Below, piece after piece: positions 1-40,997 of a stretch of 40,997 nucleotides of DNA. The stretch is taken from the IMG/VR virus record IMGVR_UViG_2571042438_000006; one strand, 5' to 3'. The notes beneath the pieces were generated by a model. It saw nothing but the letters and a program-made list of their open reading frames with translations, did no database searches and had not been told where the DNA came from. The position numbers and the translations under genes were made by a program. Positions within the stretch are counted from its first letter, which is position 1, and the number at the start of each line of letters is the position of its first letter. Source of the DNA: a virus (Duplodnaviria > Heunggongvirae > Uroviricota > Caudoviricetes).

Positions 1-251
1 GCGGTGCGGAGTCCGGAGAGTAACGGAATAGCAGAGAGCTTCGTGAAAACGATAAAGCGTGACTACATCAGTATCATGCCCAAACCAGACGGGTTAACGG
101 CAGCAAAGAACCTTGCAGAGGCGTTCGAGCATTATAACGAATGGCATCCGCATAGTGCGCTGGGTTATCGCTCGCCACGGGAATATCTGCGGCAGCGGGC
201 TTGTAATGGGTTAAGTGATAACAGATGTCTGGAAATATAGGGGCAAATCCA
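1..251 (+). mobile_element. IS2 (IS3 family) 3' end fragment; the element continues left of the window
   Basis: Window starts inside the transposase ORF. The terminal sequence ...GTTAAGTGATAACAGATGTCTGGAAATATAGGGGCAAATCCA matches the IS2 right inverted repeat as I recall it. Confidence 0.8.
4..240 (+). CDS. insD: IS2 transposase (InsD/OrfB) C-terminal fragment, 5'-partial
   Basis: 78-aa ORF ending ...[23 protein letters not shown], typical of the IS3-family transposase C-terminus; no start codon within the window. Confidence 0.8.
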
Positions 252-703
252 ACCCTTTAGGAACGATTAATATCAATTTGCACGGTAACGTTGTTGATTT
301 CTCCTGTACCGTAAACACAGCGGATAAGGATAAGACGGTAGATTTAGGCAGATGGCCTACGACACAATTACTGAGCGCTGGCGATACCACGGCACTCGTC
401 CCTTTTAGCCTGCGGCTGGAGGGATGTCCTCCGGGTTCAGTTGCGATTTTATTTACGGGAACGCCGGCATCTGATGCCAACCTGCTGGCTCTGGATGATC
501 CCGCAATGGCACAAACCGTCGCCATCGAATTACGTAATAGCGATCGCTCCCGGCTCGCACTGGGGGAGGCGAGCTCGACTGAGGAAGTTGATGCAAATGG
601 CAATGTCACACTAAACTTTTTTGCCAATTATCGAGCGTTAGCCAGCGGTGTTCAGCCTGGTGTGGCGAAAGCGGATGCGATATTTATGATCAATTATAAT
701 TAA
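252..703 (+). pseudogene. sfmF: Fimbrial subunit gene (SfmF-like) lacking its 5' end and signal peptide, truncated by the IS2 insertion
   Basis: Translation LGTININLHGNVVDFSCTV...ADAIFMINYN is a fimbrial subunit body and C-terminus; the reading frame runs directly out of the IS2 end with no signal peptide. Confidence 0.7.
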
Positions 704-705
704 TA

Positions 706-1338
706 TTATATTAATTCATATAATTTGGCGTAGTCGATAAGCTCTACAATTGAATGCAAACCTAGCTTGCCATAAATATTAGATTTATGTGCACTAACTG
801 TTTTATTGCTAAGTAATAACTTATCGGCAATTTCTTTATTAGATAATCCGCTAACCAGATAACGTAATATGGTTACTTCACGATTAGATAGCACAGTGAC
901 CGTTGAACTATTCGTACTACATTTATTGCTTTTTATATAGTTGAGCGTTTCGCTGGGAAAAAAAGTGTATCCGGAGAGAATCATCTGAACGGCATGAAAA
1001 ATATCATTCTGATCATTGCATTTACTGACAAAACCGTTAGCACCAGCTTGTATCGCTCTGCCAGCATAAAAGCATTCTGATTTCGATGATAAAAATAATA
1101 CTTTCACTGTACTCTGAATTTGTTTGATCCTTTTTAGGAAGGTAAAACCGTCTGTACCGGGCAAGTCTATATCCATAATGATTAAATCAACAGGACGGGT
1201 TCGGAGATAATCGATGGTTATGCGGTAATCATCCGTTTTCAGGACAATCTGCAATTCACTGTTTTTTTGCAACAGAACTTCAATAGACATTCTGATGATA
1301 GGATGAGTATCCATAATGATCACCGACGTTGGTTTCAT
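706..1338 (-). CDS. fimZ: LuxR/FixJ-family response regulator, FimZ-like (fimbrial regulator)
   Basis: 210 aa from MKPTSVIIMDTHPIIRMSIEV; receiver domain with conserved Asp plus a C-terminal LuxR helix-turn-helix; position between the fimbrial gene and tRNA-Arg as in K-12. Confidence 0.85.
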   Translation of the reverse strand: MKPTSVIIMDTHPIIRMSIEVLLQKNSELQIVLKTDDYRITIDYLRTRPVDLIIMDIDLPGTDGFTFLKRIKQIQSTVKVLFLSSKSECFYAGRAIQAGANGFVSKCNDQNDIFHAVQMILSGYTFFPSETLNYIKSNKCSTNSSTVTVLSNREVTILRYLVSGLSNKEIADKLLLSNKTVSAHKSNIYGKLGLHSIVELIDYAKLYELI

Positions 1339-1579
1339 AGTTACCAGTCTCATTGGATCGGACAATTTTCCGTTAGGGCGGTAAATTGTACTTGATACAT
1401 GAAAATACGGGTTTTCCTGATTCAGACGCGCAGCGGTGTGCGTTTGTTTGCCGCTATAACGAAATAAATCAGAAAATCAGACGCGGTCGTTCACTTGTTC
1501 AGCAACCAGATCAAAAGCCATTGACTCAGCAAGGGTTGACCGTATAATTCACGCGATTACACCGCATTGCGGTATCAAC

Positions 1580-1656
1580 GCGCCCTTAGCTCAGTTGGAT
1601 AGAGCAACGACCTTCTAAGTCGTGGGCCGCAGGTTCGAATCCTGCAGGGCGCGCCA
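1580..1656 (+). tRNA. argU: tRNA-Arg (anticodon UCU)
   Basis: 77-nt cloverleaf: acceptor stem GCGCCCT/AGGGCGC, anticodon loop CU-TCT-AA, T-arm GGTTCGAATCC, 3' CCA encoded. Confidence 0.9.
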
Positions 1657-1671
1657 TTACAATTCAATCAG
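1630..1671. other. Presumed attL core region (tRNA 3' end to integrase stop)
   Basis: Integrase gene ends 16 nt downstream of the tRNA; phages using tRNA sites normally have the core overlapping the tRNA 3' end. The exact core cannot be defined without attR. Confidence 0.4.
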
Positions 1672-2835
1672 TTACGCCTTCTTTATATCCTCCATAATTC
1701 CAGAGTGGGACATATTTGGGACATTATCACCAAAAATGTCGTCTATTTTCCTCGCATGCTCTGTCAAATGATTAGGCGCAAGGTGAGCATACCTACGAAC
1801 CATTTCTATGGACTCCCATCCGCCCATTTCCTGAAGCACTGATAATGGGACGCCTGACTGAATCAGCCAGCTTGCCCAGGTGTGTCTGAGGTCATGGAAA
1901 CGGAAATCTTCAATTCCTGCACGACGACAAGCTGATAGCCATGATGTCTTGCTGTCGATGCGCATCTTCCTGACCGCAGGCGTTGATGTTCCATCTGCTC
2001 GCTTAGCCGCCTTGGTATGTACAAACACCCATTTGTGATGCTTGCCTATTTGATCACGCAACACTTTACAGGCGGTATCGTTCAGCGCCACACCAATGGC
2101 GCGGTTTGATTTGCTCTCTTCTGGATTCACCCAGGCAACTCGTCGCTGCATGTCGATTTGTTGCCATTCCAGATTTATGATGTTCGACTTTCTCAGACCA
2201 GTTGCCAGCGCAAACTTGACGACAGATTTCAGTGGTTCGGGGCACTCATCAATAAGGCGTTTTGCTTCCTCCTTTTCCAGCCATCTGACTCGCTTGTTTC
2301 TGACCGCTGGTATCTTGATGACAGGCGCTTTTTCCAGCCACTTCCAGTCGCGTTCTGCAGCACGGAGAATGGCCTTTATCATGGCAAGATGCTTTGCCTT
2401 TGTCTGAGTTGATACTGGCTTTGGTTCATAAACAGGCAGTTCTTTACCTTTCCTGATGGCGGCCTGAACTTTCTGTTTCCATATTTCTTTCGTCTTTCTG
2501 TTATGCATTCTGCTTACAGCAGAGTAAATCTTTGCCTCCGAGATATCTTTAAGCCTTATACCCTCAAAATGTTCAAGCCAGAACTCAATCCGGCTTTTAT
2601 CTGAATCGAGAGATTTTTTATCAGCTTTTTCCTCAAGCCATCTTAGGCAGGCCTCTTCAAAAGTGACATCAGGTAAATCCCCTAGCTTTTCTACTCGCCA
2701 GAGTTCTGCTTTTCGCTTGTCGTGCAACTCCTGAGCTTGCCGCTTGTCCTTTGTGCCAAGAGATTCCTTAATTCGTTTCCCGCCCGGGAGCGAATACGAG
2801 GCATACCATATTTCATTTCTGCGGAAGAGTGACAT
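1672..2835 (-). CDS. int: Tyrosine integrase (DLP12 IntD-like)
   Basis: 387 aa, [22 protein letters not shown]-terminus; C-terminal catalytic region with HDLRHTWAS and RRYAHL motifs. Confidence 0.9.
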
Positions 2836-3062
2836 TTTCTTTCCTCTGTTATGCCATCACCCGCGCTCACCTGGACAGTATGCAGCGGAGACTGAAGCGC
2901 CGCAATGCAGGCTTGCCGTGTTGTGAGGTAAGGAGATTTTGGCTTGGTTGGATCTTTACGTGTTGCCTGTAGGCGGCCTGTTCGTATCCAGTTGGTGGCG
3001 GTTGGTCTGGATATCTTAAGAAACTGACAGGCCTCATCGAGTGTGAGGCTGTATGATTCCAT
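2691..3062 (-). CDS. xis: Excisionase-like DNA-binding protein (AlpA/Xis helix-turn-helix); the 3' end overlaps int by about 145 nt in another frame
   Basis: [31 protein letters not shown] helix-turn-helix; placed immediately upstream of int. The unusually long C-terminal extension may not all be translated. Confidence 0.55.
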
Positions 3063-3312
3063 GGTTACCTCTGCTTTTTGAACGCATGTCACGTAACTTC
3101 TTAATGTGTTCTGCCGTTTCGATCTCTTCTGCTATCCGATCTGCATCAGCTTTATTCACAGGTTCAAAGTCATGATTAAAGCGGAACATGCTGGCGATAC
3201 ATGTTCTGCCTTTTCGGATGTAGTGAACTTTGTTGTGGGTAGAACGCAGGATTTTGCAGGGAGTGCCGTGGTGGTCGACGTACCAGGTGTTAGGAAAAAT
3301 GATTCTGAACAT
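3034..3312 (-). CDS. Hypothetical phage early-left protein
   Basis: 92-aa ORF in the int-exo accessory region; no recognised domain. Confidence 0.35.
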   Translation of the reverse strand: MFRIIFPNTWYVDHHGTPCKILRSTHNKVHYIRKGRTCIASMFRFNHDFEPVNKADADRIAEEIETAEHIKKLRDMRSKSRGNHGIIQPHTR

Positions 3313-3359
3313 TTTTACACCTCAGTTGGACGATGTTGAAATTTGCTGCTTTGAGGCCA

Positions 3360-3578
3360 TCACAGTCCCCATTGTTTGTTCTTAAGTTCGATCTCCTCCT
3401 GGCAACTTGCACAAGTCCGACAACCCTGAACAGCCAGGCGTCTTCGCTCAGCTATCGGATCGCCACACTCACAACAATGAGTTGCGGATACAGTCTGGTA
3501 GTTCTGACGACGCATTTTTATTGCTGTATTGCGCTGTAATTCTTCGATTTCTGATGCTGAATCAATGATGTCTGCCAT
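3360..3578 (-). CDS. TraR/DksA-family C4 zinc-finger protein
   Basis: 72 aa with CxxC...17 residues...CxxC (CCECGDPIAERRRLAVQGCRTCASC), the typical phage TraR-type zinc finger. Confidence 0.7.
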   Translation of the reverse strand: MADIIDSASEIEELQRNTAIKMRRQNYQTVSATHCCECGDPIAERRRLAVQGCRTCASCQEEIELKNKQWGL

Positions 3579-3676
3579 CTTTCATTAATCCCTGAACTGT
3601 TGGTTAATACGCTTGAGGGTGAATGCGAACAATAAAAAAGGAGCCTGTAGCTCCCTGATAATTTTGCTTTTCATGT

Positions 3677-3859
3677 TCATCGTTCCTTAAAGACGCCGTT
3701 TAACATGCCGATCGCCAGGCTTAAATGAGTTGGTGTGAATCCCATCAGCGTTACCGTTTCGCGGTGCTTCTTCAGTACGCTACGGCAAATGTCATCGACG
3801 TTTTTATCCGGAAACTGCTGTCTGGCTTTTTTTGATTTCAGAATTAGCCTGACGGGCAA
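3677..3859 (-). CDS. Small hypothetical protein (b-region)
   Basis: 60-aa ORF co-oriented with the leftward early operon. Confidence 0.35.
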   Translation of the reverse strand: MPVRLILKSKKARQQFPDKNVDDICRSVLKKHRETVTLMGFTPTHLSLAIGMLNGVFKER

Positions 3860-3969
3860 TGCTGCGAAGGGCGTTTTCTTGCTGAGGTGTCATTAAACAA
3901 GCCCCATGTCGGCAAGCATAAGCACACAGAATATGAAGCCCGCTGCCAGAAAAATGCATTCAGTGGTTG

Positions 3970-4161
3970 TCATACCTGGTCTCTCTCATCTGCTTCTGCT
4001 TTCGCCACCATCATTTCCAGCTTTTGTGAAAGGGATGTGGCTAACGTATGAAATTCTTCGTCTGTTTCTACTGGTATTGGCACAAACCTGACTCCAATTT
4101 GAGCAAGGCTATGTGCCATCTCAATACTCGTTCTTAACTCAACAGGAGATGCTTTGTGCAT
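3970..4161 (-). CDS. Small hypothetical protein (b-region)
   Basis: 63-aa ORF, co-oriented and tightly packed upstream of exo. Confidence 0.4.
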   Translation of the reverse strand: MHKASPVELRTSIEMAHSLAQIGVRFVPIPVETDEEFHTLATSLSQKLEMMVAKAEADERDQV

Positions 4162-4322
4162 ACCGCCTCCCGTTTATTATTTATCTTCTCAGCCAGCCGC
4201 TGTGCTTTCAGTGGATTTCTGATAACAGAAAGGCCGGGAAATACCCAGCCTCGCTTTGTAACGGAGTAGACGAAAGTGATCGCGCCTACCCGGATATTAT
4301 CGTGAGGATGCGTCATCGCCAT
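4134..4322 (-). CDS. Small hypothetical protein (b-region)
   Basis: 62-aa ORF; its start overlaps the exo stop by about 10 nt. Confidence 0.4.
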
Positions 4323-4993
4323 TGCTCCCCAAATACAAAACCAATTTCAGCCAGTGCCTCGTCCATTTTTTCGATGAACTCCGGCACCATCTCGTCAAAA
4401 CTCGCCATGTACTTTTCATCCCGCTCAACCACGACATAATGCAGTCCTTCACGCTTCATACGCGGGTCATAGTTGGCAAAGTACCAGGCATCTTTTCGTG
4501 TCACCCACATGCTGTACTGCACCTGGGCCATGTAAGCCGACTTTATGGCCTCGAAACCACCGAGCCGGAACTTCATGAAATCCCGGGAGGTAAACGGGCA
4601 TTTCAGCTCAAGGCCATTGCCGTCACTGCATAAACCATCGGGAGAGCAGGCGGTGCGCATACTTTCGTCGCGATAGATGATCGGGGATTCAGTAACATTC
4701 ACGCCGGAAGTGAATTCAAACAGAGTTCTGGCGTCGTTCTCGTACTGTTTTCCCCATGCCAGCGCCTTAGCATTAACTTCCGGAGCCACACCGGTGCAAA
4801 CCTCAGCCAGCAGGGTGTGGAAGTAGGACATTTTCATGTCAGGCCACTTCTTTCCTGAGCGGGGCTTGGCTATCACGTTGTGAACTTCTGAAGCGGTGAT
4901 GACGCCGAGCCGTAATTTGTGCCATGCATCATCCCCCTGTTCGACAGCTCTCACGTCGATCCCGGTACGCTGCAGGATAATGTCCGGTGTCAT
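4313..4993 (-). CDS. exo: Lambda exonuclease (Red alpha)
   Basis: 226 aa, [40 protein letters not shown]..., essentially the lambda Exo sequence as I recall it. Confidence 0.95.
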
Positions 4994-5775
4994 GCTGCCA
5001 CCTTCTGCTCAGTGGCTTTCTGTTTCAGGAAACCAAGAGCTTTCACTGCTTCGGCCTGTGTCAGTTCTGACGATGCGCGAATGTCGCGGCGAAATATCTG
5101 GGAACAGAGCGGCAATAAGTCGTCATTCCATGTTTTATCCAGGGCGATCAGCAGAGTGTTAATCTCCCGCATGGTTTCATCGTTAACCGGAGTGATGTCG
5201 CGTTCCGGCTGACGTTCTGCAGTGTATGCGGTATTTTCGACAATGCGCTCGGCTTCATCCTTGTCATAGATACCAGCAAATCCGAAGGCGAGACGGGCAC
5301 ACTGAATCATGGCTTTATGCCGTAACATCCGTTTGGGATGCGACTGCCACGGCCCCGTGATTTCTCTGCCTTCGCGGGTTTTGAATGGTTCGCGGCGGCA
5401 TTCATCCATCCACTCGGTAACGCAGATCGGATGATTGCGGTCCTTGCGGTAAATCCGGCATGTGCAGGATTCATTGTCCTGCTCAAAGTCCATGCCATCA
5501 AACTGCTGGTTTTCATTGATGATACGGGGCCAGCCATCAACGCCCACCACCGGAACGATGCCGTTCTGCTTGTCAGGGAAGGCGTAAATTTCTTTCGTCC
5601 ACGGATTAAGGCCGTACTGGTTGGCGACGATCAGCAATGCGATGAACTGCGCATCGCTGGCATCACCTTTAAATGCCGTCTGGCGAAGAGTGGTGATCAG
5701 TTCCTGTGGGTCGACAGAATCCATGCCGACGCGTTCAGCCAGCTTCCCAGCCAGCGTTGCGAGTGCTGTACTCAT
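4990..5775 (-). CDS. bet: Red beta single-strand annealing protein
   Basis: 261 aa, [50 protein letters not shown]...; start overlaps the exo end (ATGA arrangement). Confidence 0.95.
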
Positions 5776-5780
5776 CCGTT

Positions 5781-6077
5781 TTATACCTCTGAATCAATAT
5801 CAACCTGGTGGTGAGCAATGGTTTCAACCATGTACCGGATGTGTTCTGCCATGCGCTCCTGAAACTCAACATCGTCATCAAACGCACGGGTAATGGCTTT
5901 TTTGCTGGCCCCGTGGCGTTGTAAATGATCGATGCAGAGTGATTCAAACAGGTGCTGGGGCAGACCTTTTTCCATGTCGTCTGCCAGTTCTGCCTCTTTC
6001 TCTTCACGGGCGAGCTGCTGGTAGTGACGCGCCCAGCTCTGAGCCTCAAGACGATCCTGAATGTAATAAGCGTTCAT
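5781..6077 (-). CDS. gam: Gam, RecBCD inhibitor (98-aa short form)
   Basis: [39 protein letters not shown]... matches lambda GamS. Confidence 0.9.
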
Positions 6078-6153
6078 GGCTGAACTCCTGAAAATGGCTG
6101 TGAAAATATCGCCCGCGAAATGCCAGGCTGATTAGGAAAACAGGAAAGGGGGG

Positions 6154-6360
6154 TTAGTGATTCAGGCCGTTACCGCGTCCGTCGAGAAAAACTTCCACGA
6201 GCAAATCACTGGTATAAGTGCGCTCGATGCCGCGATGCAGATAAAGCCGTCCGCGTAAATTAGCTGATGCAGTCCAGGTACCATCTTTGTGTTTGACCAG
6301 CATTCCTGGCATGACCGCGCCGCGATTAACGGTCTGTGTTCCGTAATGTTGATGAACCAT
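6154..6360 (-). CDS. Hypothetical small protein in the position of the lambda kil/cIII/N genes
   Basis: 68-aa ORF with GGAG 5 nt upstream of its ATG; no similarity I can recognise to N, Kil or CIII. Confidence 0.3.
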   Translation of the reverse strand: MVHQHYGTQTVNRGAVMPGMLVKHKDGTWTASANLRGRLYLHRGIERTYTSDLLVEVFLDGRGNGLNH

Positions 6361-6609
6361 AAAAACTCCGCCCGTAAGCTGGGCTGCTGAACATATAGAG
6401 ACTTCTGCGCATATTCAGGCGGTGGATGGCCGCCGGTTGTCATAACTAAGCCGCCTCGTTGAAGCGACTGAGGTATGAAATGTTGAGTTAATTTCAGCTG
6501 GTCACACCGACGTTCACGCGTCCGTTTCACCCCTCGCACTCCCCGAAGCCTGCTGAAATTCAAACTGCGGATCTAAGCGGTCATCGCAACGGTGAATCAG
6601 GTAGTTGCC

Positions 6610-6710
6610 GTATCGTTGTGTTGTTGCGATGAACTTATTTAAAACTATAGTTGTTTTATCGTCAACAACAAAAGTTGTTTTATTGGTTGTTTTAGATATA
6701 ACTGGTTGTA
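6610..6710. promoter_or_regulatory. Leftward operator/promoter region (OL/PL analogue): array of GTTGTT/AACAAC repressor half-sites
   Basis: At least six GTTGTT or AACAAC motifs, including the palindrome AACAACAAAAGTTGTT (6664-6679) and GTTGTT-8nt-AACAAC (6650-6669); the same motif recurs in the cI-cro intergenic region. Confidence 0.6.
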
Positions 6711-6815
6711 TTTAGGATGGATTTATTTTGTGACTTGAATCGCATAGCGATAACTGAAGCGAGGTTATGGTGGTTTTTTTAACGGTGTGTGTGATGAGGG
6801 GAGGGCAAAAGAAAA

Positions 6816-6842
6816 CCCGGCACGGTGACCGGGATTCTTACG
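6816..6842 (-). terminator. Rho-independent terminator downstream of the repressor gene (minus strand)
   Basis: Minus-strand sequence CCCGG-TCACCGTG-CCGGG followed by TTTTCTTTTG. Confidence 0.5.
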
Positions 6843-6954
6843 CCGTTAGGTAAAGATATTATTGCGGTGGCTTAATATTACTACCTAGAGCAAAGATAGG
6901 AATTAGTTCTTTACTGAATGAGCACAATGCCCAGTTGATAATTTTTAATTGGTA

Positions 6955-7644
6955 CTACCCATGCTTCCTATATGTCTGCGGCATGCTCCCAATAACCTTA
7001 CCGAAGATGAACACCCGGTTCATCTCGTCTTTCTCGATCGGGTCCCACGGTGAGTAGCTTTTGTTATCAGAGATGACCAGCAGCTTATCCTTCATCATTT
7101 GCAGGCGCTTTACATGGGCTGTGTCGTCGTACAGAAACGCATAGATACCATCACCGTCGAAAGATTTAACTGTGATATCAACGAACAGCAGATCACCTGG
7201 TTCGATCGTTCCTGACATGCTGTCACCACGCACGTTAATGATGCGGATATTTTCCGCCTTCCTACCATCGAACATGTGACGAGCATCGTCAAACGAGTAC
7301 TCAACCGAGCGTAGAACTTCTACAAACTCACGGTTGATGACTCCCGGCCCAGCACTGACTTCTATATCAAGAACGTCAATCTTGAAGTATTTGGAATGGC
7401 TGACAGTTGATTGTATTGGTTGCACTGTACTGTCTGACATATTTCCAACGCCAGAAGATAACCATTCTGCGCGCACACCCAAAGCGTTCGCGATCTCCAC
7501 GATTTTAGTTGTTTGATTAGCTTTCCCTGTTTCGATTTTCTGAATAGCAGCCTGGCTAACCCCGACCAAATCCCCAAGCGCCTTTTGTGTAAGGCCTCGC
7601 GCTAATCTGGCTTCTTTAAGTCTTTCTGAGAGTGTTGTTTTCAT
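6955..7644 (-). CDS. cI: CI-type prophage repressor: N-terminal XRE helix-turn-helix plus C-terminal S24 (LexA-like) autopeptidase domain
   Basis: 229 aa from MKTTLSERLKEARLARGLTQKALGDLVGVSQAAIQKIE; C-terminal GDSMSGTIEPGDLLFVD serine-peptidase motif and a downstream lysine (IFGKVIG). Confidence 0.85.
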   Translation of the reverse strand: MKTTLSERLKEARLARGLTQKALGDLVGVSQAAIQKIETGKANQTTKIVEIANALGVRAEWLSSGVGNMSDSTVQPIQSTVSHSKYFKIDVLDIEVSAGPGVINREFVEVLRSVEYSFDDARHMFDGRKAENIRIINVRGDSMSGTIEPGDLLFVDITVKSFDGDGIYAFLYDDTAHVKRLQMMKDKLLVISDNKSYSPWDPIEKDEMNRVFIFGKVIGSMPQTYRKHG

Positions 7645-7748
7645 AGTCCAAATGTACAACCAAGGTTTTATTCCATCAAACGAAAATGGTTGTTGACTAA
7701 AAACAACCATAGTTTTAATCTTGATTCAAATTAACCACGGAGGTTGTT
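7645..7748. promoter_or_regulatory. Rightward operator/promoter region (OR with PR/PRM analogue)
   Basis: Divergent cI/cro intergenic region; palindrome ATGGTTGTT-GACTAAA-AACAACCAT (7685-7709); candidate PR -35 TTGACT (7691-7696) and -10 TAATCT (7714-7719), 17-nt spacing. Confidence 0.6.
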
Positions 7749-7979
7749 ATGAACCCAGCTATCAAAACAGCGATCAATATCGTTGGTTCACAAAAGAAAC
7801 TGGGCGCTGCTTGCGAAGTTTCACAGCAGGCCGTCTATAAGTGGCTTCACAACAAAGCAAAGGTATCCCCTGAACATGTCGGCAGCATTGTTACGGCTAC
7901 TGGTGGAGTAGTGAAGGCATACCAGATTCGCCCGGATCTTCCGAAGTTGTTTCCACACACCGAAAAGAACGCAGCTTAA
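7749..7979 (+). CDS. cro: Cro-like helix-turn-helix repressor (YdaS/Cro family)
   Basis: 76 aa, divergent from the repressor gene; GGAGG ribosome-binding site; helix-turn-helix GSQKKLGAACEVSQQAVYKW. Confidence 0.8.
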   Translation: MNPAIKTAINIVGSQKKLGAACEVSQQAVYKWLHNKAKVSPEHVGSIVTATGGVVKAYQIRPDLPKLFPHTEKNAA

Positions 7980-8048
7980 ATTTCCATTTCACGCTCTTTA
8001 ACAATAAGCAATCAACTTAACAGTCAATTCAAACTAAAGGAGTCAATT

Positions 8049-8588
8049 ATGCAACCACTTCCATACCAACAGACTAGCGGATTTAGCCCGACTGCGGTGA
8101 TAAATCGTTCTCAAACAAAACAGGTGCCAGGCCACGAAAAAATCCGTGATGCCGTCCGCGCCTGGTCGGCTGTAGATAATCAGGATGTCGTTGCCACACT
8201 CATTGTGAATGAGTATCGGGAGCAGGGCGGCGGCACCATCGATTTCCCTGATGATGTCAGCCGTGCACGCCAGAAGCTGTTCCGCTTCCTCGATAACAAA
8301 TTCGATTCTGAAAAATACCGAAATAACGTGCGTGAACTGACCCCGGCAATTCTGGCGGTACTACCGCTGGAATATCGCGGTTACCTGGTTGAGCAGGATA
8401 GCTTCATGGCCAGGTTGGCTGAAATGGAAAAGGAACTCAGTGAGGCAAAACAGGCTGTCATTCTCAACGCACCACGCCACCAGAAACTGAAGGAAATTAG
8501 TGAAGGTATTGTATCGATGTTTCGTGTGGACCCAGATCTGGCTGGTCCATTGATGGCGATGGTTACTACCATGCTGGGGGCGATATGA
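8049..8588 (+). CDS. YdaT-like protein (DUF1019) in the position of lambda cII
   Basis: 179 aa; the motif NEYREQGGGTIDFP resembles the Rac YdaT EYLRQGGG core as I recall it; it follows a YdaS-like cro as in Rac. Confidence 0.55.
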   Translation: MQPLPYQQTSGFSPTAVINRSQTKQVPGHEKIRDAVRAWSAVDNQDVVATLIVNEYREQGGGTIDFPDDVSRARQKLFRFLDNKFDSEKYRNNVRELTPAILAVLPLEYRGYLVEQDSFMARLAEMEKELSEAKQAVILNAPRHQKLKEISEGIVSMFRVDPDLAGPLMAMVTTMLGAI

Positions 8589-8674
8589 CAGGTTCAGAAA
8601 TGGCGAAAGCCGGTCTGCTGGAACAGAACCGACTTTCAGGTGCAAATCGTAACACACTCATTGCGGGAGGAATT

Positions 8675-9604
8675 ATGGCAAACACTGCTGAGATATTCAA
8701 TTTTCCAGTGCCGGATGCGGCACAAAAGGAGCCGCGCGTGGCAGATCTCGATGATGGTTATACGCGCATTGCAAATGAGTTGCTGGAAGCTGTGATGCTG
8801 GCCGGATTAACACAGCACCAGCTTCTGGTCTTCCTGGCTGTCATGCGCAAAACATATGGCTTTAATAAAAAACTGGATTGGGTGAGCAACGAGCAACTGT
8901 CCGGATTGACCGGGATATTACCGCACAAGTGTTCTGCTGCAAAAAGTGTTCTGGTAAAGCGTGGGATTTTGATTCAGAGCGGGCGGAATATCGGTATTAA
9001 TAATGTGGTCAGTGAATGGTCAACATTACCCGAATCAGGTAAGAAAAATAAAGTTTACCTGAAAGAGGTAAATTTACCTGAATCAGGTAAGAAAAGTTTA
9101 CCCAAATCAGGTAAAGGCGTTTACCCGAATCAGGTAAACACAAAAGACAAACTAACAAAAGACAATATAAAACCTTTTTCGTCCGAGAATTCTGGCGAAT
9201 CCTCTGACCAACCAGAAAACGATCTTCCTGTGGTGAAACCAGATGCTGCAATTCAGAGCGGCAGCAAGTGGGGGACAGCAGAAGACCTGACCGCCGCAGA
9301 GTGGATGTTTGACATGGTGAAGACCATCGCACCATCAGCCAGAAAACCGAATTTTGCAGGGTGGGCTAACGATATCCGCCTGATGCGTGAACGTGACGGA
9401 CGTAACCACCGCGACATGTGCGTGCTTTTCCGCTGGGCATGCCAGGACAACTTCTGGTCCGGTAACGTGCTAAGTCCGGCCAAACTCCGCGACAAGTGGA
9501 CCCAACTCGAAATCAACCGTAACAAGCAACAGGCAGGCATGATAGCCAGCAAACCAAAACTCGACCTGACAAACACTGACTGGATTTACGGGGTGGATTT
9601 ATGA
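8675..9604 (+). CDS. O: Replication initiator O (lambda O-like; origin embedded in the gene)
   Basis: MANTAEIFNFP...VADLDDGYTRIANELLEA...LRKTYGFNK parallels lambda O; GGGAGG ribosome-binding site before the ATG at 8675. The ORF track begins at an upstream ATG (8585) that I consider unlikely to be used. Confidence 0.85.
   Translation: MANTAEIFNFPVPDAAQKEPRVADLDDGYTRIANELLEAVMLAGLTQHQLLVFLAVMRKTYGFNKKLDWVSNEQLSGLTGILPHKCSAAKSVLVKRGILIQSGRNIGINNVVSEWSTLPESGKKNKVYLKEVNLPESGKKSLPKSGKGVYPNQVNTKDKLTKDNIKPFSSENSGESSDQPENDLPVVKPDAAIQSGSKWGTAEDLTAAEWMFDMVKTIAPSARKPNFAGWANDIRLMRERDGRNHRDMCVLFRWACQDNFWSGNVLSPAKLRDKWTQLEINRNKQQAGMIASKPKLDLTNTDWIYGVDL
9026..9180 (+). repeat. Replication origin: four about 18-bp iterons (TTACCYRAATCAGGTAAR) followed by an A/T-rich stretch
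   Basis: Iterons at about 9026-9043, 9074-9091, 9098-9115 and 9121-9138, then AT-rich CACAAAAGACAAACTAACAAAAGACAATATAAAACCTTTTT: the classic lambda ori architecture inside O. Confidence 0.85.
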
Positions 9605-10302
9605 AAAACATCGCCGCACAGATGGTTAACTTTGACCGTGAGCAGATGCGTCGGATCGCCAACAACATGCCGGAACAGTACGACGAAAAGCCGCAGGTAC
9701 AGCAGGTAGCGCAGATCATCAACGGTGTGTTCAGCCAGTTACTGGCAACTTTCCCGGCGAGCCTGGCTAACCGTGACCAGAATGAACTGAACGAAATCCG
9801 CCGCCAGTGGGTGCTGGCTTTTCGGGAAAACGGGATCACCACAATGGAACAGGTTAACGCTGGAATGCGCGTAGCCCGTCGGCAGAATCGACCATTCCTG
9901 CCATCACCCGGGCAGTTTGTCGCCTGGTGCCGGGAAGAAGCATCCGTTACCGCCGGGCTGCCAAACGCCAGCGAGCTGGTTGATATGGTTTACGAGTATT
10001 GCCGGAAGCGCGGGCTGTATCCGGATGCAGAGTCTTATCCGTGGAAATCAAACGCGCACTACTGGCTGGTTACCAACCTGTATCAGAACATGCGGGCCAA
10101 TGCGTTGACTGACGCGGAATTACGGCGCAAGGCTGCCGATGAACTGTCCTGTATGACCGCACGAATTAACCGTGGTGAGGCTATACCTGAACCAGTAAAA
10201 CAACTTCCTGTCATGGGCGGTAGACCTCTAAATCGTGCACAGGCTCTGGCGAAGATCGCAGAAATCAAAGCTAAGTTTGGGCTGAAAGGAGCAAGGGTAT
10301 GA
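9601..10302 (+). CDS. P: Replication protein P (DnaB helicase loader)
   Basis: 233 aa, MKNIAAQMVNFDREQMRRIANNMPEQYDEKPQVQQVAQIINGVF..., near-identical to lambda P as recalled; start overlaps the O stop. Confidence 0.95.
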   Translation: MKNIAAQMVNFDREQMRRIANNMPEQYDEKPQVQQVAQIINGVFSQLLATFPASLANRDQNELNEIRRQWVLAFRENGITTMEQVNAGMRVARRQNRPFLPSPGQFVAWCREEASVTAGLPNASELVDMVYEYCRKRGLYPDAESYPWKSNAHYWLVTNLYQNMRANALTDAELRRKAADELSCMTARINRGEAIPEPVKQLPVMGGRPLNRAQALAKIAEIKAKFGLKGARV

Positions 10303-10601
10303 CGGGCAAAGAGGCAATTATTCATTACCTGGGGACTCATAAGAAATTCTGTGCGCAGGACGTTGCCGCGGTAACAGGCGCAACGGTAACCAGCATAAAT
10401 CAGGCTGCGGCTAAAATGGCACGGGCAGGTCTTCTGGCTATCGAAGGTAAGGTCTGGCGAACGGTGTATTACCGGTTTGCTACCAGAGAAGAACGGGAAG
10501 GAAAGGTGAGCACGAATCTGATTTTTAAGGAGTGTCGCCAGAGTGCCGCGATGAAACGGGTATTGAGGGTATATAAAAGAACATCAATGGGTACACAATG
10601 A
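10299..10601 (+). CDS. ren: Ren (protection from Rex exclusion)
   Basis: MTGKEAIIHYLGTH...VTGATVTSINQAAAKMARAG...GKVWRTVYYRFATREEREGK matches lambda Ren. Confidence 0.85.
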   Translation: MTGKEAIIHYLGTHKKFCAQDVAAVTGATVTSINQAAAKMARAGLLAIEGKVWRTVYYRFATREEREGKVSTNLIFKECRQSAAMKRVLRVYKRTSMGTQ

Positions 10602-10668
10602 TGAAACAGGTGAGTTGAGTTCAAACTGTAGTACAATTCTCTCCAGTTTGAACAGGAAAGAATATTCT

Positions 10669-11001
10669 ATGAACCCTTATATTTATCTTGGTGGTGCAAT
10701 ACTTGCAGAGGTCATTGGTACAACCTTAATGAAGTTTTCAGAAGGTTTTACACGGTTATGGCCATCTGTTGGTACAATTATTTGTTATTGTGCATCATTC
10801 TGGTTATTAGCTCAGACGCTGGCTTATATTCCTACAGGGATTGCTTATGCTATCTGGTCAGGAGTCGGTATTGTCCTGATTAGCTTACTGTCATGGGGAC
10901 TTTTCGGCCAACGGCTGGACCTGCCAGCCATTATAGGCATGATGTTGATTTGTGCCGGTGTGTTGGTTATTAATTTATTGTCACGAAGCACACCACATTA
11001 A
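10669..11001 (+). CDS. emrE: Small multidrug resistance efflux transporter EmrE
   Basis: 110 aa from MNPYIYLGGAILAEVIGTTLMKFSEGFTRLWPSVGTIICY; four transmembrane helices with the conserved Glu14. Confidence 0.9.
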   Translation: MNPYIYLGGAILAEVIGTTLMKFSEGFTRLWPSVGTIICYCASFWLLAQTLAYIPTGIAYAIWSGVGIVLISLLSWGLFGQRLDLPAIIGMMLICAGVLVINLLSRSTPH

Positions 11002-11030
11002 AAATAATTTGTTTCTAAACGACTAAAATA

Positions 11031-11075
11031 TGGAGGCTCTTATATTTATATGAGCCTCGTTTTATGCTTTTTGTT
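11031..11075 (+). terminator. Rho-independent terminator after emrE
   Basis: GGAGGCTC-TTATATTTATAT-GAGCCTC hairpin followed by a T-rich tract. Confidence 0.5.
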
Positions 11076-11257
11076 AATGTCTTTATTTTTTTATGTATTC
11101 TTTTGTGCTTTCAAGATTATGGCGTAAGAAAATTGCAATACGATTATTGTTGTATATTCAAGATAATGTGACCTTAATTGTCTTTTTAAATAAAAATTAA
11201 ACAAAAATTATATCCCACCACTAAGGTTTATAAAAGCATACGTTAGCAGGTGTCACC

Positions 11258-12784
11258 ATGAAAAAAGCCATAGCATATATGCGATTTTCATCACCAGGTC
11301 AGATGTCTGGCGACTCATTAAACCGACAGAGAAGACTTATTGCTGAATGGTTAAAGGTAAATAGTGATTATTATCTTGATACCATAACATATGAAGATTT
11401 AGGATTAAGTGCATTCAAAGGAAAGCATGCACAATCAGGAGCTTTTTCGGAATTTTTAGATGCTATAGAGCATGGTTATATATTGCCAGGAACTACATTG
11501 TTAGTTGAAAGTCTGGACAGACTTTCAAGAGAAAAAGTCGGTGAAGCGATTGAACGTCTGAAATTGATTTTGAATCACGGTATTGATGTTATAACTCTTT
11601 GCGACAATACAGTCTATAATATTGACTCTTTGAATGAGCCATATTCATTAATAAAAGCCATACTTATAGCACAAAGGGCAAATGAAGAAAGCGAGATAAA
11701 GTCAAGTCGGGTTAAATTATCATGGAAGAAAAAACGGCAGGATGCACTGGAATCAGGTACGATTATGACGGCGTCTTGTCCGAGATGGCTCTCCTTAGAT
11801 GACAAAAGAACGGCTTTTGTTCCAGACCCCGACAGGGTGAAAACTATTGAGCTAATTTTTAAACTCAGGATGGAAAGGCGCTCATTGAATGCAATAGCCA
11901 AGTATTTAAATGATCATGCTGTAAAGAATTTCTCAGGAAAAGAAAGTGCATGGGGACCTTCTGTAATTGAAAAATTATTAGCGAATAAAGCTCTGATAGG
12001 TATATGCGTACCTTCATATCGTGCAAGAGGTAAAGGAATAAGTGAAATCGCTGGCTATTATCCCAGAGTCATATCAGATGATTTGTTTTACGCTGTACAG
12101 GAAATTCGGTTGGCACCTTTTGGTATTAGCAATAGTAGCAAAAATCCTATGTTGATAAATCTACTTCGAACAGTTATGAAGTGCGAGGCTTGTGGTAATA
12201 CCATGATTGTTCATGCGGTATCTGGAAGTTTGCATGGCTATTATGTTTGTCCGATGAGAAGACTGCATCGATGTGACAGGCCATCAATAAAGAGAGATTT
12301 GGTTGATTATAATATCATTAATGAGTTGCTTTTTAATTGTAGTAAAATCCAACCAGTTGAAAACAAGAAAGATGCTAATGAAACTTTAGAGTTGAAAATT
12401 ATTGAGCTCCAGATGAAAATTAATAATTTAATTGCTGCATTATCTGTTGCGCCTGAAGTTACCGCTATAGCAGAAAAAATCAGAGTATTAGATAAGGAAT
12501 TACGAAGGGCTTCTGTATCATTAAAAACTTTGAAGAGTAAAGCGGTGAGTTCACTTGGTGATTTTCATGCTATTGACTTAACCAGTAAAAATGGGCGAGA
12601 GCTATGTCGTACACTTGCCTATAAAACATTCGAAAAAATCATAATCAATACAGATAATAAAACCTGTGATATCTATTTTATGAATGGCATTGTTTTTAAA
12701 CACTATCCTTTAATGAAAACAATATCCGCCCAGCAGGCGATAAGTACTCTCAAATATATGGTTGATGGTGAGGTTTATTTTTGA
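11258..12784 (+). CDS. ybcK: Large serine recombinase (resolvase/invertase catalytic domain, recombinase domain, zinc ribbon, coiled coil); YbcK-like
   Basis: 508 aa; N-terminal AIAYMRFSSPGQ...SLNRQ with the catalytic Ser motif; Cys-rich CEACGN...YYVCPMRRLHRCD zinc ribbon; AT-rich cargo. Confidence 0.85.
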   Translation: MKKAIAYMRFSSPGQMSGDSLNRQRRLIAEWLKVNSDYYLDTITYEDLGLSAFKGKHAQSGAFSEFLDAIEHGYILPGTTLLVESLDRLSREKVGEAIERLKLILNHGIDVITLCDNTVYNIDSLNEPYSLIKAILIAQRANEESEIKSSRVKLSWKKKRQDALESGTIMTASCPRWLSLDDKRTAFVPDPDRVKTIELIFKLRMERRSLNAIAKYLNDHAVKNFSGKESAWGPSVIEKLLANKALIGICVPSYRARGKGISEIAGYYPRVISDDLFYAVQEIRLAPFGISNSSKNPMLINLLRTVMKCEACGNTMIVHAVSGSLHGYYVCPMRRLHRCDRPSIKRDLVDYNIINELLFNCSKIQPVENKKDANETLELKIIELQMKINNLIAALSVAPEVTAIAEKIRVLDKELRRASVSLKTLKSKAVSSLGDFHAIDLTSKNGRELCRTLAYKTFEKIIINTDNKTCDIYFMNGIVFKHYPLMKTISAQQAISTLKYMVDGEVYF

Positions 12785-12895
12785 GTAATAATCACTTTTT
12801 CAACCGTGCTATAGTAAGAAAGTTAGGTAAGTACAATAAAATTATCTATCCTGAACGAAGCGTCCTGAGCTATGGTTTTACTATAGAGACTGCCA

Positions 12896-13219
12896 ATGGA
12901 TGCTGGCGTTCTCGTTCTAGCAGTTCAACAATACCCAATCACAAAACAATTCACTGATAACGAACTTTGCACACTCGCCTGGTTATGGCGAGCAGGGAAT
13001 GTGATGTTAATTACCTACCAGAACGTTACTCCTCTTCTTCAGGTTGCGGAGCATCGTGAAGCTGGTCGCTTCACTTCTATCGAGCAAGAATATCCCCAGA
13101 TACTCAATAAGGCACAGGCAATCCTTGCCAGAGAAACGGCACATGTAAAATTCCGGCCGTGGCAGGATGATAAGTGGAGTCGAGTTTTGCCGCATTTACG
13201 TTCGGATCGATTACAGTAG
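12896..13219 (+). CDS. Hypothetical protein (107 aa), no recognised domain
   Basis: ORF only; sits in the AT-rich cargo block downstream of the serine recombinase. Confidence 0.3.
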   Translation: MDAGVLVLAVQQYPITKQFTDNELCTLAWLWRAGNVMLITYQNVTPLLQVAEHREAGRFTSIEQEYPQILNKAQAILARETAHVKFRPWQDDKWSRVLPHLRSDRLQ

Positions 13220-13680
13220 ATTCCAATTAACAATGAGAAACACATAGCCACCCCGTGGTATTGAAACCATATAATGTTGGATTTGAAAACAGATCTTTTT
13301 CCATGTATTAATAACTACATCCCCGCGAGTGATTCAAAAAGGAGGGCCCAATTTTGTCCGAGTTTTTGTATTCCCCCGCATGCCGCTGCGGAGCACTACA
13401 TCTGAGTGTCTGACTAGGGGATAAAATTAGACTGGATAGTGAGAAGAAAGTGGCGTGCTAGGCTGTGCCGAGTGCTACCAGTACACCCTGGGGGTGTGCA
13501 GCTTTCGCCGAGACTGTAGTGGGTATCGGTTAATGCACGAAAAACCGAGAGGTCAGACAACCAATTTGCCGTAGGATTGTTTCCGGTGCGATACCGGTGT
13601 ACTAACTGAAAGCAATGCGAAAAAGCATAAACTCGGTCCTTCAGTCGCCCTACACACTATTTACTAAGAAGGGCTAAAGC

Positions 13681-14037
13681 ATGGATACAATTATCACATG
13701 GATGGGAGATCGTCTGTTGGGGTGGATAACAAACAAATCCGATCTGCGGCAGAGGGCAATCACTGGATTAACTCCTGCGATTTATTCAACAATTTTATAT
13801 ACTGAAAAATTAAAACGTGGTGAGCCTAATAACCCAAACGAAGAAGAAAAACTTTATAGACTTTGGTATGAAGCGTCTTCCCAAGTCGTAGACTTTGATC
13901 GAGAGCTGGCTAAAAGATGTTTAGATAAATCAGAATATTGGCTTCATTCTGAATTATATAGCCCTGAGAAAGTTGGAGAGCTAAACATTTCTTTGGTTGG
14001 TATGAAGGCAACGCTTGAAGGAATAAAGCACAATTAA
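13681..14037 (+). CDS. Hypothetical protein (118 aa), no recognised domain
   Basis: ORF preceded by AAGAAGGG about 10 nt upstream of the ATG; AT-rich codon usage. Confidence 0.35.
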   Translation: MDTIITWMGDRLLGWITNKSDLRQRAITGLTPAIYSTILYTEKLKRGEPNNPNEEEKLYRLWYEASSQVVDFDRELAKRCLDKSEYWLHSELYSPEKVGELNISLVGMKATLEGIKHN

Positions 14038-14224
14038 AACCTTTGATTTGCGATAATCAACTCGCCATAATCATGTCATCGGAGCCTGAACAACTCCGGT
14101 GACTTCTGCGCTAAACGGGGACGTTTATGCGCACACACAATCCAAACTCTCTTCTCCCTCCACAGATGCAGAAATGCACCTGCGATATATTGTATCCAGC
14201 GTTTGACCTCTGCGGAGGTGAAGC

Positions 14225-14680
14225 GTGAATCTCCCACAAGATGGCATCAAATTACATCGCGGTAACTTCACCGCTATCGGTCGGCAGATCCAGCCTTATC
14301 TGGAGGAGGGCAAATGCTTTCGCATGGTGCTTAAACCGTGGCGTGAGAAACGCAGTCTTTCCCAGAATGCACTCAGCCACATGTGGTACAGCGAAATCAG
14401 TGAATACCTCATCAGCAGGGGTAAAACGTTCGCTACTCCAGCTTGGGTAAAAGATGCTCTCAAACACACATATCTCGGTTATGAAACCAAAGACCTGGTT
14501 GATGTCGTAACCGGTGATATCACCACTATCCAGTCGTTACGCCATACCTCCGATCTTGATACCGGAGAGATGTATGTCTTCCTGTGTAAGGTTGAAGCCT
14601 GGGCGGTGAATATTGGCTGCCACCTGACTATTCCGCAGAGCTGCGAGTTCCAGCTGCTCCGCGACAAGCAGGAGGCGTAA
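14225..14680 (+). CDS. ybcN: YbcN-like nin-region protein (DUF1367)
   Basis: 151 aa, [55 protein letters not shown]..., as K-12 YbcN. Confidence 0.8.
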
Positions 14681-14850
14681 TGGCTACACCGCTTATTCGT
14701 GTCATGAACGGACACATCTACAGAGTACCAGATCGTCGTAAGCGTAAACCGGAGCTGAAGCCTTCCGAAATACCAACACTGCTCGGATATACCGCCAGCC
14801 TGGTTGATAAAAAATGGTTGCGACTGGCAGCAAGGAGGAATCATGGCTGA
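14680..14850 (+). CDS. ninE: NinE (56 aa; below the ORF-track size cut-off)
   Basis: My translation: [56 protein letters not shown]; ATG overlaps the ybcN stop (TAATG) and its end overlaps the ybcO start. Confidence 0.7.
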   Translation: MATPLIRVMNGHIYRVPDRRKRKPELKPSEIPTLLGYTASLVDKKWLRLAARRNHG

Positions 14851-15133
14851 TTTGAGAAAAGCAGCGCGTAGTCGGGAATGCCAGGTAAGAATCCCTGGCG
14901 TATGTAATGGCAACCCTGAAACGTCTGTACTGGCACATATCCGGCTGACTGGATTGTGCGGCACCGGTACCAAACCGCCAGACCTGATTGCCACCATTGC
15001 ATGTTCTGCCTGCCACGACGAAATCGACCGCCGCACACATTTTGTCGATGCTGCATATGCAAAAGAATGCGCGCTGGAAGGTATGGCGAGAACACAGGTT
15101 ATCTGGCTGAAAGAGGGGGTTATTAAGGCGTGA
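14843..15133 (+). CDS. ybcO: YbcO-like nin-region protein (DUF1364, putative nuclease)
   Basis: 96 aa from [34 protein letters not shown]; Cys-rich; AGGAGG ribosome-binding site. Confidence 0.8.
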
Positions 15134-15492
15134 ATACCTACAGCATCACATTACCCTGGCCTCCGAGCAATAATCGCTATTACCGCCATAATCGCGGGCG
15201 CACGCACGTCAGCGCAGAGGGGCAGGCATACCGCGATAACGTCGCCCGAATCATTAAAAACGCAATGCTGGATATCGGCCTGGCTATGCCTGTGAAAATC
15301 CGCATTGAGTGCCACATGCCGGATCGCCGTCGCCGTGACCTGGATAATCTGCAAAAAGCCGCTTTTGACGCACTCACTAAAGCAGGTTTCTGGCTGGATG
15401 ATGCTCAGGTCGTTGATTACCGCGTTGTGAAGATGCCTGTTACCAAAGGTGGGAGGCTGGAACTGACCATCACCGAAATGGGGAATGAATGA
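15130..15492 (+). CDS. rusA: RusA Holliday-junction resolvase
   Basis: 120 aa, [36 protein letters not shown]...[25 protein letters not shown] with the catalytic Asp residues. Confidence 0.9.
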
Positions 15493-15629
15493 TGTTTGAG
15501 TTTTATATGGCAGAACGTCTTCGCCACCGCTGGGGGCGTCTGCGCTTATATCGTTTCCCCGGTTCTGTTTTGACCGATTACCGAATACTGAAGAATTACG
15601 CCAAAACCCTGACAGGAGCAGGAGTATGA
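15489..15629 (+). CDS. ylcG: YlcG-like small protein (46 aa; below the ORF-track cut-off)
   Basis: My translation: [46 protein letters not shown]; start overlaps the rusA stop. Confidence 0.55.
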
Positions 15630-15714
15630 AGTCAGAGATAACAATCAACTAATACTGTTTCGTTGATTTTTGCTTGTAATTGGCGTTCTGGTCTGATTTT
15701 TGTGGAGTAAGTTG

Positions 15715-16092
15715 ATGCGTGATATTCAGATGGTTCTTGAGCGTTGGGGAGCGTGGGCGGCTAATAATCATGAAGATGTGACCTGGTCGTCCATTGCCGC
15801 CGGTTTTAAGGGATTAATTACTTCAAAAGTAAAATCTCGCCCACAATGTTGTGACGATGACGCGATGATCATTTGCGGGTGCATGGCCCGTCTGAAAAAG
15901 AACAACAGCGATTTGCATGATTTATTGGTGGACTATTATGTCGGCGGCATGACTTTTATGGCGCTTGCACGTAAGCATGGGCGATCTGATTGTTGGGTTG
16001 GCAGGATGCTTCAGAAAGCTGAGGGCGTAGTGGAGGGTATGCTGATGGTGTTGGATCTCCGATTGGAGATGGATGCTGATTGTTCGAAATAA
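15715..16092 (+). CDS. quuD: Late-gene antiterminator Q (phage 21/82-type, QuuD-like)
   Basis: [34 protein letters not shown]...[16 protein letters not shown] Cys-rich zinc-binding region; last gene of the nin operon. Confidence 0.85.
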
Positions 16093-16192
16093 TTAAAGGA
16101 AAAGTTGCTGTCTGATTGTCATTAGTCTAACATTTTAAATGTTGGAATCGCAACGTAGTTATTATCATATAACAGCTTGTTTCCTGATTTAG

Positions 16193-16219
16193 CCAGCCTC
16201 CCCAAAGGCTGGTTTTTTT
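16193..16219 (+). terminator. Rho-independent terminator about 100 nt downstream of Q (tR' analogue; the late promoter PR' is expected at about 16100-16190)
   Basis: CCAGCCT-CCCCAA-AGGCTGG hairpin followed by TTTTTTT. Confidence 0.6.
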
Positions 16220-16247
16220 CTAATAAGTATTATTTCGGGTAGGGATT

Positions 16248-16772
16248 TTATTGTTTAACCCATAATAATTCATTGACATTGAATCCCAACTTTTGAGCGG
16301 TTCGCACATAGTCTGCTTTTACTTTATCTGGAATAGTTGGGGTCCTTGCCAGAATCCATAGGTATTCTCTGTTCGGACCACTGACAAGAGCATACTTATA
16401 CTCATCATCCAGTTTGATTACATTATAGCCACCATAGAAGGGGCCAAAAAACGAAACCTTCAATGCTGCAGTTTTAGTATCTCCAGTAAAGTATGCTTTA
16501 CCTTCGCTCTCGCTCCATTTATTTTTCGTTGGATCGTATCCACGGTTAAGTACACGAATCCCTCCGTCGTTCCGTTTTCCATAAGTAGCGCTGACCTGTT
16601 CCAGACCACGTTCGAACCGGTTCTCGAGGCGAGCTATTTCATACCATTTTCCGAGGTAGCGGTTGGCGTCAAAATTTGTAATCGGCTGCACACCTTTAGG
16701 TGGTGTCGGGGCCTTACATGCTATAAGAGTGAAAGAGAGTGCAATGCCAGTCAACACAGGCCATAACTTCAT
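16248..16772 (-). CDS. blc: Bacterial lipocalin (Blc-like outer-membrane lipoprotein)
   Basis: 174 aa; signal peptide with lipobox LIAC; NFDANRYLGKWYEIARLENRFERG and SFFGPFYGGYNVI...YLWILARTP lipocalin motifs. Confidence 0.85.
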   Translation of the reverse strand: MKLWPVLTGIALSFTLIACKAPTPPKGVQPITNFDANRYLGKWYEIARLENRFERGLEQVSATYGKRNDGGIRVLNRGYDPTKNKWSESEGKAYFTGDTKTAALKVSFFGPFYGGYNVIKLDDEYKYALVSGPNREYLWILARTPTIPDKVKADYVRTAQKLGFNVNELLWVKQ

Positions 16773-16964
16773 AATAAATCCTGTACTTTTGATAGTTGAG
16801 AGTAAGTATGAAAGATAGATGATTACGACCGATCACTTAAAGAACTTTCATACTATATTAGGAATAGTCCATAACAGAAAAATTGTCAGTGATGACGCCA
16901 GAAAGGCAATTTATTCCGTGCACTACACAGTTTATGTGTTAATGAATTAGTCAAGGGGGAGAAT

Positions 16965-17924
16965 ATGATAAAAAAACCTGTGATTGGAATCAGCGGTTGT
17001 TTGGCCGGTTCTGCTGTTCGTTTTGATGGTGGTCACAAAAGAGCTGACTTTTTAATGGACAAATTAGTGGAATGGGTAACATTCAGACCAGTATGTCCGG
17101 AAATGGCTATAGGGCTGCCAGTTCCGCGTCCTGCTCTACGTCTTGTGCGCTCGACGCAAGGAAATATACGGATGTGTTTCAGCCACGACCAGAATGAGGA
17201 TGTGACAGAGAGAATGACAGAGTTTAGTCGTTCTTATATGGACAAATTAAAGGATGTATCGGGGTTTGTGGTTTGTGCTAAATCTCCCAGCTGTGGCATG
17301 GAGCGCGTGCGTGTCTATGATGAAAATGGTAATCGAGGTCGTAAAGATGGAGTGGGACTATTTACGAGCACTTTGATGGAAAAGTTTTCCTGGCTACCGG
17401 TTGAAGAGGATGGGCGATTACATGATCCAGTGCTTCGTGAGAATTTTGTTGAAAGAGTTTTTGCTTTGCATGAGCTCAATCACCTTTACAAGGAGAAATT
17501 ATCAAGAAGAGAGTTATTAGCTTTTCATAGTCGTTATAAGCTTCAGTTGTTGGCGCATAGTCAGGCAGGCTATAAAGATATGGGACCATTTGTGGCTGCA
17601 ATACACGAGTGGGCGGACCTTGAATCATACTTTGAGGTGTATCGTGATAAGCTGATGGCGATTCTCAGAAAACCTGCATCACGTAAAAATCACACGAATG
17701 TGCTGATGCATATACAGGGGTATTTTAGTAACTACTTAAGTACACGCCAGCGTAAAGAGTTGAGCGAGGTTATACTTAACTATCGTTCTGGCACATTACC
17801 TCTTCTTGCGCCGTTGACTCTGCTGAAGCATTATCTGGGTGAGTATCCTAATGATTACTTGCTTACACAGAATTACTTCGATCCCTATCCGGACGAACTG
17901 GCTCTAAGACTGATGGTAAATTAA
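16965..17924 (+). CDS. YbgA-type protein: DUF523 (TudS-like Cys-rich) domain fused to DUF1722
   Basis: 319 aa, MIKKPVIGISGCLAG...RPVCPEM...KSPSCGMERVRVYDENGNRGRKDGVGLF...WLPVEEDGRLHDPVLRENFVERVFAL; three conserved Cys. Confidence 0.75.
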   Translation: MIKKPVIGISGCLAGSAVRFDGGHKRADFLMDKLVEWVTFRPVCPEMAIGLPVPRPALRLVRSTQGNIRMCFSHDQNEDVTERMTEFSRSYMDKLKDVSGFVVCAKSPSCGMERVRVYDENGNRGRKDGVGLFTSTLMEKFSWLPVEEDGRLHDPVLRENFVERVFALHELNHLYKEKLSRRELLAFHSRYKLQLLAHSQAGYKDMGPFVAAIHEWADLESYFEVYRDKLMAILRKPASRKNHTNVLMHIQGYFSNYLSTRQRKELSEVILNYRSGTLPLLAPLTLLKHYLGEYPNDYLLTQNYFDPYPDELALRLMVN

Positions 17925-18266
17925 TTGTATGCGATATCATCCAAAAGGATGAGTTCCTGCATGCAGGATATTTACAATCGTAAAAACTACACTATGATAC
18001 CCAGAGTGTCAGTTTGTATAAAAACTCTGTTTACGCTGAAGAAACAATTGAGATGCAACTTAAAGTTAGTAAACATGCCAGTCAAAATATATAATATTAT
18101 GATTCCACGCAGCTATATATAATATAACAGATTGGTTTAATAATTTGTCTTTGTGAGTTAAATACATAATTTTATACTTGTGATGCAATGAAATTTTCCT
18201 TATTGTTGAACTGGCGAATATTGATTTTCCACCTATACTTACCTGGTGTAACCCCAATGATATCAG

Positions 18267-19007
18267 GTGGATAATATGCTATACATATGTTCTATCATTT
18301 TGGTGTTGAACTCGTTTGATGTCCGAATTGGTAAAGAAGATATTTTGTTTAAAAAAGGAAGTGCTGTTCTCATTGATTACAATTTAAAAGATTTTTTTTC
18401 ATCAAATATAGATCATGTAATGATCGTAGATGTTGAAGAAAAAACAGTTAATGATTTCTTTAAAAGCAACACACTCTCACCTTTTTCTGTAAGAAGGTTT
18501 TATCCGGCATACTTGATGGTGGAATGTGAAGATTTTTCATTGTTAAAGAACTTGATTGCATGCTTGAATTGTGATGGCAGAACTGTGGATTTTGTTAGAA
18601 ATCAAATATCACTTGCATGTCTTGCTATCTTATCTTCAGAGAAAATAGTGCAAAGTTTTTTATTTGGATGTCTTAATAGTTTAGGAAGTAAAGTTAAGGC
18701 TATTATTCACACGGATATATCTGCAGCATGGAGACTTTGTGATATATCTTCAAGACTGTATCTGAGTGAAAGTCTGTTAAAAAGAAAATTAAAGCACGAA
18801 GGCTTATCATTTAGTAAGTTAATTCTTGAAGAGCGAATGGTGATGGCGGAAAGGTTATTAAGCTACAATTTATATTCTGTTGGAAAAGTTGCTGAGATAT
18901 GCAGTTATGAAAACACGTCATATTTTGTAAGTGTTTTCAGAAGGTATTTTGGTGTTCCTCCCCATCAATATTCATCAAGATTTTTTTTAGAAAAAGACAT
19001 GATGTAA
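18267..19007 (+). CDS. AraC/XylS-family transcriptional regulator (AppY/YbcM-like)
   Basis: 246 aa; C-terminal double helix-turn-helix (LSESLLKRKLKHEGLSFSKL...YENTSYFVSVFRRYFGVPPHQY); AT-rich. The true start may be a few codons downstream. Confidence 0.8.
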   Translation: MDNMLYICSIILVLNSFDVRIGKEDILFKKGSAVLIDYNLKDFFSSNIDHVMIVDVEEKTVNDFFKSNTLSPFSVRRFYPAYLMVECEDFSLLKNLIACLNCDGRTVDFVRNQISLACLAILSSEKIVQSFLFGCLNSLGSKVKAIIHTDISAAWRLCDISSRLYLSESLLKRKLKHEGLSFSKLILEERMVMAERLLSYNLYSVGKVAEICSYENTSYFVSVFRRYFGVPPHQYSSRFFLEKDMM

Positions 19008-19194
19008 CGTGATGCGTTTTAATGATTTTGTAATTTTCGTATTTGATAATTGTATGATGCTTTCAGCTACGCCAGAATAATCGCGGCGTTTTTCTTTTTG
19101 AATAGATGTTCAAGCCTTACGCTAATGTAACTTCTATACCTTTCCTCTTCGTTCCGAACCGTGTACACCATCCGTTATTTGCGGAGGTGAGGCT

Positions 19195-19410
19195 ATGAAA
19201 TCCATGGATAAGTTAACAACGGGCATTGCCTACGGCACCTCCGCAGGCAGTGCTGGCTACTGGTTTTTACAGCTGCTCGATAAAGTCACGCCCTCACAGT
19301 GGGCAGCAATAGGTGTGCTGGGTAGCTTGGTATTTGGCCTGCTGACGTACCTGACAAACCTTTATTTCAAGATTAAAGAAGATAAGCGCAAGGCTGCGAG
19401 AGGTGAATAA
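19195..19410 (+). CDS. S: Class II holin/pinholin (phage 21 S-like) with dual-start motif MKSM
   Basis: 71 aa, [31 protein letters not shown]...; two transmembrane domains; GGAGG ribosome-binding site. Confidence 0.85.
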
Positions 19411-19907
19411 TGCCTCCATCATTACGAAAAGCCGTTGCTGCTGCTATTGGTGGCGGAGCAATTGCTATAGCATCAGTGTTAATCACTGGCCCAAGTGGTA
19501 ACGATGGTCTGGAAGGTGTCAGCTACATACCATACAAAGATATCGTTGGCGTATGGACTGTATGTCACGGGCATACAGGAAAAGACATCATTCCCGGTAA
19601 AACGTATACCGAAGCAGAATGCAAAGCCCTCCTGAATAAAGACCTTGCCACGGTAGCCAGACAAATTAACCCGTACATCAAAGTCGATATACCGGAAACA
19701 ACGCGCGGCGCTCTTTACTCGTTCGTCTATAACGTGGGCGCAGGCAATTTCAGAACATCTACTCTTCTTCGCAAAATAAACCAGGGCGATATCAAGGGCG
19801 CATGTGACCAGCTACGTCGCTGGGCATACGCTGGCGGTAAGCAATGGAAAGGCCTGATGACTCGTCGTGAGATTGAGCGTGAGGTCTGTTTGTGGGGGCA
19901 ACAATGA
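19410..19907 (+). CDS. R: SAR (signal-anchor-release) endolysin, lysozyme family (phage 21 R-like)
   Basis: 165 aa; N-terminal Gly/Ala-rich weakly hydrophobic SAR domain ([20 protein letters not shown]) followed by a lysozyme catalytic region. Confidence 0.85.
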
Positions 19908-20371
19908 GCAGGGTAACCGCGATTATCTCCGCTCTGGTTATCTGCATCATCGTCTGCCTGTCATGGGCTGTTAATCATTACCGTGATAATGCAATCGCCT
20001 ACAAAGAACAGCGTGATAACAAGGCCAGTGAACTGGAGAAGGCGAACGCCACCATTACTGACATGCAGCAGCGCCAGCGTGATGCTGATGCACTCGATGA
20101 TAAATACACGAAGGAGTTAGCTGATGCGAAAGCTGAAAATGATGCTCTTCGGCGCAAGCTTGATAATGGTGGTCGGGTGCTCGTCAAAGGAAAATGCCCT
20201 GTGCCATCCTCAGCCGAAACCTCCAGCGCCTCCGGCATGGGCAATGATGCCACCGTCGAACTCTCTCCAGTTGCTGGACGAAACGTTCTCGGTATCCGGG
20301 ACGGAATTATCCGCGACCAAACAGCACTGAGAACGCTTCAGGAATACATCAGGACGCAATGCCTTCGATGA
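19904..20371 (+). CDS. Rz: Rz i-spanin (inner-membrane spanin subunit)
   Basis: [23 protein letters not shown] transmembrane anchor followed by a coiled-coil periplasmic domain; start overlaps the R end. Confidence 0.8.
20124..20330 (+). CDS. Rz1: Rz1 o-spanin lipoprotein, embedded in the +1 frame inside Rz
   Basis: [21 protein letters not shown] (lipobox VVGC) followed by a Pro-rich segment [11 protein letters not shown]; wholly contained within Rz. Confidence 0.75.
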
Positions 20372-20545
20372 TAGCGATAATTTTACTCATCATCCTTCAC
20401 ATCTGGCTCTGTAGACAGGGTGGTGCTCACTTCTGGAGTGAATCCAGATTAAACATCTCATTGCTGATGCTTGATATTGAGCATTTTGCGCGCGGTAAGG
20501 GGCTGCGTTGAGATAAGAACCAGTCATTACAAATACCAGGATTTA

Positions 20546-20568
20546 GCCTCGCATTCGCGGGGCTTTTT
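20546..20568 (+). terminator. Rho-independent terminator after the lysis cassette
   Basis: GCCTCGC-ATTC-GCGGGGC hairpin (one G-U pair) followed by TTTTTATT. Confidence 0.5.
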
Positions 20569-20862
20569 ATTGCCATTACAAAAGCCACTTCCTACAGAGT
20601 GGCTTTGATAATGGTTTATACCCTACACGGGATAACTTAACTGATATCCCTTTTAAAGGATAAAGGTATTCAAGCCTGACACATCATGCGCTGTATCGTC
20701 GCCGTATTCCCGTATTAACAGAGACCGTAGCCCGACGGGGAACTCCTTCTGCGCGAGTGTGCGGGAATAATCAAAAACGATGCACACCGGGGTTACCGGG
20801 TACACATATTTCATCATGCCAGCGAGTCCGGTTCTGGCACGGAAGAAACCGGACGTTATGAT

Positions 20863-21273
20863 TTAGTGCGGAAATATTTGTGTAGTGTTCTGAATGTTCT
20901 CAGTAAAGAGTAATGAATTATCAAAGGTATAGTAATACCTTTTGTTTTCGTGGATATTTGTAATCCATCTGAAAACCCCTGCTGTAGCAAGATTTTTCCT
21001 GTATTCGTAAAATGATAACTCTCCTGATTTGAATCCTTTTAAGGTGGCTTCTATAAGGCATTTATTTTTTGAAAATCTTACATTTACAACCTTACCCTGT
21101 CCTTTTATTAAAACCGTATTATCGTTTTCAAGAACAAGATGAATATTCTCTGTAGCTAAATAGTAAATGTAATGTGAGACATTGTGACGTTTTAGTTCAG
21201 AATAAAACCAGTGATAGTTTAAATTATTTCGCACTTTATCGAATATTTGTTTAAAAATGGCAACCTGAGCCAT
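20863..21273 (-). CDS. ybcV: YbcV-like protein (DUF1398)
   Basis: 136 aa from [42 protein letters not shown]; AT-rich cargo between the lysis genes and cos. Confidence 0.65.
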
Positions 21274-21329
21274 TGTGGTACCTTCCATGTGATATGAGGG
21301 GCGTAGTCTGCACGATTATCTAAATTGCT

Positions 21330-21563
21330 TCAATCTGGTCTGATCTGTTTTCTGAGCAATTCAGTAATGTCACTCTTTTCTTTGTTTGCTTCAGGAGAAA
21401 CTCTTTTTTCTGAGCACAGTCTCCGGCGGCAGGCTTCAATGACCCAGGCTGAGAAATTCCCGGACCCTTTTTGATCAAGAGCGATGTTAATTTGTTCAAT
21501 CATTTGGTTAGGAAAGCGGATGTTGCGGATTGTTGTTCTGCGGGTTCTGTTCTTCGTTGACAT
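21330..21563 (-). CDS. ylcI: YlcI-like small protein (DUF3950); may start at the internal MIEQINIAL (21503)
   Basis: ...MIEQINIALDQKGSGNFSAWVIEACRRRLCSEKR... Confidence 0.5.
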   Translation of the reverse strand: MSTKNRTRRTTIRNIRFPNQMIEQINIALDQKGSGNFSAWVIEACRRRLCSEKRVSPEANKEKSDITELLRKQIRPD

Positions 21564-21762
21564 GAGGTTGTCCCGTATTTAGTGTCGCTGATTTGTATTG
21601 TCTGAAGTTGTTTTTACGTTAAGTTGATGCAGATCAATTAATATGATACCTGCGTCATAATTGATTATTTGACGTGGTTTGATGGCGTAGATGCACGTTG
21701 TGACATGCAGATGATAATTATTATCATTTTGCGGGTCCTTTCCGGCGATCCGACAGGTTACG

Positions 21763-21774
21763 GGGCGGCGACCT
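21763..21774 (+). other. cosN: 12-nt cohesive-end sequence GGGCGGCGACCT, with cosB and terminase-binding region to its right (to about 21950)
   Basis: GTTACGGGGCGGCGACCTCGCGGGTTTTCGCTATTTATGAAAA matches the lambda cos junction as I recall it. Confidence 0.85.
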
Positions 21775-21951
21775 CGCGGGTTTTCGCTATTTATGAAAAA
21801 TTTCCGGTTTAAGGCGTTTCCGTTCTTCTTCGTCATAACTTAATGTTTTTATTTAAAATACCCTCTGAAAAGAAAGGAAACGACAGGTGCTGAAAGCGAG
21901 CTTTTTGGCCTCTGTCGTTTCCTTTCTCTGTTTTTGTCCGTGGAATGAACA

Positions 21952-22471
21952 ATGGAAGTCAACAAAAAGCAGCTGGCTGACATTTTCGGTGCGAGTATCC
22001 GTACCATTCAGAACTGGCAGGAACAGGGAATGCCCGTTCTGCGAGGCGGTGGCAAGGGTAATGAGGTGCTTTATGACTCTGCCGCCGTCATAAAATGGTA
22101 TGCCGAAAGGGATGCTGAAATTGAGAACGAAAAGCTGCGCCGGGAGGTTGAAGAACTGCGGCAGGCCAGCGAGGCAGATCTCCAGCCAGGAACTATTGAG
22201 TACGAACGCCATCGACTTACGCGTGCGCAGGCCGACGCACAGGAACTGAAGAATGCCAGAGACTCCGCTGAAGTGGTGGAAACCGCATTCTGTACTTTCG
22301 TGTTGTCGCGGATCGCAGGTGAAATTGCCAGTATTCTCGACGGGCTCCCCCTGTCGGTGCAGCGGCGTTTTCCGGAACTGGAAAACCGACATGTTGATTT
22401 CCTGAAACGGGATATTATCAAAGCCATGAACAAAGCAGCCGCGCTGGATGAACTGATACCGGGGTTGCTGA

Positions 22472-22497
<26 letters not shown>
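21952..22497 (+). CDS. nu1: Terminase small subunit Nu1
   Basis: 181 aa, MEVNKKQLADIFGASIRTIQNWQEQGMPVLRGGGKGNEVLYD..., lambda Nu1 as recalled. Confidence 0.95.
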
Positions 22498-26177
<3,680 letters not shown>

Positions 26178-26197
<20 letters not shown>

Positions 26198-27497
26198 TCT
26201 CCCGCATATTGCCAGCATGGCTTTTAATGAGCCGCTGATGCTTGAACCCGCCTATGCGCGGGTTTTCTTTTGTGCGCTTGCAGGCCAGTTTGGGATCAGC
26301 CGCCTGACGGATGCAGTATCCGGCGACAGCCTGACTGCCGGAGAGGCACCCGCGGCGCTGGCGTTATCCGGTGATGATGACGGACCACGACAGGCCCGCA
26401 GTTATCAGGTCATGAACGGCATCGCCGTGCTGCCGGTGTCCGGTACGCTGGTCAGCCGGACGCGGGCGCTGCAGCCGTATTCGGGAATGACCGGTTACAA
26501 CGGCATTATCGCCCGTCTGCAACAGGCTGCCAGCGATCCGATGGTGGACGGCATTCTGCTGGATATGGACACACCGGGCGGGATGGTGGCGGGAGCATTT
26601 GACTGTGCTGACATCATCGCCCGTGTGCGAGACATAAAACCGGTATGGGCGCTGGCCAACGACATGAACTGCAGTGCAGGTCAGCTGCTTGCCAGCGCCG
26701 CCTCCCGGCGTCTGGTCACGCAGACCGCCCGGACAGGCTCCATCGGCGTCATGATGGCTCACAGTAATTACGGTGCTGCGCTGGAGAAACAGGGCGTGGA
26801 AATCACGCTGATTTACAGCGGCAGCCATAAGGTGGATGGCAACCCCTACAGCCATCTACCGGATGATGTCCGGGAAACACTGCAGTCCCGGATGGATGCA
26901 ACCCGCCGGATGTTTGCACAGAAGGTGTCGGCATATACCGGCCTGTCCGTGCAGGCTGTGCTGGATACCGAGGCTGCAGTGTACAGCGGTCAGGAGGCCA
27001 TTGATGCCGGACTGGCTGATGAACTTGTTAACAGCACCGATGCGATCACCGTCATGCGTGATGCACTGGATGCACGTAAATCCCGTCTCTCAGGAGGGCG
27101 AATGACCAAAGAGACTCAATCAACAACTGTTTCAGCCACTGCTTCGCAGGCTGACGTTACTGACGTGGTGCCAGCGACGGAGGGCGAGAACGCCAGCGCG
27201 GCGCAGCCGGACGTGAACGCGCAGATCACCGCAGCGGTTGCGGCAGAAAACAGCCGCATTATGGGGATCCTCAACTGTGAGGAGGCTCACGGACGCGAAG
27301 AACAGGCACGCGTGCTGGCAGAAACCCCCGGTATGACCGTGAAAACGGCCCGCCGCATTCTGGCCGCAGCACCACAGAGTGCACAGGCGCGCAGTGACAC
27401 TGCGCTGGATCGTCTGATGCAGGGGGCACCGGCACCGCTGGCTGCAGGTAACCCGGCATCTGATGCCGTTAACGATTTGCTGAACACACCAGTGTAA
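26178..27497 (+). CDS. C: Capsid assembly protease/scaffold C, probable GTG start
   Basis: 439 codons from GTG at 26178: (M)TAELRNLPHIASMAFNEPLMLEPAYARVFF...; GGAGGAG ribosome-binding site upstream. The ORF track shows a longer upstream-ATG version that overlaps B. Confidence 0.9.
27102..27497 (+). CDS. nu3: Nu3 scaffolding protein, translated in frame from an internal start within C
   Basis: Internal ATG at 27102 with GGAGGG ribosome-binding site; MTKETQSTTVSATASQADVTDVV... Ala-rich 131-aa product, as in lambda. Confidence 0.7.
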   Translation: MTKETQSTTVSATASQADVTDVVPATEGENASAAQPDVNAQITAAVAAENSRIMGILNCEEAHGREEQARVLAETPGMTVKTARRILAAAPQSAQARSDTALDRLMQGAPAPLAAGNPASDAVNDLLNTPV

Positions 27498-27506
27498 GGG
27501 ATGTTT

Positions 27507-27839
27507 ATGACGAGCAAAGAAACCTTTACCCATTACCAGCCGCAGGGCAACAGTGACCCGGCTCATACCGCAACCGCGCCCGGCGGATTGAGTGCGAAAG
27601 CGCCTGCAATGACCCCGCTGATGCTGGACACCTCCAGCCGTAAGCTGGTTGCGTGGGATGGCACCACCGACGGTGCTGCCGTTGGCATTCTTGCGGTTGC
27701 TGCTGACCAGACCAGCACCACGCTGACGTTCTACAAGTCCGGCACGTTCCGTTATGAGGATGTGCTCTGGCCGGAGGCTGCCAGCGACGAGACGAAAAAA
27801 CGGACCGCGTTTGCCGGAACGGCAATCAGCATCGTTTAA
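27507..27839 (+). CDS. D: Head decoration protein D
   Basis: 110 aa, [52 protein letters not shown]. Confidence 0.95.
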
Positions 27840-27860
27840 CTTTACCCTTCATCACTAAAG

Positions 27861-27881
27861 GCCGCCTGTGCGGCTTTTTTT
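27861..27881 (+). terminator. Hairpin plus T-tract between D and E (attenuator/terminator-like)
   Basis: GCCGC-CTGT-GCGGC followed by TTTTTTT. Confidence 0.4.
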
Positions 27882-27894
27882 ACGGGATTTTTTT

Positions 27895-28920
27895 ATGTCG
27901 ATGTACACAACCGCCCAGCTGCTGGCGGCAAATGAGCAGAAATTTAAGTTTGATCCGCTGTTTCTGCGTCTCTTTTTCCGTGAGAGCTATCCCTTCACTA
28001 CGGAGAAAGTCTATCTCTCACAAATTCCGGGACTGGTAAACATGGCGCTGTACGTTTCGCCGATTGTTTCCGGTGAGGTTATCCGTTCCCGTGGCGGCTC
28101 CACCTCTGAATTTACGCCGGGATATGTCAAACCCAAGCATGAAGTGAATCCGCAGATGACCCTGCGTCGCCTGCCGGATGAAGATCCGCAGAATCTGGCG
28201 GACCCGGCTTACCGCCGCCGTCGCATCATCATGCAGAACATGCGTGACGAAGAGCTGGCCATTGCTCAGGTCGAAGAGATGCAGGCAGTTTCTGCCGTGC
28301 TTAAGGGCAAATATACCATGACCGGTGAAGCCTTCGATCCGGTTGAGGTGGATATGGGCCGCAGTGAGGCGAATAACATCACGCAGTCCGGCGGCACGGA
28401 GTGGAGCAAGCGTGACAAGTCCACGTATGACCCGACCGACGATATCGAAGCCTACGCGCTGAACGCCAGCGGTGTGGTGAATATCATCGTGTTTGATCCG
28501 AAAGGCTGGGCGCTGTTCCGTTCCTTCAAAGCCGTCAAGGAGAAGCTGGATACCCGTCGCGGCTCTCATTCCGAGCTGGAGACAGCGGTAAAAGACCTGG
28601 GCAAAGCGGTGTCCTATAAGGGAATGTATGGCGATGTGGCCATCGTCGTGTATTCCGGACAGTACGTGGAAAACGGCGTCAAAAAGAACTTCCTGCCGGA
28701 CAACACGATGGTGCTGGGGAACACTCAGGCTCGCGGTCTGCGCACCTATGGCTGCATTCAGGATGCGGACGCACAGCGCGAAGGCATTAACGCCTCTGCC
28801 CGTTACCCGAAAAACTGGGTGACTACCGGCGATCCGGCGCGTGAGTTCACCATGATTCAGTCAGCACCGCTGATGCTGCTGGCTGATCCTGATGAGTTCG
28901 TGTCCGTTCAACTGGCGTAA
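27895..28920 (+). CDS. E: Major capsid protein E
   Basis: 341 aa, MSMYTTAQLLAANEQKFKFDPLFLRLFFRESYPFTTEKVYLSQIPGLVNMALYVSP. Confidence 0.95.
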   Translation: MSMYTTAQLLAANEQKFKFDPLFLRLFFRESYPFTTEKVYLSQIPGLVNMALYVSPIVSGEVIRSRGGSTSEFTPGYVKPKHEVNPQMTLRRLPDEDPQNLADPAYRRRRIIMQNMRDEELAIAQVEEMQAVSAVLKGKYTMTGEAFDPVEVDMGRSEANNITQSGGTEWSKRDKSTYDPTDDIEAYALNASGVVNIIVFDPKGWALFRSFKAVKEKLDTRRGSHSELETAVKDLGKAVSYKGMYGDVAIVVYSGQYVENGVKKNFLPDNTMVLGNTQARGLRTYGCIQDADAQREGINASARYPKNWVTTGDPAREFTMIQSAPLMLLADPDEFVSVQLA

Positions 28921-28961
28921 TCATGGCCCTTCGGGGCCATTGTTTCTCTGTGGAGGAGTCC

Positions 28962-29360
28962 ATGACGAAAGATGAACTGATTGCCCGTCTCCGCTCGCTG
29001 GGTGAACAACTGAACCGTGATGTCAGCCTGACGGGGACGAAAGAAGAACTGGCGCTCCGTGTGGCAGAGCTGAAAGAGGAGCTTGATGACACGGATGAAA
29101 CTGCCGGTCAGGACACCCCTCTCAGCCGGGAAAATGTGCTGACCGGACATGAAAATGAGGTGGGATCAGCGCAGCCGGATACCGTGATTCTGGATACGTC
29201 TGAACTGGTCACGGTCGTGGCACTGGTGAAGCTGCATACTGATGCACTTCACGCCACGCGGGATGAACCTGTGGCATTTGTGCTGCCGGGAACGGCGTTT
29301 CGTGTCTCTGCCGGTGTGGCAGCCGAAATGACAGAGCGCGGCCTGGCCAGAATGCAATAA
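28962..29360 (+). CDS. FI: DNA-packaging protein FI
   Basis: 132 aa, MTKDELIARLRSLGEQLNRDVSLTGTKEELALRVAELKEELDD. Confidence 0.9.
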   Translation: MTKDELIARLRSLGEQLNRDVSLTGTKEELALRVAELKEELDDTDETAGQDTPLSRENVLTGHENEVGSAQPDTVILDTSELVTVVALVKLHTDALHATRDEPVAFVLPGTAFRVSAGVAAEMTERGLARMQ

Positions 29361-29371
29361 CGGGAGGCGCT

Positions 29372-29725
29372 GTGGCTGATTTCGATAACCTGTTCGATGC
29401 TGCCATTGCCCGCGCCGATGAAACGATACGCGGGTACATGGGAACGTCAGCCACCATTACATCCGGTGAGCAGTCAGGTGCGGTGATACGTGGTGTTTTT
29501 GATGACCCTGAAAATATCAGCTATGCCGGACAGGGCGTGCGCGTTGAAGGCTCCAGCCCGTCCCTGTTTGTCCGGACTGATGAGGTGCGGCAGCTGCGGC
29601 GTGGAGACACGCTGACCATCGGTGAGGAAAATTTCTGGGTAGATCGGGTTTCGCCGGATGATGGCGGAAGCTGTCATCTCTGGCTTGGACGGGGCGTACC
29701 GCCTGCCGTTAACCGTCGCCGCTGA
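29372..29725 (+). CDS. FII: Head completion protein FII
   Basis: 117 aa, MADFDNLFDAAIARADETIRGYMGTSATITSGEQSGAVIRGVFDD. Confidence 0.9.
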   Translation: MADFDNLFDAAIARADETIRGYMGTSATITSGEQSGAVIRGVFDDPENISYAGQGVRVEGSSPSLFVRTDEVRQLRRGDTLTIGEENFWVDRVSPDDGGSCHLWLGRGVPPAVNRRR

Positions 29726-29736
29726 AAGGGGGATGT

Positions 29737-30315
29737 ATGGCCATAAAAGGTCTTGAGCAGGCCGTTGAAAACCTCAGCCGTATCAGCAGAACGGCGGTGC
29801 CCGGTGCCGCCGCAATGGCCATTAACCGAGTTGCTTCATCCGCGATATCGCAGTCGGCGTCACAGGTTGCCCGTGAGACAAAGGTACGCCGGAAACTGGT
29901 AAAGGAAAGGGCCAGGCTGAAAAGGGCCACGGTCAAAAATCCGCAGGCCAGAATCAAGGTTAACCGGGGGGATTTGCCCGTAATCAAGCTGGGTAATGCG
30001 CGGGTTGTCCTTTCGCGCCGCAGGCGTCGTAAAAAGGGGCAGCGTTCATCCCTGAAAGGTGGCGGCAGCGTGCTTGTGGTGGGAAACCGTCGTATTCCCG
30101 GCGCGTTTATTCAGCAACTGAAAAATGGCCGGTGGCATGTCATGCAGCGTGTGGCCGGGAAAAACCGTTACCCCATTGATGTGGTGAAAATTCCGATGGC
30201 GGTGCCGCTGACCACGGCGTTTAAACAGAATATTGAGCGGATACGGCGTGAACGTCTTCCGAAAGAGCTGGGCTATGCGCTGCAGCATCAACTGAGAATG
30301 GTAATAAAGCGATGA
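29737..30315 (+). CDS. Z: Tail completion protein Z
   Basis: 192 aa, MAIKGLEQAVENLSRISRTAVPGAAAMAINRVASSAISQSASQV. Confidence 0.9.
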   Translation: MAIKGLEQAVENLSRISRTAVPGAAAMAINRVASSAISQSASQVARETKVRRKLVKERARLKRATVKNPQARIKVNRGDLPVIKLGNARVVLSRRRRRKKGQRSSLKGGGSVLVVGNRRIPGAFIQQLKNGRWHVMQRVAGKNRYPIDVVKIPMAVPLTTAFKQNIERIRRERLPKELGYALQHQLRMVIKR

Positions 30316-30707
30316 AACATACTGAACTCCGCGCAGCCGTACTGGATGCACTGGAGAAGCATGACACCGGGGCGACGTTTTTTGATGGTCGCCCCGCTGT
30401 TTTTGATGAGGCGGATTTTCCGGCAGTTGCCGTTTATCTCACCGGCGCTGAATACACGGGCGAAGAGCTGGACAGCGATACCTGGCAGGCGGAGCTGCAT
30501 ATCGAAGTTTTCCTGCCTGCTCAGGTGCCGGATTCAGAGCTGGATGCGTGGATGGAGTCCCGGATTTATCCGGTGATGAGCGATATCCCGGCACTGTCAG
30601 ATTTGATCACCAGTATGGTGGCCAGTGGCTATGACTACCGGCGCGACGATGATGCGGGCCTGTGGAGTTCAGCCGATCTGACTTATGTCATTACCTATGA
30701 AATGTGA
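30312..30707 (+). CDS. U: Tail terminator protein U
   Basis: 131 aa, [48 protein letters not shown]. Confidence 0.9.
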
Positions 30708-30714
30708 GGACGAT

Positions 30715-31455
30715 ATGCCAACACCAAATCCTCTGGCACCGGTGAAAGGGGCCGGGACCACCCTGTGGGTTTATAACGGGAGCGGCGACCCTTATGCAAA
30801 CCCGCTTTCAGACAATGACTGGTCGCGTCTGGCAAAGGTTAAAGACCTGACGCCCGGCGAACTGACCGCTGAGTCCTATGACGACAGTTATCTCGATGAT
30901 GAAGATGCGGACTGGACCGCGACCGGACAGGGGCAGAAATCCGCCGGAGATACCAGCTTCACGCTGGCGTGGATGCCCGGAGAGCAGGGGCAGCAGGCGC
31001 TGCTGGCGTGGTTTAATGAAGGTGATACCCGTGCCTATAAAATCCGCTTCCCGAACGGCACGGTCGATGTGTTCCGCGGCTGGGTCAGCAGTATCGGTAA
31101 GGCGGTGACGGCGAAGGAAGTGATCACCCGCACGGTGAAAGTCACCAATGTGGGACGTCCGTCGATGGCAGAAGATCGCAGCACGGTAACAGCGGTAACC
31201 GGTATGACCGTGACGCCAGCCAGCGCTTCCGTAGTGAAAGGGAAGAGCACCACGCTGACCGTGGCATTCCAGCCGGAAGGCGCAACCGACAAGAGCTTCC
31301 GTGCGGTGTCAGCGGATAAAACAAAAGCCACCGTGTCGGTCAGTGGTATGACCATCACCGTGAATGGCGTTGCTGCAGGCAAGGTCAACATTCCGATTGT
31401 ATCCGGTAATGGTGAGTTTGCTGCGGTTGCAGAAATCACCGTCACCGCCAGTTAA
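30715..31455 (+). CDS. V: Major tail protein V (C-terminal Ig-like domain)
   Basis: 246 aa from [33 protein letters not shown]. Confidence 0.9.
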
Positions 31456-31470
31456 TCCGGAGAGTCAGAG

Positions 31471-31893
31471 ATGTTCCTGAAAACCGAATCATTTGAACAT
31501 AACGGTGTGACCGTCACGCTTTCTGAACTGTCAGCCCTGCAGCGTATTGAGCATCTCGCCCTGATGAAACGGCAGGCAGAACAGGCGGAGTCAGACAGCA
31601 ACCGGAAGTTTACTGTGGAAGACGCCATCAGAACCGGCGCGTTTCTGGTGGCGATGTCCCTGTGGCATAACCATCCGCAGAAGACAAAGCAGCCTTCCAT
31701 GAATGAAGCCGTTAAACAGATTGAGCAGGAAGTGCTTACCACCTGGCCCACAGAGGCAATTTCTCATGCTGAAAACGTGGTGTACCGGCTGTCTGGTATG
31801 TATGAGTTTGTGGTGAATAATGCCCCTGAACAGGCAGAGGACGCCGGGCCCGCAGAACCTGTTTCTGCGGGAAAGTGTTCGACGGTGAGCTGA
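31471..31893 (+). CDS. G: Tail assembly chaperone G
   Basis: 140 aa, MFLKTESFEHNGVTVTLSELSALQRIEHLALMKRQAEQAESD. Confidence 0.9.
   Translation: MFLKTESFEHNGVTVTLSELSALQRIEHLALMKRQAEQAESDSNRKFTVEDAIRTGAFLVAMSLWHNHPQKTKQPSMNEAVKQIEQEVLTTWPTEAISHAENVVYRLSGMYEFVVNNAPEQAEDAGPAEPVSAGKCSTVS
31869..31875 (+). other. Programmed -1 ribosomal frameshift slippery heptamer G-GGA-AAG generating the G-T fusion
   Basis: GGGAAAG is positioned as X-XXY-YYZ in the G frame near the G stop; the T frame is open from here. Confidence 0.8.
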
Positions 31894-32309
31894 GTTTTGC
31901 CCTGAAACTGGCGCGTGAGATGGGGCGACCCGACTGGCGTGCCATGCTTGCCGGGATGTCATCCACGGAGTATGCCGACTGGCACCGCTTTTACAGTACC
32001 CATTATTTTCATGATGTTCTGCTGGATATGCACTTTTCCGGGCTGACGTACACCGTGCTCAGCCTGTTTTTCAGCGATCCGGATATGCATCCGCTGGATT
32101 TCAGTCTGCTGAACCGGCGCGAGGCTGACGAAGAGCCTGAAGATGATGTGCTGATGCAGAAAGCGGCAGGGCTTGCCGGAGGTGTCCGCTTTGGCCCGGA
32201 CGGGAATGAAGTTATCCCTACTTCCCCGGATGTGGCGGACATGACGGAGGATGACGCAATGCTGATGACAGTATCAGAAGGGATCGCAGGAGGAGTCCGG
32301 TATGGCTGA
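31875..32309 (+). CDS. T: Tail assembly protein T (expressed as a G-T fusion by -1 frameshift)
   Basis: -1 frame ORF overlapping the G 3' end; ...LSFALKLAREMGRPDWRAMLAGMSSTEYADWHRFYSTHYFHD. Confidence 0.85.
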   Translation: MFDGELSFALKLAREMGRPDWRAMLAGMSSTEYADWHRFYSTHYFHDVLLDMHFSGLTYTVLSLFFSDPDMHPLDFSLLNRREADEEPEDDVLMQKAAGLAGGVRFGPDGNEVIPTSPDVADMTEDDAMLMTVSEGIAGGVRYG

Positions 32310-34863
32310 ACCGGTAGGCGATCTGGTCGTTGATTTGAGTCTGGATGCGGCCAGATTTGACGAGCAGATGGCCAGAGTCAGGCGTCATTTTTCCGGTACG
32401 GAAAGTGATGCGAAAAAAACAGCGGCAGTCGTTGAACAGTCGCTGAGCCGACAGGCGCTGGCTGCACAGAAAGCGGGGATTTCCGTCGGGCAGTATAAAG
32501 CTGCCATGCGTATGCTGCCTGCGCAGTTCACTGACGTGGCCACGCAGCTTGCAGGCGGGCAAAGTCCGTGGCTGATCCTGCTGCAACAGGGGGGGCAGGT
32601 GAAGGACTCCTTCGGCGGGATGATCCCCATGTTCAGGGGGCTTGCCGGTGCGATCACCCTGCCGATGGTGGGGGCCACCTCGCTGGCGGTGGCGACCGGT
32701 GCGCTGGCGTATGCCTGGTATCAGGGCAACTCAACCCTGTCCGATTTCAACAAAACGCTGGTCCTTTCCGGTCATCAGTCGGGTCTGACGGCAGATCGTA
32801 TGCTGGTCCTGTCCAGAGCCGGGCAGGCGGCAGGGCTGACGTTTAACCAGACCAGCGAGTCACTCAGCGCACTGGTTAAGGCGGGGGTAAGCGGTGAGGC
32901 TCAGATTGCGTCCATCAGCCAGAGTGTGGCGCGTTTCTCCTCTGCATCCGGCGTGGAGGTGGACAAGGTCGCTGAAGCCTTCGGGAAGCTGACCACAGAC
33001 CCGACGTCGGGGCTGACGGCGATGGCACGCCAGTTCCATAACGTGACGGCGGAGCAGATTGCGTATGTTGCTCAGTTGCAGCGTTCCGGCGATGAAGCCG
33101 GGGCATTGCAGGCGGCGAACGAGGCCGCAACGAAAGGGTTTGATGACCAGACCCGCCGCCTGAAAGAGAACATGGGCACGCTGGAGACCTGGGCAGACAG
33201 GACTGCGCGGGCATTCAAATCCATGTGGGATGCGGTGCTGGATATTGGTCGTCCTGATACCGCGCAGGAGATGCTGATTAAGGCAGAGGCTGCGTTTAAG
33301 AAAGCAGACGACATCTGGAATCTGCGCAAGGATGATTATTTTGTTAACGATGAAGCGCGGGCGCGTTACTGGGATGATCGTGAAAAGGCCCGTCTTGCGC
33401 TTGAAGCCGCCCGAAAGAAGGCTGAGCAGCAGACTCAACAGGACAAAAATGCGCAGCAGCAGAGCGATACCGAAGCGTCACGGCTGAAATATACCGAAGA
33501 GGCGCAGAAGGCTTACGAACGGCTGCAGACGCCGCTGGAGAAATATACCGCCCGTCAGGAAGAACTGAACAAGGCACTGAAAGACGGGAAAATCCTGCAG
33601 GCAGATTACAACACGCTGATGGCGGCGGCGAAAAAGGATTATGAAGCGACGCTGAAAAAGCCGAAACAGTCCGGCGTGAAAGTGTCTGCGGGCGATCGTC
33701 AGGAAGACAGTGCTCATGCTGCCCTGCTGACGCTTCAGGCAGAACTCCGGACGCTGGAGAAGCATGCCGGAGCGAATGAGAAAATCAGCCAGCAGCGCCG
33801 GGATTTGTGGAAGGCAGAAAGTCAGTTCGCGGTACTGGAGGAGGCGGCACAACGTCGCCAGCTGTCCGCACAGGAGAAATCCCTGCTGGCGCATAAAGAT
33901 GAGACGCTGGAGTACAAACGCCAGCTGGCTGCACTTGGCGACAAGGTTACGTATCAGGAGCGCCTGAACGCGCTGGCGCAGCAGGCGGATAAATTCGCAC
34001 AGCAGCAACGGGCAAAACGGGCCGCCATTGATGCGAAAAGCCGGGGGCTGACTGACCGGCAGGCAGAACGGGAAGCCACGGAACAGCGCCTGAAGGAACA
34101 GTATGGCGATAATCCGCTGGCGCTGAATAACGTCATGTCAGAGCAGAAAAAGACCTGGGCGGCTGAAGACCAGCTTCGCGGGAGCTGGATGGCAGGCCTG
34201 AAGTCCGGCTGGAGTGAGTGGGAAGAGAGCGCCACGGACAGTATGTCGCAGGTAAAAAGTGCAGCCACGCAGACCTTTGATGGTATTGCACAGAATATGG
34301 CGGCGATGCTGACCGGCAGTGAGCAGAACTGGCGCAGCTTCACCCGTTCCGTGCTGTCCATGATGACAGAAATTCTGCTTAAGCAGGCAATGGTGGGGAT
34401 TGTCGGGAGTATCGGCAGCGCCATTGGCGGGGCTGTTGGTGGCGGCGCATCCGCGTCAGGCGGTACAGCCATTCAGGCCGCTGCGGCGAAATTCCATTTT
34501 GCAACCGGAGGATTTACGGGAACCGGCGGCAAATATGAGCCAGCGGGGATTGTTCACCGTGGTGAGTTTGTCTTCACGAAGGAGGCAACCAGCCGGATTG
34601 GCGTGGGGAATCTTTACCGGCTGATGCGCGGCTATGCCACCGGCGGTTATGTCGGTACACCGGGCAGCATGGCAGACAGCCGGTCGCAGGCGTCCGGGAC
34701 GTTTGAGCAGAATAACCATGTGGTGATTAACAACGACGGCACGAACGGGCAGATAGGTCCGGCTGCTCTGAAGGCGGTGTATGACATGGCCCGCAAGGGT
34801 GCCCGTGATGAAATTCAGACACAGATGCGTGATGGTGGTCTGTTCTCCGGAGGTGGACGATGA
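32302..34863 (+). CDS. H: Tail tape-measure protein H
   Basis: 853 aa, MAEPVGDLVVDLSLDAARFDEQMARVRRHFSG...; Ala/Gln-rich coiled-coil body. Confidence 0.95.
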   Translation: MAEPVGDLVVDLSLDAARFDEQMARVRRHFSGTESDAKKTAAVVEQSLSRQALAAQKAGISVGQYKAAMRMLPAQFTDVATQLAGGQSPWLILLQQGGQVKDSFGGMIPMFRGLAGAITLPMVGATSLAVATGALAYAWYQGNSTLSDFNKTLVLSGHQSGLTADRMLVLSRAGQAAGLTFNQTSESLSALVKAGVSGEAQIASISQSVARFSSASGVEVDKVAEAFGKLTTDPTSGLTAMARQFHNVTAEQIAYVAQLQRSGDEAGALQAANEAATKGFDDQTRRLKENMGTLETWADRTARAFKSMWDAVLDIGRPDTAQEMLIKAEAAFKKADDIWNLRKDDYFVNDEARARYWDDREKARLALEAARKKAEQQTQQDKNAQQQSDTEASRLKYTEEAQKAYERLQTPLEKYTARQEELNKALKDGKILQADYNTLMAAAKKDYEATLKKPKQSGVKVSAGDRQEDSAHAALLTLQAELRTLEKHAGANEKISQQRRDLWKAESQFAVLEEAAQRRQLSAQEKSLLAHKDETLEYKRQLAALGDKVTYQERLNALAQQADKFAQQQRAKRAAIDAKSRGLTDRQAEREATEQRLKEQYGDNPLALNNVMSEQKKTWAAEDQLRGSWMAGLKSGWSEWEESATDSMSQVKSAATQTFDGIAQNMAAMLTGSEQNWRSFTRSVLSMMTEILLKQAMVGIVGSIGSAIGGAVGGGASASGGTAIQAAAAKFHFATGGFTGTGGKYEPAGIVHRGEFVFTKEATSRIGVGNLYRLMRGYATGGYVGTPGSMADSRSQASGTFEQNNHVVINNDGTNGQIGPAALKAVYDMARKGARDEIQTQMRDGGLFSGGGR

Positions 34864-35189
34864 AAACCTTCCGCTGGAAAGTGAAACCCGGTATGGATGT
34901 GGCTTCGGCCCCTTCTGTAAGAAAGGTGCGCTTTGGTGATGGCTGTTCCCAGCGAGCGCCTGCCGGGCTGAATGCCAACCTGAAAACGTACAGCGTGACG
35001 CTTTCTGTCCCCCGTGAGGAGGCCACGGTACTGGAGTCGTTTCTGGAAGAGCACGGGGGCTGGAAAGCCTTTCTGTGGACGCCGCCTTATGAGTGGCGGC
35101 AGATAAAGGTGACCTGCGCAAAATGGTCGTCGCGGGTCAGTATGCTGCGTGTTGAGTTCAGCGCAGAGTTTGAACAGGTGGTGAACTGA
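34860..35189 (+). CDS. M: Tail tip protein M
   Basis: 109 aa, MKTFRWKVKPGMDVASAPSVRKVRFGDG. Confidence 0.9.
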   Translation: MKTFRWKVKPGMDVASAPSVRKVRFGDGCSQRAPAGLNANLKTYSVTLSVPREEATVLESFLEEHGGWKAFLWTPPYEWRQIKVTCAKWSSRVSMLRVEFSAEFEQVVN

Positions 35190-35887
35190 TGCAGGATATC
35201 CGGCAGGAAACACTGAATGAATGCACCCGTGCGGAGCAGTCGGCCAGCGTGGTGCTCTGGGAAATCGACCTGACAGAGGTCGGTGGAGAACGTTATTTTT
35301 TCTGTAATGAGCAGAACGAAAAAGGTGAGCCGGTCACCTGGCAGGGGCGACAGTATCAGCCGTATCCCATTCAGGGGAGCGGTTTTGAACTGAATGGCAA
35401 AGGCACCAGTACGCGCCCCACGCTGACGGTTTCTAACCTGTACGGTATGGTCACCGGGATGGCGGAAGATATGCAGAGTCTGGTCGGCGGAACGGTGGTC
35501 CGGCGTAAGGTTTACGCCCGTTTTCTGGATGCGGTGAACTTCGTCAACGGAAACAGTTATGCCGATCCGGAGCAGGAGGTGATCAGCCGCTGGCGCATTG
35601 AGCAGTGCAGCGAACTGAGCGCGGTGAGTGCCTCCTTTGTACTGTCCACGCCGACGGAAACGGATGGCGCTGTTTTTCCGGGACGTATCATGCTGGCCAA
35701 CACCTGCACCTGGACCTATCGCGGTGACGAGTGCGGTTATAGCGGTCCGGCGGTCGCGGATGAATATGACCAGCCAACGTCCGATATCACGAAGGATAAA
35801 TGCAGCAAATGCCTGAGCGGTTGTAAGTTCCGCAATAACGTCGGCAACTTTGGCGGCTTCCTTTCCATTAACAAACTTTCGCAGTAA
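35189..35887 (+). CDS. L: Tail tip protein L
   Basis: 232 aa, MQDIRQETLNECTRAEQSASVVLWEIDLTEVGGERYFFCNEQ; C-terminal Cys cluster. Confidence 0.9.
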   Translation: MQDIRQETLNECTRAEQSASVVLWEIDLTEVGGERYFFCNEQNEKGEPVTWQGRQYQPYPIQGSGFELNGKGTSTRPTLTVSNLYGMVTGMAEDMQSLVGGTVVRRKVYARFLDAVNFVNGNSYADPEQEVISRWRIEQCSELSAVSASFVLSTPTETDGAVFPGRIMLANTCTWTYRGDECGYSGPAVADEYDQPTSDITKDKCSKCLSGCKFRNNVGNFGGFLSINKLSQ

Positions 35888-35892
35888 ATCCC

Positions 35893-36636
35893 ATGACACA
35901 GACAGAATCAGCGATTCTGGCGCACGCCCGGCGATGTGCGCCAGCGGAGTCGTGCGGCTTCGTGGTAAGCACGCCGGAGGGGGAAAGATATTTCCCCTGC
36001 GTGAATATCTCCGGTGAGCCGGAGGCGTATTTCCGTATGTCGCCGGAAGACTGGCTGCAGGCAGAAATGCAGGGTGAGATTGTGGCGCTGGTCCACAGCC
36101 ACCCCGGTGGTCTGCCCTGGCTGAGTGAGGCCGACCGGCGGCTGCAGGTGCAGAGTGATTTGCCGTGGTGGCTGGTCTGCCGGGGGACGATTCATAAGTT
36201 CCGCTGTGTGCCGCATCTCACCGGGCGGCGCTTTGAGCACGGTGTGACGGACTGTTACACACTGTTCCGGGATGCTTATCATCTGGCGGGGATTGAGATG
36301 CCGGACTTTCATCGTGAGGATGACTGGTGGCGTAACGGCCAGAATCTCTATCTGGATAATCTGGAGGCGACGGGGCTGTATCAGGTGCCGTTGTCAGCGG
36401 CACAGCCGGGCGATGTGCTGCTGTGCTGTTTTGGTTCATCGGTGCCGAATCACGCCGCAATTTACTGCGGCGACGGCGAGCTGCTGCACCATATTCCTGA
36501 ACAACTGAGCAAACGAGAGAGGTACACCGACAAATGGCAGCGACGCACACACTCCCTCTGGCGTCACCGGGCATGGCGCGCATCTGCCTTTACGGGGATT
36601 TGCAACGATTTGGCCGCCGCATCGACCTTCGTGTGA
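35893..36636 (+). CDS. K: Tail tip assembly protein K (NlpC/P60 and JAB/MPN-like); the ORF runs about 100 nt into I, so the true end is uncertain
   Basis: MTQTESAILAHARRCAPAESCGFVVSTPEGERYFPC...HSHPGG metalloprotease-like motif. Confidence 0.85.
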   Translation: MTQTESAILAHARRCAPAESCGFVVSTPEGERYFPCVNISGEPEAYFRMSPEDWLQAEMQGEIVALVHSHPGGLPWLSEADRRLQVQSDLPWWLVCRGTIHKFRCVPHLTGRRFEHGVTDCYTLFRDAYHLAGIEMPDFHREDDWWRNGQNLYLDNLEATGLYQVPLSAAQPGDVLLCCFGSSVPNHAAIYCGDGELLHHIPEQLSKRERYTDKWQRRTHSLWRHRAWRASAFTGICNDLAAASTFV

Positions 36637-37205
36637 AAACGGGGGCTGAAGCCATCCGCGCACTGGCCACACAGCTCCCGGCGTTTCGTCAGAAACTGAG
36701 CGACGGCTGGTATCAGGTACGGATTGCCGGGCGGGACGTCAGCACGTCCGGGTTAACGGCGCAGTTACATGAGACTCTGCCTGATGGCGCTGTGATTCAT
36801 ATTGTTCCCAGAGTCGCCGGGGCCAAGTCAGGTGGCGTATTCCAGATTGTCCTGGGAGCAGCCGCCATTGCCGGATCATTCTTTACTGCCGGAGCCACCC
36901 TTGCAGCATGGGGGGCAGCCATTGGGGCCGGTGGTATGACCGGCATCCTGTTTTCTCTCGGTGCCAGTATGGTGCTCGGTGGTGTGGCGCAGATGCTGGC
37001 ACCGAAAGCCAGAACTCCCCGTACACAGACAACGGATAACGGCAAACAGAACACCTATTTCTCCTCACTGGATAACATGGTTGCCCAGGGCAATGTTCTG
37101 CCTGTTCTGTACGGTGAAATGCGCGTGGGGTCACGCGTGGTTTCTCAGGAGATCAGCACGGCAGACGAAGGGGATGGTGGTCAGGTTGTGGTGATTGGTC
37201 GCTGA
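36534..37205 (+). CDS. I: Tail tip assembly protein I
   Basis: 223 aa, MAATHTLPLASPGMARICLYGDLQRFGRRIDLRVKTGAEAIRALA; ubiquitin-like N-terminus and Gly/Ala-rich hydrophobic C-terminus. Confidence 0.9.
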   Translation: MAATHTLPLASPGMARICLYGDLQRFGRRIDLRVKTGAEAIRALATQLPAFRQKLSDGWYQVRIAGRDVSTSGLTAQLHETLPDGAVIHIVPRVAGAKSGGVFQIVLGAAAIAGSFFTAGATLAAWGAAIGAGGMTGILFSLGASMVLGGVAQMLAPKARTPRTQTTDNGKQNTYFSSLDNMVAQGNVLPVLYGEMRVGSRVVSQEISTADEGDGGQVVVIGR

Positions 37206-37265
37206 TGCAAAATGTTTTATGTGAAACCGCCTGCGGGCGGTTTTGTCGTTTATGGAGCGTGAGGA

Positions 37266-40200
37266 ATGGGTAAAGGCAGCAGTAAGGGGCATACCCCGCG
37301 CGAAGCGAAGGACAACCTGAAGTCCACGCAGCTGCTGAGTGTGATCGATGCCATCAGCGAAGGGCCGGTTGAAGGTCCGGTGGACGGATTAAAAAGCGTG
37401 CTGCTGAACAGTACGCCGGTGCTGGACAGTGAGGGGAATACCAATATCTCCGGCGTCACGGTGGTGTTCCGGACCGGTGAGCAGGAGCAGTCACCGCCGG
37501 AGGGATTTGAATCCTCCGGCTCCGAGACGGTGCTGGGTACGGAAGTGAAATATGACACGCCGATCACCCGGACCATCACGTCGGCAAACATCGACCGTCT
37601 GCGCTTTACCTTCGGTGTACAGGCACTGGTGGAAACCACCTCAAAGGGGGACCGGAATCCGTCGGAAGTCCGCCTGCTGGTTCAGATACAGCGTAATGGT
37701 GGCTGGGTGACGGAAAAAGACATCACCATTAAGGGCAAAACCACCTCGCAGTATCTGGCCTCGGTGGTGGTGGATAACCTGCCGCCGCGCCCGTTCAATA
37801 TCCGGATGCGCAGGATGACGCCGGACAGCACCACAGACCAGCTGCAGAACAAAACGCTCTGGTCGTCATACACCGAAATCATCGATGTGAAACAGTGCTA
37901 CCCGAACACGGCACTGGTCGGCGTACAGGTGGATTCGGAGCAGTTCGGCAGCCAGCAGGTGAGCCGTAATTATCATCTGCGCGGGCGTATTCTGCAGGTG
38001 CCGTCGAACTATAACCCGCAGACTCGGCAATACAGCGGTATCTGGGACGGAACGTTTAAGCCAGCATACAGCAATAACATGGCCTGGTGTCTGTGGGATA
38101 TGCTGACCCATCCACGCTACGGCATGGGGAAACGTCTTGGTGCGGCGGATGTGGACAAATGGGCGCTGTATGTCATCGGCCAGTACTGCGACCAGTCAGT
38201 GCCGGACGGCTTTGGCGGCACGGAGCCGCGCATCACCTGTAATGCGTACCTGACCACACAGCGCAAGGCGTGGGATGTGCTCAGTGATTTCTGCTCGGCG
38301 ATGCGCTGTATGCCGGTATGGAACGGGCAGACGCTGACGTTCGTGCAGGACCGACCGTCGGATAAGGTGTGGACCTATAACCGCAGTAATGTGGTGATGC
38401 CGGATGATGGCGCGCCGTTCCGCTACAGCTTCAGCGCCCTGAAGGACCGCCATAATGCCGTTGAGGTGAACTGGATTGACCCGGACAACGGCTGGGAGAC
38501 GGCGACAGAGCTTGTTGAAGATACGCAGGCCATTGCCCGTTACGGTCGTAATGTCACGAAGATGGATGCCTTTGGCTGTACCAGCCGGGGGCAGGCACAC
38601 CGCGCCGGGCTGTGGCTGATTAAAACGGAACTGCTGGAGACGCAGACCGTGGATTTCAGCGTGGGTGCTGAAGGGCTTCGCCATGTACCGGGCGATGTCA
38701 TTGAAATCTGCGATGATGACTATGTCGGTATCAGCACCGGTGGTCGCGTGCTGGCGGTGAACAGCCAGACCCGGACGCTGACGCTCGACCGTGAAATCAC
38801 GCTGCCATCCTCCGGTACCACGCTGATAAGCCTGGTTGACGGAAGTGGTAATCCGGTCAGCGTGGAGGTTCAGTCCGTCACCGACGGACTTAAGGTGAAA
38901 GTGAACCGGGTTCCTGACGGCGTTGCAGAATACAGTGTGTGGGGGCTGAAGCTGCCGACGCTGCGCCAGCGCCTGTTCCGCTGTGTGAGTATCCGTGAGA
39001 ACGACGACGGCACGTATGCCATCACCGCCGTGCAGCATGTGCCGGAAAAAGAGGCCATCGTGGATAACGGGGCGCACTTTGACGGCGACCAGAGCGGCAC
39101 GGTGAATGGTGTCACGCCGCCAGCGGTGCAGCACCTGACTGCCGAAGTCACCGCAGACAGCGGGGAATATCAGGTGCTGGCGCGCTGGGACACACCGAAG
39201 GTGGTGAAGGGCGTGAGCTTCCTGCTCCGTCTGACCGTAACAGCGGACGACGGCAGTGAGCGGCTGGTCAGCACGGCCCGGACGACGGAAACCACATACC
39301 GCTTCACACAACTGGCGTTGGGGAACTACAGGCTGACAGTCCGGGCGGTAAATGCGTGGGGACAGCAGGGCGATCCGGCATCGGTATCGTTCCGGATTGC
39401 CGCACCGGCAGCGCCGTCTCGGATTGAGCTGACACCGGGCTATTTTCAGATAACCGCCACGCCGCATCTTGCGGTTTATGACCCGACGGTACAGTTTGAG
39501 TTCTGGTTCTCGGAAAAACGGATTGCGGATATCAGGCAGGTTGAAACCAGCGCGCGTTATCTTGGTACGGCACTGTACTGGATAGCCGCCAGTATCAATA
39601 TCAAACCGGGCCATGATTATTACTTTTATATCCGCAGTGTGAATACTGTTGGCAAATCGGCATTCGTGGAGGCTATCGGTCGGGCGAGCGATGATGCGGA
39701 AGGTTACCTGGATTTTTTCAAAGGAGAGATAGGGAAAACACATCTGGCTCAGGAGCTGTGGACGCAGATTGATAACGGTCAGCTTGCGCCTGACCTGGCT
39801 GAAATCAGGACGTCCATTACGGATGTCAGCAATGAAATCACGCAGACTGTCAATAAGAAACTGGAAGACCAGAGTGCGGCGATCCAGCAGATACAGAAGG
39901 TTCAGGTTGATACAAATAATAACCTGAACAGCATGTGGGCTGTGAAGCTGCAGCAGATGCAGGACGGACGCCTTTATATCGCGGGTATTGGTGCCGGTAT
40001 TGAGAACACCCCTGACGGCATGCAGAGTCAGGTGCTGCTGGCGGCGGACAGGATTGCGATGGTTAATCCTGCGAATGGCAACACAAAGCCGATGTTTGTT
40101 GGTCAGGGCGATCAGATATTCATGAACGAAGTGTTCCTGAAATATCTGACGGCTCCCACCATTACCAGCGGCGGTAATCCTCCGGCATTTTCCCTGACAC

Positions 40201-40745
40201 CGGACGGGCGGCTGACGGCGAAAAATGCCGATATCAGCGGTAACGTGAATGCGAACTCCGGGACGCTCAACAACGTCACGATTAACGAGAACTGCCGGGT
40301 TCTGGGAAAACTGTCCGCGAACCAGATTGAAGGCGATCTCGTTAAAACGGTGGGCAAAGCTTTCCCCCGGGACTCCCGTGCACCGGAGCGGTGGCCATCA
40401 GGAACCATTACCGTCAGGGTTTATGACGATCAGCCGTTTGACCGGCAAATTGTTATCCCGGCGGTGGCATTCAGTGGCGCTAAACATGAGCAAGATCATA
40501 CTGATATCTACTCCTCATGCCGTCTGATAGTACGAAAAAACGGTGCTGAAATTTATAACCGAACGGCTCTGGATAATACGCTGATATATACGGGTGTTAT
40601 TGATATGCCTGCAGGCAGTGGTGTCATGACACTGGAATTTTCTGTATCGGCATGGCTGGTAAATGGCTGGTATCCCACAGCAAGTATCAGCGATTTGCTG
40701 GTTGTGGTGATGAAGAAAGCCACCGCAGGCATCAGTATCAGCTGA
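37266..40745 (+). CDS. J: Central tail fibre/host-specificity protein J, with a C-terminal receptor-binding region that differs from lambda J
   Basis: 1159 aa; the first roughly 950 residues track lambda J ([41 protein letters not shown]...); from about residue 960 the sequence departs from lambda J as I recall it. Confidence 0.9.
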
Positions 40746-40764
40746 ATTTTATAACCCCAATATG

Positions 40765-40788
40765 GGCGTCAGAAATGACGCCTTTTTT
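40765..40788 (+). terminator. Rho-independent terminator after J
   Basis: GGCGTCA-GAAA-TGACGCC followed by TTTTTT. Confidence 0.6.
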
Positions 40789-40812
40789 ATTGCAGAAAAG
40801 CGAGAGGTAATT

Positions 40813-40997
40813 ATGCGTAAATTATGTGCTGTTATTCTGTCCGCAGTAGTCTGGCTGGTTGCCGCTGGTACGCCAGCGAGCGCAGCAGAGCATCAGTCCA
40901 CACTAAGCGCCGGGTATCTTCAGACCCATACTGATATGCCAGGCAGTGATGACCTGAAGGGCATTAACGTGAAATACCGTTATGAATTTACGGACAC
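40813..40997 (+). CDS. lom: Lom-family outer-membrane protein (Ail/Lom/PagC beta-barrel), 3'-partial at the window edge
   Basis: My translation: MRKLCAVILSAVVWLVAAGTPASAAEHQSTLSAGYLQTHTDMPGSDDLKGINVKYRYEFTD..., signal peptide plus Lom N-terminus. Confidence 0.8.
   Translation, partial: MRKLCAVILSAVVWLVAAGTPASAAEHQSTLSAGYLQTHTDMPGSDDLKGINVKYRYEFTD

Follow-up and report, generated by a model that had tools for sequence, protein, structure and literature searches.

N-dependent antitermination is the textbook mode of early gene control in lambdoid phages, and λ needs N for read-through to the genes on the xis/int side. To our knowledge, the put RNA of HK022 is the one characterised exception to N: one copy lies just downstream of PL and a second downstream of PR, and the RNA acts through the β′ zinc-binding domain of RNA polymerase, giving terminator read-through in cis. 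Another N-less lambdoid phage, LLS, was noted in a 2025 paper, where put is raised only as speculation (PMC12315714).

The window analysed here, a stretch of 40,997 nucleotides taken as a whole, resembles λ, P22 and phi21 in genome position, with the repressor gene followed by PL and then by kil-gam-bet-exo. It differs from them in having no N gene, and neither boxA nor boxB in the PL leader. The features discussed below are collected in Table 1.

Table 1. Features of the early control region, in coordinates of the window
Feature	Position	Strand	Basis or remarks
gam, 98 aa, short Gam form	5781..6077	-	Pfam PF06064 Gam, E 3.7e-65; phrog_259
Weak terminator-like hairpin, kil-gam	6111..6128	-	consensus scan only; 5-bp stem, 8-nt loop, poor T run
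kil, 68 aa, Rac/phi80 Kil family, first gene of the PL operon	6154..6360	-	phrog_294, E 2.1e-37
Arg-rich TTG ORF, 133 aa, judged spurious	6162..6563	-	profile searches and 83 related loci
Promoter-distal leader half, conserved RNA module (H4-H6)	6361..6477	-	homology and H4 covariation
H6 (predicted), just ahead of the kil Shine-Dalgarno	6384-6370	-	
H5 (predicted), GGCGG-CCAUCCA-CCGCC	6434-6418	-	
H4 (predicted), 15 pairs, encloses GAGG, ends at AUG	6477-6441	-	
Conserved GCGCAGAAGUCU	within 6361..6477	-	
Promoter-proximal leader half, family-specific (H1, H2, H3)	6478..6630	-	folding, repeat search, relatives
H3 (predicted), G-rich hairpin	6531-6500	-	
H2 (predicted), long-range stem	6560-6552 with 6498-6490	-	
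H1 (predicted), 8 bp in RNA (10 bp in DNA), 32-nt C-rich loop, from predicted +1	6630-6623 with 6590-6583	-	
PL promoter (predicted), 17-nt spacer	6637..6665	-	read from sequence; -35 TTGACG 6665-6660, -10 TTAAAT 6642-6637
Intrinsic terminator ending the repressor transcript, CCCGGTCACCGTGCCGGG + TTTTCTTTTG	6806..6833	-	conserved in 4A7
cI-type repressor, 229 aa counted from the ATG at 7644	6955..7644	-	Peptidase_S24 and HTH_3
cro-like regulator, YdaS family	7749..7979	+	PF15943, E 4e-17; phrog_35
Consensus boxA CGCUCUUUAACAA, no boxB	7992..8004	+	in an unstructured, C-rich, G-poor cro-cII spacer
cII-position gene, YdaT family	8049..8588	+	PF06254, E 8.5e-30; phrog_163

Gene content between the repressor and gam

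A preliminary description of this DNA had reported a gap of about 880 nt without a recognisable N between PL and gam, a perfect 10-bp inverted repeat at the start of the leftward transcript, and a boxA-like site after cro lacking boxB. All of these observations are borne out: the gap between the gam start (6077) and the repressor stop (6955) measures 877 nt, the repeat lies at 6581-6590 and 6623-6632, where the PL transcript is predicted to begin, and the site after cro proves to be an exact consensus boxA. The description was wrong about the 68-aa ORF, which it held to resemble none of the early-left genes of λ. Residues 1-68 of the product align with positions 13-80 of the 83 in the phrog_294 profile, a full-length match to a family described as ‘Kil protein for bacterial septation inhibition'. 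The O157 orthologue carries the PGAP name ‘phage encoded cell division inhibitor protein', and Kil is annotated at the equivalent early-left position in phi80, HK639, HK225, 4A7, CobraSix and KO-TP1. By this homology the ORF is Kil, a predicted cell-division (FtsZ) inhibitor, and it has its own Shine-Dalgarno sequence (GGAG, 6369-6366).

Full-length membership of phrog_294 and a position just upstream of gam are common to this gene, Rac KilR, phi80 Kil and λ Kil. In λ, however, N, cIII and other genes precede kil, whereas here kil opens the PL operon and directly follows the leader. The kil, gam, bet and exo genes of the window are all intact. The repressor ORF, delimited mechanically, extends to 7710, and the PGAP gene at the identical locus of strain FDAARGOS_497 has 690 nt. 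Among the cargo and insertions of the prophage in the window are emrE and a serine recombinase.

PHROGs and Pfam profiles were compared with every ORF of the gap and with each stop-to-stop piece of its six-frame translation, and no match to the N family was obtained. On the minus strand of 6078-6700 there is no boxA at up to two mismatches, and the leader hairpins adjoin none. The PL promoter fell below the threshold of an automated promoter scan and was assigned by reading, in parallel with PR (TTGACT-17-TAATCT, 7693-7721); its +1 is predicted near 6630. It sits within AACAAC/GTTGTT operator-like palindromes (~6640-6715), and the same palindromes occur at OR (7686-7710).

Prediction of intrinsic terminators gave only a weak one from PL to exo and no strong one from PR to Q, which is followed by tR′. 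Two better intrinsic terminators (4252-4230 and 3656-3638) lie further down the left operon, ahead of a DksA-like gene, xis and int.

A non-coding leader under constraint, joined to a conserved RNA module

Between PL and kil lies a leader of ~270 nt (6361-6630), which is non-coding: across relatives it shows frameshifting indels and a nonsense variant that is common; a 1-nt deletion present in the window and in Turner is rare in the family. Of 5426 complete E. coli genomes, 2209 (41%) contain the leader. The early-left region is 99.5% identical to that of the isolated phage Turner and 98.7% identical to that of PhiR34_1, and the same leader occurs in 4A7, Perceval, IdasGreatGrand and several PhiR phages; N is annotated in none of them. 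Phages bearing it were recovered as plaque formers or, after induction, were propagated on laboratory strains; the group takes in the genus Bievrevirus and DLP12-type prophages at argU. In one set of 78 loci, nucleotide diversity (π) is 0.022 in the leader and about 3.5-fold higher, 0.071-0.080, at fourfold-degenerate positions in kil, gam and bet, and the leader is under purifying selection. Among phages with differing immunity regions, homology starts within ~3 nt of the predicted PL transcript start.

Outside this group little was recovered. A search with the leader core of one genome per species (GTDB) gave two chance matches, in Streptomyces and an Acidobacteriota MAG, and none in enterobacteria, so that it supplied no divergent homologues for covariation. 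An Rfam scan of 5700-8700 at E values up to 10 returned only chance miRNA-type matches, and literature on Bievrevirus, GevA/GevT, prophage sRNAs upstream of kil and N-less lambdoid phages yielded nothing relevant.

Folding predicts six hairpins or stems (H1-H6, Table 1), although the energy of the leader as a whole is ordinary (z −0.9). For a 10-bp repeat such as the one underlying H1, we roughly estimate a chance expectation of ~0.04 in a region of equal size. A second, longer inverted repeat had gone unnoticed earlier (6490-6501 and 6549-6560, 12 nt, 92%). Positions +40 to +100 contain 37% G. Substitutions in H1-H3 across the family are mostly wobble-compatible (12 variant types pair; 6, all rare, break pairing), with no true compensatory changes within the leader family. 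In an O157:H7-type variant, from a prophage whose cro is frameshifted, the first 44 nt are missing and with them the 5′ arm of H1. In Smith-Waterman comparisons the promoter-proximal half scored within the shuffle range against the leaders of phi80, KO-TP1, HK225, HK639, CobraSix and HK022, and a by-eye likeness of the leader start to phi80 and HK639 (CAUCG.AAC..ACA.CGAUA) was dropped accordingly.

The promoter-distal half has a wider distribution. Homologues of the module were found in phi80, HK225, HK639, CobraSix, S9-5, KO-TP1 and ENT1, and in H4 five pairs are altered on both sides, with 94% of cells paired versus 31-52% when the structure is slid along the alignment (0 of 500 shuffles). 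In each of these relatives the module comes right after tL1, an intrinsic terminator consisting of a GC hairpin and T6, and homology with the window begins exactly past the T run. The window itself lacks tL1 (a GC-rich hairpin and U tract before H4-H5): there, ...CUCAACAUUU precedes CAUACC, and no terminator is predicted across 6361-6640. H5 is an annotated terminator in HK639 through its U tract, which is absent in the window.

With phi80, HK225 and KO-TP1 the window shares the H4-H5-GCGCAGAAGUCU module upstream of genes leading to kil, as well as the Kil family itself. Those phages, by contrast, have a boxA-containing nutL, a long leader, N or another first gene, and tL1A directly before the module; a 150-nt orphan sequence stands in the window where the stretch from nutL to tL1A stands in theirs. 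Two further candidates in H4 were rejected. An ops/RfaH-like reading of GGCGGCUUAGUU, made by eye, departs from the ops consensus by an insertion of 2 nt, and phi80 does not conserve it. A uORF at the base of H4 (MTTGGHPPP) is not a conserved peptide, because in CobraSix the hairpin is read in a different frame, and a frameshift is present in the window and in Turner.

An exact boxA after cro

On the right side, CGCTCTTTA occurs at 7992-8000, 13 nt past the cro stop, and in its extended form CGCTCTTTAACAA it gives the one GCTCTTTAACA free of mismatches across the 41-kb window. The consensus GCUCUUUAACAA is likewise matched exactly at 7993-8003 and nowhere else in the window. At up to two mismatches the window contains 11 matches, which equals the chance expectation, and only the exact match was therefore counted. 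The site is conserved in all 32 fetched loci containing it, always just after cro. No boxB follows this PR boxA, and no nutR hairpin folds in the 45 nt after it; the surrounding 71 nt show no structure (−3.6 kcal/mol, z −0.7), and C exceeds G in the region (22-27% C, 9-12% G).

The position just after cro is that of nutR in λ, but the site in the window is a full rrn-type consensus without boxB, whereas λ has a shorter boxA, CGCUCUUA. With rrn operons, the suhB leader and Salmonella CRISPR arrays it shares an exact boxA, an untranslated rut-like stretch, a place at the head of a long operon and the lack of a phage partner; it differs from them in that its role is putative and in that boxA is missing after cro from phages that combine this leader with a 4A7-type immunity region. 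Because it is absent from these members, boxA is not a general solution for the leader family. We know of no phage early operon for which boxA-only antitermination by Nus factors has been shown.

Early transcription in the absence of N

We read the window as containing the early-left control region of lambdoid phages that form a family without N, nutL and tL1, and consider it about an even chance (roughly 0.5) that their early transcription is N-independent in the way set out here. The analysis shows that N and the tL1 hairpin are missing, that the 68-aa ORF is kil, that the leader is constrained and does not code for protein, that its module is homologous to that of the relatives and covaries, and that the boxA is exact; all functional roles of the leader and of boxA we infer. 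PL would fire straight into the untranslated leader, with kil as the first gene; the tL1 hairpin and everything upstream of it (nutL and N, or putL and genes) would have been replaced by the 150-nt family-specific sequence, and kil-gam-bet-exo would be reached without a phage antiterminator, none being needed because the terminators for N or put to overcome are absent. The leader may shield the long untranslated 5′ end, its stem from +1 stabilising the mRNA, while its G-rich, heavily paired body may deny Rho a loading site, and the module adjoining kil probably sets kil translation. On the right side, boxA, in a rut-like spacer at the position of λ nutR/tR1, would be the only antitermination signal, recruiting host NusB/NusE and other Nus factors as in rrn operons and resisting Rho without N.

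Several observations weigh against this N-independent reading. Selection on the 150-nt part shows that it has a specific role, whereas stability and Rho shielding are a generic guess; the terminators at 4252-4230 and 3656-3638 remain before the DksA-like gene, xis and int; folding of the whole leader is unexceptional and H1-H3 show no compensatory changes; and the right-side signal is missing from the phages with 4A7-type immunity.

The strongest competing explanation, which we regard as possible but distinctly the less probable, sees the family-specific half of the leader as a new processive antiterminator RNA that acts in cis and has no sequence relationship to put. The leader would fold on leaving RNA polymerase, stay bound and carry the enzyme past both downstream terminators and Rho sites as far as xis and int. 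Several points agree with such a functional put analogue: the leader lies directly after PL, in the place of nutL in phi80 and putL in HK639; structured RNA starts from the predicted +1; the transcribed leader behaves as a module, conserved across immunity types from near its first nucleotide; it is under purifying selection, with stem substitutions mostly wobble-compatible; phages without N are viable; intrinsic terminators do exist downstream in the operon; and put in HK639 is likewise confined to the left side. However, the put model described below matches nothing, and neither blastn-short nor nhmmer found a second leader copy anywhere in the window. H1-H3 gain no support from compensatory covariation, the folding energy is ordinary, the O157:H7-type variant dispenses with the 5′ arm of H1 (in a prophage with a frameshifted cro), and the nearest terminators to be served have been lost rather than kept. 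The broader proposition, that 6478-6630 represents a new class of nascent-RNA antiterminator in ~40% of E. coli genomes, or else that boxA represents N-less use of host Nus factors in the rrn manner for the early-right operon, is more doubtful still.

A very common E. coli phage and prophage group thus has neither N nor put. Their place is taken by a non-coding leader under constraint, which is joined to an RNA module that N-type and put-type phages also have. Should the leader or the lone boxA prove to be an active antitermination signal, E. coli RNA polymerase would be modified here in a new way; otherwise the group would be a natural lambdoid example of terminators and antiterminator being removed together. 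The N-less layout bears on the timing of kil, recombination and excision genes in common gut prophages.

The preliminary description had offered three explanations: an atypical N, an RNA-based mechanism like put of HK022, or loss of N altogether. The last is supported, though not as decay, since the N-less layout is found in isolated phages and in 41% of the genomes and the leader is under purifying selection. An atypical N is not supported. For the RNA-based option, the evidence goes against membership of the HK022 put family, while an unrelated RNA of analogous function may exist.

As an atypical N, the description had pointed to the Arg-rich TTG ORF. It is very improbable that a short Arg-rich peptide starting at TTG 6563 acts as a minimal N-like RNA-binding antiterminator. 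The candidate peptide, of at least 31 aa and kept in most relatives (MNFSRLRGVRGVKRTRERRCDQLKxTQHFIP), includes KRTRERR, which we take to resemble the arginine-rich motifs of λ and P22 N; its first 31 codons are open in most of 83 related loci, and it gave one weak match, to the unannotated family phrog_25330 (E 0.027). Yet the ORF is not conserved in these loci: it is fused in frame to kil in 49, cut to 31 aa by a TAG in 25, frameshifted by a 5-nt insertion in 4, out of frame like the window in 3 and without the TTG in 2, giving forms of 31, 40, 133 and 136 aa with varying C-termini. No Shine-Dalgarno sequence precedes the TTG, no N-family profile matches, and PGAP annotates no gene there, either at the orthologous O157 locus or at the identical one in FDAARGOS_497. 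At 31 aa the product would be missing the NusA- and RNAP-binding parts of N, and neither operon has a boxB-type hairpin beside a boxA. The Arg codons overlie the CG-rich palindrome of H3, where nucleotides are invariant even at third codon positions, and we judge that they probably stem from it.

The idea that the leader belongs to the HK022 put family as a diverged member is effectively refuted. HK022, HK75 and HK639 are, like the phage in the window, lambdoid and without N, with structured RNA that begins where the PL transcript starts or close by, and HK639, CobraSix and S9-5 have the H4-H5 module and kil in common with it. In the window the structured element starts at the predicted PL +1, directly downstream of PL, N is absent, and short likenesses to put stem I (AACGG...GUCGG in H3) and to the put stem II loop (GAUACGGCAA in the H1 loop) can be picked out by eye; these likenesses were dropped. 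A covariance model of put RNA (R1), built from six putL sequences, detected putR outside its training set at 44.1 bits in HK022, 43.3 in UPF_BP1 and 42.3 in phiEt88, but found no match in the early region of the window, with nothing above 0.8 bits on the leader strand with filters off. It was also negative on 4A7, Perceval, PhiR47_2, the O157 locus, phi80, HK225, KO-TP1 and ENT1, and found no putR in the fetched loci of HK639, CobraSix and S9-5. A blastn search with putL recovered put in eight kinds of phage, none from the leader family of the window. The leader matches put in neither sequence nor structure, and whereas in HK639 terminators are overridden by put, in the window they are absent or have no U tract. 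Rfam has no put family (put was missed in HK022 and HK639), and its silence is therefore uninformative on put.

Finally, a silent leftward operon, decaying after deletion of N, might be suspected from the cargo and insertions of this prophage and from the rare 1-nt deletion shared with Turner, but for the leader family this is already refuted by the diversity of the leader, well below that of neighbouring synonymous sites, by the intact kil, gam, bet and exo genes, and by identical or near-identical regions in phages that form plaques or were induced and propagated.

Layout of the leftward early region

The prophage is of the DLP12 lambdoid type and adjoins tRNA-Arg(UCU) (1580-1656). It sits at argU beside fimZ and a transposase fragment (4-240; end region, window 1-1670) and, like DLP12 of E. 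coli K-12, carries emrE (10615-11001) and a gene for a 508-aa serine recombinase (11258-12784) between ren and nin; its immunity and recombination region, unlike that of the K-12 element, is still complete. A stretch of about 75 nt 3' of the repressor (6840-6913) matches the 3' end of a gene annotated as GevA antitoxin in PhiR47_2 and as ASCH-domain protein in 4A7. A two-gene cargo seems to have been lost at the rex position, which relatives fill with GevA/GevT, with a SIR2-family protein (in O157:H7) or with other genes.

Early-region features in window coordinates, and copies of the H4-H5 module in comparison loci (L labels)
Feature	Position	Remark
int	1672-2835	early-left side
Small early-left genes, exo, bet	between int and gam	leftward from immunity region
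gam	5781-6077	early-left
kil	6154-6360 (-)	
Promoter-distal leader half	6361-6477	H4, H5, GCGCAGAAGUCU, H6
Promoter-proximal leader half	6478-6630	family-specific; H1, H2, H3 predicted
cI-type repressor	6955-7644	
YdaS-type cro	7749-7979	
YdaT-type gene	8049-8588	in cII position
O, P, ren, cargo including emrE, nin genes	right of YdaT-type gene	
Q-type late antiterminator	15700-16092	
H4-H5 module copies	L007:2503-2565, L010:3004-3066, L094:4371-4432, L095:2503-2562, L099:1504-1566, L100:1512-1574	

The preliminary description was mostly correct in its observation that the N gene is missing between the repressor and gam. Its coordinates hold, the spacing of about 880 nt measures 877 nt, and profile searches of the kind that it proposed, run against PHROGs and Pfam with all ORFs of the gap and stop-to-stop six-frame pieces, returned zero N-family matches; the remaining small early genes were likewise without one. 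The 68-aa ORF, said to resemble none of the lambda genes between PL and gam, is in fact a full-length Kil (phrog_294, E = 2e-37), in the same position as Kil in phi80, HK639, HK225, 4A7, CobraSix and KO-TP1. PL, as read by eye, pairs TTGACG (6665-6660) with TTAAAT (6642-6637) across 17 nt, a layout mirroring PR (TTGACT-17-TAATCT). This places the predicted +1 near 6630, so that 8 of the 10 bp of the perfect inverted repeat noted earlier, which is real and located at the predicted transcript start, would lie in the RNA.

Distribution and structure of the PL leader

Over the full 877 nt, phage Turner is 99.5% identical to the window and PhiR34_1 98.7%, and leader plus kil recur at 91-97% in IdasGreatGrand, several PhiR phages, 4A7, Lambda_4C10, 1W, 3W, D2 and Perceval (genus Bievrevirus); no N gene is annotated in any of these leader-carrying phages. 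The leader (280 nt) was found in 2,209 of 5,426 complete E. coli genomes. The N-less arrangement is common and functional. In phages whose immunity region differs (4A7 type), similarity to the window starts no more than about 3 nt from the predicted transcript start, so the transcribed leader travels as a unit. Nucleotide diversity in 78 loci was 0.022 for the leader, 0.071-0.080 at fourfold-degenerate sites of kil, gam and bet, and 0.003-0.013 at their codon positions 1 and 2. The leader is non-coding yet under purifying selection, which rules out a decaying remnant: the suggestion that N was lost altogether survives as a stable, widespread N-less design and fails as decay. An O157:H7-type variant (L091:3440-3520, E. 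coli O157:H7 Z852; also L056 and L059) has a 4A7-type PL followed at once by other sequence in place of the first 44 nt of the leader, so that the 5' arm of H1 is lost; ydaS/cro is frameshifted in the same prophage.

The promoter-proximal half was not significantly similar to any of six other phage leaders and gave 0 exact 21-mer matches in the enterobacterial species representatives. Folding, also proposed earlier, predicts H1 (the inverted repeat, with a 32-nt C-rich loop), H2 (a long-range stem) and H3 (a G-rich hairpin), with an unexceptional energy for the leader (z = -0.9). Among stem variants in the family, 12 types keep pairing by wobble and 6, all rare, break it; true compensatory changes in H1-H3 are absent within the family because its sequences are too similar. 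The predicted folds are plausible.

The promoter-distal half comprises H4, a 15-pair hairpin, H5, a GC hairpin (GGCGG-CCAUCCA-CCGCC), a conserved GCGCAGAAGUCU, and H6, a small hairpin immediately ahead of the kil ribosome-binding site; it is homologous in phi80, HK225, HK639, CobraSix, S9-5, KO-TP1 and ENT1. The covariation of H4 is real: five pairs are altered on both sides, 94% of cells are paired, compared with 31-52% for slid controls, and none of 500 shuffles did as well. The frame of an AUG at the H4 base is unconserved, so the element is RNA and not a peptide. Directly 5' of the module, all seven relatives have an intrinsic terminator (GC hairpin plus T6), labelled tL1A in phi80 and 'terminator' in HK639; the homology of the window begins exactly past the T run, and no tL1-type hairpin precedes the module there. 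In HK639 a U tract makes H5 a second annotated terminator, whereas the window lacks that tract. The module of H4, H5 and GCGCAGAAGUCU (window 6418-6477, -), which has no Rfam entry, lies just 3' of tL1 in the early-left operons of lambdoid phages of E. coli, Klebsiella, Enterobacter and Salmonella using N, put (the HK022-type antiterminator RNA) or neither.

At 6369/6370 the window and Turner are one A short (GGGC-GGAG, where about 95% of relatives have GGGCAGGAG). The majority form has an AUG at 6443 (MTTGGHPPP...) in frame with kil, which would give a 96-aa long Kil; gene callers assign 68, 93, 96, 128 or 139 aa in various phages. In that frame the 84-nt extension has two common polymorphisms that are synonymous, a set of seven variants being too small to decide between the forms.

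Early transcription and candidate antitermination signals

Set beside its relatives, the family of the window is missing three things at once: an antitermination signal (nutL or putL), one or more first genes, and tL1. From PL to exo just one weak terminator-like site is predicted, and from PR to Q no strong terminator; a strong tR'-like terminator lies 3' of Q. The simplest reading of these sequence features is that early transcription would be independent of a phage antiterminator. Rho and 5'-end-dependent decay would normally have access to an untranslated leader of 270 nt; a role in leader protection would fit the stem at +1, the G-richness (37% G from +40 to +100) and the dense pairing, and the module adjoining kil probably tunes expression of this toxic protein.

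On the right, the boxA-like site after cro is real and stronger than first described: CGCTCTTTAACAA at 7992-8004 is the full boxA consensus and contains an exact GCTCTTTAACA, which occurs nowhere else in the window. The 71 nt around it stay unfolded, so boxB is absent, as had been noted. The site occupies the position of lambda nutR/tR1, in an unstructured stretch at the cro end (22-27% C, 9-12% G). In 78-nt windows, the C-rich, G-poor stretch runs over 7936-8090, covering the cro end and the boxA spacer; such composition is typical of Rho loading sites. For rrn operons and further leaders with a boxA, it is established that this element can by itself load NusB/NusE together with the Nus complex and so keep Rho at bay (PMC5725501). 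By analogy, the lone boxA of the right operon may recruit the same factors and block Rho without N. To the combined explanation (N-independent early transcription, a protective leader, a kil-tuning module and a boxA-only right side) we assign a probability of about 0.5. Members with 4A7-type immunity have a hairpin instead of boxA after cro, so boxA is not the whole answer for the family. That hairpin (GCCGC-CUAAUCU-GCGGC; cro-cII spacer, L008:238-267, L009 and L091) is almost identical to that of tL1A in phi80, CobraSix and KO-TP1 (GCCGC-CUAACCA-GCGGC), minus the U tract.

In the literature that could be searched, neither this leader nor a phage early operon with boxA alone is described; a 2025 paper mentions a different lambdoid phage without N and goes no further than speculation on put (PMC12315714). 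The N-less leader offers a clear, cheap experimental lead, with phages already isolated.

That the family-specific leader half is itself a new nascent-RNA antiterminator is a live alternative, though the less probable one. Although constrained, starting at +1 and placed where nutL or putL sit, it has no second copy in the window, H1-H3 lack covariation, the folding energy is ordinary, and the O157:H7 variant dispenses with the first 44 nt (albeit in a prophage whose cro is frameshifted); nor does boxA follow cro in the 4A7-type members. In its favour, two better intrinsic terminators (4252-4230 and 3656-3638) precede the DksA-like gene, xis and int. Both hairpins (-) lie inside the early-left operon, past exo; with an 8-bp stem and a TTTTATTGTT tail, 3656-3638 has the look of a good intrinsic terminator.

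A put-like mechanism as in HK022 had been suggested earlier; the reading of the leader as a put homologue was rejected. Rfam has no put family, giving no match even in HK022 or HK639, so a covariance model was trained on six putL copies (HK022, HK639, phiEt88, CobraSix, S9-5 and UPF_BP1), its structure taken from the cryo-EM paper on putL (PMC9378689). The model found putR of HK022, UPF_BP1 and phiEt88, none of them in the training set, at 42-44 bits, and nothing in the early region of the window, even with filters off, or in other members of its N-less leader family; blastn with putL was also negative for this family. By the same model, right-operon putR is present in HK022, phiEt88 and UPF_BP1 (L005, L093, L096), and HK639, CobraSix and S9-5 (L006, L094, L095) have left-operon put only, within the fetched parts.

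The Arg-rich TTG ORF, put forward as an atypical N, was discarded as a gene: its frame is unconserved, and it has no Shine-Dalgarno sequence ahead of the start, no N-family match and no PGAP call (no gene is annotated from repressor to kil in the identical FDAARGOS_497 locus or in the O157:H7 locus). Followed through 83 related loci from annotated phages, IMG/VR and E. coli genomes, the frame is fused in frame with kil in 49, shortened to 31 aa by TAG in 25, shifted via a 5-nt insertion in 4, out of frame with kil through a 1-nt deletion in 3 (including the window and Turner) and without its TTG start in 2. The Arg codons are the CG-rich palindrome of a hairpin, with nucleotides invariant, third codon positions included.

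Follow-up and report, generated by a model that had tools for sequence, protein, structure and literature searches.

In the window, the whole 40,997-nt stretch of DNA that was analysed, positions 13319..13650 of the + strand hold a structured RNA of 332 nt, formed by two domains (13319-13422 and 13430-13646). This previously unannotated RNA gene is carried by lambda-like phages of Escherichia coli, Klebsiella, Enterobacter, and Obesumbacterium. Taking the evidence below as a whole, we lean towards the view that it is an autonomous, trans-acting non-coding RNA gene with a compact two-domain fold.

The cassette that holds the element was delimited by comparison with the DLP12 prophage of E. coli K-12 MG1655. 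By blastn, the homology with K-12 stops at position 12823 and restarts at 14042. The slot, which in DLP12 is filled by ybcL-ybcM as the preliminary description had stated, is occupied here by a cargo cassette (12824..14041, + strand) consisting of ORF1, the RNA gene, and ORF2. The two reading frames reported earlier, of 107 aa (12896..13219) and 118 aa (13681..14037), are present, and the region between them (13220-13680) had been correctly described as free of ORFs of at least 60 aa, the longest being 43, 39, and 31 aa on the + strand and 48 and 34 aa on the − strand. The GC-richer character of this block is also real, with a GC content of 0.50-0.52 at 13300-13600 versus 0.30-0.42 on either side. 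A 9-bp inverted repeat pointed out at 12809-12817 and 12878-12886 is exact but does not form a conserved unit, and it is probably a chance occurrence since it straddles the position at which the K-12 homology ends. The prophage of the window is itself cryptic and decaying, and degraded copies of the RNA locus exist elsewhere: one is interrupted by an IS21-like element (L047) and another has lost ORF2 by deletion (L101).

The members of the RNA family are 76-100% identical, and their length is nearly constant (329-332 nt). The element was found in 159 of 5,426 complete E. coli genomes (about 3%) and was annotated in none of them. Two isolated phages of E. coli, Turner and IdasGreatGrand, carry it at 99.8-100% identity, and the Klebsiella phages Kp4856-1 and Kp4862-1 at 78% identity. 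It was also present in prophages of Obesumbacterium and Enterobacter (E. bugandensis), on some 65 contigs of IMG/VR, and on 23 contigs from metagenomes. In RefSeq the region is unannotated, and the phage records mis-annotate two tiny proteins there. The borders of the family are sharp and the flanking genes vary on both sides between loci; around half of the alignment columns remain invariant while the neighbouring genes swap. These invariant parts include A-rich junctions and the blocks UCCCCCGCAUGCC, UUGGAUAGUG, and GAGAGGUCAGACAACCAA.

The family is nevertheless narrow, every member being at least 76% identical, with roughly 8-10 clades. A three-block pattern gave 0 matches in the GTDB species-representative genomes, and a looser pattern gave 14, close to the chance expectation, none of which fitted the family profile; with no genuine match, the family is too rare to show in one genome per species. 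Four further scans of IMG/VR with other conserved blocks yielded no additional member, and the IMG/VR matches that shared only a 16-mer (L055, L056, L058, L065, L071, and L075) were unrelated coding sequence. Searching the literature with keywords, accession numbers, and sequence strings turned up no account of the element; one possibly relevant preprint of 2026 was not covered by this search.

The fold of the RNA was derived from the alignment. RNAalifold gave 82 pairs, 13 of them compensatory, and the refined model comprises 18 secondary-structure helices and one kissing-loop helix. Evaluated on 28 distinct sequences, its 95 pairs were 97.3% paired, versus 34-45% in controls with a slid register. 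Compensatory change was seen in 20 pairs and 180 cells, versus 2-6 pairs and 12-19 cells in the slid registers, and the observed covariation score was reached by none of 500 shuffles. The stem of helix 13 occurs in at least six different versions. Considering that the family is so narrow, this covariation rests on few independent events. The folding energy of the single sequence was not better than that of shuffled sequences (z = -0.79) and is uninformative, and the minimum-energy fold deviates from the covariation model.

The local hairpins that had been read from the letters of the window found their place in the refined model, ACACCC-TGG-GGGTGT (13484-13498) as helix 12 and CCGGT-GCGAT-ACCGG (13583-13597) as the apex of helix 18. 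The long-range pairing suspected between CACTACA and TGTAGTG turned out to be real: it is the kissing-loop helix, in which the loop of helix 5 (CACUAC, 13394..13399, +) pairs with the loop of helix 13 (GUAGUG, 13516..13521, +). This helix is 98.8% paired and exists in three covarying versions (CACUAC/GUAGUG, CACCAC/GUGGUG, and CGCAAC/GUUGCG), with compensatory changes visible in its columns: the pair 77-202 is GC in 14 sequences and AU in 13, and the pair 79-200 is AU in 14, UA in 8, and CG in 6. It ties both domains of the RNA together.

A second inter-domain pairing is a candidate, between GUCUGACU (13408..13415, +) and GGUCAGAC (13551..13558, +), the latter within the invariant block GAGAGGUCAGACAACCAA. 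Its 8 complementary positions were 99.6% paired in the 28 sequences. Both sides are invariant save for C/U opposite G, so covariation speaks neither for nor against it, and this pseudoknot would compete with two short local pairings of the RNAalifold model. Regarding the recurring CCGAG motif, the four direct copies and the inverted one claimed for this block are there (13358-13636) and represent a local enrichment, with 34 copies across the whole 41-kb window, but only those at 13358, 13545, and 13632 are conserved in the family; within helix 14, the copy at 13545 is paired to the one at 13632. Mimicry of a boxB element, a tRNA anticodon, or a sarcin-ricin loop was considered by eye and discarded, as the loop sizes and the natural variants do not fit. 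The invariant loop AGAGGUCAGAC shows an 11-nt complementarity to the ybcN/ninB leader (14201-14211). The idea of an antisense target was dropped because hundreds of chance matches are estimated in 41 kb and many loci have no ninB.

These data also bear on whether the block is an RNA gene at all. The alternative would be a pseudogene in decay, or else a site that works at the level of DNA (for instance a recombinase target, an origin, or a packaging signal). The serine recombinase gene that adjoins the element in the window, the decay of the prophage, and the two degraded copies would suit such a reading. It has to face, however, the 20 compensatory pairs and the covarying loop-loop helix, as well as the asymmetry between strands: the model was 97.3% paired on the + strand versus 87.3% on the − strand, with 270 G-U cells, which identifies + as the structured strand. 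Variable columns were distributed over the three codon positions as 49/51/57, that is, without codon periodicity, and all frames of all members hold at least two stops. On these features and the covariation, a pseudogene is rejected; the decayed remnant of ybcL/ybcM that had been contemplated is likewise refuted. A frame of 19 codons behind the conserved AAAGGAGG was also considered and rejected, as it lacks a synonymous-site pattern. The nearly constant length and the invariant columns persist despite the swapped flanking genes, and the element is present in isolated phages with complete genomes. Moreover, in the other contexts examined no recombinase lies near the RNA, which leaves the suggested role as a recombinase substrate unsupported. 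A pseudogene or DNA site does not withstand the covariation test or the strand test, and we regard it as very improbable.

The RNA was compared with known families. No match was obtained with Rfam 15 (4,227 models) over positions 12500-14500 at E values up to 10, nor over the element in six loci with divergent members at E values up to 1. ARAGORN detected no tRNA or tmRNA, and no reverse transcriptase of the retron/DRT type was present among the annotated or called neighbours of any locus examined. The preliminary proposal of an undescribed structured RNA in the ORF-free, GC-rich block is thus strongly supported by the covariation and the lack of an Rfam match.

As to how the RNA would be made, a putative sigma-70-like promoter was located at 13283..13312 (+), with TTGAAA at 13283-13288 and TATTAA/ATTAAT at 13306-13312, a spacer of 17-18 bp, and the A at 13319 lying 6-7 nt downstream. 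Across clades, two hexamer-like blocks keep the same spacing though the upstream sequence has otherwise diverged (TTGAAA, TTGTAT, TTGATA, or TTGTTT, then 17 bp, then TTTAAT, TTAAAT, or TCTAAT). Measured against consensus rules this is a weak promoter, and a consensus promoter scanner made no call on it because the −10 hexamer has no A at position 2. At the other end, an intrinsic terminator was called directly behind the RNA in locus L069 and is visible in most of the variants without ORF2, 4-20 nt past the final helix. In the window type there is no terminator between the RNA and ORF2, and the transcript would run on into this gene. Judging from these signals, the RNA appears to be transcribed from its own promoter, and the presence of a terminator in most variants suggests that lambdoid phages carry it in their nin region as an autonomous RNA gene of the moron type. 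Like the moron cassettes of these phages, it has sharp borders, a promoter-like element, a terminator, and a place where the nin region is variable, and it swaps against other cargo, here ybcL-ybcM; unlike them, its cargo is a structured RNA and not a protein.

The main rival to a trans-acting gene is a cis-acting leader, namely, a long structured 5′ UTR that would respond to a signal by regulating the read-through or the translation of whichever cargo ORF follows it. The order of promoter, structured RNA, terminator, and ORF is the classic attenuator layout. In every case the RNA and the next ORF lie on the same strand, and this ORF usually starts 30-55 nt behind the RNA or its terminator, with a maximum of about 110 nt. 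In the loci of the ORF2 type the terminator is missing and the Shine-Dalgarno sequence of ORF2 is weak; possible pairing partners of the 3′ tail GUCGCC, read by eye, are the G-rich 3′ half of the terminators and the region preceding the ORF2 start. The arrangement resembles that of the cobalamin and lysine riboswitches, which are likewise multi-helix junction RNAs in front of an ORF and have a covarying loop-loop helix and at times a terminator.

Against a leader, the new RNA, with 332 nt and 19 helices, is far bigger than known aptamer domains and, unlike the cobalamin and lysine riboswitches, it gave no covariance-model match, its downstream genes share no functional theme, and a conserved switching helix was not found. 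The ORFs downstream encode five mutually unrelated orphan proteins: a helical one of 118 aa, a membrane-anchored one of about 178-191 aa, and others of 183, 177, and 95 aa. None of these cargo ORFs had a match in Pfam or PADLOC, and each falls in a different PHROG family or in none; the search for defence systems with PADLOC gave no match among the neighbouring ORFs either. In locus L057 the RNA and its terminator are followed, 111 nt downstream, just by an ordinary nin gene (DUF1367-like), with no cargo ORF. Nearly identical RNAs (L061, L119, and L122 versus L064 and L098) bear different downstream modules, and the recombination joints coincide exactly with the 3′ end of the RNA, as would be expected of a self-contained unit. 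Finally, terminators and spacers vary from clade to clade, and the search for a conserved anti-terminator pairing left a single weak candidate of 5 bp, GUCGCC with GGCGG across an 18-nt loop. For these reasons we consider a cis-acting leader rather unlikely, and an RNA acting in trans the better account of the same loci.

The relationship with ORF2 (13681..14037, +) deserves separate attention. This protein of 118 aa matches phrog_12412, of unknown function, and had no match in Pfam, PADLOC, or a PDB sequence search; its relatives form 21 clusters among 5.8 billion proteins. The AlphaFold model shows four helices (pLDDT 80), and Foldseek gave nothing significant, the best E values (about 0.3-1.3) corresponding to designed helical bundles and HEPN toxins. 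The HEPN chains aligned at E 0.66-1.4 with TM scores of 0.32-0.44, which are not significant. ORF2 is under purifying selection, 44 of its 118 columns being invariant down to 51% identity. Eight distinct loci have an ORF2 homologue of at least 69% identity (the window, L061, L067, L117, L119, L122, L127, and L129, covering E. coli, Obesumbacterium, Enterobacter, and metagenomes). In every one of them the RNA precedes this gene by about 30-34 nt and no terminator intervenes; in the window variant ORF2 is probably co-transcribed with the RNA.

It is conceivable from this linkage and from the selection on ORF2 that both form a two-part module: they might make up a ribonucleoprotein, or the RNA might be the antitoxin or regulator of a protein effector. 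The variants without ORF2 would then be derived or paired with other partners. In type III toxin-antitoxin and AbiF-type systems a gene for a structured RNA can immediately precede a small effector gene, and the loci described here resemble the ToxIN/AbiF type in having a promoter, a non-coding RNA, in some cases a terminator, and a small protein gene within a prophage. Unlike in ToxIN, the RNA is not built of tandem repeats (apart from 9-11-mers expected by chance, 13319-13650 showed neither a tandem nor a direct repeat family) and is also found alone, and the downstream proteins are unrelated between variants, with no recognised toxin fold and no conserved endoribonuclease. In ORF2 itself, the Rx4-6H motif was absent among the invariant residues, and Foldseek revealed no recognisable nuclease or RNA-binding fold. 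Furthermore, about half of the RNA clades have a terminator in place of ORF2, which is not nearby, and ORF2 homologues at 51% identity (L116, L125, and L126) sit directly behind another gene, without the RNA. The module of RNA and small proteins advanced in the preliminary description therefore holds in one direction only, from ORF2 to the RNA, and does not extend to ORF1. We judge a two-part module unlikely.

ORF1 (12896..13219, +), which had been described as unknown, is a stand-alone C-terminal domain of the P22 antirepressor (Ant). It matched the Pfam family P22_AR_C (PF10548) with E = 1.1e-15 and 57.9 bits, versus a cut-off of 22.4, and phrog_7640, a family of 107 aa, over its full length. 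It also aligned to the C-terminal parts of the Ant families phrog 245 and 377, covering only positions 245-318 of 319 and 116-207 of 213 of the profiles. The N-terminal domain of the Bro-N/ANT type that full-length antirepressors have is absent, and RefSeq names the protein "P22AR C-terminal domain-containing protein." Among the loci of this analysis, those of the E. coli type alone have ORF1 next to the RNA; ORF1 is a neighbour, unlinked to the RNA family.

Returning to the trans-acting RNA gene, the mechanism we propose is the following. The RNA would be made from its own sigma-70-like promoter, would end in most variants at the intrinsic terminator, and would act in trans as a folded scaffold, with the invariant columns and blocks providing a surface for binding or catalysis, whose partner may be a protein, another RNA, or copies of the same RNA. 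It might then serve the phage or the lysogen in phage-host or phage-phage conflict, like other accessory cargo of the region, a role suggested by its position alone.

Earlier large orphan RNAs proved to be ribozymes, ribonucleoprotein cores, or riboswitches. We put forward tentatively that this RNA may be the first representative of a new class of phage RNAs with a complex fold in E. coli and its relatives, acting as a ribozyme, a self-assembling RNA, or the core of a ribonucleoprotein, and conferring on lysogens or phages an advantage in phage-host conflict. Like the large ornate orphan RNAs of prophages and mobile elements (GOLLD and ROOL; also OLE, HEARO, and raiA), it is a long, highly conserved, multi-helix non-coding RNA with tertiary loop-loop contacts; the Rfam scans showed no sequence or structure match to any of them. 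It shares with this group the carriage by phages or prophages, an unassigned function, and its discovery through conservation and covariation. The ornate RNAs measure roughly 600-800 nt, versus 332 nt for the new RNA, and occur in phages of Firmicutes and in environmental phages, whereas the new RNA belongs to lambdoid phages of Enterobacterales. Kissing-type contacts are described in cryo-EM work as the means by which GOLLD, ROOL, and OLE assemble (PMC12286853). The kissing loop of the new RNA, seen in sequences alone, could be either intra- or intermolecular, and if the RNA self-assembled like ROOL and GOLLD it would act between molecules.

To our knowledge, large intricate bacterial RNAs without an assigned job are rare, and almost all the known orphans occur in organisms that are hard to handle. 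If the RNA does represent a new class, its presence in isolated E. coli phages would make it the first orphan of this sort that routine lambda genetics can reach. Its setting is tractable, as the lambda-like phages that carry it in E. coli and Klebsiella include the isolates Turner and IdasGreatGrand, and the structure model makes sharp predictions, the three natural versions of the kissing loop inviting swaps between them. The finding also corrects gene calls in the phage records, and it shows that RNA as well as protein is carried as cargo in the variable slot that separates the replication genes from ninB.

The window is an E. coli prophage, lambdoid and DLP12-like, with the gene order replication O/P-like genes, emrE, the serine recombinase ybcK (11258-12784), the region studied here, ybcN/ninB, ninE, ybcO, rusA, and Q. 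In K-12 the slot following ybcK is filled by ybcL-ybcM, as the preliminary description had stated, and K-12 homology ends at 12823 and restarts at 14042. This interruption makes 12824-14041 an alternative cargo cassette. The two small ORFs lie where they had been placed, at 12896-13219 (ORF1, 107 aa) and 13681-14037 (ORF2, 118 aa). The region between them, 13220-13680, has no ORF of at least 60 aa in any frame, and its GC content is 0.50-0.52 at 13300-13600 versus 0.30-0.42 in the flanks. The two arms of the 9-bp inverted repeat (12809-12817 and 12878-12886) match without exception, and the repeat was taken as a chance occurrence because it spans the K-12 homology breakpoint. The 72 nt from this breakpoint to the ORF1 start (12824-12895) are AT-rich, and a 58-aa ORF (12781-12957) overlaps the ybcK stop in a different frame.

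The ORF-free block was present in 159 of 5,426 complete E. coli genomes and annotated in none. The element, located at 13319-13650, was found at 99.8-100% identity in the isolated phages Turner and IdasGreatGrand, both with two small ORFs called on it, and at 78-83% identity in E. coli 3426 and the Klebsiella phages Kp4856-1 and Kp4862-1, where different genes flank it on either side. In Turner (PP925837.1) the calls are "hypothetical protein" CDS of 43 and 39 aa at 4055-4186 and 4236-4355; such CDS over the RNA in deposited phage genomes are almost certainly spurious. The set was widened by pattern scans of IMG/VR and metagenomes and by look-ups of ORF2 homologues, bringing it to about 100 loci, with 38 distinct sequences of full length, prophages of Obesumbacterium proteus and Enterobacter bugandensis among them. 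All copies measure 329-332 nt and share 76-100% identity with 13319-13650; across contexts, similarity sets in about 45-60 nt before 13319 and stops at about 13650. The family was not found in GTDB species-representative genomes, and further IMG/VR scans with other conserved blocks gave no new members. Taking into account the occurrence set and these null scans, the family is real but narrow, confined to lambdoid phages of Enterobacterales.

A loose pattern gave 14 chance matches, 6 of them in related actinobacterial MAGs (L080, L081, L083, L084, L085, and L092; GTDB Actinomycetota and Thermoleophilia), and each of these six has the same length, 75 nt. This shared match is probably a conserved protein-coding stretch, and nhmmer found the six unrelated to the RNA family. 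One RNA allele has been disrupted in nature: in IMG/VR UViG_2585427737_000006 (~3066-3460) the copy ends at about column 305 by insertion of an IS21-like element, whose istA-like ORF begins 59 nt past the cut. In Kp4856-1, a full-length match to the STnc100 sRNA (RF02076, 88 bits, E 5.5e-18) lies at 8010-8205, about 3.6 kb downstream of the RNA.

The element is non-coding. Every family member has at least two stops per frame, and variable columns are spread over the codon positions as 49/51/57, with codon periodicity absent. The + strand is the functional one, since G-U pairs (270 cells) reduce pairing on the opposite strand to 87.3% versus 97.3%. Within the RNA (13338-13412) there is a strong Shine-Dalgarno-like AAAGGAGG followed 8 nt on by UUG, whose frame runs for 19 codons to the UGA of the invariant GUCUGAC. 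This frame is probably untranslated, as it varies without a synonymous-site pattern; ribosome binding at the site is conceivable.

From 23 sequences RNAalifold predicted 82 pairs, of which 13 had compensatory changes. After reworking one variable hairpin and adding a loop-loop helix, the model comprised 95 pairs in 19 helices and was tested on 28 distinct sequences against the same register slid 1-3 columns. The proposed register paired 97.3% of cells versus 34-45% when slid, with double changes at 20 pairs versus 2-6 and in 180 cells versus 12-19, and none of 500 column shuffles matched the observed covariation score. Helices 8, 10, 13, and 18 were best supported, with 6 of the 9 pairs of helix 13 covarying. 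Several pairings of the preliminary description were recovered, and the long-range one it suspected proved to be the helix between loops 5 and 13 (13394-13399 with 13516-13521), which occurs in three covarying natural versions (CACUAC/GUAGUG, CACCAC/GUGGUG, and CGCAAC/GUUGCG) and clasps two domains, 13319-13422 and 13430-13646. A second complementarity, a candidate of 8 positions (GUCUGACU / GGUCAGAC), is fully compatible; its two sides are invariant. Folding energy computed on a single sequence did not stand out (z = -0.79), and the fold of minimum energy is not that of the comparative model; the case for structure is comparative, drawn from about 8-10 clades. The main idea put forward earlier, that the block is a structured RNA, is right, and an explanation not involving RNA is very improbable.

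No Rfam 15 family matched the RNA, and nothing describing it turned up in the literature when this was searched by sequence, accession, and keyword. It is similar in kind to GOLLD and ROOL, the orphan "ornate" prophage RNAs, and to the moron cassettes of lambdoid phages. It does not show the hallmarks of type III toxin-antitoxin RNAs, retron RNAs, or known classes of riboswitch. We filed it as a new family among phage-borne structured RNA genes without assigned function. To find a new RNA of complex fold, supported by covariation, in phages of E. coli was unexpected, and it can be tested at once; its distribution is narrow. About half the alignment columns show no variation, including long blocks partly unpaired in the model and A-rich junctions, features usual in RNAs that use their three-dimensional surface to bind a partner or to catalyse a reaction. 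These features led us to favour, as a reasonably probable reading, an RNA gene acting in trans as scaffold, decoy, or ribozyme in phage-host or phage-phage conflict; that it is an RNA gene is, by itself, highly probable.

This self-contained, highly structured 332-nt element travels as one unit among lambdoid phages, and its neighbours change. ORF1 corresponds to the C-terminal domain of the P22 antirepressor, standing alone (Pfam E 1e-15; phrog_7640). ORF2 belongs to a tiny family (21 clusters) with no relative in Pfam, PADLOC, or PDB; its predicted model is a four-helix bundle (pLDDT 80) without significant fold match. The proposed RNA-plus-small-protein module held in part: at ORF2 homologues of at least 69% identity the RNA was just upstream in 8 of 8 distinct loci, but it was not at 51%-identical homologues, the RNA occurs elsewhere without ORF2, and ORF1 accompanies it, among the loci collected here, only in the E. 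coli type. An obligate module of RNA and ORF2 is improbable. In other clades the RNA is followed by a terminator and then by unrelated orphan ORFs of ~178-191 aa (with an N-terminal membrane helix), 183 aa, 177 aa, or 95 aa, and at one locus (L057) by an ordinary nin gene only. Since near-identical RNAs carry different downstream modules, recombination joints lie at the RNA 3′ edge. The suggested link to the recombinase was not sustained: neither a recombinase nor a reverse transcriptase was beside the RNA in the other loci examined. Loci of both the E. coli and the Klebsiella type conserve the ybcN/ninB start region TTTGACCTCTGCGGAGGTGAAGCGTG (14201-14227), which can form the hairpin ACCUC-UGCG-GAGGU and so mask the Shine-Dalgarno sequence. 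Over 11 nt (one G-U) this region is complementary to the invariant AGAGGUCAGAC of the RNA, a match estimated to be not above chance and absent where ninB is absent.

At the 3′ end, most variants lacking ORF2 carry a GC stem and U-run immediately past the last helix, as in L069, where the scanner called a terminator at 9451-9468, 5 nt past the RNA. No terminator is present in the window type or in seven other ORF2-type clades, where ORF2 starts about 30-34 nt beyond the RNA. We consider it rather unlikely that the RNA is a cis-acting leader of the downstream cargo. The element would instead be an autonomous RNA gene, a moron with RNA cargo, made from its own promoter and ending at its own terminator; in the DLP12 type it would be cotranscribed with ORF2. 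Upstream, the sequence has diverged except for two hexamer-like blocks with constant spacing in every clade, a -35-like TTGAAA/TTGTAT/TTGATA/TTGTTT and, after 17 bp, a -10-like TTTAAT/TTAAAT/TCTAAT/ATTAAT, finishing 6-7 nt ahead of the first A of AUCCCC. The promoter scanner did not call this putative promoter, whose -10 block is without the canonical A at position 2. In most non-Klebsiella variants a near-palindrome, AACCATATGTTGTAT(A/G)GTT (13264-13282), abuts the -35-like TTGAAA; it has the same position in L061, L064, L067, L070, L072, L119, L122, and L127, shows full symmetry in L067 and a degenerate form in the window, and a regulator of the RNA may use it as an operator.

Follow-up and report, generated by a model that had tools for sequence, protein, structure and literature searches.

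The closest described relative of the locus reported here is a cassette in phage 1H12, which has the same order of Q, antisense blc, rudS, an AraC-like gene and S. Its RudS_vir protein, overexpressed from a plasmid as a synthetic gene, lowered tRNA 4-thiouridine (s4U) in E. coli BL21(DE3) as measured by HPLC-MS/MS (Jamontas 2024, NAR, PMC11417400); prophage context, regulation and phage phenotype were outside the scope of that study. All six RudS proteins tested there (6/6) reduced tRNA s4U, but TudS alone or YbgA alone did not, and the residues essential in RudS_KT comprise three Cys, one Glu, two Ser and one Arg (PMC11417400). Compared with other RudS proteins, RudS_vir showed weaker tRNA desulfidation despite good protein levels, and it gave a uracil auxotroph the shortest lag on 4-thiouracil (PMC11417400), so it may act on other substrates besides tRNA, or even chiefly on them. 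According to the 2024 primary paper as well as a 2026 review, E. coli is without RudS, and the 2020 literature lists blc as a common lambda moron.

The genomic position of the cassette has described counterparts as well. In DLP12 and in related viable phages such as the PhiR34_1 type, an OmpD/NmpC porin gene likewise lies after Q/pR'/tR' and before holin S (the Q-S slot), and stx phages share this slot. Expression of stx is Q-dependent. Also relevant are AraC/XylS regulators of ~245 aa, namely PatE (z0321, OI-8/CP-933H, EHEC O157:H7), PsrA, PsrB and AppY (DLP12), which are prophage-borne, and YdeO, which is chromosomal. PatE, PsrB and AppY are described as activators of the AR2 acid-resistance genes (gadE/hdeAB).

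We analysed a 40,997-nucleotide window (IMG/VR record IMGVR_UViG_2571042438_000006) from an E. coli lambda-like prophage, in which a three-gene cargo block sits between Q with its terminator and holin S (19195). The block encodes an antisense Blc lipocalin, a 319-aa DUF523(TudS)+DUF1722 protein and an AraC-family regulator. We judge it probable, at roughly 0.7, that this is a cargo (moron) cassette of two origins in an intact argU prophage of the DLP12 family, supplying Blc, a RudS eraser of s4U and an acid-type regulator, with late co-expression. A preliminary description of this DNA had remarked that such an activity is not an established phage function, which is outdated for the enzyme: RudS_vir from the allelic cassette was cloned and assayed in 2024 (PMC11417400). 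The finding is thus largely known already, and its value lies in context because the enzyme activity has been published. What is new here is the intact block in ~18% of complete E. coli genomes, its occurrence in two backbones, the chromosomal mirror of blc-rudS and the purifying selection.

Borders of the block and its slot

Comparison with K-12 DLP12 by blastn delimits an exchangeable cassette, with homology ending at 16074 and returning at 19184. The features of the region are listed below in window coordinates.

15700-16092, + strand: Q antiterminator of the QuuD/phage-82 type (Pfam PF06530 Phage_antitermQ, E=1e-50; RefSeq start 15715)
16075-19183, no strand: exchangeable cassette, full extent relative to K-12 DLP12 from blastn breakpoints; nmpC is the DLP12 occupant
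16093-16190, + strand: presumed late promoter (pR') region, so assigned because it lies between Q and the terminator
16191-16224, + strand: intrinsic terminator at the tR' position (dG -14.9 kcal/mol, z=-4.7, then U7)
16248-16772, - strand: blc, outer-membrane lipocalin lipoprotein (174 aa), antisense to late transcription
16773-16964, no strand: divergent blc-rudS intergenic region (34% GC), kept among three phage alleles
16965-17924, + strand: rudS, TudS(DUF523)-DUF1722 fusion (319 aa; Pfam), predicted [4Fe-4S] tRNA 4-thiouridine desulfidase
17925-17966, + strand: stable hairpin adjoining the rudS stop codon and lacking a U-run (dG -19.5 kcal/mol, z=-4.6)
18276-19007, + strand: PatE/YdeO/AppY-type AraC/XylS regulator (243 aa; alternative GTG start 18267)
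19008-19194, + strand: spacer leading up to holin S; weak hairpin and T-run at ~19069-19100; DLP12 homology from 19184
19195-20371, + strand: lysis cassette S-R-Rz, the right border (Pfam P21 holin E=2e-35 and Phage_lysozyme E=9e-46; annotated essD/rrrD/lysis protein in locus L002)

On the left, Q shares 89% DNA identity with K-12 quuD as far as 16074 and carries the annotation 'antiterminator Q family protein' in L002, the identical locus of strain FDAARGOS_497; on the right, a P21-type holin, the lysozyme and Rz start at 19195, 19410 and 19892, respectively. The preliminary description had placed a moron block between Q/tR' and S of an argU lambdoid prophage, as opposed to ordinary chromosome, and both parts hold up: gene calls, Pfam and the DLP12 breakpoints (16074/19184) agree with the slot, tRNA-Arg(UCU)/argU lies at 1580-1656 in the window, and the identical locus is annotated from integrase through tail protein J. 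The terminator, previously given as 16193-16219, is placed at 16191-16224 by scanning and folding. The wording of three AT-rich genes fits strongly only for the regulator (31% GC) and the intergenic stretches (32-40%), because blc and rudS stand at 44% and 43% against 50% for the whole window.

Close relatives carry other cargo in place of the block between Q/tR' and the holin. In the window, as in the nmpC-bearing phages, the first cargo gene is antisense and has an outer-membrane product, and the two sense genes for cytoplasmic proteins follow blc, as stxAB do in stx phages; the cargo genes themselves differ from nmpC/OmpD and from stx. PADLOC returned no matches for any of the three cassette proteins, and because of these zero matches we rejected a reading of the block as an anti-phage defence system.

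Blc, RudS and their chromosomal counterparts

The antisense gene encodes Blc, as previously proposed. Its product matches Pfam Lipocalin_2 (E=7e-44) and, with residues 1-174 aligned to a 176-position profile, passes the curated threshold of NCBIfam NF007786 'outer membrane lipoprotein Blc' (316 bits vs a cut-off of 267). A signal peptide with a lipobox Cys can be read by eye (MKLWPVLTGIALSFTLIAC19; lipobox LIAC19). The protein is 60% identical to K-12 Blc (b4149) and 97% identical to 1H12 gp65, and the gene has a dN/dS of 0.06. Proteomics of an ST648 strain, a lysogen, picked up the identical protein WP_000780581.1, which was 2-3x up after meropenem.

The 319-aa protein is, as predicted from its sequence, a RudS tRNA 4-thiouridine desulfidase. 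The DUF523 plus DUF1722 architecture and Cys triad first noticed by inspection hold up. In Pfam searches, PF04463 '2-thiouracil desulfurase' (DUF523) matches residues 7-149 over its full 141-position profile (E=3.1e-40), and PF08349 (DUF1722) matches residues 192-309 of the same polypeptide (E=1.9e-40). The direct match to the TudS structure 6Z92 is weak. Cys12, Cys44 and Cys110 fall at the cluster-ligand positions of RudS_vir and RudS_ST (Table 1, PMC11417400), and mapping by motif onto RudS_KT E51, S111, S113 and R60 gives Glu46 (C-P-E), Ser107 and Ser109 (S-P-S-C), and Arg55 as catalytic counterparts. The anticodon-contact residues Ser239-Arg240 are also present, and the dN/dS of rudS is 0.11. 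The C-terminal domain is 49% identical to K-12 YbgA (b0707), which has no catalytic TudS domain and no effect on s4U; the prophage RudS would supply that activity.

RudS_vir (phage 1H12 gp66, H3V29_gp66) is 93% identical to the window protein; both have 319 aa and share the Cys12/44/110 triad and the catalytic Glu/Ser/Ser/Arg, and 21 residues differ. Since this 1H12 protein lowers tRNA s4U in E. coli, the link to TudS/RudS-type 4-thiouridine desulfidases, made in the preliminary description, proved sound. The window allele is 99.7% identical to a protein of phage IdasGreatGrand, and Salmonella SPI-2 ORF319 (RudS_ST) likewise has 319 aa with Cys12/44/110 (PMC11417400).

In gene arrangement, the divergent blc-rudS pair mirrors chromosomal loci of Citrobacter, Enterobacter and Leclercia. 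Most of the retrieved Enterobacter and Leclercia loci have a Blc homologue (~80% identity) upstream of rudS in divergent orientation, blc directly adjoins rudS, again divergently, in C. sedlakii, and chromosomal RudS proteins of Enterobacter, Leclercia and Citrobacter are 67-77% identical to that of the window. No recent chromosomal donor of blc-rudS was identified, because DNA identity reaches only ~70% in the best loci; the phage blc-rudS intergenic region is unalignable with its chromosomal Citrobacter counterparts. The retrieved chromosomal Citrobacter, Enterobacter and Leclercia loci contain no homologue of the AraC-family regulator. Chromosomal rudS loci in Enterobacter, and in Salmonella (PMC11417400), carry a MerR/MlrA-type regulator, whereas the phage cassette is without one, so what the chromosomal loci suggest about near-UV may not apply to the phage. 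Of the typical but non-defining RudS context (light-responsive operon, MerR/LitR, photolyase), the cassette has neither a MerR nor a photolyase gene.

The regulator and transcription signals

The third gene had been assigned to the AraC family, in agreement with its C-terminal AraC-type double HTH (Pfam HTH_18, E=3.5e-13; HTH_AraC, E=2.6e-10). Among NCBIfam models YdeO scores highest, but the 123 bits fall short of the cut-off of 348, so we regard the protein as a paralogue of YdeO and not YdeO itself. The closest relative found, with 53% identity over 235 aa, is Sakai Sp1 ECs_0287, which is probably PatE, given the equivalence of OI-8/CP-933H with Sp1 and the annotation; AppY and YdeO are each 31% identical over ~233-237 aa, N-terminal domain included (the comparison covered ECs_0287, AppY and YdeO). 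The likeness to AppY drawn in the preliminary description therefore stands for the group, with ECs_0287 replacing AppY as nearest kin. In common with PatE, PsrA, PsrB, AppY and YdeO, the window regulator has an N-terminal 'CSVIL...' domain, a C-terminal HTH_18 and an AT-rich gene; its dN/dS is 0.26. Its place in the Q-S slot sets it apart from the PatE-like genes of mEp332, ev099 and PhiR70_1 and from DLP12 appY, all of which lie elsewhere in their genomes. By analogy, it may join PatE, PsrB and AppY as another prophage-borne regulator feeding into acid resistance, although 53% identity to PatE does not guarantee a shared regulon. Overexpression of a Nissle 1917 'PatE (CIW80_12240)' raised acid tolerance; we dropped this lead, the RefSeq tags at ~RS12240-12250 being bcs genes.

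Between Q and the terminator, a consensus promoter scan gave nothing above threshold, and by eye there are weak sigma-70 matches only, such as TTGCTG-17-TAACAT at 16105-16133. This presumed pR' region is conserved with phage 1H12 and patchy with DLP12, the DLP12 alignment having short conserved islands only, for example ATATAACAG. Neither the scan nor that alignment allowed a confident assignment of the -35/-10 and Q-binding elements, and pinpointing of pR' was abandoned. The terminator at 16191-16224 is the sole terminator-like site in a scan of 15900-19400; its reverse strand folds at -13.3 without a U-run, and an Rfam search of 15500-19500 gave sub-threshold chance matches only, over the terminator.

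Promoter-like matches within the cassette number 12, against 10.6 expected in shuffled sequence, and are thus not above chance. The blc-rudS intergenic region contains one consensus-level match (TTGAGA-16-GATGAT at 16796-16823), and the 340-bp AT-rich spacer ahead of the regulator gene holds promoter-like hexamers, including a 10/12 match at 17971-17998. The hairpin at 17925-17966 might stabilise the 3' end or terminate transcription weakly. The hairpin and T-run at ~19069-19100, after the regulator gene, were rejected as a signal, being no stabler than shuffled sequence (dG -7.3, z=-0.5). From the gene geometry, Q-dependent read-through would run antisense to blc and sense through rudS and the regulator.

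Possible roles, alternatives and distribution

In the two-origin reading that we prefer, the first part of the cassette would be the divergent blc-rudS pair of chromosomal-type arrangement, with Blc produced in the lysogen from its own promoter. The TudS domain of RudS, with its [4Fe-4S] cluster, would convert 4-thiouridine at position 8 (and 9) of tRNA to uridine, with the DUF1722 domain acting as tRNA holder; RudS would then be an s4U 'eraser' absent from K-12, and near-UV light would be expected to cross-link less tRNA and to delay growth less. The second part, presumably acquired separately, would be the very AT-rich PatE/AppY/YdeO-type regulator, a predicted activator of the GadE/HdeAB acid-resistance circuit. 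All late transcripts have to pass through the cassette before they arrive at S, R, Rz and the structural genes, so rudS and the regulator would be expressed together at a high level once Q antitermination sets in, and blc would be opposed by antisense late transcription. In all this we infer the timing and promoters of expression, the targets of the regulator and the benefit to phage or host.

It is rather doubtful that rudS and the regulator are purely lytic genes, silent in the lysogen and expressed only by Q read-through like stx, so as to serve phage production over lysogenic conversion. Both genes lie beyond the sole strong terminator and in the sense direction, the consensus scan found no statistically supported promoter of their own for either, and the 31% GC regulator gene looks like the type of DNA that H-NS usually silences. 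However, the characterised relatives PatE, PsrB and AppY are active in non-induced cells, the neighbouring blc yields protein in a lysogen, the spacer before the regulator contains the promoter-like hexamers described above, and, judging by annotation, the cassette also seems to persist intact in a Qin-type backbone, a prophage type that is defective in K-12. Slightly less likely still, and put forward tentatively, RudS may act as a late, Q-dependent 'epitranscriptome eraser' whose stripping of s4U, in the induced phage or in the lysogen beforehand, sustains translation, with the linked PatE-like regulator adapting the lysogen to gastric acid. SOS-inducing UV also cross-links tRNA s4U8 to C13 and stalls translation; removal of s4U would uncouple near-UV sensing from growth arrest, and burst size or lysogen fitness would rise in light-exposed environments. 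If this were true, a prophage would set the tRNA s4U physiology of about 1 in 5 E. coli strains apart from that of K-12.

We consider it improbable that phage RudS mainly desulfurises free 4-thiouracil/4-thio-UMP for salvage or detoxification, like stand-alone TudS, and that its tRNA activity is a side effect of overexpression. The TudS domain of the window protein is complete, and the viral enzyme did pair the shortest 4-thiouracil lag with a relatively small decrease in tRNA s4U although its protein level was high, yet no RudS supported growth as TudS did, and every RudS cut tRNA s4U whereas TudS alone did not (PMC11417400); moreover, the tRNA-binding DUF1722 domain is kept under purifying selection, and Ser239-Arg240 are present. 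By far the least credible, and already disfavoured, is a block of passive, decaying cargo with no current function. IS1, IS2, IS3 and IS5 insertions do break the block in several genomes, and E. coli B derivatives retain only blc and the first 49 codons of rudS; because of this IS3 truncation, the statement that E. coli is without RudS is true for B/BL21 as well as for K-12. Against decay, the cassette is intact, at a coverage of at least 80%, in 997 of 5,426 complete E. coli genomes (~18%), and all three genes are under purifying selection (dN/dS 0.06, 0.11 and 0.26 for blc, rudS and the regulator), with intact ORFs in three allele classes that diverge by 5-10% in DNA. Isolated viable phages (1H12, IdasGreatGrand) also carry the block, and Blc protein has been detected.

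The cassette is found in the Q-S slot of two prophage backbones, DLP12-type and Qin-type. About 18% of complete genomes carry an intact prophage rudS, and what was learned in K-12 about s4U, near-UV growth delay and tRNA stability may not transfer to these strains. As it places a predicted eraser of a tRNA modification where Stx phages classically carry stx, in phages that can be induced and cultured (1H12, IdasGreatGrand), the cassette provides a test case for asking whether a temperate phage gains by editing host tRNA. The rudS-carrying strains include ST648 clinical isolates.

Gene content and borders of the Q–S cassette

The preliminary description had placed a cargo block between Q with its terminator and the lysis genes, and the ORF list, Pfam and NCBIfam, with each gene element checked at its own coordinates, bear this out.

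Features of the block and its setting in the window
1580-1656: tRNA-Arg(UCU)
15700-16092: Q antiterminator
16191-16224, plus strand: intrinsic terminator (dG -14.9 kcal/mol, z=-4.7, then U7)
16248-16772, antisense: Blc lipocalin, 174 aa (NCBIfam Blc, 316 bits against a curated threshold of 267; lipobox Cys19)
16965-17924: RudS, 319 aa (complete DUF523/2-thiouracil-desulfurase domain, E=3e-40, joined to DUF1722, E=2e-40)
18276-19007: AraC-family regulator
right of the regulator: P21-type holin, lysozyme and Rz

The antisense lipocalin proposed earlier is thus recovered above its family threshold, and the terminator, previously put at 16193-16219, is the sole intrinsic one found in a scan of 15900-19400. 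GC content is 44% in blc, 43% in rudS and 31% in the regulator gene; the window as a whole has 50%. This stretch is a complete lambdoid prophage, located at argU, and FDAARGOS_497 has an identical locus whose annotation extends from intD to tail protein J.

Homology to DLP12, the K-12 lambdoid prophage at the same site, runs through Q up to 16074 and returns at 19184, 11 bp before S. What other argU prophages carry in this slot had been raised as a question; nmpC, an antisense porin gene, takes the place of the cassette in DLP12, and OmpD does so in PhiR34_1 and similar viable relatives. Because DLP12 homology breaks at 16074, the exchangeable unit takes in the presumed pR'/tR' region, in which only short islands are common to DLP12; the position of pR' was not mappable by promoter scan. 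Escherichia phage 1H12 has the same order as the window (Q, antisense blc, rudS, a hypothetical AraC-like gene, holin), with 97% identity in Blc and 82% in the regulator.

Other features lie nearby. Directly 3' of the rudS stop is a very stable hairpin (17925-17966, dG -19.5 kcal/mol, z=-4.6, no U-run), which may stabilise the 3' end or act as a Q-sensitive pause or termination site. Between Rz and terminase, two small antisense genes (20863-21563), one DUF1398 (YbcV-like) and one of the YlcI/YnfO family with DUF3950, look like a further cargo slot; the bor/iss gene that DLP12, strain 165 and 1H12 have at this interval did not appear among the ORFs listed for the window. The early-right region at ~10500-13000 (31-41% GC; 13070-15185 in L002, the FDAARGOS_497 locus) is an AT-rich cargo island within the nin region, with emrE multidrug efflux and ybcK recombinase genes as in DLP12.

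Activity of the allelic RudS

RudS, as defined by Jamontas et al. (2024; PMC11417400), combines TudS and DUF1722 in one protein and strips tRNA of its 4-thiouridine (s4U) modification. Of the six enzymes assayed there, one, RudS_vir, is H3V29_gp66 of phage 1H12, to which the window protein is 93% identical. Overexpression of any RudS, RudS_vir included, lowered tRNA s4U 4.7- to 26-fold in E. coli BL21(DE3), TudS alone or E. coli YbgA (DUF1722 alone) caused no drop, and 2-thiocytidine was unchanged; overexpression of RudS_KT also lessened the UVA-induced growth delay (PMC11417400). The essential residues of RudS_KT (Cys17/49/114, Glu51, Ser111/113, Arg60) and its tRNA contacts Ser243-Arg244 (PMC11417400) correspond to Cys12/44/110, Glu46, Ser107/109, Arg55 and Ser239-Arg240 in the window. 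The domain pair and cysteine triad read from the sequence are both present, and the placing of 4-thiouridine desulfidases in this family was correct, since RudS_vir has been assayed and the essential residues are conserved. The finding is real and correctly read, and the proposed activity is already demonstrated for an allelic copy of the cassette; with this central speculation confirmed experimentally elsewhere, function is already known at the gene level. PHROGs gives 'unknown function' for all three cassette families. What part a tRNA s4U eraser may play in temperate-phage biology is testable with available phages.

The BL21 lineage itself carries a remnant. In a Qin-like prophage of E. coli C43(DE3) (L073, NZ_CP011938.1, 5484-8073), Q and blc are followed by a rudS that stops after 49 codons, cut off beside an IS3 element; BL21(DE3), host of the published assays, thus has a rudS remnant and no intact copy.

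Probable composite origin of the cassette

Chromosomal RudS orthologues (67-77% identity), scanned in one genome per species, occur in Citrobacter, Enterobacter, Kluyvera, Leclercia, Klebsiella, Pectobacterium and Dickeya. Most retrieved Enterobacter and Leclercia loci have, upstream of rudS and separated from it by one gene, a divergent Blc homologue (~80% identity), and in C. sedlakii the Blc homologue directly adjoins rudS, as in the phage. In Enterobacter, the gene in between codes for a MerR/MlrA-type regulator (3660-4385 in L016, Enterobacter hormaechei), consistent with Salmonella ORF319, which is under a MerR-family regulator (PMC11417400). In Enterobacter cloacae, tRNA s4U declines under near-UV (2026 review), as would suit a chromosomal locus that responds to light or stress. 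A homologue of the AraC-like gene is absent from all chromosomal rudS loci retrieved. From these comparisons we conclude that blc and rudS came together from an enterobacterial chromosome and left the MerR regulator behind; the third gene, at 31% GC, seems to have joined them separately. The chromosomal loci match the phage DNA at only ~70% identity and thus point to no recent donor. This composite origin is modestly new. Citrobacter braakii ATCC 51113 has two rudS copies on separate contigs (L006, L007), neither with blc adjacent.

The third gene does encode an AraC-family regulator, as described earlier (ORF and Pfam). Over 235 residues it shares 53% identity with ECs_0287, which is Sakai prophage Sp1's sole regulator of the AraC type, compared with 31% each for AppY and YdeO, and it does not reach the NCBIfam YdeO equivalog threshold. 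PatE (z0321) is encoded by CP-933H/OI-8 (2024 review); we infer that Sp1 is CP-933H/OI-8 and hence that ECs_0287 is PatE. Activation of the GadE/HdeAB acid-resistance circuit is common to PatE, PsrB and AppY, and by analogy the regulator is predicted to have the same class of function. The PatE-like identity is likewise a modest novelty; PatE-like genes (52% identity) in other lambdoid phages lie elsewhere in the genome.

Prevalence, expression and maintenance

The block interior (16230-19020) is found in 1,152 of 5,426 complete E. coli genomes (coverage at least 80% in 997), and the block with its Q and S flanks in 979 of this set.

Genomes by DNA identity to the block, best place per record
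at least 99%: 602 genomes; DLP12-type prophage at argU, like the window
95-99%: 144 genomes
90-95% (spread rows cluster near 94.7%): 299 genomes; Q-S slot of a Qin-type prophage (hokD, ydfU, essQ, rrrQ, cspI)
80-90% (spread rows near 89.8%): 107 genomes; identity level of 1H12 phages

The 2024 RudS paper (PMC11417400) and the 2026 review say that E. coli lacks RudS; its prevalence there on prophages is new in a modest way, as is the movement of the cassette between two prophage backbones. Of the records in the phage collection, only 12 have full-length RudS; all are E. coli lambdoid, among them IdasGreatGrand (99.7% protein identity to the window).

Late transcripts would have to traverse the 3.1-kb cassette to reach S/R/Rz. 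Since the cassette precedes these genes and no promoter was predicted in 19008-19194, Q-antiterminated read-through would be the most economical model. The model draws on the analogy of stx in Stx phages.

dN/dS between the window and 1H12 alleles is 0.06 (blc), 0.11 (rudS) and 0.26 (regulator). This purifying selection, together with prevalence, counts against the cassette being junk cargo, a disfavoured reading to which the occurrence of IS insertions and truncations lends some weight. A purely lytic-phase role is possible. It is also possible that phage RudS serves salvage or detoxification of free thiolated pyrimidines: RudS_vir gave the shortest lag on 4-thiouracil and had relatively low tRNA activity (PMC11417400), albeit within the s4U decrease seen for every RudS. 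No defence-system model matched the cassette proteins.

Proteomics of ST648 strain CCUG 70745 measured the exact Blc protein annotated in the locus identical to the window (WP_000780581.1); its level was 2- to 3-fold higher once the cells had been exposed to meropenem for 15 minutes.

IS1, IS2, IS3 or IS5 lies inside or beside the cassette in several genomes (hits H1-H3, H57, H69, H79, H80, H83, H87; L075); strain 165 has IS1 in place of the regulator gene, and iss after Rz. Two short contigs of the 'Candidatus Nanosynbacter' (Saccharibacteria) MAG JARKOR01, carrying Q-blc-rudS and rudS-regulator-S-R (L058, L063), are ~99% identical to the cassette, almost certainly through binning contamination.
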